The notes under the pieces: model-generated
The model's input: the letters and a program-made list of their open reading frames with translations, nothing else
Told to the model about the DNA's origin: nothing
Database searches by the model: none
DNA from: Longimicrobiales bacterium
Lineage (GTDB): Bacteria > Gemmatimonadota > Gemmatimonadetes > Longimicrobiales > Gaopeijiaceae
Reading direction: 5' to 3'
NCBI GenBank assembly: GCA_965238005.1
Contig: OZ250165.1
Location: forward strand, 1,216,001-1,280,000
DNA: 64,000 bases
Part shown: in pieces, positions 1 to 64,000 of the stretch
Layout of the letters: the number at the start of each line of letters is the position of its first letter
Numbering within the stretch: position 1 is the first letter of the stretch
Made by a program: the position numbers and the translations under genes

Positions 1-1
1 C

Positions 2-532
2 TATCGGTTCTACCAGTTCTGGATGAACGTCGCTGACGGCGACGTCGTGCGATACCTCAAGTACTTCACGCTGCGGGACGCCAACGAGATCGCGGTCGAA
101 GAGGCGGAGTTGGCCGAGCGCCCGCACGAGAGGGCAGCCCATCGGAGGCTGGCGGAGGAGGTCACGAGGAGTGTCCACGGCGAGACGGGCCTGGCCGGCG
201 CCCAAGCGGCGACGGCCGTCCTCTTCGGGGGCGAGCTCACGGGCCTGGGGGCAGACGAGATTGCCGACATATTCGCCGACGTACCCTCCAGCGAGATACC
301 GCGGGCGGAGTTGGAAGGGGAGGGGAAAGGGATCCTCGACCTGCTGGCGTCGGCCGGGGTGGCGAGCTCACGGGGTGATGCCCGCCGCTCCATCGAGGGA
401 GGCGGTATCTATGTGAACAACGTCCGGGTTCAGGACGTGGAAGCCAAGGTCCGGCTCGAAGACGCCGTGGAGGGCCGCTTTCTGCTTCTGAGGAAAGGGA
501 AGAAGGCCTACCACACGGTACGCGTGGTCTAG
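2..532 (+). CDS. tyrS: Tyrosyl-tRNA synthetase, C-terminal part (5' end outside window)
   Basis: Open from base 2: YRFYQFWMNVADGDVVRYLKYFTL...AHRRLAEEVT..VHG, then S4 domain SSRGDARRSIEGGGIYVNN...LLRKGKK. Confidence 0.95.
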   Translation, partial: YRFYQFWMNVADGDVVRYLKYFTLRDANEIAVEEAELAERPHERAAHRRLAEEVTRSVHGETGLAGAQAATAVLFGGELTGLGADEIADIFADVPSSEIPRAELEGEGKGILDLLASAGVASSRGDARRSIEGGGIYVNNVRVQDVEAKVRLEDAVEGRFLLLRKGKKAYHTVRVV

Positions 533-1545
533 AACACGATCTGCCAGGAAGCGACCAAGGTCCGATCGGCTGACAGCTGGGGCCCGTTCAGATCCTCATG
601 GACCGGGTAATACCACTCGAGGGCGATCCGGTGGCCCCTCACCGCTCCGTCCCGGAAGTAGAGGTTGACGCCAAACGGGATGTAGGTCCGCTCGCCTCCC
701 TGGGCGAACGGGTTCGCGCTCGGATCCACCGTCCCGTCAGTGCGCGGATCGACACCCTCGACTTCTCCCTCGGTCTCGTAGAGGACCCGGGCCGATAGGC
801 TCAGCCAATCATTGAAGTTGTACGCACCCCAAGCCGTGAACTCGAACCGGTCACCGTAGCGATAGTTTTGCCCGTTGTTGACGGCGCGGATGGTGACATT
901 GGCATGCGCTCCGACGCTGGCCACCTCGTTCTGGGCGGTGAAACCCAGGCCTCCCAAGAAGTCCGGGGCCCCGGAGCCGGGCTGCATGGCGAAGGGCAGC
1001 ACGTCTCTGCCCGTGCCGGAGAACGGTGTCTCGTCCCGTTCACGGCTCTCACCGATCGGGATTGTGCTCCCCAGCAGGATATGCATCCTGTACTGGTCGA
1101 TCCTGAACAGGTCGATTAGAAAGCGGACGCTCGGGTCACCGATGTCGTTCGACGTCGTCTGGAAGAACTCGTCGTCCGTGAGGTTCAACATGCTGCTGCT
1201 GATGAACGGCATCGAGACGGAGACCGTGACGTTGTCGAGCAATCCCCAGCGCAGCTCCAAATCGTGCGTCTCTCTGTCGAGGGACAGGGGAGCCACGAAG
1301 AAGATGTCCAGGACCTCGTCAGAGAAGAACGGCGTTGTGCCGACGAGCGTCCCCTCGAAGCCCTCTCGGTAGTACCGATAACCGATGTAGAACTCGCCCT
1401 TTTCCAGGGTATAGTCGGCCAGGACCCCAACCGGGGCGTGCCCGTCCGGGCGGTCCGCCGACCACGCCGGCGTCTGGGCCAGAGCGGGAGTCACCGCCAA
1501 CAGGCTAGCCACTACCGCGCAGGCGGACACGATCTTGCGAGTCAT
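529..1545 (-). CDS. Outer-membrane beta-barrel, 'transporter' (MetA-pathway/phenol degradation-like) family
   Basis: Signal peptide, ADRPDGHAPVGV motif, MQPGSG motif, alternating beta-strand pattern, C-terminal Phe. Confidence 0.7.
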   Translation of the reverse strand: MTRKIVSACAVVASLLAVTPALAQTPAWSADRPDGHAPVGVLADYTLEKGEFYIGYRYYREGFEGTLVGTTPFFSDEVLDIFFVAPLSLDRETHDLELRWGLLDNVTVSVSMPFISSSMLNLTDDEFFQTTSNDIGDPSVRFLIDLFRIDQYRMHILLGSTIPIGESRERDETPFSGTGRDVLPFAMQPGSGAPDFLGGLGFTAQNEVASVGAHANVTIRAVNNGQNYRYGDRFEFTAWGAYNFNDWLSLSARVLYETEGEVEGVDPRTDGTVDPSANPFAQGGERTYIPFGVNLYFRDGAVRGHRIALEWYYPVHEDLNGPQLSADRTLVASWQIVF

Positions 1546-1685
1546 ATGTCCCTTCCTCGGGGAAGTCGAGATGTCTTGAACCCTTGAAAGATGCTGAGCC
1601 GGTTTTCAGGAAACAAGTGTTTCCTTCCCCGGGGCGTGGAGGTACCGAGGTCGAAAACGCTGTGCGATCAGTGCTGCGGGGGCCC

Positions 1686-4085
1686 TCAGACTCGTGTGGA
1701 GTCCCCGCTTTCCGGCGCGATGGGCGCTCGTAGCACCTCGTCCGGAATCGCGAACCCGTCCACGAGGAACACGGCTTGCTCCCTGATCTCGGAGCAGAGC
1801 TCGTTCACGAGCCATCGGATGGCACGTGTCTTGGCCGGCTCCATATAGCCGCTCTCGAGGTACCAGGCCCGGTTCGTCTCCATGGTGGCCAGGGCATAGA
1901 GCGTGGCCAGGCCATCCAAGGCCTCCGAGAGCCCGGGAGTCGGAGCACGCACGACAGCGTGCCGGAAGCGTTCCAGGACGAGGCGCTCGACGTGGGAGTG
2001 CGCCAGGGTAACGAGGTGGTCCTGCGTGCGGTTCATGGCGTCGAAGGAGTGCACACCGTCTTCCAGGAGATCCCTGAGACGCCTGGCCGCGGAGGTCAAT
2101 AGGCGATCCTCCCTGTATCGGAAGGCGGCCACGTGGAATTCGGGGTCCCGGAGGTGATCCTCGTCGGTTCTCCGAGTGACGACGGGGTTCATCTCCGTCA
2201 AACGCACTCCTGCCCGCTCGGCCACGTGTCGAAGCATCCCCCAGAGTCTCAGGTCTCCCAACTCGTCCCGATAGCCCGACAACAGCCCCTTCGCGACAAG
2301 TTGAAGCAACACGGGGTTGGCGCCCTCGAACGTGGTGAAGGCGTCGACATCGTTCCGCAGGACACCCAGGGGATTGGCCGCCAGATACCCCTGGCCGCCA
2401 CAGGCCTCCCGGCAGGCCTGGATCGTCGCCACCGCGGAGGCGGATGCGTAGGCCTTGAGACCGGCGGCGTCGACCTCCACCGCCCTGTCGGGCGTTCCTC
2501 CGTCGGGGCGTCCTTCTGACTCGGAGCCCTCTGCTGCCTTGGTCACCTCTCCGCCGGTCGTGTAACGCCTGATGAGGTCCCGGACCGCGAAGTGTAGTCC
2601 GTATGTGGTGGCGAGCCGGGGCAACAGGAGGCGTTGGTGGACCCGGTAGTCGAGGATCGGGGCCTCCTCCGAGCCGAACGGCCCGAACTGCCGGCGTCTA
2701 TCGCCGTAACGTATCGCCACGGTTAGGGCGGTCTTGGCGGCGCTCACGGACGCGGCCGCCACGCTCACCCGGCCGGCCACGAGCGTGCCCAGCATGGTGA
2801 AAAAGCGGCGACCGGAGCTCGGGATCGGGCTCGAGTAGACGCCTTCGGGGGTCACCTCGCCGAAGCGGTTGAGGAGGTTCCCCCTGGGGATCCGAACGTC
2901 GTGGAAGGACAGGGTCCCGTTGTCGACCCCGTTCAGGCCCACCTTGTCGTCCCGATCGGTGATGGTCACTCCGGGAAGAGGTTGGCCGTCACCGTCCCGG
3001 ATTGGAACCACGAAAGCGTGGACTCCGTGGGGCGTGCCGCCCACTTCCAACTGGGCGAAGACCGTGGCCATGCGGCCGTGGAGGGCCGCGTTCCCGATCC
3101 AGTCCTTTTTTGCGTCCGGCGAGGGGGTATGAACGACGAACTCTCCGGCGTCCGCGTCGTAGCGGGCGACCGTCTCGAGATCCCGAACGTTCGAGCCGTG
3201 CCCCGTCTCTGTCATCCCGTAACAGCCCGGAAGCTCCAGGGAGCCTATCCTGGCGAGGTACGCCTCGTGATGGTGCGCCGTGCCGAGCTGGAGGATGCTT
3301 CCACCCCAGAGCCCAAACTGTACCCCGAACTTGACCAGCACACTCAGGTCTCCGTAGGCCAGAGTCTCGAAGACCGTGATGGCCGCGCCCGGGTCGTCCC
3401 GGCCGCCGTAGGCCGCCGGGTACTCGAGGCTGCCCAGGCCCTCCCGCGCCAGTACCTGGAGCGCCTGGAGCACCCGCTCCCGGTACTCGCCTCTAGGCAG
3501 CCCCGCCGGCAGGGCCAGCTCGGGGGATTTCATGAGCTCGAGGACGCGGGTCCGTATGTCGACGTGCGTGTCGTTCAGGTACCAGCCGAGAGACTCAATC
3601 CAAAAGCGTGTGTGCCGGTGGCGCTCGCTGCGGGGGGGGCCGGAGACGCCCAACAGCTCTCGAACGGCTTCCGGCCCGGGTATCCCAAGGCGCTCCTCGG
3701 CCCGGGCGAGGGCCTCCGGCGCGCGATCCTCACTCCAGGGTCCCGCCGTCAGCCCCGCCCCGCGGATCAGCTCGAGCCCCAGGCCTGCAAGCGAATCGGG
3801 CACGCGCCGGTCTTCGGGCCACCAGCTCCGGACGATCTCGCGCAGCTCCACGACGGCCGTCGGGGTCGGTGGTGAGTCGGGACGGAGCCAGCTCCTGAGG
3901 ATCTCCCGGCCTTCAGTATCGAGCCATTCCTGGTCCTCCAGCCCCTCGCACAGGACCAGCAGCTCGTCGGGGGTCAGAACGCCGTCGCTCCAGACCATCT
4001 GGATCATGGGCAGGAATGCCAGCAGATCCAGGCGGTGGGACGGCCAGACGGGCGGGCCTTCGGGAGGCCGAGTCATGTCGGTCAT
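1686..4085 (-). CDS. Acyl-CoA oxidase/dehydrogenase with N-terminal TerB-like helical extension
   Basis: GCYGMTETGHGSNV, KDWIGN, KVGLNGVDNG, REACGGQGY, TFEGAN motifs; N-terminal VWSDGVLTPDE; start moved to ATG 4085. Confidence 0.9.
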   Translation of the reverse strand: MTDMTRPPEGPPVWPSHRLDLLAFLPMIQMVWSDGVLTPDELLVLCEGLEDQEWLDTEGREILRSWLRPDSPPTPTAVVELREIVRSWWPEDRRVPDSLAGLGLELIRGAGLTAGPWSEDRAPEALARAEERLGIPGPEAVRELLGVSGPPRSERHRHTRFWIESLGWYLNDTHVDIRTRVLELMKSPELALPAGLPRGEYRERVLQALQVLAREGLGSLEYPAAYGGRDDPGAAITVFETLAYGDLSVLVKFGVQFGLWGGSILQLGTAHHHEAYLARIGSLELPGCYGMTETGHGSNVRDLETVARYDADAGEFVVHTPSPDAKKDWIGNAALHGRMATVFAQLEVGGTPHGVHAFVVPIRDGDGQPLPGVTITDRDDKVGLNGVDNGTLSFHDVRIPRGNLLNRFGEVTPEGVYSSPIPSSGRRFFTMLGTLVAGRVSVAAASVSAAKTALTVAIRYGDRRRQFGPFGSEEAPILDYRVHQRLLLPRLATTYGLHFAVRDLIRRYTTGGEVTKAAEGSESEGRPDGGTPDRAVEVDAAGLKAYASASAVATIQACREACGGQGYLAANPLGVLRNDVDAFTTFEGANPVLLQLVAKGLLSGYRDELGDLRLWGMLRHVAERAGVRLTEMNPVVTRRTDEDHLRDPEFHVAAFRYREDRLLTSAARRLRDLLEDGVHSFDAMNRTQDHLVTLAHSHVERLVLERFRHAVVRAPTPGLSEALDGLATLYALATMETNRAWYLESGYMEPAKTRAIRWLVNELCSEIREQAVFLVDGFAIPDEVLRAPIAPESGDSTRV

Positions 4086-4177
4086 GGTGCCCGCGAGTGT
4101 AGGCGACGAGGCCGTCATTGTCGAGACGCTGCCGTGCCCTATTGACCCGCGTCCACGCCCAACCCAAGCTCCCTCCC

Positions 4178-4678
4178 ATGAATGACTCCAAGCCACTCGT
4201 GGGCGTGGTCATGGGCTCCCGGTCCGACTGGGAGATCATGAGTCGGGCCGTAGAAGCACTGGAGAGCCTCGGGATCCCTCACGAGGTCCGGGTCATCTCC
4301 GGTCACCGCACTCCGGACCTCTGCATCGAGTACGCTTCGACTGCGGAAGAGCGAGGACTCGAGGTCATCATCGCCGGCGCCGGCGGGGCGGCCCACCTGG
4401 CAGGGATGATGGCGGCCAAGACCGTCGTCCCAGTCCTGGGCGTCCCCACCAAGGGATGGGCCCTGGACGGACTGGACTCCCTTCTGTCCATCGTTCAGAT
4501 GCCGGCGGGCATCCCGGTGGGGACGTTCGCCATCGGCAAGCCGGGGGCGACCAATGCCGCGCTTCTGGCCGGTGAGATGCTAGGCAACAAGTTCCCGGAG
4601 ATTCGGGAGGCCGTTCGGCGCTACCGTGCCGAGCGCACCCTGAAGGTACTGGACGAAGGGGATCCCCGAGAGGGGTAG
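4178..4678 (+). CDS. purE: N5-CAIR mutase
   Basis: [45 protein letters not shown]. Confidence 0.97.
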
Positions 4679-4714
4679 CACCCGCCAAGCGTCGGGTAGC
4701 ACCCTTCGACGGGA

Positions 4715-5116
4715 CCTCCTGAAACCTTCTTCCTGGGAGATCTCCTCGAGGGGTACCAGGACTTCGTCGTTCCCGAGAGAGGCGCCGGGGCCGCCCGTGT
4801 GTGGCTATGGGCCACGGCTTTCCGTTGAGCCGCCCTCGGCTTCGCTCAGGCCATCGAGCCGGGCTTCGCGCGCCGAGCGCCAGACGCACCGCGATCTTGT
4901 GGCCGTGGGCCGGGGGAGGAGGAGTACGACACCCTGGGCTGCAACGTGCTCGCGGTCGCGCCGCGCCTATGCGTCGTAGCCGAGGGGAGTCCCGAGACGG
5001 GGCGACGGATGGAGGCTGCAGGCGCCGAGGTTCACGTGTTCGAGGCAGCCGAGATCTGCGTCAAAGGCTCGGGCGGGCCCACGTGCCTCACCCGGATCCT
5101 CGAGCGCGAGAGATAG
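4715..5116 (+). pseudogene. C-terminal remnant of an amidinotransferase/arginine deiminase-family enzyme, apparently split by a ~141-bp insert
   Basis: 4916-5116 reads EEEYDTLGCNVLAVAP...EICVKGSGGPTCLTRIL*; same-frame upstream piece FFLGDLLEGYQDFVVPE at 4715-4777; no N-terminus. Confidence 0.7.
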
Positions 5117-5316
5117 GCCGCGATACCCTGCGACCCTACGGTCCGCCGGGAGCAGGTAGGTCGTGTCGACCGCGGATGCTCTTTCGTTCCAACTGGGCGA
5201 GGTGCTAACTTGAGCGCGCGGGCCGCTCCTCGGGACCGGACCGGAGTGGGCTGCTTTCTTCGCCGGGGGCCACCCAGGCCCACCTGTTTCAGCATTGCCT
5301 TCAGGACCGGTGCCTC

Positions 5317-5805
5317 ATGTTGGATGAGATTCGCGAGAAAATCGAAGCGGAGATCGAGCTGCTGACACACGAGCTCAACGTCCTTCTCCCGGAACGCATT
5401 CAAAAGGCCGTTGAGCTGGGCGACCTGCGCGAGAACGCCGAGTACAAGTCCTCCCTCGAGCGACAGCAGTTCGTCCAAGCTCGCATCGGCCACCTTGCCA
5501 GCCGCATGTCCGAGCTCTCGAAGATCGACGTCGATGCCATGCCCGCCGATCGAGTGGGCTTCGGGTCGAAGGTCGAGATCCACGACCTGGCCCTGGACGA
5601 GGTGAAGCAGCTGACCATCGTAGCCGGTGACTTCATGGATCTGGACGGGGGACAGGTCTCCATGGCCTCACCCATCGGTCGTGGGCTCATGGGAGCCCGT
5701 CAGGCCGAGGAGGTGACCATCGAGCTACCGATGGGCGAGCGGCGCTTCAAGGTGCTCGACCTTGTCACGTTGCCCGAGCAGCTCAAGGGTGGTGACGGAA
5801 GCTGA
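5317..5805 (+). CDS. greA: GreA/GreB transcription elongation factor
   Basis: GDLRENAEY acidic tip, VGFGSKV, SMASPIGRGLMG. Confidence 0.92.
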   Translation: MLDEIREKIEAEIELLTHELNVLLPERIQKAVELGDLRENAEYKSSLERQQFVQARIGHLASRMSELSKIDVDAMPADRVGFGSKVEIHDLALDEVKQLTIVAGDFMDLDGGQVSMASPIGRGLMGARQAEEVTIELPMGERRFKVLDLVTLPEQLKGGDGS

Positions 5806-5889
5806 TCGCTGACCGCGGTGGCTGAACACTTCCCGCTGGCTTCGGCTTGTCCTCCTCGGTTCGTTGATCATCAGCAGCGGTGGATTCGA

Positions 5890-5929
5890 CAGAGGTGGTT
5901 GACCCTATGCAGAGGTGGTTGACCCTATG
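5890..5929. repeat. Perfect 20-bp tandem duplication CAGAGGTGGTTGACCCTATG x2
   Basis: Seen directly, intergenic. Confidence 0.95.
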
Positions 5930-6065
5930 TCGAGGGCCGAGTAGGAAGGCGCACGCCAGGCAACGCCGGCCGGAGGCAAAGACGCTGGATCCACACCGGG
6001 GGCTCCTGGGTACCGGGTCTTGGACCGGCGCCCCGCCGTTCCACCACCGATACGCAGGAGGATCC

Positions 6066-6644
6066 GTGGTCAAGACCGCATCGACGATGGCCCCCATCGG
6101 TACGCAGGCTCCAGGGTTCGCGCTTCCCGACACCCACGGTGGAACCGTCTCACTCGACGACTTGGCAGACGCACCGGGTCTGCTCGTGGTCTTCCTCTGC
6201 AACCATTGCCCGTTCGTGAAGCACCTGCGTGCCGAGCTCGCCGACTTCGCTCGGGTGTACCAGGAGAAGGGGCTCGCCGTGGTGGGCATCAACTCCAACG
6301 ACGTCGAGACCTATCCGGAGGACAGTCCCGAGATGATGGCTCGTGAGGTGGAGGAGGTGGGGTACACCTTCCCGTACCTGTTCGACGAGGATCAGTCGGT
6401 GGCGAAGGCCTATGCCGCCGCCTGCACGCCTGACTTCTTTCTCTTCGATGGAGAGCGCCGCCTGGTCTATCGAGGGCAGTTCGACGACAGCCGACCGGGC
6501 AACGGCGTGCCCGTGACCGGGCATGACTTGAGGACGGCGACCGATGCTCTGCTGGAAGGAAGGCCCATCTCGGGCGAGCATCGGTCCAGCGTCGGCTGCA
6601 ACATAAAATGGAAGCCGGGAAACGCGCCGGCCTACTTCGGCTGA
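6066..6644 (+). CDS. Thioredoxin-fold AhpC/TSA-like protein
   Basis: AGGAGG then GTG; APGFALPD, CNHCPFV, ACTPDFF, YRGQFDDSRPG, SVGCNIKWK. Confidence 0.92.
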   Translation: MVKTASTMAPIGTQAPGFALPDTHGGTVSLDDLADAPGLLVVFLCNHCPFVKHLRAELADFARVYQEKGLAVVGINSNDVETYPEDSPEMMAREVEEVGYTFPYLFDEDQSVAKAYAAACTPDFFLFDGERRLVYRGQFDDSRPGNGVPVTGHDLRTATDALLEGRPISGEHRSSVGCNIKWKPGNAPAYFG

Positions 6645-6682
6645 AACATACGCCTGGGCCATCCCGCGGGAGGCCCACCAGC

Positions 6683-6729
6683 AAAAAACAACGCGCCGTC
6701 GGGTCAGCCGGCCCGACGGCGCGTTTCTT
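6683..6729 (-). terminator. Intrinsic terminator, strongest on the minus strand, probably bidirectional
   Basis: 14-bp perfect stem 6690-6703/6712-6725, then GTTTTTT on the minus strand and TCTTC on the plus strand. Confidence 0.85.
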
Positions 6730-6788
6730 CTGTCGCAACCCGGCGCGATGGCCGCTTATGGCGCGAACAGCTGAAGCCGATTCGGCTC

Positions 6789-6851
6789 CTACAGACCGAA
6801 ACGGCGATCGCTTGCCCTTGCCAGGCTGGACAGGCTACTTGGACTAGACAA
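6789..6851 (-). other. Candidate 20-aa small ORF (MSSPSSLSSLARASDRRFGL) or structured RNA behind an extended Shine-Dalgarno
   Basis: Minus strand TAAGGAGGTGATC-AA-TTG; GGAGG to TTG spacing 7 nt; TAG at 6791-6789. Confidence 0.5.
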
Positions 6852-6977
6852 TTGATCACCTCCTTATTTCGGTTCGACTGTGGGCGTATCGCCGGCGGGC
6901 TCCGGGACCCGCGGTCCGCGTCCTTTCCCCCTCACTTGGGGGGCCGGGGCGGCCCAGACCGTCCAAAGGTCAACGCC

Positions 6978-7006
6978 AACCTACGGGGCCGACCCGATGA
7001 GATCAA
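6978..7006 (-). promoter_or_regulatory. Putative sigma70 promoter for the small transcript
   Basis: TTGATC-17 nt-TAGGTT on the minus strand. Confidence 0.55.
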
Positions 7007-7061
7007 GAGGAAATCAACCACGGCGTGTAGTACGCCGTGACACCACTACATACGGGATCCG

Positions 7062-7733
7062 TCAAGCATTGCGGTACGAACGGTGGAATAGCCAGGCGCT
7101 GGCCAGTACGGCGACGGTGATCCAAAGGCTCCCCCAGACCACCGTATGTATGCCCGTCAGATCGCCGAGCATGGCGGCGTCGGACTGGAGCTCGGGCCGG
7201 TCCAGGATGTCGCTCTTGATGTCGAGGATGGCGTAGAGGCAGCTCGTCAGCCCGAGCGTGAGAAGGATCCCTTGATTGACGGCCGCCGACAGCTTGGCAG
7301 CCCCGATGACGAGGGCCAGGCCGAAGGCCAACCCGAACCCGAACCCGAACGTGCTTCGGACGTAAGCGAGGGTAAGGGCGATAACCAGGATGCCGACAGC
7401 TCCCGTCACCCAGCGGCTGTTGATGCGCTTGGCCTGTCCCGCGGTGACGAGGAGGCCACCCCAGGCCAGGCTGCCGAGATACTCGGCTGTTAGGGTCGCA
7501 AATGCATTCCCGCCTGGGCAGTAACAAGCACCGCCCTGATTGGGGTCGAGGACGATCCGCTCGATGGTCCCACCCGTCGCCACGGCCACGAGGGCGTGGC
7601 TGATCTCGTGGAGCAGGACTACGAAGACCTTCAACGGATACACGGCGGCGGTGTCCCACAGGAACCAGAGCGCACTGAAGTAGGCGGCAAAGCCACCGAG
7701 GAACGCGAGCTTACGCTTGGTCTGAGCCTTCAT
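7062..7733 (-). CDS. M50B-family membrane metallopeptidase
   Basis: VLLHEISHAL motif, several TM segments, QSDAAML motif. Confidence 0.88.
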   Translation of the reverse strand: MKAQTKRKLAFLGGFAAYFSALWFLWDTAAVYPLKVFVVLLHEISHALVAVATGGTIERIVLDPNQGGACYCPGGNAFATLTAEYLGSLAWGGLLVTAGQAKRINSRWVTGAVGILVIALTLAYVRSTFGFGFGLAFGLALVIGAAKLSAAVNQGILLTLGLTSCLYAILDIKSDILDRPELQSDAAMLGDLTGIHTVVWGSLWITVAVLASAWLFHRSYRNA

Positions 7734-7775
7734 GTGTTCCTTCTACGGCCCCGACCCCTCCAGTGTTTCGCTCGG

Positions 7776-8760
7776 CTACGAGCCGGGTGCCAGTTCGATG
7801 GGGTAGGCGAACTCGAACAGCGACCTCAGTTCGGCTAGCTCGTTTGCGAGCGATGGCGGCGCTCTGGGCCGTCGAGCCCAGAGCCGCCCGGGCGGCCTCC
7901 TTCACCTGGGAGGGAGAGAGATCCGGCGCGAAGCCGAAGGCGGTGCTCCAGCGGAGTGCTCGATCGCCCCACTCGCGATTGATCGCAACCAGCTCCGCTT
8001 CGGGGATCGAGACGTCGAGCTCCTGGGCCTGCTCCAGGGACGCGCGCTCCCGGGCCTGGTCCAGTGATCCCAAGAGGCTCGCCACTTCCAGGACCACGGT
8101 CGGCCGGGCTTCCTCGAAGGGCACGATCTCCCTCTGCTCGAGACGGAGGACGTGGAATCCGTACTGGGTCTCGACCACGGGGCTGATCTCTCCCACCTCC
8201 CCGGCCAGAGCCGCGTTCCAGAACTCCGACACCCACGATCCCTCGCGACCGGGCTGGAGCAGGCCCTGGCGTCCTTCCGCTCCGGGCTCCTCGGAGAGCT
8301 CTGCGGCGACCTCGGGGAAGGGGTCCCCCTCTCGGAGGCGTTGGAGGGCGGCCACAGCCTTGCGTCGGGCTTCAGCGCGGTGTGATTGGGGCCGCCAGCG
8401 CTCCGAGAAGAAGAGAACGTGCCGAACGGTGAGCTCCATGGCGGGATTGGTCAGGTAGTGAGCCCTGAGCTGTTCGTCCTCGACTTTTCCGTTCTTCAGC
8501 ATGAGCTCGGCTGCGACATGCGTGAGCAGCGCCTCCTCTCTGGAGCGTTCGAGGAGGGGCGCGAGTACGACCAGCGTCTCTCCGCGGGCCGTGGACAGGC
8601 CGAAAGCGGTGAGCGTGGCGAGCTCGAGCCGACGTGCCTCGTTGAGGCCGAGAAGCTCGCTTTCAGCGAAGGCGACAGCGCCGACCGTCAGGGCGGGTGG
8701 CTCGCTGCCGCACGCGGTGACGGCTACCAGGACCAGGGCCGAGCAGGCTCGCCTATACAC
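7776..8760 (-). CDS. Parvulin/PrsA-like peptidyl-prolyl isomerase lipoprotein, probable 1-nt frameshift near the C-terminus
   Basis: VTAC lipobox, VRHVL, FPEVAAELSEEPG, ISPVVETQYGFHVL; removing one A at 7843-7845 gives RNELAELRSLFEFAYPIELAPGS* and removes the overlap with the next gene. Confidence 0.8.
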
Positions 8761-8889
8761 GCACTCCCCTCCAGGTTTCATGGCATGGGTGTCATCGACC
8801 TCGGCGGAGGCACTTGCCGGGGTGGTGACCCGACAGACACGTTATCGCCCACACGCGTGCTTCGAGCACTTCCCAACTGGGAGCCGATC

Positions 8890-9397
8890 GTGACGCCTTC
8901 ACTCCTCGCACCTGTTCGAGGCCCGTTCCGGGCGCTGGCCGCATCCATCGTTCCGGAGGCGGCCACCCTCGACGAAGCCGGCTGGCAAGAAGCCGAAGGC
9001 ATCGTCTCGGGGGCGCTCGCCATGCGACCCGAGGCCATGGTCCGCCAGCTGCTTCTTTTCATTCGTCTCGCCAACTGGCTGGCCCTGCTCCCGTACGGAC
9101 GGCCCTTCACTCGCTTGGGGCCTGCCGCACGCAGGGCTCACCTCACCAGGCTCGAGAATGCCCCCTTGCTCTTGATCAGGCGGGGCTTCTGGGGGCTCCG
9201 AACCCTCGTGTTCATGGGTTATTACGGCCAGGATCGTGTGCGGAAGGAGCTGGGTTACAGGGCTTCGGCGGCGGGTTGGAGCGGGCGCTCGGGGCGCGAC
9301 GGAGAGGCCGATGGGGACTCGCCACCGTTGAGCGAGCACCGCTATGACGTAGTCGTGATCGGCTCCGGGGCTGGCGGTGGAACGGTGGCTCAAAGAG
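8890..9397 (+). pseudogene. Gluconate-2-dehydrogenase subunit 3-like protein reading in frame into the first ~23 codons of a GMC oxidoreductase, then truncated
   Basis: RRGFWGLRTLVFMGYYG...LGY; then YDVVVIGSGAGGGTVA (FAD-binding motif) breaking off at ~9395. Confidence 0.75.
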
Positions 9398-10300
9398 CGC
9401 CTCTGGCGGGCACAGCGCTTGGAGTCTCTGGGCACCCTCCTGAGTGGGGTCGCGCACGACTTCAGCGACCTTCTCACCACGATACTTGCGAGGACGCCGT
9501 TGGTGGCGGAAGAGGAGGGGCTCTCCGGGGTGAGCCGGGCCAACCTCAGGATCGTCGAGGGAGCGGCGGCCCGAGGCTCGGCCCTCGTCAAGCAGATTCT
9601 CGAGTTCTCGACCCGCCAGAGGGCGAGCGCCACCTTGGCGCACGTCTCCACCTTGGCGCGCGGCCTGGAGCCCATTCTCGCTCGGGTTCTGGGCAAGGAC
9701 ATCCGACTGAGCGTCCGCGCCCAGGAAGACCTCTGGCTCGCCCAATGCGACCCCGGCCAAGGTGGAGCAGGTGACCTTCAACCTGATCATGAACGCCAAG
9801 GACGCCATGCCCCGGGGCGGCGAGATCACCATCGGATCCATGAACGCGGAGGTCTATTCGCCGATGGAGGTGGAGGGGGGCGTCCTACCGGCCGGGCGGT
9901 ATGTTCATCTCGTGGTGGCGGACGCGGGATCGGGGATCGCGACGGGTGACCGAGAACGATTGTTCGACCGGCATTACACTACGAAGCGGGGCCGCGGTGC
10001 GGGGTTCGGTCTCTGGACAGTACATCGAGTCGTACGGAGCTGCGGGGTAGGGATGACGGTCGAGAGCGACGAGAACGAGGGCTCGACCTTCCATGTGTAC
10101 CTCGCGTGTGAAGGAGGATCACTGGTGCCTCTCCAAGCGGCTCCTGTCGCTGACACACAGAAGCCCAAGAACGTACTCCGCATCTTGATCGTCGACGACG
10201 ATGCCTTGGTTGGTGAGGTTCTCGAGCGGTCCCTCGTGCGGGACGGGCATTCCGTGGTGGTGGCGACCTCCCTCGACGAATGGATCCCCACCCTTGAAGG
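9389..10300 (+). pseudogene. Hybrid histidine kinase remnant (HisKA-HATPase-partial REC), no sensor domain, frameshift at ~9760
   Basis: AQRLESLGTLLSGVAHDF, DPGQ/VEQVTFNLIMNAKDAMP, DAGSGI, GAGFGL, ILIVDDD; receiver cut off. Confidence 0.88.
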
Positions 10301-10843
10301 ACCGAGAAGCTCCCCCGCGACGATCACCGACACTACATGCATCACGTGGCGGTGAGACCCCCCAAGGCCACATTGGAGACCATGGCCCGGAACGGGATCA
10401 TGGTGGCGAGCCAGCCGAGCTTCACCGTCGGCTTGGGCGCGTTCGCCGTGGAGGCGCTCACCGCCGAGCGGGAGGCGACCCAGAACCCGACCCGCTCACT
10501 CCAGGAGGCCGGGATCACCGTGTCGCGCGGTGCCGAGGGCGCGCCCTACGGACCCCTACTCACGATGTGGTCGGCGGTGACCAGGAAGGGGTGGGAGGGC
10601 AAGGTCTACGGACCCGAAGAGGCGGTGACGGTGGAGGAGGCGATTCGCCTCCACACGGTAGCTCCGGCGTACCTCACCTTCGACGAAGACACGAAGGGGT
10701 CCATCGAGGCCGGCATGCTCGCCGACTTCGTGGTCTTGAGCGAGGATATCCTGGTGGTGGACCCCGAGCGGATCCGTGAGATCGAGGTCGAGCAGACCTT
10801 CAACGGCGGAAACGAAGTGTACAACGCCGCGGCCCAGAGGTGA
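10301..10843 (+). pseudogene. C-terminal fragment of YtcJ-type amidohydrolase (Amidohydro_3)
   Basis: DDHRHYMHH, EAVTVEEAIRLHT, KGSIEAGMLADFVVLSED; N-terminal majority missing. Confidence 0.85.
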
Positions 10844-10844
10844 C

Positions 10845-11324
10845 GTGACCGAGGCTGGAGACGAGGTGGCCGGGGCGGCAAGTGGGGTGACCGGGCCCCA
10901 GCGCTCCGATCGCGGCCTGCTGATCTCCCACCTCCACGACCAGTTCTGGTCGGACGACTACTACCGGGCCGTCGGGCACGTGCGTCGGTGGGTGAAGGAG
11001 CGGGGAGAGGACTGGGCAACCGAGCTGTTCGCCACCCTGGACGCGATGGAAGATCGCCCTGCAAAGGAGCAGCGGGTCGTCCGGCAGACCAACGCCGCCC
11101 GCCGGCTCATCAAGTCGTACTTCCGAAAGACCCAGCAGCTCCGTGCCCACGGGTTCCTGGAGGCCGAGGACCTCCGCGAGCACCTGACCATGCCGCAGCG
11201 ACTCAGGATCCTCTTCCAGATCATCGAGCCCTTCGAGCAGGCCCGCGATCCGGAGTACAACCGCGAGATGTTCGACTTCTACGACCAGCTACACGCCAGG
11301 GAGCTCGAGCGACCGGCGCGGTAG
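10845..11324 (+). CDS. Hypothetical helical protein
   Basis: Clean ORF with GC3-rich codon usage right after the previous stop; no recognised motif. Confidence 0.65.
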   Translation: MTEAGDEVAGAASGVTGPQRSDRGLLISHLHDQFWSDDYYRAVGHVRRWVKERGEDWATELFATLDAMEDRPAKEQRVVRQTNAARRLIKSYFRKTQQLRAHGFLEAEDLREHLTMPQRLRILFQIIEPFEQARDPEYNREMFDFYDQLHARELERPAR

Positions 11325-11394
11325 AGCCAGGCTAGCAGTCCCTCCACGGGGGCGGGCTCGGTGCGTCGTTCTTGGTTACCGCCGCCCGAGAGGC

Positions 11395-11547
11395 CTACCT
11401 GCCTACCCCCAGCACCTCCTTCGGCATGTGCATGCTCACCAGATAGTGCGGCATGTCCACCACCTCCGAGATCTTGAGGTCGCCGGCCAGGGAAGCCAGC
11501 ACGTAGGCATCGGCCCGGTCCATCCCGTGGTCGGCCACCAGGTAGTC
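11395..11547 (-). pseudogene. C-terminal fragment of acetamidase/formamidase family protein
   Basis: DYLVADHGMDRADAYVLASLAGDLKISEVVDMPHYLVSMHMPK; joined to unrelated upstream sequence. Confidence 0.8.
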
Positions 11548-12007
11548 TTCTGGGCCGCTCCACCCGAGCCCGAGGAAGGAGAGGTCGGGGAAGGGAACTA
11601 GGCAGCCGAGGTGGCACCGGAAACCCGCCTCCCTCGGTACCGATGGCGAAGGAACGCGCGAATCCCTCATCCACGTGCACCACGGAGGCGCCGGAGGAGG
11701 CGGAGGAGGCCGGTGAGCCCCCTACGGAAATCGGGGGGCGCTGAGATCCCGTCCCCTTCATGCCTCTGGCGCTGGACCGCCTGGCCCGGCTCTACGAGTA
11801 GACCTGCGACCGAGCGGAGGCACTTGCGGGAGGCTGGTCGGTCCGCCTCATAGCCGGTCGCCGACCGTGGCCGACTGCCCCCTCCCTGATGCAGACGTCG
11901 ACCCGCTGATCGCGGCTTGGGCGCAATAGACTGGCAAACCCGCCCTCCATCCCCTAGTTATCCATTCTCGATACACCGCCTGCCGCCGCCTGCAGAGGAG
12001 ATGTACC

Positions 12008-13150
12008 ATGGATCGCAGAGGATTCCTGAGGGCCAGCACGCTGGCTTCGGTTGCAACCGCTGCGGGAACCCCCGCCGCCGCCCAGACCAACCGCCTGGCC
12101 GCGTTCCTTTCGTCCCGGCCCCACCTGGCTCCGGACGGCTCGCTTCGCCTGAACGCGAACGAGAACCCCATGGGCCTGTCCAAGGCGGCTCGCGAGGCGG
12201 TCATCCAGGCCATCTCGTTGGCCAATCGCTACCCGGACAATTGGGAGCAGGATCTCTTCCCGGCCATTGCGGCCAAGGTGGGAGTGCGGGCCGAGAACGT
12301 GTTCACGGGAGCCGGCTCCAGCGAGATCCTCCAGGCCAGCATCCAGGCCCTGGCGTCTCCGAACATGCCTCTGATCATGGCGGCGCCGACGTTCGAGGAC
12401 GCCGTCGACTATTCGGAGAACCACCCGTATCAGCTCATCAAGGTGCCCCTCGACTTCCGCTACGCCCACGACCTGGGACGCATGCGGGAGGAGACGGAGC
12501 GGGCCCGCCGGCCTTCGGTCGTCTACATCTGCAACCCGAACAACCCGACCGCGACGCTTACGCCCAGCTCTGAGGTCGATGCGTGGATCCAGGACGCGCC
12601 CGAGTCCGTCTTCTTCATCATCGACGAGGCCTACTACGAGCTGGTGGGGGAGCCCGGGTACTGGTCTGCCACCAAGTGGATCGACGAGCGGCCCAACGTG
12701 CTCGTGACCCGAACCTTCTCGAAGATCTACGGGATGGCGGGCCTCCGCCTCGGGTACGGCCTCGCCCACCCCGACACCGTACAGCGGATCAAGGCGTTCG
12801 TTGCCCAGAACAGCCGGAACATGATGGGCATCCAGGCGGGTCTTGCGAGCCTCGAGGACGAAGGCCACCTCGAGCGGACCCTCGCGATGAACAACCGGTC
12901 CCGCCAGATCACCCAGGGAGCGTTGGACGAGCTGGGGCTGGGGTACCTGCCTAGCCACACGAACTTCCTCATGCATGAGATCGGCGGTGATCTGGAGACC
13001 TACATCGAGCGGTTCTAGATGGAGGGCATCAATGTCGGCCGGATTTTTCCGCCCATGCTGGACTACAACCGAATCTCCTTCGGCCTGCCCGAGGACATGG
13101 AGCGCTGGGCCGACACGCTTCGGTCGTTCCGGTCGAGAGGCTGGGTCTAG
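12008..13150 (+). pseudogene. Tat-exported HisC-like PLP aminotransferase with in-frame TAG at 13016-13018
   Basis: RRGFL Tat motif, NANENP, ICNPNNPT, DEAY, RTFSKIYGMAGLRLGY; frame continues after the TAG as MEGINVGRIFPPMLDYNRISFG...GWV*. Confidence 0.85.
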
Positions 13151-13169
13151 AGAGAGAGAGAGAGAGAGA
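13149..13169. repeat. (AG)n microsatellite, about 10 units
   Basis: Seen directly, starting within the stop codon. Confidence 0.9.
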
Positions 13170-13257
13170 AAGAGAAGTCACCCTCGGGGAGGTCCACCTC
13201 GATGAGCATGGACGCGCCCCCGGGGGGCTGAGCGTGGAGCCGTATTTTAATGAACCC

Positions 13258-15144
13258 TCATGGAACGATGATGATCGGCCGTGGCACGGCCATGGGCTCG
13301 CGTCCGGCGAGCTCGATCTCCACCGTGAGGACATACTCCCCGGGCTCCAGGTCTGGCAAGTTCAGCTGGACCGCGCGGAAGACCGTGCCGAGCACGTCGG
13401 GGCCCGCGTCCTCGAACGCCATGACAACCGGAGCGTCGGGCTCCAGGACGCGCAGGAACTGGCCCAACGCTCGTAGGAATCCCTCTCCGCCCTGGTCCAC
13501 GCCGATGCGCACGGTGGCGGACTCGCCGATGCGGAGCCCGTACAGCTCCCATGCTACCTTGAACGCCTCACCGGAGCGGATGCGGATGGCCGGCATGGCC
13601 GTGGGGAGGGCCTCGTCCAGCGACTCGGGGAGGTCACCGCCGCCCTTCAGGATCAGCAAGTCCGAGACAGCCGCCAGGCCCGGTACGATGTCGGCCTGCC
13701 AGAGCCCGTGGCGGTCCCGCCACGCTTTTTTGGCGTCGGCACTGAACGCCTCCACGCCGAGGATGTAGCGACCGTTGTCGACCTGGAGCTGGAACACGCC
13801 CTCGGGGCCCTCACCCAGGACCTCGTGGCGCTCGCCGGTCTCGGTGTCGATGAGGAAGAGGCCCGACTGGACGGGTCCTTCCGCCTCAGCCTCCTCGGGC
13901 ATGAACGGCTGTGGCTCCTCCACCCGCCGTCCGAAGGGATTCAGCCTGGCCTGCCGATCGCCCCGCGTCTCGGCACGTCGGTCCCCCATGTTCACGCCCC
14001 GCGGATTCCGGGTTGTCCGCCGGCTGTCGACCTCGGGTTTGTTCTCCACCTCGGGCGCGAAGGCCCCTACCACCAGGAGCGAGTCCCCCCGGCGGAAGCG
14101 TGCCACCTGGGTCTCGAGTGGATCGAGGTCCGGCGCGTACGGAGGAACGTACCCGGTCCACGGGCGGATCTTTCCGACCGTCCAATCCCCCGCCGCCACT
14201 TCTGCCGGATCCTCCAGGCCTTCCTTTGGGGGAAGGAACTCTTGGCTCTTGGGATGATGCCGGCCCACGATCCTACGCGTGTCCTGAAGGCCTTGTCCCA
14301 CGAGGCTTCGTACGCGCTCCCACGCCTTCTCGGCCCCGTAGCGGAGGGTGAGCTGCTCGATGTCGTCCCCCCACGCCACCCCGTAGGCATTCTCCGCCTC
14401 TCCTCGCATGCGGATGAGGACCTGCCGGGCGTACTGCTCGGTCTTGCGATCGTTGCCTTCGACCATGTAGAGGGGGTCGGAGAGGAGCCAGAGCCGATCA
14501 TCGATGGCGTCCCTGTCGCCGGACGCCTCGTAGACCTCCATGGCCCCGGGGTCCAGGAGGTAGGTGGGTGTGCGGAAGCGCACCGCTTCCTCAGGGGGCA
14601 TCTGCTCGAGGGCGCGCTCGAAGATCTCGGCCGCGAAGACCCAGTCACCCTGGGCGTGCGTCACGTACCCGAAGAGCGCTGTGCACCACCACTGCTCGCC
14701 GCTGCAGCGCCGGATCAGGGCTTCGGCCTGCCGCCAGCTGCCCACCTCACCCATGTAGTAGACACGCTGGCCCAGGACCCACGAGTCACCTGGGATCCCC
14801 TGCCCGACTTCGGCGAGCTCATCCAGGACCCGTATCCGGGCCATTCCGAACTCCACCGGCTCTTCCGGAACCTGCCACTCGTCCTCGTCCTCACCGTTCC
14901 CGAAGCGGAGGCAGAAGCGGCCGATGAGGTCGTCGCAGCCACCTCCGTATCCGGCCAGCTCGGGGGGGATCCGCTGCTCCCGGAATCGCTCGAAGCGGGC
15001 CTGGGCCTCCTTGGCCTTAGCCAGGAGCTCGAGGGAATCCGGATTCGCATCTTGGCCGGACAAGCCGGACGGGGTCGCGGGAACGAGTCCCACCAGTACG
15101 GCGGACAGGACCAGTGCCCCGGGTGGGGTGGCGAAGCGTAGCAC
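13258..15144 (-). CDS. Secreted TPR-containing protein with a divergent GWxTD-like domain
   Basis: AGGAG then GTG, signal peptide, TPR-like helix pair, LWLLSDPLY..GNDRKTEQYAR...WGDD...LRYG pattern. Confidence 0.6.
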   Translation of the reverse strand: MLRFATPPGALVLSAVLVGLVPATPSGLSGQDANPDSLELLAKAKEAQARFERFREQRIPPELAGYGGGCDDLIGRFCLRFGNGEDEDEWQVPEEPVEFGMARIRVLDELAEVGQGIPGDSWVLGQRVYYMGEVGSWRQAEALIRRCSGEQWWCTALFGYVTHAQGDWVFAAEIFERALEQMPPEEAVRFRTPTYLLDPGAMEVYEASGDRDAIDDRLWLLSDPLYMVEGNDRKTEQYARQVLIRMRGEAENAYGVAWGDDIEQLTLRYGAEKAWERVRSLVGQGLQDTRRIVGRHHPKSQEFLPPKEGLEDPAEVAAGDWTVGKIRPWTGYVPPYAPDLDPLETQVARFRRGDSLLVVGAFAPEVENKPEVDSRRTTRNPRGVNMGDRRAETRGDRQARLNPFGRRVEEPQPFMPEEAEAEGPVQSGLFLIDTETGERHEVLGEGPEGVFQLQVDNGRYILGVEAFSADAKKAWRDRHGLWQADIVPGLAAVSDLLILKGGGDLPESLDEALPTAMPAIRIRSGEAFKVAWELYGLRIGESATVRIGVDQGGEGFLRALGQFLRVLEPDAPVVMAFEDAGPDVLGTVFRAVQLNLPDLEPGEYVLTVEIELAGREPMAVPRPIIIVP

Positions 15145-15307
15145 GGACGTTCTCCTGATAGTGACGGGTTCCCAAGCATCGTTGGCGGCCTGCCCGGGGG
15201 TGTATCCCCCGCCTCCTAGAGACACCCGAGCAAGCGGGTCCGTTAAGGGATCATACGCCCGGGGGCACACTCGGAATACACGGACCCGCCGGAGCAGATC
15301 CCGCGGA

Positions 15308-16231
15308 TCAGCGGCCCCCGCCCTCCTCCGGTAGAAGCTTCTCCAGATCGGGGACGATTCGCTCGACTCGCCAGCTCGGAATCTCGAACACGACCTCGTT
15401 GCCCGGGACCCGGGCGTGGCGTGTGCTTTCTTCTCCGGTGAGGAGCACCGTGCTCAAGGTATCGCCGGCCGCGTTCAGGGCGGTCACCCGCATCGGACTC
15501 TCCTCCGCGGCCGCACCGTCCTCGAGGAAGCCGGTAGCCACCAGGAGGTTGAGCTCCCGCATGAGGTTGCCCACGGCGATGGCGGCGGCGACCTCCCCGT
15601 TCACCATCCACACGCTGTCGGGGCGCTCCAGGGTGTGGGAGCCTCCTTCCGCCGCGATGACAACGCGGGCTACGGCAGCCGTGTCCGTGCGCAAGACCGT
15701 CTTGTCTCGCCAGGCCACGAGCCCTCGGGCCACGGCCGACCTGAGGTCACCAGAGACCACCACGACGGCGTCCTGGTCCGGGAGGCGCGCATACGTGCTG
15801 GGGTACGTGGGCCCGTTCTTTCCGATGAGCACGGATGAAGTCCCACCGCCGGCTCGCGTCAACTCCACCGTCCAGGCGCTGTCCAGCGACACCCCCATGC
15901 GCTCGTGGTTGGCCGGGTTCGTCGCCACCACGCCTCCCACCTCCGAGCCCTCGAGGGCGTCCCAGAGCCGGTCGATGGCGGAAGAGTCCGCCGGGTAGCC
16001 GTTGACGGTCCACGAGCCGGCGCTCCGCTCCAGGGTCAGCGTCGCAAGGGGGCCGTCGATGTGCACGGACTCCACGTTGGTGCCGTCCAGCCCCTCCAGT
16101 GTCGCCGCCACGCCGTCGTCCGCCTGGGAGGTGCCCCCGCCGCCCCGGCCGGAAAACAGGGACGAGATGCCCCAGAGCGCCACCAGCGCTCCGAGGGTGA
16201 CCAGGATCCTCTTCAGGGTTTGCTCACTCAT
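15308..16231 (-). CDS. DUF4340 domain protein (GldFG-type ABC accessory)
   Basis: N-terminal TM, WTVNGYPAD, WRDKTVL; stop/start overlap with the gldFG-like gene. Confidence 0.8.
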   Translation of the reverse strand: MSEQTLKRILVTLGALVALWGISSLFSGRGGGGTSQADDGVAATLEGLDGTNVESVHIDGPLATLTLERSAGSWTVNGYPADSSAIDRLWDALEGSEVGGVVATNPANHERMGVSLDSAWTVELTRAGGGTSSVLIGKNGPTYPSTYARLPDQDAVVVVSGDLRSAVARGLVAWRDKTVLRTDTAAVARVVIAAEGGSHTLERPDSVWMVNGEVAAAIAVGNLMRELNLLVATGFLEDGAAAEESPMRVTALNAAGDTLSTVLLTGEESTRHARVPGNEVVFEIPSWRVERIVPDLEKLLPEEGGGR

Positions 16232-18477
16232 CAGGTCATCTCCTTCCAGCGCGCCTCGGCTCTGCGTCGCCGACCGGTGACGCGGACCGTGCCTCCCAGG
16301 ACGAAGAGCAACGGCACGCCCACCAGATTCCCCCACTTCAGGGCCGTCTTCTGGAAGTCGGACGTGAACGACATGGCCGGCGGCGTTCGCGTCTTGGAGC
16401 GGATGCCGATGAGCGCCTCGTCCTGGGCGAGCCAATCTATGGCGTTGGCGGCGAAGATCAGGTTCTGCGGGTTGGAGCGGATGAACTGCTCCTGCAGGAA
16501 GTCCACGTCCCCCACCACGATCATGCGGCCGGTCTTGGCCGCTTCACCGTTTTCGGCTCCACCGTCTTCCGCCACACGCGCGTCCAGGGCCACGGCGAGC
16601 GTCACGGTCCGCAGGTCGTCCGGATCGGGCTCCGGCAGGGCCTCGGGCATGATCATTCCACCGGACGGCTGGACGTACCCCGCCTCCGAGGTGACCCAGA
16701 GCCGTCGGACTGTCGCGCTGTCAGTGACCGTGATGGCCGTGGCCCAACCCACGCTCAAGTTGTTCAGATCCCGGGTCGTCGGGTGGTCATCTCCCTTGAG
16801 AGCGATGGGCCAGAGAGGGTAGGGGCGCACCAGGTTGAAGATGCCCTGCCTACCCATGGAGATGGTGGAGTTGGAGCTATAGTCCATGGCCATCCCGGCA
16901 TCCATCCGGATCCCGTTCTCCTCCAGGAAGCCCTCCAGCCCCGTGCTGACCGGGCTCGTGATGGGTGACTGGGGCGAGACCTGGTTGTTGTCCAGGAGGA
17001 GGAGGGCGGCTCCGCCCCCCTCGACGTACGAGCGCACACTCTGGATCGACTCGTCGGACATGGTCTGGTCCGGCCCGGCCAGGACGATGATATCCAGGGT
17101 GTCAGGATCCAGCTCCGGGATGGTGTCGCCGGAAAGGTCGGCCCGCCCGATCTCGTACCGGTCCACCAGGCCCTGCTGGAGTGACGGATACGTGGTCGCG
17201 CCCTCCGCCCCAAAGCCCGTGAGGAACGTCACCCTCGGCTTCACCTCCGTGGTCATGGAAGAGATGCTCGAGAGGACGCGGAACTCGAGGTCGTCGGTCC
17301 GAGCGATGTAGGGGATGACCTCGCGCTCGTCGGCGTACAGGAGGGCGAGGCCGAACCAGCCACGCCGGACCTCGAACTCGTCGTCCCGGAGGATGTTGAA
17401 CTCGTTTCGTGTGATGCCGAGGGCTCGGGCCTCGGCGGCCACGTCTTCGTCGTCGTCAGGGTTCAGGTTCTCCACTATGAGCTGTCCCCTCGCGGCCCGA
17501 CGCAGATCGGACACCAGATCTCGCACGTCTCGGAGCGAAGGCACCAGCTCCGTAGGGAGCTCGTCGGATACGACCAGCTTGAGCGTGACGATGTCGTCCA
17601 GCTCGCCCAGGATCTGCCGGGTTCCGTCGGAGAGGGTGTAGAGGCCACCACTTGTCAGATCCAGGCGTCCCCGGATGTTGCCGCCCAAGAGGTTCACCAC
17701 GACGACCACGGCCACCAGGGCCGCGGTCCCGATCCGGAGGCGACGGTATGCCCTGCGGCCGAGCGCCAGACCCTCTCGGCTCAAGAGACCGGTGGCCAGG
17801 ACCAGGAACAGGGCTGTGGTGGACAGGAAGTAGATGATGTCCCGCAGGTCGACCACACCCCGGGCCACGTTGGTGAAGTGCCCGACCACGGACAGGCGGG
17901 AGACAGCGGCTCCCAACACGGGTGGCAGGCCGATGAGAACGACTGGAGTGCCGATCAGCACCAGGAAGAACGACGCCGATGCCGCCACCATGAACGCGGT
18001 GATCTGGTTCCGGGTGAGACTGGAGGCCCAAAGGCCCACGGCTACGCCCTGCGCCGCCAGCAGACCAGCGCCGATGTACTCCGCCACCATGATGCCGGCG
18101 TCGGCCTCGGATACCATGAGCAGTCCGACCGCCGTGGGCACGCTGCCCGCCAGCGCGATGAGCGCGAAGATCCAGTTCCCGATGAACTTGCCCGCGATGA
18201 CTTCGGCCTCACCGAGGGGGTGGGCCAGGAGCCACTCCAGGGTGCCGCTCCGCCGTTCCTCGGCCAGCGAGCGCATGGTCATGGCCGGGATGAAGACGGC
18301 GAAGAGCCAGGGCAGCATGTCGAAGAAGGGGCGCATGGTGGCGATCCCCGCCGCGTACAGCGTGCGGAAGGTCAGGAAGAGCCCCAGGCCCAGGAACGCC
18401 ACCACCAGGATGTAGGCGGTGGGATGGTCGAAAAAGGTCCCGATCTCTCGTCGAGCCACATTCCAGGCCCGCTTCAT
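16231..18477 (-). CDS. Fused ABC-2 permease (GldF-like) and GldG-family auxiliary component
   Basis: TMRSLAEERRSGTLEWLL, SSLTRNQITAF, RLDLTSGGLYTLSDGT, NAIDWLAQDEALIGIRSK. Confidence 0.9.
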   Translation of the reverse strand: MKRAWNVARREIGTFFDHPTAYILVVAFLGLGLFLTFRTLYAAGIATMRPFFDMLPWLFAVFIPAMTMRSLAEERRSGTLEWLLAHPLGEAEVIAGKFIGNWIFALIALAGSVPTAVGLLMVSEADAGIMVAEYIGAGLLAAQGVAVGLWASSLTRNQITAFMVAASASFFLVLIGTPVVLIGLPPVLGAAVSRLSVVGHFTNVARGVVDLRDIIYFLSTTALFLVLATGLLSREGLALGRRAYRRLRIGTAALVAVVVVVNLLGGNIRGRLDLTSGGLYTLSDGTRQILGELDDIVTLKLVVSDELPTELVPSLRDVRDLVSDLRRAARGQLIVENLNPDDDEDVAAEARALGITRNEFNILRDDEFEVRRGWFGLALLYADEREVIPYIARTDDLEFRVLSSISSMTTEVKPRVTFLTGFGAEGATTYPSLQQGLVDRYEIGRADLSGDTIPELDPDTLDIIVLAGPDQTMSDESIQSVRSYVEGGGAALLLLDNNQVSPQSPITSPVSTGLEGFLEENGIRMDAGMAMDYSSNSTISMGRQGIFNLVRPYPLWPIALKGDDHPTTRDLNNLSVGWATAITVTDSATVRRLWVTSEAGYVQPSGGMIMPEALPEPDPDDLRTVTLAVALDARVAEDGGAENGEAAKTGRMIVVGDVDFLQEQFIRSNPQNLIFAANAIDWLAQDEALIGIRSKTRTPPAMSFTSDFQKTALKWGNLVGVPLLFVLGGTVRVTGRRRRAEARWKEMT

Positions 18478-19493
18478 GACCGCACCTCCCCGTCATCGTC
18501 GTCGGTCGGATCGTCGGGGGCGCCGGCGGTCGGCTCCTCCGTCGACGCCGCGTCGCCGTCCCCGGTCTCGGCGGTCAGGTCGCGGAAGATCTGCTCCAGC
18601 GTGGCCCGCTCGCGGTGCAGCTCCCACAGCACCCACTGCTTCTCCGTGGCCATGCGGAAGATCTCGGGCCGAAGCTCCGCGTCGCCGGCCACCGACAGGC
18701 GCACGCGGGTGCGGTCTTCCAGATCCTCCGAGGTGTGCGAGTCGACTCCGGGAAGGCGGCTCAGGGCCTCGGCGACCCCCTGGCCGGCGGCCTCCACTAC
18801 GTATTGCGAGAGGCCACCGGCGGCGGCCAGCAGGTCGGTGACCGCTCCGTCCGCCACCAACTTGCCGCGGCTGATGATGATGAGCCGCGTGCAGGTAGCC
18901 TCGACCTCCTGCATGACGTGTGTGCTCAGGAGGACCGTACGCTCGCGGCCCAGGGCGCTGATGAGCTTCCGTATGTCCACGCGCTGGTTGGGGTCGAGGC
19001 CTTCGGTGGGCTCGTCGAGGACCAGGATCTCGGGATGGTGCAGGATGGCTGCGGCGAGGCCGACGCGCTGGCGGTATCCCTTGGAGAGCTCCGAGACCCG
19101 CCGGAAGAACACCTCGGCGGCGCCCGTCTCGTCGACGGCGTCGGAGATGGCTGACCGGGCGGAGGCCCCTTCCAGCATCCTCAGGCGGGCTGTGTACTCC
19201 AGATACTCCGCCACCAGCATCTCGTCGTAGAGCGGATTCGCCTCGGGCAGATACCCCACACGCTTCTTCGCGCCGGTCAGGTCCTGAACTATGGACACCC
19301 CGTCGAACAGCACCCGGCCCTCATCGGGCTCCAGCGTGCCCGTCAGCATCCTCATGGTCGTGGTCTTCCCGGCTCCGTTTGGCCCCAGAAAGCCCACGAC
19401 TTCACCCCGGTCGATCTCGAAGTCGAGGTCCCGAACCGCGACGAGATCACCAAATCGCTTCGTCACCCCTTCAACGGCGATCATCCCTACCAT
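18474..19493 (-). CDS. ABC transporter ATP-binding protein (GldA-like)
   Basis: GPNGAGKTT, LSKGYRQR, ILVLDEPT, H-loop LSTH. Confidence 0.95.
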   Translation of the reverse strand: MVGMIAVEGVTKRFGDLVAVRDLDFEIDRGEVVGFLGPNGAGKTTTMRMLTGTLEPDEGRVLFDGVSIVQDLTGAKKRVGYLPEANPLYDEMLVAEYLEYTARLRMLEGASARSAISDAVDETGAAEVFFRRVSELSKGYRQRVGLAAAILHHPEILVLDEPTEGLDPNQRVDIRKLISALGRERTVLLSTHVMQEVEATCTRLIIISRGKLVADGAVTDLLAAAGGLSQYVVEAAGQGVAEALSRLPGVDSHTSEDLEDRTRVRLSVAGDAELRPEIFRMATEKQWVLWELHRERATLEQIFRDLTAETGDGDAASTEEPTAGAPDDPTDDDDGEVRS

Positions 19494-19801
19494 GCCTCCT
19501 AGTGTGGTGTCCCAGAACCATACGGTCTTGCCGGCCGCGAAGAGTCTAAGAGACGCCCGAGGGCTTGTCCAGCGCCGTCTTGCAGAAGCCGCTCGGATCG
19601 GGTTTCCAGGCCTCTAGAGGGCGACTTCGCGGCCCTTGATCAGTCGCGTCCGGGGGTCGTCGGGTTGCCCGGACCCGGATTCGGTGATGTCAGGGGCTCG
19701 CGCCCTCGGCGTCGGCATCGACCAGACCGCCGGATCCGGGATACTTGTGCGCGCGGGCTGGATGGGGGAGTATGGGTCAGTTCATTCAAGTGGGATCCGT
19801 C

Positions 19802-22800
19802 ATGGCAAACATCCTGCCTGCCCTTCCCCTCGTCGGACGGACCGAGGAGCTCGGTTTTCTCGGGAACGCCCTCGCCAATGCTGGTGCCGGGACCGGTGGA
19901 GCCGTCTTCCTGAGGGGCACCACGGGCATAGGCAAGTCTCGCCTCGCGGTCGCTGCGGCCGAAGAGGCGAATCGGCTCGGTTTAGTCACGGTGCGGGGGC
20001 AGGCGTACAAGGTCGAGACGGGCATCCCCTACGGGCTCTGGTCCAACGCCTTTCTGCCCGTCGTCCGGGAGATGGACGCCTCCGCCCTCTCGGTGCGCAC
20101 CCGGGGTGGTGAAGGGGAGCTGGTCCGGGTCGTGCCCGCCCTCGGAAGCGGAGCCGGTCAGTCCTCCGGGGTGGGTGAGGGGGAGCCAGGAGAGCTCCAG
20201 ACGCGGATCCACTGGAACTTCACCGAGTTCCTTCGCCGGCTGGGCGAAAGGAAGCCCGTCCTCGTCGTCCTGGACGACGTTCACTGGAGCGACCCTTCCG
20301 GCCTGGACCTGCTCCATTTCGCGACCCGTCATCTCGACGGCTCCTCTGTGCTGGTGGTCTGCACCTACAACGTCGAGAGCAAGGTCGAAAATCCCGGCTT
20401 CGAGGCCATGGAGACTGCCCTCGTCTCCGTGCAGAACGCGCGGGTCCTGGACGTCGGCCCCATCTCGGCGGAGGCTTCGGGTGAGCGCATCCGGCGCGTT
20501 TTCGACGTGGAGCCCGGCATCTCCGACGGGTTGGCCGCGCGCATCCACGGGCGGACCGGAGGTAATCCGTACTTCGTCGGGGAGATCCTGAAGGCTCTCG
20601 TGGATTCGGGAAGCCTCTACCTCCGGGGCGGTACCTGGCTGGGGTGGGAGGTGGATGACCTGGACCTGCCGGACTCGGTGGGCGCGGCTGTGGCCGCTCG
20701 TCTCGGCGAGTTGTCGCCAGCGGCCCGGCAGGTGGCCCATGTGCTGGCCGTGGCAGGAACGAGCGCGACCCATGAGCTGTTCGGAGCGGTGGCGGATTTG
20801 GAGGAGGACGCCCTCCTAGGCGGCATCGACGAGCTTCGGGCGAAGCAGCTCGTGGAGGAGTCGGCCGAGGGGAGCGACATCGTTTATCGCTTCTCCCACC
20901 CGCTCATCCAGGAAGTCCTCTACTCCGAGATCGGCCTCGCCCGTGCCCGAAGCCTCCACCGTACCGTGGGAGAGGCGCTCGAGCGGGGAGTCGGTAGTGC
21001 ACTCGATGACCGAACGCACCAGTTGGCGCACCACTTCTCTCTCGCCGGAGGCAATGATACGAGAGTGATTCGTTACCTGTCCGCCGCCGGACGAGAGGCC
21101 CTCTCTCGCCGGGCCGATCGCGAGGCCGTGGCCTTCCTGGGTGACGCTCTGTCTCGCGTTGCCGGGGACGGTGGGGACGGCGGCGACGGGGCTGCGGATC
21201 TTGACGTGTTGTCCTTGCGGGAGGATCTGGCCCGGGCGCTCCAACGCTCCGGGGACTACGGCGCGGCCGCTGAGCACTGGCAGGTGGCGCTGGCTCTGAC
21301 CCTCGAGAGGGGAGAGGGCGCCCGGGCCGCCCGACTCCACGGCCGCATCGGGCAGGGCGCCTACTTCCGTGGGCATTACGAGGATGCCCTGGCGGCGTAC
21401 GAGCTCGGTCTGGAGAGGGCGGTGGCGGCGAAAGACCCCGTGGTCGAGGCGCACCTGCGGCTTCACAAGGGGAATGCACTGCAGTCCTTGGGGCGGGCCA
21501 AGGAGGCCCAGGAGGAGATGGAAACCGCGCTGGAGCTGGCCGAATCGGTCTCCGACCCCGGCCTCCTCGCCAGAGTCCACCGGGGGCTGATGATCCTCTA
21601 CACCTATCTGGGAAATCCCGAGAAGGTTCGCGAGCATGGACGTGAGGCCATCCCACTCTCCCGGGCCGCCGGGGACGCACACGTCACCTACTGGGTGTAC
21701 TGGCAGCTCGCGGTCCTCGAGGGGTTCCTGGGCTACACGGAGACGATGGAGGAGCACATCCACCGCTGCCAGGAGCTGGCCGAGGAGCTCCGATCGCCGG
21801 TGCTGGAGCTCTGGACCGCCGAGATCTTCATCGAGCACGCGGCGAGCGCGGGCCGTTGGGACACGGGGATCGCCCTGGGAGAGCGGGCCGTCGCCAAGGC
21901 CCGAGTGCTCGGTCAGGAAGCCCTGCTGCCCCGTCTCCTGGTCTTCCTCTCCCTGATCTATCTCGGCCGGGGCGAGATAGAGCGCGGTAAGGCGTGCGTC
22001 GACGAGGCCTGGGAGCGGTCGGGTGCGGCGGTAGGTGATATGCTCCGGGTGCACCTGGTGGTGCCCGCGCATATCGGCAAAGCGGCCTACCACGTGGCCG
22101 AGGGCGAGTACGAGGAGGCGATCCGGGTGGGGGAGGAGGGACTCGCCATCGCCGAGAACTCAGGCTTCATCGTCTGGGCGGTCCACCGCCTCCTGCCCCT
22201 CATCTTGGAGGCGTACGTCATGCTCGATGACGCCCCCGGGGCGGCGCACATCGAGCAACGCCTGAACAAATACGGGCAGCGCATGGGCAACCGGCTGGCC
22301 ATGGCCTGGAGCAAGGCGTTCGAGGGCATCAAGGTGTGGCACGCCGGTGACATCGAGGGGTCCACTGTGCTCTTGGGAGAAGCCGCGGAGGCGCTGGAGG
22401 CGCTGCCCATGATCTTCGACGGGGCCCGCGTGAGACGACAGCTGGCCGGGCGGTTGGCGGACCTGGGGGACCGGGAGGGGGCTCTGCGTGAGCTCCGGCA
22501 CGTCCACGACGCGTTTCTGAAGATGAAGGCCGAGGGTGAGCTGCAGAAGACGAGGGTCATGTTCCGGGAGTTGGATGTGCGCCCACCGAGCATGTCGGCC
22601 GGTGTTGGGGCGGGCGGGCTCACCCGGCGTGAGCTCGAGATCGTCCGGCTCGTGGCGATGGGTAGGTCCGACAAAGCGGTGGCCAAGGAGCTGGACATCG
22701 CCCGGCGCACCGTAAGCACGCACCTCTCCAACATGTACCGGAAGCTGGAGCTCGGCTCGAGGGGTGAGCTGGTGGCCTACGTTGCGGAGAACAATCTCCT

Positions 22801-22822
22801 CGCCCAGGAGCAGGGGGGCTGA
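19802..22822 (+). CDS. AAA ATPase-TPR-LuxR HTH regulator (MalT/LAL-like STAND)
   Basis: LVGRTEEL, GTTGIGKS, VLDDVHWSD, TGGNPYF, YRFSHPL, TPRs, LTRRELEIVRLVAMG...TVSTHLSNMYRKL. Confidence 0.93.
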   Translation: MANILPALPLVGRTEELGFLGNALANAGAGTGGAVFLRGTTGIGKSRLAVAAAEEANRLGLVTVRGQAYKVETGIPYGLWSNAFLPVVREMDASALSVRTRGGEGELVRVVPALGSGAGQSSGVGEGEPGELQTRIHWNFTEFLRRLGERKPVLVVLDDVHWSDPSGLDLLHFATRHLDGSSVLVVCTYNVESKVENPGFEAMETALVSVQNARVLDVGPISAEASGERIRRVFDVEPGISDGLAARIHGRTGGNPYFVGEILKALVDSGSLYLRGGTWLGWEVDDLDLPDSVGAAVAARLGELSPAARQVAHVLAVAGTSATHELFGAVADLEEDALLGGIDELRAKQLVEESAEGSDIVYRFSHPLIQEVLYSEIGLARARSLHRTVGEALERGVGSALDDRTHQLAHHFSLAGGNDTRVIRYLSAAGREALSRRADREAVAFLGDALSRVAGDGGDGGDGAADLDVLSLREDLARALQRSGDYGAAAEHWQVALALTLERGEGARAARLHGRIGQGAYFRGHYEDALAAYELGLERAVAAKDPVVEAHLRLHKGNALQSLGRAKEAQEEMETALELAESVSDPGLLARVHRGLMILYTYLGNPEKVREHGREAIPLSRAAGDAHVTYWVYWQLAVLEGFLGYTETMEEHIHRCQELAEELRSPVLELWTAEIFIEHAASAGRWDTGIALGERAVAKARVLGQEALLPRLLVFLSLIYLGRGEIERGKACVDEAWERSGAAVGDMLRVHLVVPAHIGKAAYHVAEGEYEEAIRVGEEGLAIAENSGFIVWAVHRLLPLILEAYVMLDDAPGAAHIEQRLNKYGQRMGNRLAMAWSKAFEGIKVWHAGDIEGSTVLLGEAAEALEALPMIFDGARVRRQLAGRLADLGDREGALRELRHVHDAFLKMKAEGELQKTRVMFRELDVRPPSMSAGVGAGGLTRRELEIVRLVAMGRSDKAVAKELDIARRTVSTHLSNMYRKLELGSRGELVAYVAENNLLAQEQGG

Positions 22823-23235
22823 TCGCCACGGGCACGCCCCGGCAGCTCGATCGAGCCGTAGCCGAAGGAACCCGCGCGGCGGCGCTCGGGGTCATCGCCA
22901 GCGCGCTCCTGGCTACCACGAAGATCGCCGCCGGCATCTTCGGAAACTCGTTCGCGTTGGTGGCCGACGGCGTCGAGTCGGTCCTCGACATCTTCAGCGG
23001 CCTCCTCGTCTGGGGAGGGCTTCGAGTCAGCGCGATCCCTCAGACCGAACGGTATCCCTACGGGCTCGGAAAGGCGGAGCCGTTGGCGTCGTTGGTGGTC
23101 TCGACGGTGCTGCTCATGGCCGCAGCTGGGATCGCGGTGGGGGCCGTGCAGGAGATCGTCACCCCTCACCAAGGCCCGGCGGCCTTTACGCTGCTGGTCC
23201 TGGTCGGGGTCGTGGTCACCAAGGAGGCCATGGCC
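22819..23235 (+). pseudogene. Cation diffusion facilitator (FieF-like), N-terminal half only
   Basis: KIAAGIFGNSFALVADGVESVLD, YPYGLGKAEPLA; similarity ends at VVVTKEAM. Confidence 0.85.
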
Positions 23236-23261
23236 CTGAAGGCGTACTGCCTCTCCGGGCG

Positions 23262-23708
23262 TCAGTCCTGGAGGTCCTCTTCCAGGGCTTGGACACCGAG
23301 CTGGGCCTCTTGCAACCGTCCGGGCATGACCCTCTCCACGCGCTCCAGGAAGGCAGACGAGGTGACAATCGCCAAGACCTGCTCATCCGAGAGTGCGATC
23401 TCAGCCGAGCGACCGCTGTCGCACCGTATCTTCACGGTGGTGGGAGCATAGATGCCCGATGTCAGCACTCCCACCAGTAGGTTAAGGAATGATTGCTCGT
23501 TGTGGATGGTGGCGTTGCCGGAGGGGCACAGCAGCTCCACGTCGAGGTTCTTGTGTCCGATGAGGCCGCCCAGCCAGTGATTGTGCCATTCTTCGTAGAC
23601 GACCGGGCCGGCCGGTGCGCCCTGCCCGACCGTATAGGTGTGCTCGTAACAGCCCGTGGTGACGATGACCAGGCCCACCGTCACCGCCACTCGTCCCATC
23701 TGGATCAT
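23262..23708 (-). CDS. Bor/Iss-family lipoprotein with C-terminal extension
   Basis: TTGC lipobox, NHWLGGLIG, CPSG, EQSFLNLLVGVLTSGIYAPTTVKIRC. Confidence 0.75.
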   Translation of the reverse strand: MIQMGRVAVTVGLVIVTTGCYEHTYTVGQGAPAGPVVYEEWHNHWLGGLIGHKNLDVELLCPSGNATIHNEQSFLNLLVGVLTSGIYAPTTVKIRCDSGRSAEIALSDEQVLAIVTSSAFLERVERVMPGRLQEAQLGVQALEEDLQD

Positions 23709-23819
23709 TTCGTCTTTCCCTGAGAGTAGAGTCCTGAACTTGAACGGACTGAGACGTCCGATTCTGTCCTTGGACGGGAGCGCTGGCAGGAAGTCGGCGT
23801 CCCGTCGGGGCACAGCAGA

Positions 23820-23835
23820 AGCAACCCCCGTGCCA
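23820..23835 (-). promoter_or_regulatory. Sigma54 (-24/-12) promoter upstream of the Bor-family gene
   Basis: Minus strand TGGCAC-GGGGG-TTGCT, exact consensus spacing; AT-rich tract just upstream (23855-23880). Confidence 0.75.
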
Positions 23836-24096
23836 AACCCTCCGGACGCGGCAATCTGTTGTCGTAATTGAATTTACTAGGATGATCGTGATGGGAAAAC
23901 CGTCGACGCTTGTCCTCTCCAGAGTACAGCGAACACGGTTCGAGGCGTGAGGGGTCGGAATCCATCGCTCTCGTCCGACCCGAAGGTCTCGACGTGCACG
24001 GCGCTTCGAAACTGGACGGCGGACCGGGCCCGGGTCATCTTGGGGCTTCCCTCGAAGACCCTCTGGCCCCGACACGCCGTCATGGGAGAGACCGCC

Positions 24097-25713
24097 ATGG
24101 ATTGGAGATCGCCGGGAGCCCCGTCCCTCACCGCCCTCCTCCTCGTCACCGTCATGGGGAGTGCGTCCGGCCAGGCGAGCTCGGATCCGGAGATGCCCGA
24201 GAGCTTCAAGGAGCCCATGCCCCTCTTCACAAAGGGGCTCGGGCCTTTCTCGCGGAGCATCACCACCGACTCCCCCGAGGCCCAGTCGTTCTTCGACCAG
24301 GGCATCCAGCTGATGTACGCGTTTACGCCCGAAGACGCGGCGCGCTCCTTCCGCGAGGCGCAGCTCAGGGACCCCGAGTGCGCCATGTGCTACTGGGGAG
24401 AGGCATGGGCGTGGGGTCCCTACCTGAACGGGCCCATGGGTCCAGGATCTCTTCCCAGGGCCCAGGCCGCAATGAAGAAGGCCCTGGAGCTCGCACCCGA
24501 CCACACCGACGCGGTGGAGCGCGACCTCATCGAGACCATGGCGATCCGTTACGTCGATCGCACGGATCGCACTCCGCAGATCAAGGTGGACACGACCTAC
24601 GCCGAGGCCATGGCGAGGGTCTACGCCGATCACCCCAATGACCTGGAGGCCGGCTTTCTCTATGGGGAAAGCCTCATGCTTCTGGAGCCCAGGCGGGGGA
24701 GCTGGGACGTCGAGCGGGCCGAGATCCAGCGCATCCACGGCATCCTGGAGGACGCGCTCGCCCAGGACATCACCCATCCGGGCGTCTGTCATCTGTATGT
24801 CCACGCCACCGAGTCGACCGTGAGGCCCGACAAGGCCGAGGCGTGCGCCGATCACCTGGGCAGCTCCATCCCGGGAGCCAGCCACATCAACCACATGCCG
24901 TCCCACACCTATAACCGGGTGGGGCGCTGGCCGGAGGCCGTGCGGGCGAATCTCCAGGCCTTCCACTCCGATCAGGCGGCGGAGTATGGGGAAGGATTCG
25001 CCATCTACCCGTCCCACAACCTGCACATGCTCCTCTTCGCGGCCTCCATGGGCGGACAGGGCGCCATCGCCATCCAGGCGGGAAGGGACTACGCCAAGTC
25101 CACGGGGGGCGCGAAGTACTACGAGGTCCTGACGAAGCTGCGCTTCGGTCGCTTTGACGAGATCCTCGAGATGGAGAACGAAGCGGACAACCCGGTCTTC
25201 AAGGGCTTCGGGGACTTCGGTCACGGCTACGCCCATCTCCGTATGGGGCACGTCGACGTGGCCCGTGAGTTCCTGGACGCCGTGGAGACGGGTGCCCGTG
25301 AGGGCGAAGAGGCGGCCTTCCGTGGTCACTCGGCGGCGGACCTCCTGGGTGTCGTCGGGGGGATCCTGAAGGGTGAGATCCTCCGGGAGGAGGGGAGCCT
25401 GGACGAGGCCATCGACGCGCTGGAGAAGGCGGTGGAGATCGAAGACGGACTCCGCTACGACGAACCCGAGCCCCTGAACTTCTCGGCCCGGGACTGGCTG
25501 GGGGCGGTCCTCCTCGAGGCGTGGCGGCCCGGCGAAGCCGAGGAGGTCTACCGGGCCGCCCTGGCCGATCATCCGCACAACGGATGGTCGCTCTTCGGGC
25601 TCGAGCAGGCCCTCCGTGCCCAGGGTCGCACTGCCGAGGCGGATGAGACACGAAAGGCCTTCGAAGCCGCGTGGGCTCGCGCCGACGTCTGGATCAGGGC
25701 GTCTCGCTTCTAG
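24097..25713 (+). CDS. Secreted TPR-repeat protein with conserved His-rich motifs
   Basis: AQSFFDQGIQLMYAF, CAMCYWGEAWAWGP, HPGVCHLYVHATE, SHINHMPSHTY, YPSHNLH, NGWSLFGL. Confidence 0.85.
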   Translation: MDWRSPGAPSLTALLLVTVMGSASGQASSDPEMPESFKEPMPLFTKGLGPFSRSITTDSPEAQSFFDQGIQLMYAFTPEDAARSFREAQLRDPECAMCYWGEAWAWGPYLNGPMGPGSLPRAQAAMKKALELAPDHTDAVERDLIETMAIRYVDRTDRTPQIKVDTTYAEAMARVYADHPNDLEAGFLYGESLMLLEPRRGSWDVERAEIQRIHGILEDALAQDITHPGVCHLYVHATESTVRPDKAEACADHLGSSIPGASHINHMPSHTYNRVGRWPEAVRANLQAFHSDQAAEYGEGFAIYPSHNLHMLLFAASMGGQGAIAIQAGRDYAKSTGGAKYYEVLTKLRFGRFDEILEMENEADNPVFKGFGDFGHGYAHLRMGHVDVAREFLDAVETGAREGEEAAFRGHSAADLLGVVGGILKGEILREEGSLDEAIDALEKAVEIEDGLRYDEPEPLNFSARDWLGAVLLEAWRPGEAEEVYRAALADHPHNGWSLFGLEQALRAQGRTAEADETRKAFEAAWARADVWIRASRF

Positions 25714-25895
25714 TGTCCCGTTACCAAAGTGTCTCGGCCAGTCGAGGGCAGGGTGCATCCGTGGGCTCGGCGTTGGGCCTCCTTACGACCACGCTTCGCG
25801 CGGTGCCCGCTTGCTCGACGCCGCGTCGTTCCGCCTTGATCCCACGGCGCCCCGACCCTCTTGGTGGCTCGCGAACTTCGGAAATGGAACACTAG
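25710..25895. mobile_element. MITE-like non-coding element flanked by CTAG
   Basis: CTAGTGTCCCGTTACCAAAGT ... ACTTCGGAAATGGAACACTAG: imperfect inverted ends (17/21 including CTAG), inserted at the TAG stop of the TPR gene. Confidence 0.75.
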
Positions 25896-25905
25896 GCGGC
25901 TCAGA

Positions 25906-26748
25906 GTGAGAGACCTCGTGATCTCGATCATCAAGGTCGCCGTACTCGCGTATGTGGGCTACACGGTTCTCCTGTTCCTCATGCAGCGGCGAATGCTGTT
26001 TCCCGGCGGCGGGAGAGATGCCGGGCGGGACGCGTCCTCACCCGTCCCGCTGGGCGTGCACCGCGTCTGGCTGGAGCTGCCGGTGGGGCCGGTGGAGGCC
26101 TGGCACCTGGGCTCCGGACAGGGCGATAAACCGGGGCCGGCGCTCATCTTCGCCCACGGGAACGGGGAGCTCATCGACGACTGGACGAGCCTGTCGGAGC
26201 TGACCCCCTTCGGACTGAGCGTGCTGCTCATCGAGTTTCCGGGCTACGGCCTCTCGGCAGGTAAGACTTCCAGACGGGACCTCGGCGAGGCGTTCCAGGC
26301 CGGGTACGACTGGCTGGTGGGGCGCCCGGAGGTCGACCCCGAGCGCGTGGTGGTCATGGGGCGCTCCGTCGGGGGAGGGGTCGTCACCGATCTGGTGGCC
26401 ACCCGACCCGTCCGGGCGCTGATCCTCCAGTCCACGTTCAGCTCACTGTCGAGGATGGCGTGGGAGGGATACAGGGCCCCGGGTTTCCTCATCCGCGACG
26501 CGTTCGACAACGAGGCGGTCATTCGGTCCTTCGATGGGCCGGTGCTGCTCATGCACGGCCGCAGGGACGAGGTCATCCCCTTCACCCACGCGCGCGCGTT
26601 GGCCCGGGCTCGCCCGGACGCGAAGCTGATCGAGTGGGATTGTGGCCACAACGACTGTCCTCCGAGCTGGCGTGAGTTCATCGCGGATGTAGGGGACTTT
26701 CTCGTGGCGCACTCGGTGATCGAACGGGGCGGGGGTGGCGGGACGTGA
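25906..26748 (+). CDS. Alpha/beta hydrolase (ABHD13/17-like)
   Basis: FAHGNGE, EFPGYG, GRSVGG, HGRRDEVIP, GHND. Confidence 0.9.
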   Translation: MRDLVISIIKVAVLAYVGYTVLLFLMQRRMLFPGGGRDAGRDASSPVPLGVHRVWLELPVGPVEAWHLGSGQGDKPGPALIFAHGNGELIDDWTSLSELTPFGLSVLLIEFPGYGLSAGKTSRRDLGEAFQAGYDWLVGRPEVDPERVVVMGRSVGGGVVTDLVATRPVRALILQSTFSSLSRMAWEGYRAPGFLIRDAFDNEAVIRSFDGPVLLMHGRRDEVIPFTHARALARARPDAKLIEWDCGHNDCPPSWREFIADVGDFLVAHSVIERGGGGGT

Positions 26749-26795
26749 GTCGCGACGCGAGTGTTTCCGGAAGCCTGCGGGCGAAGAGGTTTTGA

Positions 26796-27734
26796 ATGCG
26801 AGATTGGAGCGCCTCCTCAAGGCAGGTTGATCGCCGCCCCAGTCACACCGCCGTCAAGATCGCCCGAGGCCTCGTCTTTCTCGGAGAGGACCCGGTGAAG
26901 GCCAAGCTCCTCCCGCCAGGCGCTGCCGAATCAACCTCACACCTCATGCTCGAGGCCGGGCTGCTCAAGCCCTGGATGGTCTCTCTTTACCGCCACCCCT
27001 GGTTCCAACGGTTGGTGTCACTCTTCGAACGCGCCACCATTAACGGCCAGATGACCGGGAGTGCTCTCCGGAAGCGATTCGTCGACGATGAGACCAGGGC
27101 CGGCATCGCCGACGGCGCCAGCCAGGTGCTGGTCGTGGGGTCCGGGTTCGACACTCTCTGCGAGCGGCTTGCTCCAGAGTTCCCGGACGTCACCTTCGTG
27201 GAAGTCGACCGCCCCGCTACGGCCAACCTCAAGCGACGCGCCGTAGCCGATATGGGAGCCAACCGACCCAACCTCCACATCCTCGACATCGACCTCGCGT
27301 CGGCCGCCCTCGCGGAAGCGCTGGCAGCCGTTCTGGAGTGGGATCGCGGTGCGCGGAGCGTCGTAGTGGCCGAAGGGGTCCTGATGTACATCCATGAGGC
27401 GGAGGTCGTGACGTTCTTCAACTCGATCCGATCCGGGTGCGGCGCCGGTACGCGTCTCGTGTTCACGTATCTGGGGACCGACAGAAAGGGCCGCCCCCAC
27501 GTGGGCAGGTTGAGCGGCCTAATGCGGCTCACGCTGAGGGTGATCGGGGAGCCGCTCCACTGGGGCACGAATCCGGATCGCCTGGAGGGATTCCTGGAAG
27601 AGCACGGATTCCGCGTGCTCTCTCCGCGGGACCGGTACGATCTCCGCCGGCGCTACCTGGAGCCCGCGGGCCTGGGAGACATGACCGAGTGGGGCGTGGA
27701 GTTCCTTTCGGTCGCCGAGGTCACACCGGCCTAG
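26796..27734 (+). CDS. SAM-dependent methyltransferase (leucine carboxyl methyltransferase-like)
   Basis: RKRFVDD, QVLVVGSGFDT, EVD, AEGVLMY. Confidence 0.88.
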   Translation: MRDWSASSRQVDRRPSHTAVKIARGLVFLGEDPVKAKLLPPGAAESTSHLMLEAGLLKPWMVSLYRHPWFQRLVSLFERATINGQMTGSALRKRFVDDETRAGIADGASQVLVVGSGFDTLCERLAPEFPDVTFVEVDRPATANLKRRAVADMGANRPNLHILDIDLASAALAEALAAVLEWDRGARSVVVAEGVLMYIHEAEVVTFFNSIRSGCGAGTRLVFTYLGTDRKGRPHVGRLSGLMRLTLRVIGEPLHWGTNPDRLEGFLEEHGFRVLSPRDRYDLRRRYLEPAGLGDMTEWGVEFLSVAEVTPA

Positions 27735-27742
27735 GGAGCCGC

Positions 27743-28303
27743 CTACTCGGGCTCTTCCCCGAAGAGCTCGAGCACCACGGACTCGAAGGTCCTGAACAGG
27801 GTCGTCCCCGGCTCCTCCTGGGTTCTCTGGTTGAAGGCCCGGACCAGGGAGCGATAGTACCAGGCCTGCTGCTCCTTCGAGCGGCTGAACTTGGACCATG
27901 CCGCCTCTCCCACCGCGGCCAGGTCGTCGCGGGTGGCGCGGATGTTGTCGAGCTTGTCGGCGCAGGTCACCAGAACGACCTCCATTGGGGCCGATTGGAG
28001 GTGCTCGATGGTGTGCCTCTTCCGTTCCTCCCAGGGAGCGGTCTTGTCGGGCTCCGAGCAGCCCTCGACGATGTCGGCCACTGCGGGGCCGAACTCCCTG
28101 CGGAGATCCTCCAGGGTCACGTGCGTGTCCTCGACCGTATCGTGAAGCACCGCGGCCGCCACGAGATCCTCGTCGCACCCCAACTCCACCAGCGTCCAGG
28201 CGGTGGCGATGGGATGGAAGATGTAGGGGACCCGCCGTCCCTTCCGGTGTTGGCCGGCATGGGCCTGGACAGCGAACTCGATGGCTCTGAAGACCTTTTC
28301 CAT
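27743..28303 (-). CDS. Stand-alone Mesh1-like HD protein, putative small alarmone hydrolase
   Basis: AHAGQHRKG..PYIFHP, AAVLHDTVEDT, ADKLDN. Confidence 0.85.
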   Translation of the reverse strand: MEKVFRAIEFAVQAHAGQHRKGRRVPYIFHPIATAWTLVELGCDEDLVAAAVLHDTVEDTHVTLEDLRREFGPAVADIVEGCSEPDKTAPWEERKRHTIEHLQSAPMEVVLVTCADKLDNIRATRDDLAAVGEAAWSKFSRSKEQQAWYYRSLVRAFNQRTQEEPGTTLFRTFESVVLELFGEEPE

Positions 28304-28527
28304 TCACACTTCCTGATCGCTGTACTTTCCCACCTTCAACCTGAGAGTGGAGTCTCGGGTGGAGATGAGAAAGGGGCGCAAGACTCACTTCACGCTTACC
28401 ACGCCCGGCGGGTGATGACGGTGGACCCGCAGGGCGGACGGCGTTTATCTTCCGCTCCGAGGGCCTTTCTGACAGTTCAGCGAGGCATGAGGCACAGCCT
28501 GGGACCTGAGAGGGGGTCATCCCAATC

Positions 28528-29865
28528 GTGCGACGCCTGCTCCTGATCCTGATCCTGGCCACGGCCGGCCTGCTGTTCTCCCGGGCCGAGTTCGACCCTG
28601 GAGACCTCACTGGTGAGCTCGAGATCCCGACCGTCGCTCCCCAGCCCGACCTAGAGGGCTCCGGCGTCGCTCCCGGACCCGAGACGGATCCGGACGCCCG
28701 CGAGTGGCGCGTCCTGGCCCTTATCGTCGAGGAGACCGATATCGAGACGCTGGGGGGCCGCCAGACGTCCCCACTCGAGACCGTTCGTTTCACCTCGGAC
28801 GAAAAGGCGCTGATCCGGGAAAAGCATGCGGAATTCGAGCTTTGGCTGGCGGAGACGGCGGGGGGCCGACTCAGGGCCGAGACCGACGTCCTCGAAGTCC
28901 CGGGCCCCCTAACGTCGCTGAGCCGCGCGCGCGGCGACCCGGAGTTCAGTGCCGTCGAGGACCTGGCGTACTGGGCCGGACCCGGGGACGTCGCACCCCT
29001 GGTCCAGGGCCGGTTTCCGGGGAGTCGATACCAGATGATCCTCGCCTGGGTGAAGCTCCCTGAAGGCGTCAGGCCGGGAGGCGGTGCACTCACCTCGCCG
29101 ACCATGCTTCGGGGCTCACCCTTCTCAAGCCACTTCTGGCTGCCGGGCCGCGTGTACACCCGGGACATGATGTTCGCGGGCGTCTCCCACGAGTTCTACC
29201 ACCAGATCACGTTCTGGCTCACGCGCTACCTCGATTACGATCCGGAGCTCTTCCCATCCAACCACCCCCCCAACACCATCACGGTGGATGGAGTAGAGCT
29301 GCTCCCCGCCGGCGAGACCAGGAGGCGGTGGTACACGCACGTTCTGAGCCGAGTGCTCGCGGATGAGATGTGGGATGCCATGCTCGAGTGGCAGCGTGGC
29401 GCCAGCATTTGGAATGACGCCAACCTCGCTTACGCTGCTCGACCCATCGGAGGCGCGGCCACGGGCGAAGTGCGCGATCTCGACAAGCTCAACGACGGAA
29501 GCCTGGGCAACAACAACCTCCGGGACGCCGCCACCAGCGATCCGCCGAGTCGACAACCCATCGAAGCGTGGTTCGGTCTGGAGTCGGGCGGGCCGACGAG
29601 ACTCTCCCGGGTCACGGCCTATCCCGGACTCCGCAGGACCGACGCCACGTACCTCGCCCGAAGCTTCGTCCTCGAGTACGAGATTGCCGGCCGATGGCGG
29701 GAGGTTCGGGGCACGCGCCGGTCCGGGAACGAGGAGATGAAGGTCGACCTCTCGTTCGCGCCCATCACGACCCAGAGGATCCGCTTGCGGATTTTCGAGC
29801 AGCGGCCCGACGAGCGAGGCAACTTCCACCGTGGGAGCTGTCTGGAGCTGGAGGCGTACCGGTGA
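28528..29865 (+). CDS. Hypothetical exported protein with HExxH motif and C-terminal discoidin/F5-8-like domain
   Basis: N-terminal TM, SHEFYHQ, KLNDG, FVLEY..GRW, FAPITTQRIRLRI, ELEAY. Confidence 0.6.
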   Translation: MRRLLLILILATAGLLFSRAEFDPGDLTGELEIPTVAPQPDLEGSGVAPGPETDPDAREWRVLALIVEETDIETLGGRQTSPLETVRFTSDEKALIREKHAEFELWLAETAGGRLRAETDVLEVPGPLTSLSRARGDPEFSAVEDLAYWAGPGDVAPLVQGRFPGSRYQMILAWVKLPEGVRPGGGALTSPTMLRGSPFSSHFWLPGRVYTRDMMFAGVSHEFYHQITFWLTRYLDYDPELFPSNHPPNTITVDGVELLPAGETRRRWYTHVLSRVLADEMWDAMLEWQRGASIWNDANLAYAARPIGGAATGEVRDLDKLNDGSLGNNNLRDAATSDPPSRQPIEAWFGLESGGPTRLSRVTAYPGLRRTDATYLARSFVLEYEIAGRWREVRGTRRSGNEEMKVDLSFAPITTQRIRLRIFEQRPDERGNFHRGSCLELEAYR

Positions 29866-29924
29866 TGCTTAATGGTCCTCGCGTCAGAACCCCCACCTCT
29901 AGACGCCACAAAGCCGAGGCGACC

Positions 29925-30440
29925 ATGAGTAACGAGACGGCCCTTCGCGATCACCTGGTGAAGCTCCTCACGAGCGGCTGGGCGCACGTCACGCCGGAAG
30001 ACGGCATCGCCGGTGTGCCCCCCGACCAGCGCGGCGCTCGCCCACCCGGCCACCCGCACACGATCTGGCAGCTGCTTGAGCACCTCCGGATCTGCCAGGA
30101 CGACCTGGTGGAGTACAGCCGAGATCCGAACCACATCTCTCCGGACTTTCCGGATGGATATTGGCCCGAGTCTGACGCCCCCGAGGATGAGGAAGCATGG
30201 GAGGGGAGCGTGGCTGCCTTCAAGAATGGGCTCCAGGAGATGATCGCCCTCGTGTCCGATCCCACGAGGGACGTCTTCGAGACGCTTCCGTGGAGCGACG
30301 AGGACCACACGTTGCTCCGGGAGACGCTGATTCTGGCGGACCACAACGCGTACCACCTCGGACAGATCGTGCAGTTGAAGAAGGCGCTGGGGGTCGGACA
30401 GAACAATACGTGGGAGATGCCGGAACCTCCTCCTGTGTGA
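29925..30440 (+). CDS. DinB-family protein
   Basis: HTIWQLLEHLRICQ, WPE, LREtLILADHNAYHLGQ. Confidence 0.9.
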   Translation: MSNETALRDHLVKLLTSGWAHVTPEDGIAGVPPDQRGARPPGHPHTIWQLLEHLRICQDDLVEYSRDPNHISPDFPDGYWPESDAPEDEEAWEGSVAAFKNGLQEMIALVSDPTRDVFETLPWSDEDHTLLRETLILADHNAYHLGQIVQLKKALGVGQNNTWEMPEPPPV

Positions 30441-30593
30441 CCCGACTACCCAGCACGGCTAGCCGTCACTCCTCTCGGGGTGGGCCACACTCGACAGCAC
30501 GGGCGGGATCCTCCTTTTGCGCCTATGTTGGGGGCTGCCAGGGGCGCCGCCGATCGCGCGCCCGACTCAACCTGAGCATGTATGGAGATTCCC

Positions 30594-31028
30594 ATGAGCA
30601 ACGAATCGGATTTGCCACTCGACCGGAGGGACCACAGCGGCCTCGAACACCTCCGTCTGCGCAGTATATCGCCAGCGTTGACGGTTGGAGATATCGATGC
30701 GAGCCTCGCATGGTATCGAGACGTGGTTGGGTTCCATGTGCAAGAGACGTGGGAGCACGAGGGCAGGGTGGGGGGCGCCGCTCTCGCGGCTGGGACGGCC
30801 CGCCTCTTACTGGTTCAGGACGACTGGGCCAAGGGCCGCGACCGTGTGAAGGGTGAGGGGTTTCGGCTGCACATGGCCACGGCCGACGACGTGGACGAGA
30901 TCGCGGCTAGGATCGAGGAGCGGGGCGGCACGCTGGAGTCCCCACCGGCAGACCTGCCGTGGGGTCCGCGAGCGTTCAGCCTGGTGGACCCGGACGGCTT
31001 CAAAATGACGATCTCTTCGGAAGGTTGA
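30594..31028 (+). CDS. VOC/glyoxalase-family protein
   Basis: LTVGDIDASLAWYRDVVGF, PWGPRAFSLVDPDGF. Confidence 0.9.
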   Translation: MSNESDLPLDRRDHSGLEHLRLRSISPALTVGDIDASLAWYRDVVGFHVQETWEHEGRVGGAALAAGTARLLLVQDDWAKGRDRVKGEGFRLHMATADDVDEIAARIEERGGTLESPPADLPWGPRAFSLVDPDGFKMTISSEG

Positions 31029-31080
31029 GCGGGCAGCCTTCTGGACGTCCGAGATCGCGTCGCCGCCGACCTAAACCCTG

Positions 31081-31111
31081 CCTACCAGCCAGCCGATACC
31101 GGGACTATCTT
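31081..31111 (+). promoter_or_regulatory. Putative promoter block of tRNA-Ala fragment 1
   Basis: CTACCA-18 nt-TATCTT; 25/31 ungapped identity to 47772-47802. Confidence 0.5.
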
Positions 31112-31173
31112 TGTGCGGCTTTCCAGCGGGGGCTCGTCGAGTCGAGCTCCGCGGACGACGCCGATCGCGAAGA

Positions 31174-31213
31174 GGGGCCATAGCTCAGTTGGGAGAGCGC
31201 TGGCTTTGCAAGC
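31174..31213 (+). tRNA. 5' half of tRNA-Ala(UGC), truncated just after the anticodon loop (att-like fragment 1)
   Basis: GGGGCCA-TA-GCTCAGTTGGGAGAGC-G-CTGGC-TTTGCAA-GC; no T arm or acceptor 3' strand follows. Confidence 0.88.
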
Positions 31214-31298
31214 TCGGCCAGAAACCCCACGATTTCCCGATCCTCGTGGTGATCGTCGCCGACGCGCACCGGATGACGAAAGGACCTCAATGTCATGA

Positions 31299-32096
31299 AT
31301 GATGTGGAAGGTTAGACTCACCTATTTGCTCGTGCTTGTGCTCGCGCTTGTGCTCGCGCTTGGAGTCGCGGCTTGTAGTGAAGACGATGTGCCTCTCGGA
31401 CAGGTATCGAGACAACCGCCATTCGGAGGCACGATCTTCATCGACCCGGATATCATCACCTCCTCGGACCCGACCGCATTCGAGAGCCTATCGGCTGCCG
31501 GGCAGGGTTCTCGAACGATGTTCGACCGACGGGTCAACGACTGGATCACGGTCGACGCATACCTCTTCAACGCCAGCTACGACGACGGACTGACCGCAGA
31601 GATTCAGGTGAATCCCGAGTTCGGTGGTGTCGGTGCGGCACTGGCTGAGGCGGAGAAGTACGCAGAGGTGATCGGCCGAGTACCGACAGCGCTTCGTGCC
31701 GACGTAGAGACCGTATGGATCCACAGGGGCGTCGCGCTGTTCGGAGGCGGGAACAACAACCTGCTCATCCACATAGACCAGGCCGACCTTTACGTGGCAG
31801 ACGGCATACTGGAGGAAACACTTGTGCACGAGGCGGCGCACACGTCGCTCGACGCGGCCCATGCCTCTTCACCGGGTTGGCTCGCAGCCCAAGCCGCCGA
31901 TGCGAAGTTCATCTCCAGCTACGCACAGGACTTTCCGATCCGCGAGGATATGGCGGAGACCTTCGTGCCCTATCTGGCCGTCCGATACCGGTCAGATCGC
32001 ATCTCCCAGTCGCTTGCAAACACGATACTGGCAGCGATTCCGAACCGGATCGCGTACCTCGACGGTCAGTCATTCGACATGTATCCCATCGAGTAG
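31299..32096 (+). CDS. Hypothetical lipoprotein with zincin-like HExxH
   Basis: VAAC lipobox, EETLVHEAAH, downstream REDMAE. Confidence 0.75.
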   Translation: MMWKVRLTYLLVLVLALVLALGVAACSEDDVPLGQVSRQPPFGGTIFIDPDIITSSDPTAFESLSAAGQGSRTMFDRRVNDWITVDAYLFNASYDDGLTAEIQVNPEFGGVGAALAEAEKYAEVIGRVPTALRADVETVWIHRGVALFGGGNNNLLIHIDQADLYVADGILEETLVHEAAHTSLDAAHASSPGWLAAQAADAKFISSYAQDFPIREDMAETFVPYLAVRYRSDRISQSLANTILAAIPNRIAYLDGQSFDMYPIE

Positions 32097-32267
32097 CCCC
32101 AGACTCTTTCTTGCGCATGTGGGCCCGAGGACATCAAAGCACAACCGCAAGGTCGCCTCAAGGTCTTGAAGCCTGAATTGGACCCGCGGACCCGGCTGCG
32201 TACCAATCAAGAGCAGCGCTGGACGGCCAAGGCGACCGCTAGAGCGGCGTCACCGCGAGTTGTTCGC

Positions 32268-33440
32268 TCAGCCGCGCCGGCCGTGCCATGCGGAAAGGAG
32301 TTCTCTCTCCCGGTCCCGACTCATCCCCGCCCGACGGTTTTCCCGCTCCTCGGCGGGGCGGGTCTTATCCCATTCCAGCGTATCGTGCGCGGTGACGGCG
32401 AGCGGTCGGAAGACCAGTCCGGCAGCCACGGCACGCTCCACACTCACATACATCAAGGCGTCACCCGGGCTCCAGGACGGCACGTCACCCCAGGGACGCA
32501 CCCCCTGCTTCTCCAAGAATGCCTCGGAAACCCAGGTGAACTTGACCGCAGCGGAGGTGACGGCGCGGATCCCGTAGAGCATCTCCGCCATCGACATACG
32601 GGTGGTGGGACCGGTGGTGTTGAAGTCGCCGGTGGTTCCCCTCTCCGCCAGGCGGACGATCCATTCGGTTAGGTCGCGCTGGTCGATGATCTGGTTGGCG
32701 TGGTTCCGATTGCCCGGAGCCAAGACTTCTCCTCCCTCGTCGATCCGCACGGGCCAGTAAGTGAATCGGTCGGTCGGGTCGCCGGGTCCTACGATGAGGC
32801 CGGGGCGGACTACGGTGGTCCGGTCGGGGAAGGCGGCATGGGCAACGTTCTCACCTAGGGCCTTCGTGAGACCGTAGGGCGCTGCGTCACCGTCATTCCA
32901 ATCCGGTGGGGGAGGGGGACTGAATCTTTCCGAATCCTCGTCGATGATCGGCTCCCGGAGAACCCGGTCCTTGAATCCGTAACCCATGCTCTCCGTTACG
33001 TAAGCCGAGATGGAGGAGACGAAGATGTAATGCTCCGCCGAGTCCTTCAGCATCTCGGTGCTGAGCTCGACCCAGCGGTAGTCACTTGAGTTATTGTCCA
33101 AAACAACGTCCCAGGTTCGTCCCTCGAGAGCGCTGAGGTCGTTGTTTCGGTCTCCGATGAGGCGCTCCACATCGGGGATGTCTGCCTGACTGCGGCCGCG
33201 GGTGAAGATGGTCACCTCATGGCCCCGGTCCACCGCGTAGCGAACCATGTTCGGTCCGATGAAACCAGTGCCGCCCAGAATCAAGAGCTTCTTGGAGGCC
33301 TGGCGGTCGTTCCCACGGGCACGGGTACTCGAGTCGGACCGCCGCTGTCCTTGGGAAGGTGTAACGCCACCTGGCCCCAGGGCCAGTCCTGCGCCAACGA
33401 GGCCGGCCATGCGGAAGAAGTGTCTTCGGGTCGGGGTCAT
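32268..33440 (-). CDS. Tat-exported NAD-dependent epimerase/dehydratase
   Basis: TRRHFF Tat motif, ILGGTGFIG, YGLTK, RPGLIVGPGDPTDRFTYWP. Confidence 0.9.
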   Translation of the reverse strand: MTPTRRHFFRMAGLVGAGLALGPGGVTPSQGQRRSDSSTRARGNDRQASKKLLILGGTGFIGPNMVRYAVDRGHEVTIFTRGRSQADIPDVERLIGDRNNDLSALEGRTWDVVLDNNSSDYRWVELSTEMLKDSAEHYIFVSSISAYVTESMGYGFKDRVLREPIIDEDSERFSPPPPPDWNDGDAAPYGLTKALGENVAHAAFPDRTTVVRPGLIVGPGDPTDRFTYWPVRIDEGGEVLAPGNRNHANQIIDQRDLTEWIVRLAERGTTGDFNTTGPTTRMSMAEMLYGIRAVTSAAVKFTWVSEAFLEKQGVRPWGDVPSWSPGDALMYVSVERAVAAGLVFRPLAVTAHDTLEWDKTRPAEERENRRAGMSRDRERELLSAWHGRRG

Positions 33441-33551
33441 GATGGTACATCCGGGCTCGTGGGATGTTTGCTTTCCGTGCACGTCAACGTAGCTGTCGCC
33501 ATTGGCTGCACAACGGACGAGCTTCGAGCTTCGGGCGGGCACACTGATCGC

Positions 33552-35986
33552 CTACCCCTCTCGTAGGGCGATCACCGGCATGACCCGAGCCGCTCTGTTC
33601 GCCGGAATGATCAGCGCCAACAAGCTCACGGCGATGAGCAACGCCGGAACGCCGACGAACGTGAGCGGATCCATAGCACTGACGTTGTAGAGGAAGCTCG
33701 CCAACGCCTGCCCCAGGAGGGCCGCGAGGCCCAGCCCCACCACGATCCCCACCGCCAGGGGCCACACCCCCTGTGCGAGAATGAGCCGCACGATCCGGCC
33801 TCCGTCGGCGCCGAGCGCCATGCGGATACCCACCTCCGCGGTGCGCCTGCCGACCGAGAATGCCGTCACGGCGTAGAGGCCGATCGACGCCAGGAGTAGG
33901 GCGACCACGCCGAACACGGTGAACATCCCGCCGATGATGACCATGTCCAAGGACGCTTGCCGGATGCGTTGATCCATGGTGGCGACCCGGTTTACCGAGA
34001 TATCGGAGTCGAGGCGCGCGACCACGTCGCGGAGGGGAGTGGCGGCGACCAGCGGGTCGCCCGCCGTCTTGAGCATCACCGAGATCCCTGCCACCGGAGC
34101 CTGGCCGATGGGTATGAACATGTTCTCGGGAGGCTCGGCGAGGAAGTTCAAGGGCTCGGTCATAGCGATGGTCCGTACGACCCCCACGATCGTGTGCCAC
34201 GGGTTTTCGGAATCCGAGCGGCCGAGCCGAACCGAACCTGCTTGCCGAGAGCATCCTCTCCAGGCCAGTTGCGCTCAACGAAGCGCTGGTCCACGACGAT
34301 GACCCGTTTGCCTCCGAGTACGTCCGTCTCTGTGAAGCCGCGACCGGCCACGATCGGGGCGCCGAGGATACCGAAGAATCCCGGCGTCACGCGGGTGTAC
34401 CCGCCGAAGCGGTACTCGCTGTCGTCGGCGTAGTCGTGGTCCAGGACCCCGTAGAAGTACAGCGACGATCCCAGCACCGGCAGGTTCGACGTGATGACCA
34501 CATCGTCGGCCCCGGGCAGCGACTCCAGCTCCGTCCGCAACCTGTCGATGACATCGCGTCGAACAGTCGAGTCGGCATTGGTCGCCGCCGGCAACAAGAG
34601 CCGGGCCGTCAGAATACCATCGCGCTCCAGCCCGAAGTCGTCGTTCGCCACCTCGAGCGTACTGCGGATCATCAGTCCCGCCCCCACCAGCAGCGCGCAC
34701 GAGAGTGCCACCTCGAGGACTACCAGTGCGGCCGATACTTTGCTCCCACTGCGCCCGGAGCTGCCGCGCGACTGATCCTGCAGGATCGTATGCACGTCGC
34801 CCCGGGTCGCCTGGAGGGCGGGCAGGATGCCGGACACCAGCGCGGCGAAGAACGTCACGCCGATCACGAAGACAACCACGGCCGGGCTCACCTCGAACGT
34901 CATCCACGGAGGCGGGGTCAGGGGAGCCACGATCCTGGTGAAGAGGTCGAGCGAGAACTTGGTCAGCACGAGACCCACGGCGGCTCCTCCCGCAGCCAGA
35001 AGCAACGTCTCGCTCAACAGCTGCCGTAGGACCCTGAAACGCGCAGCGCCCAGCGCCGTGCGAACGGCGAGCTCCTTGCCGCGCGCGGCGGTAAGTGCGA
35101 AGAGCAGGTTGGCCACATTGGCACAGGCTATCAGCAGGACGCCCACCACGCCGACGAACATCGTGTACAGAATGCCCTTCGTCTCGTCGTCCACGAACCC
35201 GGCATCTATCCACGATTCCGTCACGGGGACGATGTCCTCGTTGGACTCGGGGAACTGCCGCTCGAGCCTGTTTGCGATGGCGGTCAGTTGGGCATGCGCC
35301 GCGGCCTGAGTGTTACCCTCGGTGAGCCGGCCGAGAACCTGGAGGCCGGGCCCTTCACCCCGCTCGAGCGTGGCCATATCCACGCCAAGGGGTAGCCACA
35401 TGTCGCCCAACTCGGGAAAGCGGAACCCCTCGGGCATGACGCCCACGACCGTCGTGGGCTTCGCGTTCACACGGATGGACCTGCCCACGATGCCGGGATC
35501 GCCGCCGTAACGGTTCTCCCAGACGTGGTGGCCGAGGATCACGACGTCCTGATCGGGGAACAGATCCTGATCGGGCGTGAACGGACGGCCCATCAAGGGC
35601 TGCGTCCCGAGCAGGGCTAAGGTGCTCGCCGTCATGCGGACGCCGCGGTAGGTCTCCGCTCGGACGTCGTCCCCTGAGAGGTTCACCGACCGTCCGTAAT
35701 AGGCCGCCATCTCCTTGAAGACCGTCTGCTGCTCACGCCAGTCGAGGTAGTCGTGGATGCGGACCGCTTGGTTGAACTCGCTCAGCGGAATGGTCGTCTG
35801 GAGATAGACGATCTCGTCCACGTCCGCGTAGTCGGGCCCGGTGAGCACCACGCCATTGATGATGGCGTACATGCTGGCGGTCAAACTGATGCCGAGCGCC
35901 ATCACGATGATCGCCACGCTCGTCACGCCCAGGCGCTTCCGGAGAAGACGGAGGGCATATCCGAAGTCCTGGAACAGCATGTTCAT
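33552..35986 (-). pseudogene. ADOP/MacB-FtsX duplicated ABC permease, frameshifted by a 5-bp duplication at 34227-34236
   Basis: LLIACANVANLL, ELAVRTALGA, VGIRMALGA; removing one CCGAA restores QVRLGRSDSENPWHTIVGVV. Confidence 0.9.
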
Positions 35987-36245
35987 GGGGGTGCCTGGGC
36001 CGAGGGTCAGGGATCCCCTTTCCGGGGACGAACGAGTGACACCAGGCCCTACGGGTGGTTGGTCTGTGGGGTTTCGGGGGGCATCCGGCCTAGTCGGGAT
36101 AAGGTGTGGGGCAGGACCAGACCGGTCAACATGAGGTCTCACGCCTGGTTCAAGCGGGCGCTCGCTTCGGCTCATCTCTTAACGCTCACTTCCATTTTCC
36201 ACGTCTGTGTCATTGAGGACGGATAGCACATCGAGAAATAGGAGA

Positions 36246-37493
36246 TCAAGAAAATGACAACGGTCGGGCCGGGGCAGGGAGAAGGCCGCGCGCAATCGTG
36301 CCAGAGCTGACGAGCAAAAGGGCGATGATCCAAAACGTGGCGCGGAAGCCCAGCCAATCTGTCAGTAGGCCCGCCAGCAATGCGCCGACCACGTAGCCAA
36401 GGTCACGCCACAACCGGTACCGGCCAACAGCGCTCGCACGGGATTCGGGGCTTACCAAGTCGCCCACCTGCGCTATGAGGGTCGGGTACACAGCAGCCGT
36501 GCCGACGCCCAGGATCACGCCCGCAGCGGCCCACTGCGCAAACCCGTGGAGACTCGCGAAGCCGACCAGGCCAAGCGCCTGAAGCAGTAGCCCGCCGACG
36601 ATCAGCGAGCGGCGTCCGAATCGGTCTGAGAGCGGGCCGGTGCCGAGCTGCACCACGCCCCAAACCGCGGGGTACATCGCGGTCAGCCAGCCGATTTGCC
36701 GCAAATCGAGCCCCTGTGACGCGAAGTAGATTGGTAAGAGTCCCCACGCCACACCCTCCTTGAGGTTATTGACGAGTCCCGCCTGGTTCGCCGCCCACAG
36801 GGGCAGGCGAGCCCAGCGGTTGTGGCGGAACCGCACTCGATCGGAAGGAAGATCTGTGGCGTTCGAGGGCCCGGCGGCCACCAACGTGCGCTCCAGCTCT
36901 ACGTGTGCCTCGGTATCCCGCGCCCCGCCCAGGGTCACCCCGAACCCGAGCACGGCGGCCCCCAGCGCAATAAGATAGGGGGCGGGGCGCGGACCGTAGG
37001 CGGCCGCGAGGTATCCCGCGCCCAACGCCGCGCTCGCGACGGCCAGATATCCGGCGCATTCGTTCAACCCTATCACGAGGCCGCGCCGTCTTGGCCCCAC
37101 GAGATCCATCTTCATGATCTGCGTCGCAGACCATGCGAGGCCCTGGTTGATTCCGAGAAGTAGGTTGGCGAACCCGATCCAGCTCCACGTTGGAGCCCAC
37201 ATGAGCAGGAGGGGGACCGGAATACCGAAACCCCACGCGACCAAGAGAATGCGTCGCCGTCCGATGCGACTGGCAAGGTCGCCGGCAATGAAATTCGCGA
37301 CCGCCTTGGCGAAGCCAAACGCGACCAGAAAGCTGATCGTGACCGTCGCCGAAACAATGCCAAACTCTGACGTGGCAAGCAGCGGAAGGACCGAGCGCTC
37401 GACTCCAACTACCGCGCCGATGAAAACAACAATGAGCAGAAGCAGTGCGACTTGCGATCCATTTGCGCGCACCCCCAGCTGGACACTTGCCAT
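36246..37493 (-). CDS. MFS transporter
   Basis: About 12 TM segments, GDLASRIGRR, GPLSDRFGRR, YRLWRDLGY. Confidence 0.9.
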   Translation of the reverse strand: MASVQLGVRANGSQVALLLLIVVFIGAVVGVERSVLPLLATSEFGIVSATVTISFLVAFGFAKAVANFIAGDLASRIGRRRILLVAWGFGIPVPLLLMWAPTWSWIGFANLLLGINQGLAWSATQIMKMDLVGPRRRGLVIGLNECAGYLAVASAALGAGYLAAAYGPRPAPYLIALGAAVLGFGVTLGGARDTEAHVELERTLVAAGPSNATDLPSDRVRFRHNRWARLPLWAANQAGLVNNLKEGVAWGLLPIYFASQGLDLRQIGWLTAMYPAVWGVVQLGTGPLSDRFGRRSLIVGGLLLQALGLVGFASLHGFAQWAAAGVILGVGTAAVYPTLIAQVGDLVSPESRASAVGRYRLWRDLGYVVGALLAGLLTDWLGFRATFWIIALLLVSSGTIARGLLPAPARPLSFS

Positions 37494-38253
37494 GCACCGT
37501 CTCCTTGTCTAGCAACTCCGAACCCAGCGGCGAAGCGGTCCTCAAGCCGGACACAGCGGAGTGGGCCAGCGAAGCACTTCCGCGGTTGCCAAGCGGGTGG
37601 AATATTTGCCTATTCGATGGTCGGTTCGGGCGAGCAAGGTCGCTGGCTGGTGCCGTTCTTGGCCAGACCGAAGCGGCCGGGAAGCGAGCTCACAGCCATC
37701 CCCATAGACGAGCGGCCAGCCCATCTTCGGAGTGGCCGCTTCACTGCCGACCCTGTCCCGTCCCCCTGTCACATTCGGGGCTCCTCATTCGTTTCCATGC
37801 TCGATGAGAGTTCCTAGCCAGACTGAAGGTATGGAGTACCCAATGAAATCGAGAGTTTTTGTACTTATTACGGTGGTGGAGCTTGTGCTTGCGGTGGTGA
37901 CTGCGGTGCTGGCGGGATGCGGCGACGACCCCACGTTTCCCAGCGAACTCCAGGGCGGAGTACTCGCGACGTTCCAGGTCGAGGCGGAGCAGTTCAAGCT
38001 CTGGGTGACCAACGAGAGCACGATCCAGCAGATCCTGGATCTGCAAGCGGGCACCAGCACCGCGTCGATTCCGAACGGGCCACTCTTGGAAGGGGCTGGA
38101 CCGGCCGCATACAACAGCCCCTACTCCTGGCACCTCGACGCGGTCGAAACCGAGATGGCCGACGCCACCATCGAGCTCTGCAGCGGGCTCCCGAGTGGAG
38201 TTGACCCGCTTTGGTGGACACCTCAGTAGTGAGGGAGACAGGAGGAGTCCACG

Positions 38254-38568
38254 ATGCCAAGAACACATGCGCCGTACCCGCCGGAGTTTCGGCGGCAGAT
38301 GGTCGAGTTGGTCAGGTCGGGCCGCTCCGTGGAGGAGCTGGCCCGGGAGTTCGAGCCCTCAAACGGGGCGATACGGAACTGGGTCAAACAAGCTGACTTG
38401 GATGAAGGCCGTCGCAGTGACGGGCTGACGACGGAGGAGCGTGGGGAACTCAGGCAGCTTCGGCGTGACAACAAGCGTCTGCGCATGGAGCAGGAGATTC
38501 TAAAAAAAGCCGCCGCCTGGTTTGCTCGGGAGAGCAACTCGATCCCGGAACGGGGTTCGAGTTCATGA
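38254..38568 (+). CDS. IS3 transposase OrfA
   Basis: YPPEFRRQMVELV HTH, EILKKAAAWFA. Confidence 0.95.
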   Translation: MPRTHAPYPPEFRRQMVELVRSGRSVEELAREFEPSNGAIRNWVKQADLDEGRRSDGLTTEERGELRQLRRDNKRLRMEQEILKKAAAWFARESNSIPERGSSS

Positions 38569-39416
38569 AGACGAATCAGGCCGACTTCCCTGTGCGGGCG
38601 ATGTGCCGTGTGCTGGATCTCTCCCCCAGCGGCTACTACGCCTGGTTGGATCGCGAGCCTTCGGCTCGGGCGAAGCGAGATGAGGAGCTCACAGAGCGGA
38701 TCGAGACGGTCTGGCGCGAGAACCGAAGGGTCTATGGCCGGCCCCGCATCTACGCGGACCTCAAGGAAGCTGGCGAGCGGGTCGGTGAGAAGCGGGTGGG
38801 CCGGCTCATGAAGCAGGCCGAGATTGTGGGAGCTAGCCGGAGGCGGCGCGGCCCGAAGACGACCAGGCGCAACGAGGACGCCCGTCCCGCGCCGGATCTC
38901 ATCGAGCGGGACTTCAGCGCAGACGGGCCAGACCAGTTGTGGGTGGCCGACATCACCTACATCCCGACCTGGGCGGGGTTCTTGTACCTCGCGGTTGTGC
39001 TCGACGTCTGGAGCAGGCGGGTGGTCGGGTGGTCGATGGCTACGCACCTGCGCACCGAGCTCGTCCTGGACGCGCTGAACATGGCGACCTGGCAGCGCCG
39101 GCCCGAATGCGTCATCCATCACAGTGATCAGGGAACCCAGTACACCTCGATCGCCTTCGGCCTACGCTGCAACGATGTCGGTGTGCGGCCCTCGATGGGC
39201 TCCGTGGGCGACGCCTACGACAACGCGATGTGCGAGAGCTTCTTCGCGACGCTCGAGTGCGAGCTACTCGACCGGCAGCGCTTCCGGACCCAGGCCGAGG
39301 CGAAGATGGCCGTGTTCGACTTCATCGAGGGCTTCTACAACCCCCGGAGGCGACACTCGGCACTGGGTCAGCTGTCGCCCATCAACTTCGAGCGTCGCCA
39401 CGGAGCGGCAGCATGA
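38565..39416 (+). CDS. IS3 transposase OrfB (DDE integrase core)
   Basis: WVADITY, HHSDQGTQY, DNAMCESFF. Confidence 0.96.
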   Translation: MKTNQADFPVRAMCRVLDLSPSGYYAWLDREPSARAKRDEELTERIETVWRENRRVYGRPRIYADLKEAGERVGEKRVGRLMKQAEIVGASRRRRGPKTTRRNEDARPAPDLIERDFSADGPDQLWVADITYIPTWAGFLYLAVVLDVWSRRVVGWSMATHLRTELVLDALNMATWQRRPECVIHHSDQGTQYTSIAFGLRCNDVGVRPSMGSVGDAYDNAMCESFFATLECELLDRQRFRTQAEAKMAVFDFIEGFYNPRRRHSALGQLSPINFERRHGAAA

Positions 39417-39949
39417 GAAACCTGCGTGGCCAAGTTGCCCTTTACTCCCCCGCTGCGCGGGGGAAGCTTTCCTCTCCCCAGCGAGGGGGACAGACTATAA
39501 ACCTCAGTGTTCACCCGTCCACTGAAACGGGACAGCTCCAGAGTTTCGTTGAGGAGAACCTGGATTCGTGGCTGGACGAAGTCGGACAGTACTGCCCCTG
39601 GTCGGCACAGTTGCTCAGCGTGGAGGACTACCGCTGACCGAAGCAGGACACTTTCGTTGTGGGTCTCGGGAACCATTAGGATCGCCGATGTATACCCCGT
39701 AGGGTAAAATGCACGAGCGCTCAAAAAAGTTCTTTACCGGATGACGCCGGATCGGTCCGGGATGATCCCCTACTTACCCTACCCGCGGCGGTGGAGGCGA
39801 CAGCCGGTGGTGCTGAGCTGCGACATCGACAGCGACCGGATGCTGATCACTCCGTTTTACACACCTTTTGAACTTACTTCGTGAATATCGAGGCCCGGAT
39901 CTTCGGAGGATCAAAATGAAACAGGATAAGAAACGAATGCGGATCCTAG

Positions 39950-41551
39950 GAGTCTGCGCCGCAGAAGCACAGCTGACTGAGCCGAATGGTCATCGAGCCG
40001 TCCGCGGCGAGGCGGATCCGGGTGATTGGGAGGTTGAGGACTTGTGTCTGCGACGGATCGGGAGAGCGGAATGGATGCGTTGGGGGGGGCAAGAGAGCTA
40101 CGAGAGCCCTCGCGCCGGCAGATGCGGGTGAACCCTCGTGCAGTCATGCCGCCTGAAGGGTGTGCAGCCGCTTCACATTGAGTGCCAGGCACACGAGGGT
40201 CCACTCGGCCCGGACCTTCTCGAGGCCCCGGTAGCTGAATCGTCGAAAGCCCATCACTTCCTTGATCCAGCCGATGGGCGCCTCGGCCTGCGACTTTCGC
40301 CGTGCGTAGCGTCTGCGGCCATCTTCGCTCGCCAGCTTCTCCGCCATGCGGACTTTCGCCGGATATTCCTCCTTGTCAACCGTGGGGGCGGCCTTGCCCT
40401 CCCGGGCCAGCGCCACATACCCGTCGATGTCTCGCTCTTCCAGTTCCTCGAGATCCCGCTCGTTGCAATAGCCCGTGTCCGCCAGCACCTGCGCCGGCGT
40501 CTCGCCGTACGCTTGCGCCACCGCGTCGACCATGGGCACCAGCTGGCCCTGGTCGCTCGCGTTGTCCGTCACCTCGGCCCCGACCACCAGCTGGTTCTCC
40601 CCCTCCACGACCGTCTGTGCGTTGTAGCACTGCTGGAACCCCTCCGAACTCGTCTTCATGATCCGGCTCTCAGGGTCCGTGAAGTTGCTCTGCGCCGCCT
40701 CGTCCGGCTCTCCGTACTCCCGCTTGTAGGGCCTGCCGCCCTTCGGGTTGCGCGTCTGCCCCGGCTTGCGGCCCCGTGCGTCGTCCGCCGCTCTCTGCTC
40801 GGCTTCCAGGCGCGCCTTCGCCTCCCGGATCGCCGCCAGCCGGTCCTCGCGCCGCTTGAGCTCCTCCGGCACCTCGTCTCCGCATGCTTCCTCGCCGTAG
40901 CGCTCGTCTTCCGCTTCGTCCACCGCCTCGGCCCTCTCCAACAGCCCCCGGATCTCCGCCTCCAGCCGAGGCTCCCCGGTCACCATCCGGCCGTAGCTCA
41001 TCGCCTTGCGCTTGTTCGCGTTCGCCCGAACCTTCGTCCCGTCCACCGACACCCTGCCAAGCCCCGCCAGCCCCAAGGCCCGCGCGAGCATCACCACCTC
41101 CACAAACACCGCCCGGAAATCCCCGAGATGGCGCTTGCGGAACTCGCACAGCGTCCGGTGCTTCGGGAAGTTCTCCGCCGCCAGCATCCGAAACGCGACA
41201 TCCTCCTCCAGCTTCCTCGCCATCTTCCGCGACGAGAAGGTGCCCGTCGCATACGCGTAGATCAGCACCTTGACCATCATCCGAGGGTCGTACGGCGAGT
41301 TGCGCCGCCCGTCCCCCCGGTACCGCCCGTAGAACGCGCTCAGCTCCACCGCGTCCACCAGGTCGCTCACATGGTGCGCCAAATGACCCTCCGACACCCA
41401 CTCCCGAAGATCCGGAGGCAGCAACAACATCTGCTCCGGATCGTACGGTCGAAATGTCGTTCCCATTCACCCCCCTCGGTGATCCGCAAGCCTTCCCAAT
41501 GCCTTCGCTACCACCAAAGATAGCCGCCGCAGGGTTCTGCGGCGCAGACTC
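39950..41551 (-). mobile_element. IS1182-family element with CTAG target duplication
   Basis: 17-bp perfect IRs GAGTCTGCGCCGCAGAA / TTCTGCGGCGCAGACTC, CTAG on both sides. Confidence 0.95.
40144..41466 (-). CDS. IS1182-family transposase
   Basis: LLLPPDLREWV, YDPRMMVKVLIYAY, SVDGTKVRANA, NFTDPESRIMK, YNAQ, LADTGY. Confidence 0.95.
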   Translation of the reverse strand: MGTTFRPYDPEQMLLLPPDLREWVSEGHLAHHVSDLVDAVELSAFYGRYRGDGRRNSPYDPRMMVKVLIYAYATGTFSSRKMARKLEEDVAFRMLAAENFPKHRTLCEFRKRHLGDFRAVFVEVVMLARALGLAGLGRVSVDGTKVRANANKRKAMSYGRMVTGEPRLEAEIRGLLERAEAVDEAEDERYGEEACGDEVPEELKRREDRLAAIREAKARLEAEQRAADDARGRKPGQTRNPKGGRPYKREYGEPDEAAQSNFTDPESRIMKTSSEGFQQCYNAQTVVEGENQLVVGAEVTDNASDQGQLVPMVDAVAQAYGETPAQVLADTGYCNERDLEELEERDIDGYVALAREGKAAPTVDKEEYPAKVRMAEKLASEDGRRRYARRKSQAEAPIGWIKEVMGFRRFSYRGLEKVRAEWTLVCLALNVKRLHTLQAA

Positions 41552-43628
41552 CTAGCTTCAGCTGATGGGCCGGCGGCGGCAGCCCTCTGGTTGGGAATAG
41601 TGTTTGCGCCCAGTCTACTGGAGGCTCAGCAAGCCAAACGACCCGATCCCCGAATCATGGTAGGGTCGAACGTCCAGATCAGCAGCTCTTTCGCGGATCG
41701 TCCCCACGCCGAGGCGATCGCCGCTGCTGATCCGGATAATGCTGGACGCATGGTCACCTGCGCCATGGAATACTACGAGGACCGGGATCTCCACGCCCAG
41801 CACTGCTATTCCTCCTTTGATGGAGCAAAGAGCTGGGAGCCGACGCTGATCTTAAATGACGCCCGGGTCGCCGGTGATCCCACCGCGTATTACAGCTATG
41901 GAGATACCGCGTACATCGTCTCCCTTATCACGCCATATGACGAAGTCTGGAACTACAAATACAAGACCCACGTCTTCCGCTCTCTAGACGGTGGGCGCAG
42001 CTGGAACGAGACCGCCGAGTACCGCAACGTGGACCGGGAATACATCATCGGGGACCGGACCGGTGGAGAGTACGACGGCCGGATCTATATCAACGGTCAG
42101 GGAAGTGTTCGGGGGATGAGGGATGAGCGTCCCCCGGGGATCTATCTTTTTCACTCCGAAGATGGCGGCCAGACGATCAAGGGACCTGCCGTTCGCATGA
42201 ACATGAAGGGAGGCGGGCTGGCGGGAGTGACGAATATGGTCGTCCTCTCCGATGGTACGGTAGGGATGCTCTTTGGGCATACCAAGCAGGGACGCACTCA
42301 AGACCTCACGGTGAACGATGGCGACAACAGCGCCAACGCCACCATCGAGTTCCTCTACTCCGAGGATGGGGGAGAGACGCTGGAGCCATCGGTAGTCGTA
42401 GGCCAATTCTACAAGGACCGGCCTCGCTCCCAAGGGGCCCTCATCAGCCAGCTCGCCGTGGACGCTACCGACGGCCCCTTCAAGGATCGACTTTACGCCG
42501 TCTGGCCCGATGCCCGTGAAGACCGGGTCCAGGTTCTCTTCTCCTATTCAGCCGACAAGGGAAAGCGCTGGTCCCAGCCCCTTACCGTCAACGATGACCG
42601 CTCCTTCGACGACATGGAGAAGAAACGGGACCATATCCTTCCGGCGGTGGCGGTGAACAAGGACGGAGTCGTGGCCGTGACCTGGTACGACCGGCGGGAA
42701 AGCACGGACAATCTGGGCTGGAGGGTTCGGGTCGCCGCATCGTTGGATGGAGGAGAGACCTTTACAGCCAGCGTGCCGGTGTCTAGCCAACCGAACGCCT
42801 ATACCAGCAAGATTCGCTGGCCCCTTGGAACCTCAGCCCGGACCGACAGCACCAACGCCATGGTTACGATGGGACTCGGCCTCGATCTCTTCTTCGGGAG
42901 CGGAGGACACACCACGGGGCTGGTGGCCGACGCCAATGGAGTCTTTCACCCGGTTTGGGTGGATAACCGTACCGGGGTCAGTCAGATGTGGACCGCACCG
43001 GTGACGATTCAGGGCAAAGCGGTGGAGAATGGCTCAGCGGAGCTGGCGGAGCTGGAGAATATCTCCAGGAAGGTAGGGGTCGATCTGAGATACACCTCCT
43101 TCGATCGTGCCACCAACACCGCAACGGCCAAGATCCGGATCAAGAATGTCTCTGACGAGACCATCACCGGGCCTCTCAAGATGAGGGTTGTTGGCCTCAG
43201 CTCCGGGATGGGAACCCCGGAGATCCTGGGTGCGGAGAACGGCATCTCCGGAATCGGCGCCGTCTGGGACCTCACCTCCATCCTCCCCAATGAAGGGCTC
43301 CCCCCCGACGCCTACTCGGAGGAGCAGGAGCTGACGTTCCGCCTCTCCAACCTTCAGCCTCTGAAGGGCGGGAGAGAGTACAAGGGTTGGATGGTGAGTA
43401 TGCAGACCCGGGTGCTCGGGAAGACCAAGTGATCCGAGTGATCCGATCAGATTCGTCGATGAGCTAGGATACGTATCTTTATATCGTGAGTATACGTATG
43501 AGGTTGCATGCCCAAGAAGGAAGGAAGACCGCTTGCGCGGCCGAACGGAAGGATGAAGGATGAGGGTGCGGCCGCGCCCTCGGTGGCTACCAGACTTCTG
43601 AAACACCACACCAGCCGTGAGGTCCGAC

Positions 43629-45788
43629 ATGCTGTCGTCCCCCCGAATCCGTGACGCGCTCCTCGTCGTCCTGCTCGTGGTCCTGGGATCTCCGTTTCCC
43701 ACGCTCGGCCAGTCGTTCAGCATCGACGACATCCTCAGCCCGGGCTATCCCATGAGCCTCGTGTCGGCCAAGGACTCCGACCGCATCGCGTGGATCGAGT
43801 TCGAGCGCGGCATGCGGAACCTGTATACTGCCGCCGCGCCGGCCTTTCGACCGCTCCGCCTCACCGACTACATGGACGACGACGGCCATGACATGTCCGA
43901 GGCGCAGATCTCCGACGACGGCTCCATCGTGGTCTTCCTTCGTGGTCACACCCCCAACCGCGACGGGTGGATCGCAAACGTGACGAGCGATCCGCGAGGC
44001 ACAGAGCGAGCCATCTGGGCCGCGAACACCAGAGGTGGGCGGCCCTGGCGAGTGGCGGAAGCGTGGAACGTGGCGCTCTCACCCGACGGGAAGTGGGTGG
44101 CCTACAGCAAGGACGGAGCGATTCACCGCGCCGCTGTGAACCCCGGCACCCACAACGCCGAGGCGGTGGACAACTCGCCGCCGCTGTTCAGCACCTTCGG
44201 CGACAACCGGAGCCCCGTGTGGTCACCAGATTCCAAGAGGATCGCCTTCGTCAGCGATCGTGGGGACCACAGCTTCATCGGCGTCTACGACACCGAGAAC
44301 CCGAGCATCCTCTACTTGGCTCCCGGTGTCGATCGGGACACGAGCCCGACGTGGTCGGCCGACGGCGCCCGCATCGCCTTCATCCGTAGGCCGGGCCTGC
44401 CCTTCGGCGATCGAGCGGATCCAGGGGAGGCGACTGAGGACGACCTCCCCGACGGGCTTCTGACGGCGCGCTTCGCTGGCGGCTACGACTGGTCCATCTG
44501 GGTTGCCGACGTGGTAGAGGGCGCGGGCTGGGAGCTCTGGCACAACGATCCCGGCGACGAGCTCCATCGGGAGGTGAGGGAGGTCGTCTGGGCCGGAGAC
44601 AACGTCATCTTCCAGGCCGAGCCCGACGGCTGGCGGCACTACTACACCGTCTCCGTCTCGCATCCGGAGGATGGGGCCGTGCTCCTCACGCCCGGGGACG
44701 GCATCGCCGAGCACATCTCCCTCTCCAGGGAGGGGCGGACGCTCTACTACGCCACCAACGCCGAGGACATCGACCGGCGGCACCTCTGGAAGGTCCCGAC
44801 GTCCGGCGGACGGGCGGTACAGCTCAGCCGCGGTAGTGGCGTGGAGACCTATCCCGCCGCGCTGGCATCGGACGACGCCGTGGCGACGCTGGCCGGTGGG
44901 GCCGCCCGGCCGCTCTCGGTTGCCGTCGTCCCGAGGGAAGGGGGGGAGCCCCGCTTCATCACGTCCCTTTCGGAGGAGTTCCCGCTGGACCGGCACGTGA
45001 CCCCCGAGGCCGTCACCCTCACCGCCGAGGACGACTTCGAGTTCTACAACCAGATCTTCCTGCCCCCGGACCTCGGGCCGGGCGAGAAGCGGCCGGCCCT
45101 GCTGTTCATCCACGGGGGCTCTCGCCGGCAGATGCTCCTGGGCTACCACTACATGCACTTCTACCACATGGCGTACGCGATGAATCAGTACTTCGCGAAC
45201 AAGGGCTACATCGTCATGTCGGTGAATTACCGGAGCGGCATCGGCTACGGGCGGGAGTTCCGGAACGCTCCTGGGCGGGGTGGTGAGGGGAACACCGAGT
45301 ACCAGGACATCATCGCCGTGGGGCGGTACCTGCAGGGCCGGCCGGACGTGGACACGGATCGCATCGGCGTGTGGGGGCTGTCGTACGGGGGGATTCTCAC
45401 CGCCCAGGCGCTGGCGCGAAACTCCGATGTCTTCGCGGCCGGTGTGGACATGGCCGGTGTGCACTTGCGGGGCAGCTACATCGATCCGGAGGTCCTGTCG
45501 TACCGGTCTTCGGCGATCTCGGCGGTGGAAGGGTGGACCTCCCCCGTGCTGCTCGTGCACGGCGACGACGACCGGAACGTTCCCTTCTCCCAGACGGTGG
45601 GGCTGGTGCAGGCACTCCGGGCGGTCGGCGCGCCGTACGAGCTCATCGTGTTCCCGGACGACGTGCATGACTCCCTGCTCTATGAGCGATGGCTCATCGC
45701 CTTCGGTGCCACGGACGAGTTCTTCGATCGTGCGATGATCCGTGGGGAGCCGATTCGGGTGGACGGGAGCAGAGCGCCGGGGCGCTGA
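43629..45788 (+). CDS. S9 (prolyl oligopeptidase/DPP-like) peptidase with PD40 propeller
   Basis: Signal peptide, WSPD repeats, IHGG, GLSYGG, HGDDDRNV, DDVH. Confidence 0.93.
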   Translation: MLSSPRIRDALLVVLLVVLGSPFPTLGQSFSIDDILSPGYPMSLVSAKDSDRIAWIEFERGMRNLYTAAAPAFRPLRLTDYMDDDGHDMSEAQISDDGSIVVFLRGHTPNRDGWIANVTSDPRGTERAIWAANTRGGRPWRVAEAWNVALSPDGKWVAYSKDGAIHRAAVNPGTHNAEAVDNSPPLFSTFGDNRSPVWSPDSKRIAFVSDRGDHSFIGVYDTENPSILYLAPGVDRDTSPTWSADGARIAFIRRPGLPFGDRADPGEATEDDLPDGLLTARFAGGYDWSIWVADVVEGAGWELWHNDPGDELHREVREVVWAGDNVIFQAEPDGWRHYYTVSVSHPEDGAVLLTPGDGIAEHISLSREGRTLYYATNAEDIDRRHLWKVPTSGGRAVQLSRGSGVETYPAALASDDAVATLAGGAARPLSVAVVPREGGEPRFITSLSEEFPLDRHVTPEAVTLTAEDDFEFYNQIFLPPDLGPGEKRPALLFIHGGSRRQMLLGYHYMHFYHMAYAMNQYFANKGYIVMSVNYRSGIGYGREFRNAPGRGGEGNTEYQDIIAVGRYLQGRPDVDTDRIGVWGLSYGGILTAQALARNSDVFAAGVDMAGVHLRGSYIDPEVLSYRSSAISAVEGWTSPVLLVHGDDDRNVPFSQTVGLVQALRAVGAPYELIVFPDDVHDSLLYERWLIAFGATDEFFDRAMIRGEPIRVDGSRAPGR

Positions 45789-45907
45789 GGGGAGGGAGAG
45801 GCGGGCACCTTGCTGCCGCTCACGGGGCACCCCATCCTGACTTCCGGTTCGGGTCTTGACGATCGGTCCCACGCTCGGTTCAACGGATCATCCCTTGGAG
45901 GCTCTCC

Positions 45908-47536
45908 ATGCGTCGCTCACTCACGCTCTCCCTCGCGATCGGACTGGTATTCGCGACGGGGCTCTCGGCTCAGAACATCGATCCACGGCTGGAGTCCTTG
46001 AAGGAAGAGGCCCTCGGGAAGGTCCAGGACCGAGCCAAGATGGTTCAGGAGATCATCGACCAACTGTATTCCTTCGGCGAGTTGGGAATGCAGGAGTTCG
46101 AGACCCAGCGCTACCTGACGGGCCTGCTCGAGGAGAACGGCTTCGAGATCGAGCTGGGCGTTGCCGGCATGCCCAGCGCCTGGACGGCGAGGTGGGGCTC
46201 GGGCAGCCCAGTGATCGCCCTCGGGTCCGACATCGATGGAATCCCGCAGTCGAACCAGAAGCCCGGAGTGGGCTACCGCGAGGCCATCGTCTCCATGGCG
46301 CCCGGACACGGAGAGGGGCACAACTCCGGCCAGGCCGTGAACATCGTCGCGGCGCTGGCCGTGAAGGAGATCATGGAGCGGGAGAACATCTCGGGAACTC
46401 TCCTGATCTGGCCGGGCGTCGCCGAGGAGCAGCTGGCGTCCAAGGCCTTCTTCGTGCGGGAGGGCGTGTTCGAGGGCGTAGACGTAAACCTCTTCACGCA
46501 CGTCAGCTCGGGCTTCGGCATGAGCTGGGGCCACACCAGGGGCAACGCCCTGATCTCCGCGCAGTTCCGCTTCAAGGGTGAGACCGCTCACTCGGCCGGC
46601 TCGCCCTGGCGGGGCCGCTCGGCGCTAGACGCGGTCATGCTGATGGCGCAGGCGTGGGAGTTCAAGCGCGAACATCTGCGGCCTGCTGCCCGGTCGCACT
46701 ACATCATCGTGGAGGGTGGAGATCAGCCCAACGTGGTGCCCCAGAGGGCCACTATATGGTTCTACTTCCGGGAGAAGGATTACAAGCTGACCAAGGAGCA
46801 GTACGACGCGGCCATCAGGATGGCCGAGGGCGCGGCGCTCATGACCGACACCGAGATCGACACGATACAGATCGTGGGATCGGCCTGGACCCGCCACTTC
46901 AGCAAACCGGTGGCCGAAACCACCTACGCCAACATCCAGCGCGTCGGGCTGCCCGAATGGGACGAGGCCGACATCGAGCTGGCGCACGCCCTACAGCGGG
47001 AGCTTGGCCAGGAGGAGGAGGGACTGCCCGACTCGATCCCCGAGCTCACGGGTCCGATCGACCTCTCTACATATCTGGGAGGTGGCTCGGACGACATCGG
47101 CGACGTCTCGTGGAACATGCCGACGGTCACGCTCCGCTACCCCGCCAACATCCCCGGCGGGCCGGGGCACAACTGGGCGAACGGCATCGCCATGGCCACG
47201 CCGATCGCCCACAAGGGTACGCTGGCCGGGGCCAAGGTGCAGGCCCTGACGCTGCTCGACCTGATGCTGAACCCGCAGATCGTGACCGACGCGTGGACCT
47301 ACTTCAACGACGTCCAGAGCAAGGAACAGGAGTACATCCCCTTCATCGCTCCCACGGACAAGCCGGCCATCTTCCTCAATGAGGAGATCATGGCGAAGTG
47401 GCGGCCCCTGATGCGCCCGTTCTACTACGACGCGTCCCGATTCGACACGTACCTGGAGCAGTTGGGCATCGAATACCCAACCGTGAAGGCGACGCCGATC
47501 AGCGAGGAGCAGGAGCCGCAGGGGGGCTCGAACTGA
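45908..47536 (+). CDS. Secreted M20 amidohydrolase (AbgB-like)
   Basis: ELGMQEFET, GHGEGHN, AEE, AHSAGSPWRGRSALDA, GGDQPNVVP, GSDDIGDVSW. Confidence 0.9.
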   Translation: MRRSLTLSLAIGLVFATGLSAQNIDPRLESLKEEALGKVQDRAKMVQEIIDQLYSFGELGMQEFETQRYLTGLLEENGFEIELGVAGMPSAWTARWGSGSPVIALGSDIDGIPQSNQKPGVGYREAIVSMAPGHGEGHNSGQAVNIVAALAVKEIMERENISGTLLIWPGVAEEQLASKAFFVREGVFEGVDVNLFTHVSSGFGMSWGHTRGNALISAQFRFKGETAHSAGSPWRGRSALDAVMLMAQAWEFKREHLRPAARSHYIIVEGGDQPNVVPQRATIWFYFREKDYKLTKEQYDAAIRMAEGAALMTDTEIDTIQIVGSAWTRHFSKPVAETTYANIQRVGLPEWDEADIELAHALQRELGQEEEGLPDSIPELTGPIDLSTYLGGGSDDIGDVSWNMPTVTLRYPANIPGGPGHNWANGIAMATPIAHKGTLAGAKVQALTLLDLMLNPQIVTDAWTYFNDVQSKEQEYIPFIAPTDKPAIFLNEEIMAKWRPLMRPFYYDASRFDTYLEQLGIEYPTVKATPISEEQEPQGGSN

Positions 47537-47771
47537 CGCCTCCGCAGCGAGGGCTCAACCGAACTCGGACGCCCGGAATGACCTCATGACCCAGGACCGT
47601 GTGCCGTCCTCCTCGAAAGACGGAGGGTCCGTGATATGTGAATTAACCCCCATGGTCTCGATGACCGATCTTTGACCTACCGTCGGAAATTTACAACCGA
47701 ACGGAAACACCTCCCAGACGTGGATGTGGCCACAGCCGGCGGATGGACGTCTACCGTGAGCCTGAAAACGT

Positions 47772-47802
47772 CCTACCAGCAGGCCGACAGCGAGACTACC
47801 TT
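47772..47802 (+). promoter_or_regulatory. Putative promoter block of tRNA-Ala fragment 2
   Basis: CTACCA-18 nt-TACCTT, homologous to 31081-31111. Confidence 0.5.
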
Positions 47803-47942
47803 ACGGGTCGTTCTTGGGGTGGGCGAACTTCGGGAGGCCCAGTGAAACCCCCGAACATGCACAGAAACGTAGACACTCGTTCGTCGGCGGGGATTAGCGG
47901 AAACAGAAATCTCGCTTACCTACGCGAATAAGGCAGGACAGA

Positions 47943-47980
47943 GGGGCCATAGCTCAGTTGGGAGAGCGCTGGCTTTGCAA
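47943..47980 (+). tRNA. 5' half of tRNA-Ala(UGC), truncated at the anticodon loop (att-like fragment 2)
   Basis: 47940-47980 is identical to 31171-31211 (41 bp); followed by AT-rich non-tRNA sequence. Confidence 0.88.
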
Positions 47981-48081
47981 AGCAGAGCCCGCTTCGACGG
48001 ATTTGGTATAAAATAAAGCACGGCAACGATTTACTGACACATCCTACAAAGCCCTTGGTACAGATTTAACGGGCCTTACGC

Positions 48082-48111
48082 TCCCAAACCATCCCAAACT
48101 TGAACCCAAGG
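48082..48111 (+). repeat. Three short direct repeats (TCCCAAAC, TCCCAAAC, ACCCAAGG), possible integrase arm-type sites
   Basis: Spaced 10-12 bp, about 100 bp inside the att-like junction. Confidence 0.45.
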
Positions 48112-48255
48112 TGAGCCGGTGTCATCATTCAGGTTGGGAGATGAGCGACGCAACTCAATCCTGCGCGGTTCAGCGGGGACATAAGTGGCTTGCCGAGCGG
48201 TCCGGAGAGACCAAGATTCGTGCCTGAGCCTTGTGTACATCTCACATTGTAAAGT

Positions 48256-48513
48256 ATGGAACTCCGGAACCGGATTCTCGTCTACGCGGCCGCAGGGGCA
48301 TTGACCGGACTCGTGATTTCGCTTTGGGCATCAATGATGTATGGGGTTGTTCACGTGGTCCACGAGAGTTCGGTTACATTGGATCCCTCTGGCCCGCGCC
48401 TACCTTCCGTCTTCCGTGTCACGGGAGCGTACGTCATTGGCGGAGCACTCGCGGGCGCGGTGTGGGGTGGGCTCCTACCCCTGACCAAAAGCCCACTTCT
48501 TTGTTGGTCGTGA
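48256..48513 (+). CDS. Small membrane protein or remnant
   Basis: Two hydrophobic Gly-rich segments; no family recognised. Confidence 0.4.
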   Translation: MELRNRILVYAAAGALTGLVISLWASMMYGVVHVVHESSVTLDPSGPRLPSVFRVTGAYVIGGALAGAVWGGLLPLTKSPLLCWS

Positions 48514-48598
48514 TCGGTCCTCAGAGCTTCGGGCTTGTTTGGTTTCCTAAACGGGCATAGTTTCTGTCGACGGAAACAGTGCTTGTTTAGGAAACATC

Positions 48599-49648
48599 AT
48601 GAAACTCCCGGAAGCCCTCAAGCGAGTCCCGGAACTGCTGCGGGAACTCACCTACGTAGATGTTGCTCTCGTACCAGATGCGGTAGTTCAGGGTCACACT
48701 CGGCATGGTCCCGACCTCGTGCTGAGTGTTGCGGACGGTGTTTTCTGGGTTGAGTACAAGCCACGAAGCGTAGCGGAGTCGATCGGCGGGGCTCTCGCTC
48801 AAGTGGATTCGTGGCTAGCGCTAGACGGCGTATCAAGCTGGACTCCACTAGTAGTCGTTCCACACATGGGTGACGTCGGACGCAGGCTGTGTGAGCAAGC
48901 AGGTGTGAACTGGTTGGACCTGTCAGGGAATGCGCATGTCCGGGCACCGGGCCTGAACGTAAACGTCTCCGGACAGCCGAACCTCTACCCGGCCACTGGG
49001 CGTCCTCAGAACCTCTTTGCGCCCAAGGCCGCGCGGGTGGCGAGGGCCCTGCTGATGCACCCAAACCGCCGGTGGTCACATCAATCACTCGTTTCTGAAA
49101 CTGCCCTCTCGAAAGGCTATGTCAGCAAGTTACTCAGCCGTATGGAGACGGCAGCATTCGTCGAGAAGGGTGAGGGTCTCAACTACGTGCTCCGAGATTC
49201 GGAGTCGCTCCTCACAGCGTGGACGGAATCGTATGACTTCACGCGGCAGAGAGTGGTCAGAGGCTTCGTAGCCGAACGCACCCCTGAGGCGATCCTCAGG
49301 CGACTGGTTGAGCGACTGAATGGGATCGCAGTGAGAGTTGCTATCACCGGTCTGGCTGCAGCATGGCACTACGATCGTCATGCTGGATACCGACTCTGTT
49401 CCCTATACGCTTCGCCCATGCCCGTGTCCGAAAGACTGGCCGAGTTCGGCTTCCGGCAGGTGGAAAGTGGTGCGAACACGTGGCTGGTCGAACCTTCCGA
49501 TGACAGCGTGTTCACCGGTGCTGTCGCAGGAGATGGCCTGCCCTATGTAAGCCCACTCCAGGCGTACCTCGACCTGAAGGGTCACCCCGAACGAGCGGCA
49601 GAAGCGGCCGATGTTCTCCGCCCGCGGGTGCTGGGGGTGGCCGGATGA
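48599..49648 (+). CDS. AbiEi-type (type IV TA) antitoxin-like protein
   Basis: GVNWLDLSGNAHV, NLFAPKAARVARALL, wHTH LSKGYVSKLL, VSPLQAYLDL..HPERAAEAA. Confidence 0.8.
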   Translation: MKLPEALKRVPELLRELTYVDVALVPDAVVQGHTRHGPDLVLSVADGVFWVEYKPRSVAESIGGALAQVDSWLALDGVSSWTPLVVVPHMGDVGRRLCEQAGVNWLDLSGNAHVRAPGLNVNVSGQPNLYPATGRPQNLFAPKAARVARALLMHPNRRWSHQSLVSETALSKGYVSKLLSRMETAAFVEKGEGLNYVLRDSESLLTAWTESYDFTRQRVVRGFVAERTPEAILRRLVERLNGIAVRVAITGLAAAWHYDRHAGYRLCSLYASPMPVSERLAEFGFRQVESGANTWLVEPSDDSVFTGAVAGDGLPYVSPLQAYLDLKGHPERAAEAADVLRPRVLGVAG

Positions 49649-49966
49649 AGGACAAGCCTCAGGTAGCTTCAGGGTATTCGCCTGAATGGGTAGCGGATGC
49701 GCGGGCCGCCCTCCTGTACGCCGCCACTGTCTTGGGCGATCTACTCGATGAAGACCTCGTCGTTGTAGGCGGACTGATTCCAAGTATCCTCATTGCCCAG
49801 GATCCACCGCCGGAGGGCGTGCCACTCCACCCGGGCACGATGGACCTGGACTTGGGACTGAGCCTTGGGCTTCTTGACGATGCCCGGTACTCCGAGATAG
49901 CTAAGCGGCTCCGGCAGGCGGGGTTCGAGGTACACAAGAATGATGTTGGTAACGCGGTGCTCCCTT
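49645..49966 (+). pseudogene. AbiEii-like nucleotidyltransferase toxin, N-terminal ~107 aa, truncated by IS3
   Basis: ATGA overlap with the antitoxin; LVVVGGLIP...HPGTMDLDLG NTase motif. Confidence 0.78.
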
Positions 49967-51311
49967 TGGAGCTGTCCCGTTTCAGTGGACGGGTGAACAC
50001 TGAGGTTTATAGTCTGTCCCCCTCGCTGGGGAGAGGAAAGCTTCCCCCGCGCAGCGGGGGAGTAAAGGGCAACTTGGCCACGCAGGTTTCTCATGCTGCC
50101 GCTCCGTGGCGACGCTCGAAGTTGATGGGCGACAGCTGACCCAGTGCCGAGTGTCGCCTCCGGGGGTTGTAGAAGCCCTCGATGAAGTCGAACACGGCCA
50201 TCTTCGCCTCGGCCTGGGTCCGGAAGCGCTGCCGGTCGAGTAGCTCGCACTCGAGCGTCGCGAAGAAGCTCTCGCACATCGCGTTGTCGTAGGCGTCGCC
50301 CACGGAGCCCATCGAGGGCCGCACACCGACATCGTTGCAGCGTAGGCCGAAGGCGATCGAGGTGTACTGGGTTCCCTGATCACTGTGATGGATGACGCAT
50401 TCGGGCCGGCGCTGCCAGGTCGCCATGTTCAGCGCGTCCAGGACGAGCTCGGTGCGCAGGTGCGTAGCCATCGACCACCCGACCACCCGCCTGCTCCAGA
50501 CGTCGAGCACAACCGCGAGGTACAAGAACCCCGCCCAGGTCGGGATGTAGGTGATGTCGGCCACCCACAACTGGTCTGGCCCGTCTGCGCTGAAGTCCCG
50601 CTCGATGAGATCCGGCGCGGGACGGGCGTCCTCGTTGCGCCTGGTCGTCTTCGGGCCGCGCCGCCTCCGGCTAGCTCCCACAATCTCGGCCTGCTTCATG
50701 AGCCGGCCCACCCGCTTCTCACCGACCCGCTCGCCAGCTTCCTTGAGGTCCGCGTAGATGCGGGGCCGGCCATAGACCCTTCGGTTCTCGCGCCAGACCG
50801 TCTCGATCCGCTCTGTGAGCTCCTCATCTCGCTTCGCCCGAGCCGAAGGCTCGCGATCCAACCAGGCGTAGTAGCCGCTGGGGGAGAGATCCAGCACACG
50901 GCACATCGCCCGCACAGGGAAGTCGGCCTGATTCGTCTTCATGAACTCGAACCCCGTTCCGGGATCGAGTTGCTCTCCCGAGCAAACCAGGCGGCGGCTT
51001 TTTTTAGAATCTCCTGCTCCATGCGCAGACGCTTGTTGTCACGCCGAAGCTGCCTGAGTTCCCCACGCTCCTCCGTCGTCAGCCCGTCACTGCGACGGCC
51101 TTCATCCAAGTCAGCTTGTTTGACCCAGTTCCGTATCGCCCCGTTTGAGGGCTCGAACTCCCGGGCCAGCTCCTCCACGGAGCGGCCCGACCTGACCAAC
51201 TCGACCATCTGCCGCCGAAACTCCGGCGGGTACGGCGCATGTGTTCTTGGCATCGTGGACTCCTCCTGTCTCCCTCACTACTGAGGTGTCCACCAAAGCG
51301 GGTCAACTCCA
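49967..51311 (-). mobile_element. IS3-family element, copy 2 (inverted relative to copy 1, no TSD)
   Basis: Same length, ends and ORF translations as copy 1 (orfA 50939-51253, orfB 50091-50942); flanks CTT / GGC differ. Confidence 0.97.
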
Positions 51312-51525
51312 GGCCTTTCAGCCGTTCAAGGTGGATTTCCTGCTCCAGGACGTGCACATCAAGGTCGGCGACTGTGTTGCTGATGGGCAGGTAGTACATG
51401 GCGATGGCGTCAACCTCATCCTGAACTCTTCCCACCAGTCGAGTAGAAAACACTGCCACCACCACCATTAAAACCAACACGCCCAAAACGATGCCAAAGA
51501 TTTTTAACCCGACGGGAAATCTCAT
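51312..51525 (-). pseudogene. N-terminus of a membrane sensor (TM plus four-helix-type periplasmic domain), truncated by IS3
   Basis: MRFPVGLKIFGIVLGVLVLMVVVAVFS...YYLPISNTVADLDVHVLEQE. Confidence 0.65.
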
Positions 51526-51652
51526 ATCGATGACCTCCTGAGCTGTGACCCTAGCCGAGCCTTAAGAAAGCGTCAAGTTAGGCCTGGTCCGATGTGATGT
51601 CCTGCCGCTCGTCTGCCCGGGGCACCGCGCGAAGCGTGGTCGCGGTGCTTCC

Positions 51653-51845
51653 ATGAGCATCATCGCCTTCATTAGGGATCCCGTTCCCGTTCGCTCCATT
51701 CTGTCCTATCTCGATCTCCCCACCCGATCCCCTCCACTGTCTCCCGCTCGGGCCCCGCGGGCACCACGCAAAGCGTGGTCGGGCATCTTCGAGTTCGATC
51801 AGACCGGCGGGTTCGACCCCACCGATCCGGAACCCATTCCCGACC
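51653..51845 (+). mobile_element. C-terminal remnant of IS91/Y2-type transposase
   Basis: MSIIAFIRDPVPVRSILSYLDLP...PPLSPARAP...FEFDQT..FDPTDPEPIPD tail pattern. Confidence 0.65.
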
Positions 51846-51859
51846 ACGCTTCGCCGTTC

Positions 51860-52080
51860 ATCTCGACGGAGTGTGCAGCGACCCGGAACCACGGGTCCGG
51901 TTTCGCGCCTTCGGCCCCTCGGGGCTCGAGTTGGAGCTTCTAGGCTGGATTGAGGAGCCCGTCCTCCGCGGCCGCATAACCGACGCGCTCAACACCGAGG
52001 TGTATCGCCGTTTCAACCAGGAGGGAATCGAGATCCCCTACCTGAAGCAGGACGTGTACATAAAGGAGATGCCTCGGTAG
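51860..52080 (+). pseudogene. C-terminal fragment of MscS mechanosensitive channel
   Basis: DPEPRVRFRAFGPSGLELELLGW...FNQEGIEIPY. Confidence 0.8.
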
Positions 52081-52351
52081 AGCCTCCTCGAGTCCTTTTC
52101 TCCCAAGAAGACCTTCAACGGGAACAGCCGCGTGGACTACAAGGATCAGGAAGCCATCGTGGCCATACGCTATCGAGCATGAGCTGGGTGAAGGCCCGTT
52201 TGCGCAAAAGCGGCGCGTCATCTACGATCAGAGCTTGAACAAATGGGGCCTTCCGGTCCCGCCGCCGCTGTAGACGCCCCGTAGGACGCCCGCCCGACGA
52301 CGAGACCTCTAGGCCGCTTGTCACGAGGGCTCAGGAATGAACCGACGGGAC

Positions 52352-53071
52352 ATGCGAGAGCAGAAACTCAGGCGGAGGACGTTGGTCGCACCGGCGGTTG
52401 TGTGCCTCGTAGCTTTGGTCTCGCCGCCACACTCTGCTGCGCAGCAGGACCAGGCGAACACCCCGATCACGCGCCCCGTAATTTCCGAGGACGTCATCCC
52501 GCTCCAAGCGATCGCCCCCAAGCGCTATTTCTTCCCCCAGGCCAACAGGGACGCGATCATCGTCGACGAGCGCTACAACGGCGGCGGATACATGGCCGAC
52601 TACTACATCGACATCCTGCGCCGGCCTTACGCCTCCCACTGGAACACCCGATACGGCAACGACCTCAAGACCCCCATCGCGTCGATCCAGGGTCCCAAGG
52701 TGATGCTCATCGACGAGAACGCCGGCTCGGGCGGGGACATGCTCCCGTGGATGTTCCGGAAATTCGGCCTGGGAAAGCTCATCGGGAAGCGGACCTGGGG
52801 TGGTCTCGTGGGGACCCTGGGCTTCCCCATGCTCCTGGACGGTGGCGTGATCAGCGCCCCGAACTTCGCCATCTGGGTGGAGGACCAAGGCTGGATCATA
52901 GAGAACGTGGGGGTGCCGCCGGACATCGAGGTAGAGCAGTACCCGGCGGACGTGTTCGCCGGCCGGGACCCGCAGCTCGAGCGGGCCATCGAGGAGATCA
53001 TGAAGGAGCTGGAGGCGAACCCGCCCCCCAAACCGACGCCGCCGCCCTATCCGGTGCGGGTAAGAAGATAG
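52352..53071 (+). pseudogene. Signal peptide fused in frame to the C-terminal S41 domain of a tricorn-type protease
   Basis: DERYNGGG, ENAGSGGD, GKRTWGG, ENVGVPPDIEV, DPQLERA; propeller and PDZ domains absent. Confidence 0.8.
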
Positions 53072-53316
53072 CCCGGGCTCCGGGATAGGCGTCGCGAATC
53101 CACCGTCCGCTCAACAGCTAGACGACCTAGGACGCTACCGACTTCCATCTGAAGCATCCGACGCTCGAGGGTTGAGCAGGAGAGCAATTGTCCAAGGGAT
53201 AAAGGTTTCAAAGGCTCTTTCCGAGTCCGGCGCCCTCCTTGAGCGAGCCGAGACACCCCAAGAACCTCCTCTTGCGAGGCCGTTTCCAGCCTAGATCAAA
53301 AATTAAGGAGCTGAAC

Positions 53317-55146
53317 ATGAACCGGAGACAATCCCAAGTACTAATGGTTTCCCTTTCACTTGCCTGGGTGATCAGCATCCCTATTGCAGGAGGATGTTCA
53401 CAGACCCACGCAGCCGCTCCACAGGCTGTTTCAGTCGAGGTGGGCGTCAAGATCCCGATACGAGATGGTATCAACCTGGCTGCAACAATCTACAGACCGA
53501 AAGATACGCAAACGCGTTTACCGGTTATCCTGCACTTCACTCCGTATATCGCTGACCGCTTTTCAGATCGCGCCCTCTATTTCGCGAGGCGAGACTATGT
53601 CGTCGCGACCGTGGACGTCCGTGGGCGCGGTAACTCCGAAGGGGAATTCGAACCATTCGTGAATGAGGGGCGTGACGGATATGATGTTGTGGAATGGCTA
53701 GCCAGCCAACCATGGTCGAACGGAAAGGTGACCATGATAGGAGGATCCTACACAGGTTGGGACCAGTGGAGTGTAATCAAAGAGTTCCCGCCACATCTGG
53801 AGACTATCGTTCCAGCAGTCTCCGTTTTTCCAGGAATGGAAGGAGTGCCCATGAATCGAAACATATATCTTTCGTATATTATGAGCTGGCTGACTACAAC
53901 CGGCGGAGCCAGCGCTGGACCTACTTTCGACGACGAATTCCATATCGAAAAAAGGTATGAGATGTATAGAAAACATCTTCCCTTCAATACACTCGACCAA
54001 ATCTATGGGAACACATCGACAGCGTTCCAGACTTGGGTCGCGCACCCTGCTATGGATGCTTATTGGGACGCGATGAGTCCTTCCATCGAGGATTATGCCC
54101 GGATCGACAAGCCGATCCTTACGATCACCGGACACTATGACGCTGACCAGACAGGAGCAATGGGTCACTACCGGTTCCATATGCAGCACGCTTCGCCGGA
54201 GGCCCGGGAGAAACACTATCTCATCATCGGCCCTTGGGATCACGGAGGTTCACAACGATCCAAGAGCGAGAATGCAGGTTTGACGTTCGGTGAGGCCTCT
54301 CTCATTGACAATAACAAGTTGCATAAGGAATGGTACGACTGGACCATGAAAGATGGCAACAAGCCCGAGTTTCTACAAAAGCGCGTCGCCTATTACGTCA
54401 TGGGCGCGGAGGCATGGAAGTATGCCGATAGTCTCAAGGCGATCCCGACTACACCTGTGAAGCTGTATCTCGATTCCGGCGAGGAGGGCGCAAACGATGT
54501 CTTTGGCTCCGGTACGCTAAGCGAGAGCCGGCCGAGAATGGCGACCTCGGACGAGTATACGTACGACCCGCTCGACACTCGCCCGGGAGAAGTAGAAGTG
54601 AGGCTTGGACGGGAGCCAGGCTCTTATAACATCATGGGGACGAGTGCCAAGAGCCAGCGCTATGCCTTGAACCTCTTCGGAAATGGCCTTGTTTACCATA
54701 GTGAACCTTTTCCTGAGGACACTGAGATCACAGGATATGTAGAGCTTGTTGCTTGGATCGCCATGGATGTTCCGGATACAGACTTCATGGTGACTCTCCA
54801 TGAAATCATGCCGGACGGAACAAGCATACAGCTGACGGATGACGCCCTGCGTGCGAGATACCGGGAATCTCCTCGGAAGGAGAAGCTGGTGACACCCGGC
54901 GCAATTACACGCTATGAGTTCAAGCAATTCTGGTTCTTCTCCCGACAGATCGCCGAAGGAAGCCGGTTGCGGCTTGTCTTCTGGTCTCCAAACTCTATTC
55001 ATCTGGAAAAGAATTACAACAGTGGAGGGGTGGTTGCTGAGGAATCCGGGAAAGACGCCCGGACCGCCCATATCACCCTGTATCATGACTCCGAGCACCC
55101 GAGCTATATAGAGATTCCGGTGGCGAAGTCTGAAAGAGAGGAATAG
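53317..55146 (+). CDS. CocE/NonD (peptidase S15) hydrolase
   Basis: RDGINLAATIYRP, DVRGRGNSEG, GGSYTG, IGPWDH, PepX C-terminal domain; visibly AT-richer codon usage. Confidence 0.93.
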   Translation: MNRRQSQVLMVSLSLAWVISIPIAGGCSQTHAAAPQAVSVEVGVKIPIRDGINLAATIYRPKDTQTRLPVILHFTPYIADRFSDRALYFARRDYVVATVDVRGRGNSEGEFEPFVNEGRDGYDVVEWLASQPWSNGKVTMIGGSYTGWDQWSVIKEFPPHLETIVPAVSVFPGMEGVPMNRNIYLSYIMSWLTTTGGASAGPTFDDEFHIEKRYEMYRKHLPFNTLDQIYGNTSTAFQTWVAHPAMDAYWDAMSPSIEDYARIDKPILTITGHYDADQTGAMGHYRFHMQHASPEAREKHYLIIGPWDHGGSQRSKSENAGLTFGEASLIDNNKLHKEWYDWTMKDGNKPEFLQKRVAYYVMGAEAWKYADSLKAIPTTPVKLYLDSGEEGANDVFGSGTLSESRPRMATSDEYTYDPLDTRPGEVEVRLGREPGSYNIMGTSAKSQRYALNLFGNGLVYHSEPFPEDTEITGYVELVAWIAMDVPDTDFMVTLHEIMPDGTSIQLTDDALRARYRESPRKEKLVTPGAITRYEFKQFWFFSRQIAEGSRLRLVFWSPNSIHLEKNYNSGGVVAEESGKDARTAHITLYHDSEHPSYIEIPVAKSEREE

Positions 55147-55147
55147 C

Positions 55148-55500
55148 ATGAGGACACGTTGTCTTCTAGTTCTGTTTGTGGTTTCTCTAACGCCTTGCCT
55201 CTTCTCATCACAAGAGGAAGGATAAGAGGCGAATGTGGTGGCGCTCATAGGTGGAACTTTGATAGATGGAACCGGCGCTACACCGCTCCCGAGCACAACG
55301 GTCCTTATCGAGGGAGAGAAGATTGGGGCCGTCGGTCCCTTGGGTAGAGTGACGGTTCCCGAGGGAGCTGAGAGAATAGATGTTTCCGGAAAATGGATCC
55401 TGCCCGGGTTCATCGATGCCCACATGCACCTCACCTATCCTGGCGATACGAGGCAGCATTTCACACAAACAAACAGCTTGGCCACTCTTAGAGCGGTCCA
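55148..55500 (+). pseudogene. Amidohydrolase N-terminal fragment with internal TAA (55223-55225)
   Basis: GGTLIDGTG...IDVSGKWILPGFIDAHMH, ends about 20 codons later. Confidence 0.85.
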
Positions 55501-56215
55501 TAAATGGGAGTGCATGTCGATGAACCCCGGGATGATGGTCTTACCCTGTAAGTCGACAACGCGGTCGGCACCTGCGGTGTCGCATTCTCCCACGCACGTG
55601 ATCCGGCCGTCCCGTACGAGGAGCGTCCCGGATTCGATGACCTCGCGGTTCTCCAGTGTCACCAGGCGAGCACCCTGCAGGGCGACGGTTCCGCGCGCCT
55701 GATCACGCGGGATCGACAGGCGGATGTCAACGGTATCCGTCTCCTCCGAATCGAGGTGGTGCGCGAAGTAGCGGGGACCGCTCCCGAACTCGACGGTGCT
55801 CGTGTTGCGCCACCGAGGGAAGAGCCCTCCCTCTTTACTGAGCTGCTTAACCGGAAGCTTCGGGTTCTTCCTATCCACGCGCACCTTCCCTCCCACTCCC
55901 GCCCGCGGGGAGCGGAACCACGTAGATATTGTCGCCTTCGTTGAACGCCACCCATTTCCCATCGGGGGACGGAACCACCTCGTCCGCGTAGGGGAACGTG
56001 AGGTGCTCCAGGCGGTCACCGCCATCCCTGCGCACCGACACAAGCGTGGTGCGCTGAACGCGGGCGTCGCGGGCGTCCGCAAGGCTGGTCACGTCGAAAT
56101 AGAAGATCCGGCCGTCGAGCCCGTGCCACGCTGCTTCCACGCCGGGCACGGGCTCGTCCGTCTGGATGATGCGGGCGACGCCCGTGCCCAAGTGCGGTGG
56201 CTCAAGGCGATGGGG
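55497..56215 (-). pseudogene. Internal fragment of a PD40-propeller/amidohydrolase fusion protein, frameshift at ~55907
   Basis: VVPSPDGKWVAF, ALQGARLVT, VVDLQGKTIIPGFIDMHSH. Confidence 0.82.
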
Positions 56216-56249
56216 GGCGACGATCCGTCGGATCCGTTCGGGGGGGCGA

Positions 56250-56425
56250 CTTATGGCGGACGAAAGCTTGAGGGGAAGATGGGTGAACAACAAGCGCACC
56301 GTCGCGGAGGCCTATCGCCACGGCGTTCGCCTCCTGACGGGGACCGACGCCGGCGGTGGTTACCCGGTTCCAGGGGTCGGTCTTCACTGGGAGTTGGAGT
56401 TCTTCGCCGAGGCGGGCATCCCCCG
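56250..56425 (+). pseudogene. Internal fragment of an amidohydrolase C-terminal region
   Basis: GVRLLTGTDAGG..PGVGLHWELEFFAEAGIP. Confidence 0.78.
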
Positions 56426-56517
56426 CTCGACATCCTACGCTGCTCGGTTGGACGCCTCGTCAGGCCACCGTGGACCACGTCGCTCACGCGCCCGACAGCG
56501 AAGTTCGCCGGATAGAC

Positions 56518-56802
56518 CTACCCTCCGTCTGCCTTCCGGAGGTAGCGCTCAGCGAGCTGTACCCGGCGCTCGTCACCCTGTTGGCGAGCCTCGTCGAGGA
56601 TCGCTCGGATGTCGGGAACGAGCTCCGGCTGTCCCCACCGGTATCCCGTGGCACGCTCTGCGCTCTTCGTGTTGCCCTGGTTGGCACCCTCGATGAGGGC
56701 CCGGGCCGCCGCTTCGTTGAAGTACGGTGAGTCCGGATCCGGAAGCCCGTAGCGTGGCTCCGGATCCGGATTCGCGTCCTCTTTGACGAACGCTCTAGAC
56801 AT
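56518..56802 (-). CDS. Small hypothetical protein starting MSRAFVKED
   Basis: 94-aa ORF with typical codon usage. Confidence 0.65.
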   Translation of the reverse strand: MSRAFVKEDANPDPEPRYGLPDPDSPYFNEAAARALIEGANQGNTKSAERATGYRWGQPELVPDIRAILDEARQQGDERRVQLAERYLRKADGG

Positions 56803-56827
56803 GGTCTGCAAGATACTTCCGGGGGCG

Positions 56828-57310
56828 CTACTCCCGATACGCCCACCCGCCCACCAGGGCCATCGCGTCCACCTCGACCAGACCCCATAACGCCATGATC
56901 ACGTTGCCCCGCACCTCCTGGGCCCGGTCGGCGAAGACCTCCCAATCGCGATGGGTGAGCTCCACGGTGGTGCCCTCGCCGTCGGCCGTGAACCAAACCT
57001 CGACGCTTTGCGCCGTGGATGGGTCTCGATCCAGGTGCCACGTGAATGCCACGTACTCGGACGGCTGCCACGCTGTCACCGTGCCCCAGAGGCACGTTTT
57101 CCCGTCCACGTCCGTTTCGTAGAGCCGGCCGCCTTCTCGACCCTCCATCGTCACCGTCTGTGCTCGCTCACCACTCAGGGAGCGGGTCTCGACCGGCCAC
57201 CAGGTCCCCGTCTCATCCGTGAAGCGGCGGAACGCCGTCTCGGGGGACCAGGAGACCGTGACCGACCTGACGATAGGCTCCATCCCGGCCCGGGTCTGCT
57301 CAGCGTTCAT
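56828..57310 (-). CDS. SRPBCC/AHSA1 domain protein (C-terminus possibly chimeric)
   Basis: AFRRFTDETGTWWP, WGTVTAWQP, VEVWF..GTTVELTHRDW. Confidence 0.85.
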   Translation of the reverse strand: MNAEQTRAGMEPIVRSVTVSWSPETAFRRFTDETGTWWPVETRSLSGERAQTVTMEGREGGRLYETDVDGKTCLWGTVTAWQPSEYVAFTWHLDRDPSTAQSVEVWFTADGEGTTVELTHRDWEVFADRAQEVRGNVIMALWGLVEVDAMALVGGWAYRE

Positions 57311-57632
57311 GCCTCTTCCTCCTCCTATTCAGGTTGATCTCGGGTGTGTTGCCCGATGCTTCGAATGCGGCGAGCACGTCGCCCCAGAACGATTCCACAT
57401 AGCAGCGCAGCTCCTGCAGCCCTTCCTGGCTCACTCGGTAGCTGTGACGCGTGCCGTCCCTGCGGAGGTCCACGAGGCGGGCCTCCCGGAGCACCTTCAG
57501 ATGCTGCGACACAGCCGGCTGGCTGATGGGAAGCGCCCTGGCTAGCTCCCCCACCGACTGTGGTCCTCGCCTCAACCGCTCGAATACCTCGCGACGGGAC
57601 GGATCCGCAAGCGCCTGCAGAACTGTTTCATA
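57300..57632 (-). pseudogene. ArsR-family regulator lacking an obvious start codon
   Basis: YETVLQALADPSRREVFERL...SQPAVSQHLKVLREARLV; 5' end runs into the thioesterase stop. Confidence 0.75.
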
Positions 57633-58050
57633 ACGAGCGGTAGAAAGGCTCCTGAAGCGCCGCGTCGAGGCGGCGAGGCCGCATGGATCGAGCGTTCAAC
57701 GGGCAGTAGACGCTCTTCGCTCGGGCCAACAGTTGGCCGTCGGCCTCCCGGACGATCTCGGTGTGGCGGTCCCAGGTCGTGGGCGTGGCGTCGCCGACCC
57801 AGGTTCGGGCGATGATCTCTTCTCCGAGATAGGCCGGTCGCTCGTAGTCGATCTCGTGCCGAAGGACGACCCAAACGGTCTCCGCACTCTGCTCCGGACT
57901 CGCGACACTCAGCCAGTGATCCGTGGCCACGTCCTGGATCCAAGACAAGTACACCACGTTGTTCACGTGACCGAGACCGTCGATGTGCTCCTTGCCCACG
58001 TGGAGCTTCAACTCGTGCGGTCGCGACCGCCGCTCGGGCCCCTGAGACAT
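57628..58050 (-). CDS. Acyl-CoA thioesterase (4HBT/YbgC hot-dog fold)
   Basis: IDGLGHVNNVVYLSW, VVLRHEIDYERPA. Confidence 0.92.
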   Translation of the reverse strand: MSQGPERRSRPHELKLHVGKEHIDGLGHVNNVVYLSWIQDVATDHWLSVASPEQSAETVWVVLRHEIDYERPAYLGEEIIARTWVGDATPTTWDRHTEIVREADGQLLARAKSVYCPLNARSMRPRRLDAALQEPFYRSL

Positions 58051-58189
58051 GGCCTCGAAGATGCCGGGTCGTTGAGAGGAGTGGCAAGAAGTGCGTTGCC
58101 CGCGACGAAGGTCGTCTCCCCTACTCCACGTCCCCCATCACCTTCTTTATAGCGGGGTTCAAGAGGAGCGCGACGATGCCCGAGGTGCC

Positions 58190-58353
58190 GACGATGCGGC
58201 GACGCCCTCCATGAGTCCGATCACTGGGAGGCGCAGGCTCAGCACGTTGGCCGGGAACAGCGGCAGAAGGTGGACGAGCATCTCGCTCGCGATGTCGCGC
58301 AGGAGGCTCGTCAGCGACAGAACCCAAACGTTGCGTAGTAGGCGGGAAGGCAT
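58190..58353 (-). pseudogene. N-terminal fragment of an MFS transporter, diverged homologue of 60454-61686
   Basis: RNVWVLSLTSLLRDIASEMLVHLLPLF..NVLS...VIGLMEGVA. Confidence 0.88.
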
Positions 58354-58430
58354 GGAGCAAGCTATGCGCCCTTGCCAAGGGCAAGAAGAACCCCGAGATA
58401 GAGAGTTCCGCCCACAGACCTAGAGCGGTC

Positions 58431-60143
58431 TTGAGCGCGACTTCCGAGTACTCGGCTGGAGCTCAGATGATCGACCAAAAGACGTTCTTCGGGCAGCCGA
58501 GAGGGCTGGCCACGCTGTTCTTCACCGAGATGTGGGAGCGCTTCTCGTACTACGGAATGCGTGCGCTCCTGGTTCTGTTCATGGTCGCGGCGGTCGACAC
58601 GGCCAATCCCGGTCTGGGCTTCGGCGACAGTACGTCTGGCGCCATCTACGGGCTGTACACTTCGATGGTGTACCTGTTCACGCTGCCCGGTGGGTGGGTC
58701 GCCGACAACCTGTGGGGACAGCGAAAGGCTGTCTTCCGCGGCGGCGTGATCATCGCGATGGGCCACTTCACGCTCGCGGCGCCCCTCGTCGGCGCGCCCG
58801 ACGTGCCGTCGTTCTTCCTGGGCCTGCTCTTCATCGTCATCGGCACCGGGCTGCTCAAGCCGAACGTCAGCACGATGGTCGGCGACCTCTATCCGAAGTT
58901 GGCCGACGACGCGACCGACCATGACCGCAAGGTGTGGGGCGCGAATCGTGACGCGGCCTTTTCGATCTTCTACATGGGCATCAACATCGGGGCGATGCTG
59001 GGGCCGTTCGTCTGCAGCACGCTCGGCGAGCTGGTCAACTGGCACTGGGGCTTCTCGGCGGCAGGGTTCGGCATGGTGCTCGGGCTGATCCAATACCGGA
59101 GGGGCGACAAGTACCTGGGCGAAGCCGGCCTGTTCAGGCCGGATGCCCCCGAGGACGAGATCGATCGACGCCGGCGGATCTTCTACCTCTCGGCCGGCGC
59201 CGTCGCGGCGGTGGCAGCCCTCGTGGTCTTCTTGCTGGTGACCGGCGCGCTCGGCATGACGATCGTGGACTTTGCCACATGGATCGCCTACAGCATCGTG
59301 CTGCTGTCGATCCTGTTTTTCGCGTATCTCATCTTCGGTACCTGGTGGGCGACACTCCTGCTGATCCTGTTCACAGTCCTGAGCGCAGCTCTGGTGCCCG
59401 GCATGGGCATCGATGGAGGACAATGGGCCGCTGTCGGCACGCTCGGCACCTTCATCGTGATGTGTGTCGGGCTGCTCAGCTTCCGGGGCGACACGGTCAC
59501 GACCGACCAGAAGCGCCTTATGGTCATCTACTGGCTGTTCCTGCTGGCAGCCGTCTTCTGGGCTGGATTCGAACAGGCCGGCTCGTCGATGAACCTGTTT
59601 GCCGAACGTGACACGGACCGTGTCCTCTTCGGCTGGGAGATACCCACCGGGTGGCTCCAGAACGTGAACCCGTTCTTCATCATCGTGCTGGCGCCGGTCT
59701 TCGGCTCTTTGTGGACCTGGCTCGCGTATCGCGACAGGAACCCGTCGACGCCGCGGAAGTTCGCGCTTGGCCTGATGGGCCTGGCGGCGGGCTTGCTCGT
59801 TTTGGCTTGGGGCGCGTCGTTCGCGTCTGACGGAAACCGTGTGTCGATGGCCTGGCTCGTCGTCACCTATTTCCTCTTCACGTGCGGAGAGCTCGCGCTG
59901 TCGCCTATCGGACTCTCGGCGATGACCAAGCTTGCGCCGCACGGCCGGCTGGGACAGATGATGGGCGTCTGGTTCATCGCCGCGGCGCTGGGCAACCTGG
60001 TGGCTGGACTTGTGGCCGCGCAGCTCGAAACTCTTGCGCCTGTGACGATCTTCATGAACACCGCGATCTTCGCCGGTGCAACGGGCCTGCTTGCCCTCCT
60101 GGTCAGCCCGAGCGTGAATAAGCTGATGGACGGCGTGGAGTAG
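58431..60143 (+). CDS. POT/PTR family di/tripeptide:H+ symporter (DtpT-like)
   Basis: FFTEMWERFSYYG (ExxERF), GGWVAD, GTGLLKPN, FYMGINIGA, GELALSPIGLS. Confidence 0.95.
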   Translation: MSATSEYSAGAQMIDQKTFFGQPRGLATLFFTEMWERFSYYGMRALLVLFMVAAVDTANPGLGFGDSTSGAIYGLYTSMVYLFTLPGGWVADNLWGQRKAVFRGGVIIAMGHFTLAAPLVGAPDVPSFFLGLLFIVIGTGLLKPNVSTMVGDLYPKLADDATDHDRKVWGANRDAAFSIFYMGINIGAMLGPFVCSTLGELVNWHWGFSAAGFGMVLGLIQYRRGDKYLGEAGLFRPDAPEDEIDRRRRIFYLSAGAVAAVAALVVFLLVTGALGMTIVDFATWIAYSIVLLSILFFAYLIFGTWWATLLLILFTVLSAALVPGMGIDGGQWAAVGTLGTFIVMCVGLLSFRGDTVTTDQKRLMVIYWLFLLAAVFWAGFEQAGSSMNLFAERDTDRVLFGWEIPTGWLQNVNPFFIIVLAPVFGSLWTWLAYRDRNPSTPRKFALGLMGLAAGLLVLAWGASFASDGNRVSMAWLVVTYFLFTCGELALSPIGLSAMTKLAPHGRLGQMMGVWFIAAALGNLVAGLVAAQLETLAPVTIFMNTAIFAGATGLLALLVSPSVNKLMDGVE

Positions 60144-60220
60144 CCCCTGAACTCCACTCGATTCGGGATCGGAAAGACGGAAGCCAGCGACCGGTGAGCG
60201 ACTCCCGCTACCCGATTCCG

Positions 60221-60376
60221 GAGCTCCCACATCTCCGTGAAGAAGAGGGTGGCCAGCCTCCGCAGCTGTCCGAAGAAGGCGTGGTCCTGGCTCGTGGTCG
60301 GAGCTCCCGGGGCTGCGTACGCGGATGTGGTGCTCAAGACCGCTCCAGTGCTACGCGTGAGGCTTCTTGTCTCCAT
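60221..60376 (-). pseudogene. N-terminal fragment of a POT transporter, diverged homologue of 58431-60143
   Basis: LSTTSAYAAPG...FFGQLRRLATLFFTEMWE then breaks. Confidence 0.88.
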
Positions 60377-60453
60377 ACAATACGTCACTTGAACCTTTCT
60401 ATCTCGGGTTTCTTCTCGCGAGTGGCAAGGGGGGGTAGCTTGATCACCAGCGC

Positions 60454-61686
60454 GTGACCGCCCGGAGCCAGAAAGGAAGGCCCACCACGTCCGAGACTCG
60501 CGCCCTACCCAGGAACGTCTGGGTGCTCTCGCTGACGAGCTTTCTCAGGGACATCGCCAGCGAGATGCTCGTCCATCTCTTGCCGCTCTTTCTGGCCAAC
60601 GTCCTGAGCGTGCGGATCGCCGTCATCGGCCTCATCGAGGGGGTGGCGGAGACGACAGCCAGCCTCATGAAAATCTACTCGGGCTGGCTGTCCGATAAGC
60701 TGGGCCGCCGGAAGGGGCTGACCGTGGGAGGGTACGGCGTGGCGGCGCTGGCCATGCCGTTGCTGCTCATCGCCCGGACCTGGCCGGTGGTCCTTCTGTA
60801 CCGGTTCTTGGACCGCATGGGGAAGGGCATCCGAACGGCTCCCCGCGATGCCCTCATCGCCGACTCGGTAGAGACGCACCAACGAGGGGCGGGCTTCGGC
60901 TTGCACCGGGCGGCGGACAGTGCGGGAGCCTTCCTGGGACTGCTCCTGGCCATCGCCTTCGTCTGGCGGATCCAGGGGGGGAGCGTCTCCTTGGACCAGG
61001 AGACCTTCCGGGCCATCGTGATGTGGGCCATGGTCCCCGCAGGCCTCGCCGCCCTGGTCGTGGCGGTGGGTGTGAAAGAGGTCGTGACGGATCGGCCCGC
61101 GACACTCCCCAGCATCAGCTTTCGGGGGGTCGACCCCCGTTTCAAGCGATTCCTGGTGGTGATGACGCTCTTCACCCTGGGCAACAGCACCGACGCGTTC
61201 CTCATCCTTCGAGCCCAGAGCGGCGGCGCATCGGTTCTCGCGATCCTCGCCCTGCTGGCCGGCTTCAACCTCGTCTACACGGTGCTCGCAGGTCCCGTGG
61301 GCGCCCTCTCCGACCGGATGGACCGGCGCAAGGTCATCATCGGGGGATGGTTGCTGTACGGTGGCGTGTACCTGGGCTTCGCCATGGCGGACCGGACGTG
61401 GCACTTCGGCGTGCTCTACGCCCTTTACGGGGCGTACTACGCCCTGACGGAGGGAGTGGCGAAAGCCTACGTGGCGGATCTGGTGCCGGAGCCCGAGCGC
61501 AGGGGCTCGGCCTACGGAGCCTACAACGGCGTCATCGGTCTCGCGGCCCTGCCGGCCAGCGTGATCGCGGGCGCTCTCTGGCAGGGGGTGGGGGAGTGGT
61601 CCGGCCTTGGCCCTGCCGCCCCCTTCCTCTTCGGTAGTGGCCTCTCCCTTGTGGCGGCAATGCTGCTCTGGCGCTGGGTCGACTGA
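60454..61686 (+). CDS. MFS transporter
   Basis: GWLSDKLGRRK, DRMGKGIRTAPRDALIADS, FTLGNSTDAF. Confidence 0.93.
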   Translation: MTARSQKGRPTTSETRALPRNVWVLSLTSFLRDIASEMLVHLLPLFLANVLSVRIAVIGLIEGVAETTASLMKIYSGWLSDKLGRRKGLTVGGYGVAALAMPLLLIARTWPVVLLYRFLDRMGKGIRTAPRDALIADSVETHQRGAGFGLHRAADSAGAFLGLLLAIAFVWRIQGGSVSLDQETFRAIVMWAMVPAGLAALVVAVGVKEVVTDRPATLPSISFRGVDPRFKRFLVVMTLFTLGNSTDAFLILRAQSGGASVLAILALLAGFNLVYTVLAGPVGALSDRMDRRKVIIGGWLLYGGVYLGFAMADRTWHFGVLYALYGAYYALTEGVAKAYVADLVPEPERRGSAYGAYNGVIGLAALPASVIAGALWQGVGEWSGLGPAAPFLFGSGLSLVAAMLLWRWVD

Positions 61687-61721
61687 CGCCGGGTCGACCG
61701 AGGCAGCGCCTGCGGCGACGC

Positions 61722-63998
61722 TCAGTCCAGGTCGCTGATCACCGGTGGCATGTTCCGGTCTCGGAGCATGCGGTTGAACCCCGCCACGTCCGTCCGAAGT
61801 AGCTCGTCGACCTCGGCGCGGTATCGCATGACCCTCTCGTTCAGGATGACCTGCACGTCGCGCGCCTGATCCGTAGGTGCAAAGTCCCCGGTGGCCACGG
61901 CTCCGGCCAGGTAGCGGATCTCCTCAACGAGCTTGGGAGCCCAGCGGACTCCGTCCTGTCCGGTGCCCGTGGTCAGCAGCCGGATCAGGTTGCCTTCGGC
62001 GGCGATGAGCTTCTCGTCCAGCTCGGCGGCGGCCTCGAGGATCTCGGGCGCGTCCCCCCGGTCCTCCAGCACACGGTTCAGGTCGTAGAGCTGGCGACGA
62101 ACCCACTCGAGCCGGTTCACCATGCCAACGACGACTTCGTAGTCGTCCCTGAGCTCCGAGAACAGGGCCACCTGTGCTCGGATGTTCGCCTCCGTGCCCT
62201 CGGAGTTGGGATCCTTGAGGACCCTGAGCTCCTGCGACTGGCTCTGGCCGTCCACGTCCAGCGTGACCGTGTACGTGCCGGGGGGGACCAGCATGGAGAG
62301 GTCTTGGCCGCCCGACCGCCATCCCTCGTCACCGAGGTCCACCCAGTCGGCGTACAGAGGCTTGGTGCGTAGCTTGATCTGAGTGGAGGGTTCGTCTTGG
62401 AGATCCCACCATACCTGATTGATCCCGGGACTGCCCGGCCCCGCCAGCGTCCGGATGTGTCGTCCCGACCGATCAGTGATCCTCAACGTCACGCTATCCT
62501 CGAGGGCATCGGCCAGCCAGTAGTTGATCGACGCACCGTCGGGCGGGTTCTCTCCCGCCGTCAGATCGTTGGGCAGGGCGCGCGCTCTGGTCAACGGCTG
62601 GAACCGGTACGCGTCCCGAGGCTCGAACAGATGGGCCGAAGACGCCACAACGTCGGACGTCAGCTGCTGCAGCGGGGTGATGTCGTCCAGGATCCAGAAG
62701 CCACGCCCGTACGTCCCCACCACCAGATCGTTGAAGCGCTCTTGTACGACGAGCCAGTACATGGGGCTCGCAGGAAGGTTGTTCTGTAGCGGCTGCCACC
62801 TGTCCCCGTCGTCGAAGGAAACGTACAGGGCGTTCTCGGTGCCCAGGTACAGGAGTCCGGGGCGCACCGGATCCTCGTGGATGCTCCTCGCGTAGCTCAG
62901 GGGACTGTCGGCGATCCCGTCCACGATCTTCGCCCAGCTCTCCCCGTAGTCCTCCGTCTTGTAGACGTGAGGCTCGAAGTTCCCTTGTTGATGATGCTCG
63001 ATGGCGATGTATGCCTTGCCGGCGTCGTATCTCGAAGCATCGATGTTCCGCACTACTCCATCGGGAGGAAGGTCCGGGAGGTTTTGCGTGACGTTCGTCC
63101 AGTTTGCGCCATCGTCCCTGCTCACGTGAACGAGGCCGTCGTTCGATCCCGTCCAGAGTACGCCGGGCTGGACGGAGGACTCGTCGAAGGCGTAGATCAC
63201 ACAGCAGAACTCCACCCCGATGTTGTCTGGCGTGAGCCCGCCCGAGATCCCCTGCTTGGACAGGTCGTTGGTCGTGAGGTCGGGGCTGATCACATCCCAA
63301 CTCTGTCCGCCGTCCGTCGTTCGGTGCACGTGCTGGCTGGTGACATAGATGGTGTTCCGGTCGTGAGGCGAGATGTGCAGCGGGAAGGTCCACTGGAACC
63401 GGTAGCGGACCCCGCTCGCGGGCTGTCCGCTGGCCAGCTCCGGCCACACCTCCACGTTTCGGAACTGTCGGGTTCGGGCATTCCAGCGCACCACGATGCC
63501 GCCCCGGGCGCCCGAGCCCGAAGCGCTCGACCACACGATGTTCGGATCCTCCGGATCGGGCGTGGCGAACCCGCTCTCCCCACCGCCGACAGTGGTCCAC
63601 TCCGAGCGCTGGATGGTCCCGCCCCCCGGGCTGTTGCTCGGGCCGCGGAACGAGGGGCCGTCCTGCCTATTCCCCATCACGTTGTACGGGATCGCGTCGT
63701 CCACGGTCACGTGGTACATCTGGCCCACGGGGAGTTCGACCCGGTGCCACGTGTCCCCACGGTTCACCGAGACGGCCAGGCCACCGTCGTTGCCGACGAT
63801 CGTGCGGTCCCCGTCGTGGGGATCGATCCACATGTCGTGGTAGTCACCGCCCGGCCGGCGTCGATCCCGCTCGTTGACGTAGGTGTGCCCTCCGTCGAGC
63901 GTGCGGGCGAGCTGCGAGGTCAGGAAGTAGACCTCGTCCGGATCCTCGGAATTGACGAAGCAGTTGTTGTAGTAGGCTGTGCGCCCCCCGAGGTCGCG
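61722..63998 (-). CDS. VPS10/sortilin-like BNR-repeat protein, 3' part (5' end outside window)
   Basis: Open to the window edge; GGDYHDMWIDP, GNDGG, GGGESG, YRFQWTFP, repeated T/SxDGGxxW, TYGRGFWILDD. Confidence 0.9.
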   Translation of the reverse strand, partial: RDLGGRTAYYNNCFVNSEDPDEVYFLTSQLARTLDGGHTYVNERDRRRPGGDYHDMWIDPHDGDRTIVGNDGGLAVSVNRGDTWHRVELPVGQMYHVTVDDAIPYNVMGNRQDGPSFRGPSNSPGGGTIQRSEWTTVGGGESGFATPDPEDPNIVWSSASGSGARGGIVVRWNARTRQFRNVEVWPELASGQPASGVRYRFQWTFPLHISPHDRNTIYVTSQHVHRTTDGGQSWDVISPDLTTNDLSKQGISGGLTPDNIGVEFCCVIYAFDESSVQPGVLWTGSNDGLVHVSRDDGANWTNVTQNLPDLPPDGVVRNIDASRYDAGKAYIAIEHHQQGNFEPHVYKTEDYGESWAKIVDGIADSPLSYARSIHEDPVRPGLLYLGTENALYVSFDDGDRWQPLQNNLPASPMYWLVVQERFNDLVVGTYGRGFWILDDITPLQQLTSDVVASSAHLFEPRDAYRFQPLTRARALPNDLTAGENPPDGASINYWLADALEDSVTLRITDRSGRHIRTLAGPGSPGINQVWWDLQDEPSTQIKLRTKPLYADWVDLGDEGWRSGGQDLSMLVPPGTYTVTLDVDGQSQSQELRVLKDPNSEGTEANIRAQVALFSELRDDYEVVVGMVNRLEWVRRQLYDLNRVLEDRGDAPEILEAAAELDEKLIAAEGNLIRLLTTGTGQDGVRWAPKLVEEIRYLAGAVATGDFAPTDQARDVQVILNERVMRYRAEVDELLRTDVAGFNRMLRDRNMPPVISDLD

Positions 63999-64000
63999 GC

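Follow-up and report, generated by a model that had tools for sequence, protein, structure and literature searches.

Features of the locus

The element lies on the minus strand of a 64-kb stretch of DNA from a Longimicrobiales bacterium (phylum Gemmatimonadota), which is referred to here in its entirety as the window. A first, sequence-only reading had proposed a small transcription unit at this place, and all of the features that it had listed were located on that strand where it had put them (Table 1). The intrinsic terminator was called by a scan, and its stem starts 63 nt past the open reading frame (ORF). The same inverted repeat was also flagged on the plus strand, behind the convergent AhpC/TSA gene.

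The promoter-like boxes of that reading, TTGATC and TAGGTT, proved to be conserved in position but did not pass as consensus elements: a promoter consensus scan of the window returned no sites, with neither hexamer passing, so support for the hexamers comes from their positional conservation in relatives. At the −35 position the nearest relatives read TTGAnn throughout, with identity in loci L003 and L004, and the box pairs are kept as TTGAGT-17-TACCTT in L005 and TTGATC-17-TAGCTT in L006, while the −10 position of L007 holds TATGTT. In another clade, GTATACATT is kept immediately 5′ of the first hairpin.

Table 1. Features of the element (window positions) and RNA-library contigs at a relative's locus (positions of that locus)
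Feature	Positions	Strand	Remarks
−35-like box TTGATC	7001..7006	minus	Same distance in four nearest relatives
−10-like box TAGGTT	6978..6983	minus	17-nt spacer after −35; start predicted at ~6971
Whole transcription unit	~6971 to 6683	minus	Predicted ~290-nt RNA
5′ leader, structured, poorly conserved	6867..6971	minus	Includes hairpin 6912-6895 (GCGGG/CCCGC)
GCCC	6882..6885	minus	Invariant in 77/77 rows of alignment A3; possible partner GGGC 6814-6817
13-mer TAAGGAGGTGATC	6866-6854	minus	Unique in the 64-kb window
Extended Shine-Dalgarno AAGGAGGTGATC	6854..6865	minus	Perfectly complementary over 12 nt to the 16S 3′ tail of this genome
Mini-ORF MSSPSSLSSLARASDRRFGL	6789..6851	minus	TTG 6851-6849, 20 codons, TAG 6791-6789
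H1, 5′ strand	6820..6827	minus	ORF codons 9-11; pairs with 6737-6744
H1′, 5′ strand GCGAT	6807..6811	minus	ORF codons 14-15; pairs with 6745-6749
Hairpin H2 (TTCGG...CCGAA)	6781..6800	minus	Stop codon in loop; 81.3% paired, 3/5 double changes
Possible helix H3, CTGTT 6770-6766 with GACAG 6734-6730	6730..6770	minus	Weak: 67.7% paired, 3/5 double changes
3′ strands of H1′ and H1, ATCGC GCCGGGTT	6737..6749	minus	Pair counts on alignment A3
Intrinsic terminator	6683..6725	minus	14-pair stem 6725-6690, T run 6688-6683 (GTTTTTT)
Contigs at locus L165	3008-3255, 3037-3260, 3083-3263		Assembled contigs, metatranscriptome runs

Distribution and genomic context

The element is present as a single copy in the 4.84-Mb genome. 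Using BLAST with a 331-nt query, matches were found in 31/41 related genomes; full-length identity was 98% within the genus, and in three families of the order the core was 67 to 83% identical. A scan for the exact motif identified 109 loci, and among the 80 titles listed, 77 were of Gemmatimonadota or its orders, the others being two Gammaproteobacteria and one "uncultured bacterium." A covariance model of the element core (R1; 156 positions) was then applied to 151 genomes sampled evenly over the phylum, and exactly one match per genome was found in 60 of them (59/150 leaving out the unpublished genome G025). By family, matches were distributed as 15/16 (f1), 2/2 (f2), 1/1 (f3), 26/72 (f4), 9/31 (f5), 1/1 (f6), and 5/7 (f7), with R1 giving none in families f8 to f12 (0/20; stricter filters lose weak matches). 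From its single copy, its conserved promoter-like boxes and terminator, and its occurrence once per genome across this sample, we conclude that the element is a conserved gene rather than a product of chance.

In the window's family, the element is usually found after a Peptidase_M50B-like gene (9 loci) and faces an AhpC/TSA gene, which in the window is the convergent next gene. Neighbors vary between families, and no common same-strand downstream gene was found.

Contigs from RNA libraries were identified for a relative (locus L165, genome G103). Three metatranscriptome contigs of 248, 224, and 181 nt, one from each of three studies, lie on the element with 0 mismatches; such contigs give no strand, level, or true ends, and the evidence is that of a relative and not of the window organism. 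Their upstream ends (3255, 3260, and 3263) fall 14 to 22 nt after a pair of boxes, TTGCAG-17-TACCAT (3305-3277), and a contig from a run that is probably DNA passes through that place (3085-3750), a weak hint that the contig ends mark the 5′ end of the RNA. Six runs recorded as RNA contain a small part of the 3-kb stretch of L165, and the three metatranscriptome runs have no contigs on its flanks, where missing contig cover is not evidence of absence.

RNA structure

To count pairs, 77 sequences were aligned with MAFFT independently of any structure, without fitting to one (alignment A3). On this alignment the tested structure had 90.5% of cells paired, against 25 to 42% when the 3′ partners were slid by 1 to 3 columns, and its covariation score was reached in 0/500 shuffles. 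The strongest covariation was found in H1, which is 98.4% paired with 6/8 pairs changed on both sides, and which was also predicted by RNAalifold on the 77 sequences as a long-range helix of RCCYGGC in the frame with GCCRGGYU before the terminator. RNAalifold likewise showed the terminator stem to covary across relatives. H1′ (GCGAU:AUCGC) is 93% paired, with 2/5 pairs changed on both sides, and an 8-nt bulge with the invariant GGGC lies between it and H1. The possible helix H3 crosses H1, so that the two would form a pseudoknot or belong to alternative folds; it encloses a small hairpin (6762-6751). Hairpins had also been claimed for the GC-rich leader, and that included in Table 1 has moderate comparative support (79.8% of cells paired, double changes in 5/5 pairs), but the remaining leader helices had only 40 to 64% of cells paired on a poor alignment, with no support for three of the four.

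Candidate pairings with both sides invariant comprise GCCC:GGGC, a local hairpin of the Shine-Dalgarno (SD) sequence (GGA/UCC, GAU/GUC), and GGUGAUC:GAUCGCC. Folded without constraints, the RNA has a minimum-energy structure (−138.5 kcal/mol; z, −2.82) that leaves AAGGA unpaired and joins GGUGAUC to the conserved GAUCGCC over 7 bp. The SD is predicted to be accessible, from invariant positions that lie outside the reach of covariation. As forcing H1 and H1′ costs only 3.8 kcal/mol over the minimum-energy fold, two competing folds are plausible. The covarying helices identify the product as a structured RNA, a result that would also suit a nontranslated riboregulator.

The proposal that an unannotated small gene lies here, equipped with a promoter and terminator, was thus supported by conservation, covariation, and single-copy occurrence, as well as by the RNA-library contigs in a relative. 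On comparative grounds, the locus is a genuine small RNA gene with transcription of its own.

Extended Shine-Dalgarno sequence and 16S tail

The 13-mer at the center of the element occurs once in the window, and no match was obtained across 100 shuffles. It had been described as a 13-nt perfect complement of the 16S rRNA 3′ end; the 13-mer is there, but against the genome's own 16S the complement is 12 nt, as the sole 16S gene terminates ...GGCTGGATCACCTCCTTTCT and places a U opposite T6866, the earlier count having been made with the Escherichia coli tail. The computed duplex of AAGGAGGTGATC with this tail comprises 12 bp (−21.6 kcal/mol), and AGGAGGTGAT within the SD is invariant in A3. Long SDs occur commonly in this genome of 64.8% GC, where the 12-mer is found five times (one copy being the rDNA itself) and GGAGGTGATC 66 times, both strands counted.

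A motif parser succeeded in 53 of the 59 published genomes with hits, and three of the six misses have GGAGGTGGTC. With the 16S tail of the window genome assumed for all 53, the complement ranges from 10 to 18 nt with a mode of 13, and under the same assumption it reaches at least 16 nt in only three genomes. The spacing from SD to start codon is 7 nt in 50 of the parsed genomes, as it is from GGAGG to the TTG of the window, and 6 nt in the other three. One Gemmatimonadota genome, G122, has AGAAAGGAGGTGATCCAG followed by GTG, which is the alphaproteobacterial arrangement.

The short open reading frame

An ORF of 14 to 22 codons is retained in 53/53 parsed genomes, with 20 codons in 29. The start codon is UUG in 48, GUG in 5, and AUG in none, and all three stop codons are used (TGA in 21, TAA in 17, TAG in 15). 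In alignments read by eye, the frame survives an in-frame 3-nt insertion at the divergent locus L162, and at the likewise divergent L159 a 1-nt deletion has occurred, yet the frame stops close to its usual position.

Among 98 distinct 20-codon frames, no codon-like substitution pattern was found. The synonymous share of codon differences was 0.23 in frame versus 0.154 and 0.244 in the other frames, and third codon positions were the least variable (mean entropy, 0.59 versus 0.71 and 0.75). The peptides are similar within subclades, and the apparently conserved residues (A-R/W-A-S-D-R) fall on the bulge and on H1′, that is, on paired or invariant RNA positions, so the peptide sequence looks like a by-product of RNA constraints. 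By these measures, what is maintained is a short frame that can be translated, and not a protein-coding sequence. This absence of selection at the codon level points to the RNA, or to its being translated, as what matters.

Comparison with rre genes and CC2171

The closest parallel was found in the rre genes of Alphaproteobacteria. As described by Hahn et al. (RNA Biol 2016/17;14:1353; PMC5711450), the orphan mRNA rreB of Bradyrhizobiaceae measures 165 nt, of which 17 nt are complementary to the 16S 3′ end, and has a 14-codon frame that begins with GTG; it cosediments with 30S subunits and is weakly translated, owing to the long SD and the GTG start. According to the same text, mutation of the start codon to a stop stabilizes the RNA, raising its half-life from ~10 to ~37 min, and a derivative with a 14-nt complement lost its predominant ribosomal localization. 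A complement of 16 to 17 nt is the published hallmark of rre, rreR of Rhodobacterales has 18 codons and, like rreB, uses GUG, and in that text analogues are reported only in four alphaproteobacterial orders, their function being unknown according to the authors. RreB and RreR are viewed there as conserved small proteins, and the synthetic peptides were unstructured (PMC5711450).

The element resembles rre in being an orphan small transcript with its own promoter-like boxes and terminator, in an SD that continues on either side as a long complement of the 16S tail, in the non-AUG start behind it, and in a very short ORF (rre frames have 14 to 25 codons). As in rreB, predicted folds leave the complement single stranded in its 5′ part and paired elsewhere; as in rre, genomic context is not conserved outside the family and peptides are alike within clades only. 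The two differ in the complement, as the 12 nt of the window, or the phylum mode of 13, fall short of the published hallmark, and the complement of the element usually stops short of the start codon. The RNA is also longer than rreB (~290 versus 165 nt) and its leader before the SD spans ~105 rather than ~8 nt, UUG replaces GUG in most genomes, and the element has a conserved core of its own (GCCC, UUGUCUAGUCC, and GGGCAAGCGAUCGCC) with a covarying helix that links the middle of the ORF to the 3′ domain. The host phylum is Gemmatimonadota and not Alphaproteobacteria, and the experiments cited here are those on rreB.

No Rfam family was found at its gathering threshold in the 64-kb window. The best subthreshold match was CC2171 (RF01867), at 25 bits (E value of 0.0031 on 701 nt) against a gathering score of 75. 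The sequence-only reading had named a match to an already described Rfam family as grounds for its refutation, and such grounds exist in part, in the subthreshold match to CC2171 and in the publication of the kind as rre genes. CC2171 is a Caulobacter small RNA (sRNA), Northern validated in Methylorubrum according to the part of the preprint available (bioRxiv 10.1101/2022.01.24.477521), and is filed by Rfam as noncoding. Its consensus starts with GAAAGGAGGUGAUCCAGUGUCU and goes on to a long-range helix in which the beginning of the frame pairs with the sequence that precedes the terminator, as in the element, but the model has 159 positions and its helix strand lies at codons 3 to 5, versus 9 to 15 in the element.

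When alphaproteobacterial loci were collected with our own motif scan, most were found to have short ORFs, of 14 codons in Bradyrhizobium and 18 in the Rhodobacterales type, with ~21 to 26 codons in many other loci and at least 43 in a few. Those of the alphaproteobacterial loci that were scanned scored 37 to 97 bits on CC2171, including 43.6 bits for an rreB-type locus beside a tRNA gene and 37 to 40 for the rreR type; one Gemmatimonadota locus scored 35.6. Since loci of both types match CC2171, the family and rre appear to be one and the same. Conversely, R1 applied to motif-picked loci from Alphaproteobacteria and other phyla matched almost solely the SD and the first codons, and homology of the element with CC2171 or rre is not established by these comparisons.

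A 17-nt form of the motif, AAGGAGGTGATCCATTG, was also seen to head recurrent mini-frames in loci labeled as other phyla. These recurrent mini-ORF families carry the labels Eisenbacteria, Acidobacteriota, Verrucomicrobiia, Planctomycetota, Nitrospinota, and Prochlorococcus (metagenome-assembled and other genomes); by our own estimate ~70 chance matches of the 17-nt motif are expected in the whole collection, and only recurrent families count.

STAB-SD sequences, the 5′ stabilizers that act in cis at the 5′ end of long Gram-positive mRNAs and stabilize them, are another SD-like arrangement that binds 30S subunits without efficient translation and affects RNA stability. The element differs from them in being an orphan RNA, and a ribosome engaged at the start codon of rreB shortens the half-life of that RNA.

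In the literature searched, most of it outside subscription journals, no rre was reported beyond Alphaproteobacteria. The text of Hahn et al. (PMC5711450) contains neither "CC2171" nor "Rfam," and the only paper found for "CC2171" was the Methylorubrum preprint, the available part of which does not mention rre. A literature listing on structured RNAs of Gemmatimonadetes contained nothing relevant, and the motif letters were found only in mentions of 16S primers. Within this literature, neither the occurrence in Gemmatimonadota, nor the combination of long leader, UUG start, 20-codon frame, and ORF-to-3′ helix, nor the absence of codon-level selection was found in print.

Interpretation

The locus is probably an orphan gene for a structured "mini-mRNA" of ~290 nt that shares its kind with rreB and rreR, the rre genes of Alphaproteobacteria (Rfam CC2171). 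The sequence-only reading had offered two outcomes, and the one in which the RNA binds 30S subunits fits the behavior of its only studied relatives, as rreB does so. Counting against the rre-like reading, the complement is only 12 nt, when an rreB derivative with 14 nt had already lost its ribosomal localization, and long SDs are common in the genome.

We consider it unlikely that the element is instead a purely noncoding structured sRNA, a riboregulator or protein-binding RNA whose SD-like stretch pairs internally or with C/U-rich targets and whose frame is incidental. Such an RNA would account for the strong covariation in H1, H1′, and H2, for the substitutions that are not codon-like, and for the 7-bp pairing available to GGUGAUC, and an open frame of 20 codons is not improbable by chance at 65% GC. 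However, the start lies 6 to 7 nt from GGAGG and a stop follows within 14 to 22 codons in every parsed genome, with all three stops in use; the frame survives the insertion in L162 and, after the deletion in L159, still ends near its usual position; the same arrangement recurs in unrelated sequence families of other phyla; and the frame of rreB is translated (PMC5711450).

The second outcome offered earlier, a strongly translated micropeptide, received no support, and we regard an ordinary micropeptide gene, with the 20-residue peptide as product and the long SD serving high expression, as quite improbable. Here the in-frame synonymous share is not raised, third positions are the least variable, the conserved residues fall on paired or invariant RNA positions, and AUG is never used as the start, while in rreB the long SD and GTG lowered translation and the synthetic peptides were unstructured (PMC5711450, available text). 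What speaks for a peptide is the retention of the ORF across the class, the likeness of peptides within subclades, and the view of Hahn et al. that RreB and RreR are conserved small proteins.

A cis-acting role is very doubtful, whether as a leader-peptide attenuator, for which a leader-like ORF followed by alternative helices and a terminator, with H3 crossing H1, could be cited, or as a 3′ untranslated region or processing product of the Peptidase_M50B-like gene that precedes the element in nine loci of the family. Both were rejected because genomic context varies: neighbors differ in other families, the next gene in the window is convergent, and promoter-like boxes lie between the M50B stop codon and the element. 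A ribosome-dependent attenuator was examined separately and rejected, as the downstream genes differ and none is conserved on the same strand.

Least credible of all is a divergent housekeeping RNA of the phylum, above all 6S RNA, even though the element is single copy and widely conserved and RF00013 finds no 6S RNA in the genome (a silence that says little, since the model also misses 9/14 control genomes), because the supported fold is a branched or pseudoknotted core with a separate terminator and not an end-closed long rod with a central bubble, because an SD, start codon, and ORF are foreign to 6S RNA, and because tmRNA, RNase P RNA, and SRP RNA lie elsewhere in the genome. The genome copies of tmRNA and RNase P RNA are at C1:1989786-1990140 and C1:3884071-3884453, respectively, with ARAGORN finding nothing in the window, and a candidate SRP RNA is at C1:1386954-1387052 (37.3 bits, slightly below the cutoff). 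The element had not been recognized earlier as tmRNA, SRP RNA, 6S RNA, or RNase P RNA, and these identities are rejected here; for 6S RNA, there was no match to the model and the fold is not rod-like.

Proposed mechanism and meaning

If the rre-like reading is correct, the single-stranded AAGGA would act as a seed which, with the rest of the 12 nt (13 to 14 in most relatives), would pair with nearly the whole free 16S tail. By analogy with rreB, this pairing would dock a 30S subunit with the UUG, 7 nt downstream, at P-site distance, and the overlong SD helix together with the weak start codon would keep elongation rare. A ribosome that did translate would have to open H1 and H1′, which tie the ~20-codon ORF to the 3′ domain, and opening them would remodel the RNA and perhaps trigger its decay. 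For the element, the 30S docking, the weak translation, and the translation-dependent turnover in this scheme are all carried over from rreB. The functional product is most likely the interaction of RNA and ribosome, or the act of translation, rather than the peptide.

More tentatively, and with some doubt on our part, rre-like "ribosome-docking mini-mRNAs" could form a widespread class of single-copy genes, not confined to Alphaproteobacteria, that serve as a translation-coupled switch reporting or buffering the pool of free 30S subunits competent for initiation, with the peptide as a by-product; such a class may be defined by a full complement of the 16S tail, a non-AUG start, and a frame of 13 to 33 codons within a conserved fold, and the Gemmatimonadota family would form one of its lineages.

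The rre transcripts are among the oddest in bacteria, as they hold the whole anti-SD tail and are barely translated. That a version of distinct structure exists in so distant a phylum speaks for selection of the arrangement for a basic role tied to the ribosome, and the Gemmatimonadota family offers a second, independent system in which to probe that role.

Terminator stem of the element and an inverted repeat upstream of it

The terminator stem of the element also scored as terminator-like on the plus strand, where it lies 46 nt past the stop of a convergent AhpC/TSA-like gene. A single inverted repeat may end both the element and the AhpC/TSA-like transcripts. On the other side, the interval from the Peptidase_M50B-like stop codon to the −35 box of the element contains a 7-bp perfect inverted repeat (CACGGCG...CGCCGTG), with GTTGATTTCC directly after it. 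This repeat may act as a weak terminator for the Peptidase_M50B-like gene upstream; the terminator scan of the window made no call there.

Coordinates of features near the element and elsewhere in its genome (G000; C1, a contig of this genome)
Feature	Sequence	Position	Strand
AhpC/TSA-like gene	window	5880-6644	
Terminator stem of the element	window	6690-6725	
7-bp inverted repeat and GTTGATTTCC	window	7014-7036	-
Peptidase_M50B-like gene, stop	window	7062	
AAAGGAGGTGATCC site	G000:C1	1386407-1386420	+
SRP RNA candidate	C1	1386954-1387052	

Housekeeping RNAs and a further 16S-tail complement

Both tmRNA and RNase P RNA were detected in the genome carrying the element, while SRP RNA scored just below the cut-off and no match to the Rfam 6S model was found anywhere in that genome. 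Outside the window, the 14 nt of AAAGGAGGTGATCC are perfectly complementary to the 16S tail. This site precedes the SRP RNA candidate by approximately 530 nt and has a GTG or ATG start some 10 to 15 nt after it.

Mini-ORF families in other lineages

The 17-mer AAGGAGGTGATCCATTG precedes recurrent mini-ORF families outside the Gemmatimonadota and Alphaproteobacteria (loci L316 to L435, none in the window). A 14-codon frame ending in ..VEV[AT]SS was present at at least 16 loci, which, where titles were shown, were labelled as Candidatus Eisenbacteria, Acidobacteriota and Verrucomicrobiia MAGs. Three loci from Planctomycetota carried the 13-codon frame MM[NI]VRGSA.R.VR, another three, of Nitrospinota type, had frames of 13 to 14 codons, and nine of Prochlorococcus type had frames of 33 to 35 codons. 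Frames of 30 to 31 codons (MSSER...VEQPS) were found at about 10 alphaproteobacterial loci. The match of R1, the covariance model of the Gemmatimonadota element core, to these families was restricted to the Shine-Dalgarno sequence and UUGUCUAGUC.

CC2171 and rre-type loci

Among the loci scanned, those of rreB type have 14 codons and adjoin a tRNA gene, while those of rreR type have 18 codons. In the portions of the literature consulted, there is apparently no link between the names CC2171 and rre. One locus outside the Alphaproteobacteria and Gemmatimonadota, on a contig of a Planctomycetaceae-labelled MAG (L186), scored 38.9 bits against CC2171, and its motif is followed by a frame of 10 codons. 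Either a genuine rre-like gene or a binning error could explain this locus. Published-type rreB and rreR loci (L224, L187, L193, L179 and others) score 37 to 44 bits on CC2171, below its gathering score of 75, and the Rfam model therefore seems to under-annotate its own relatives.
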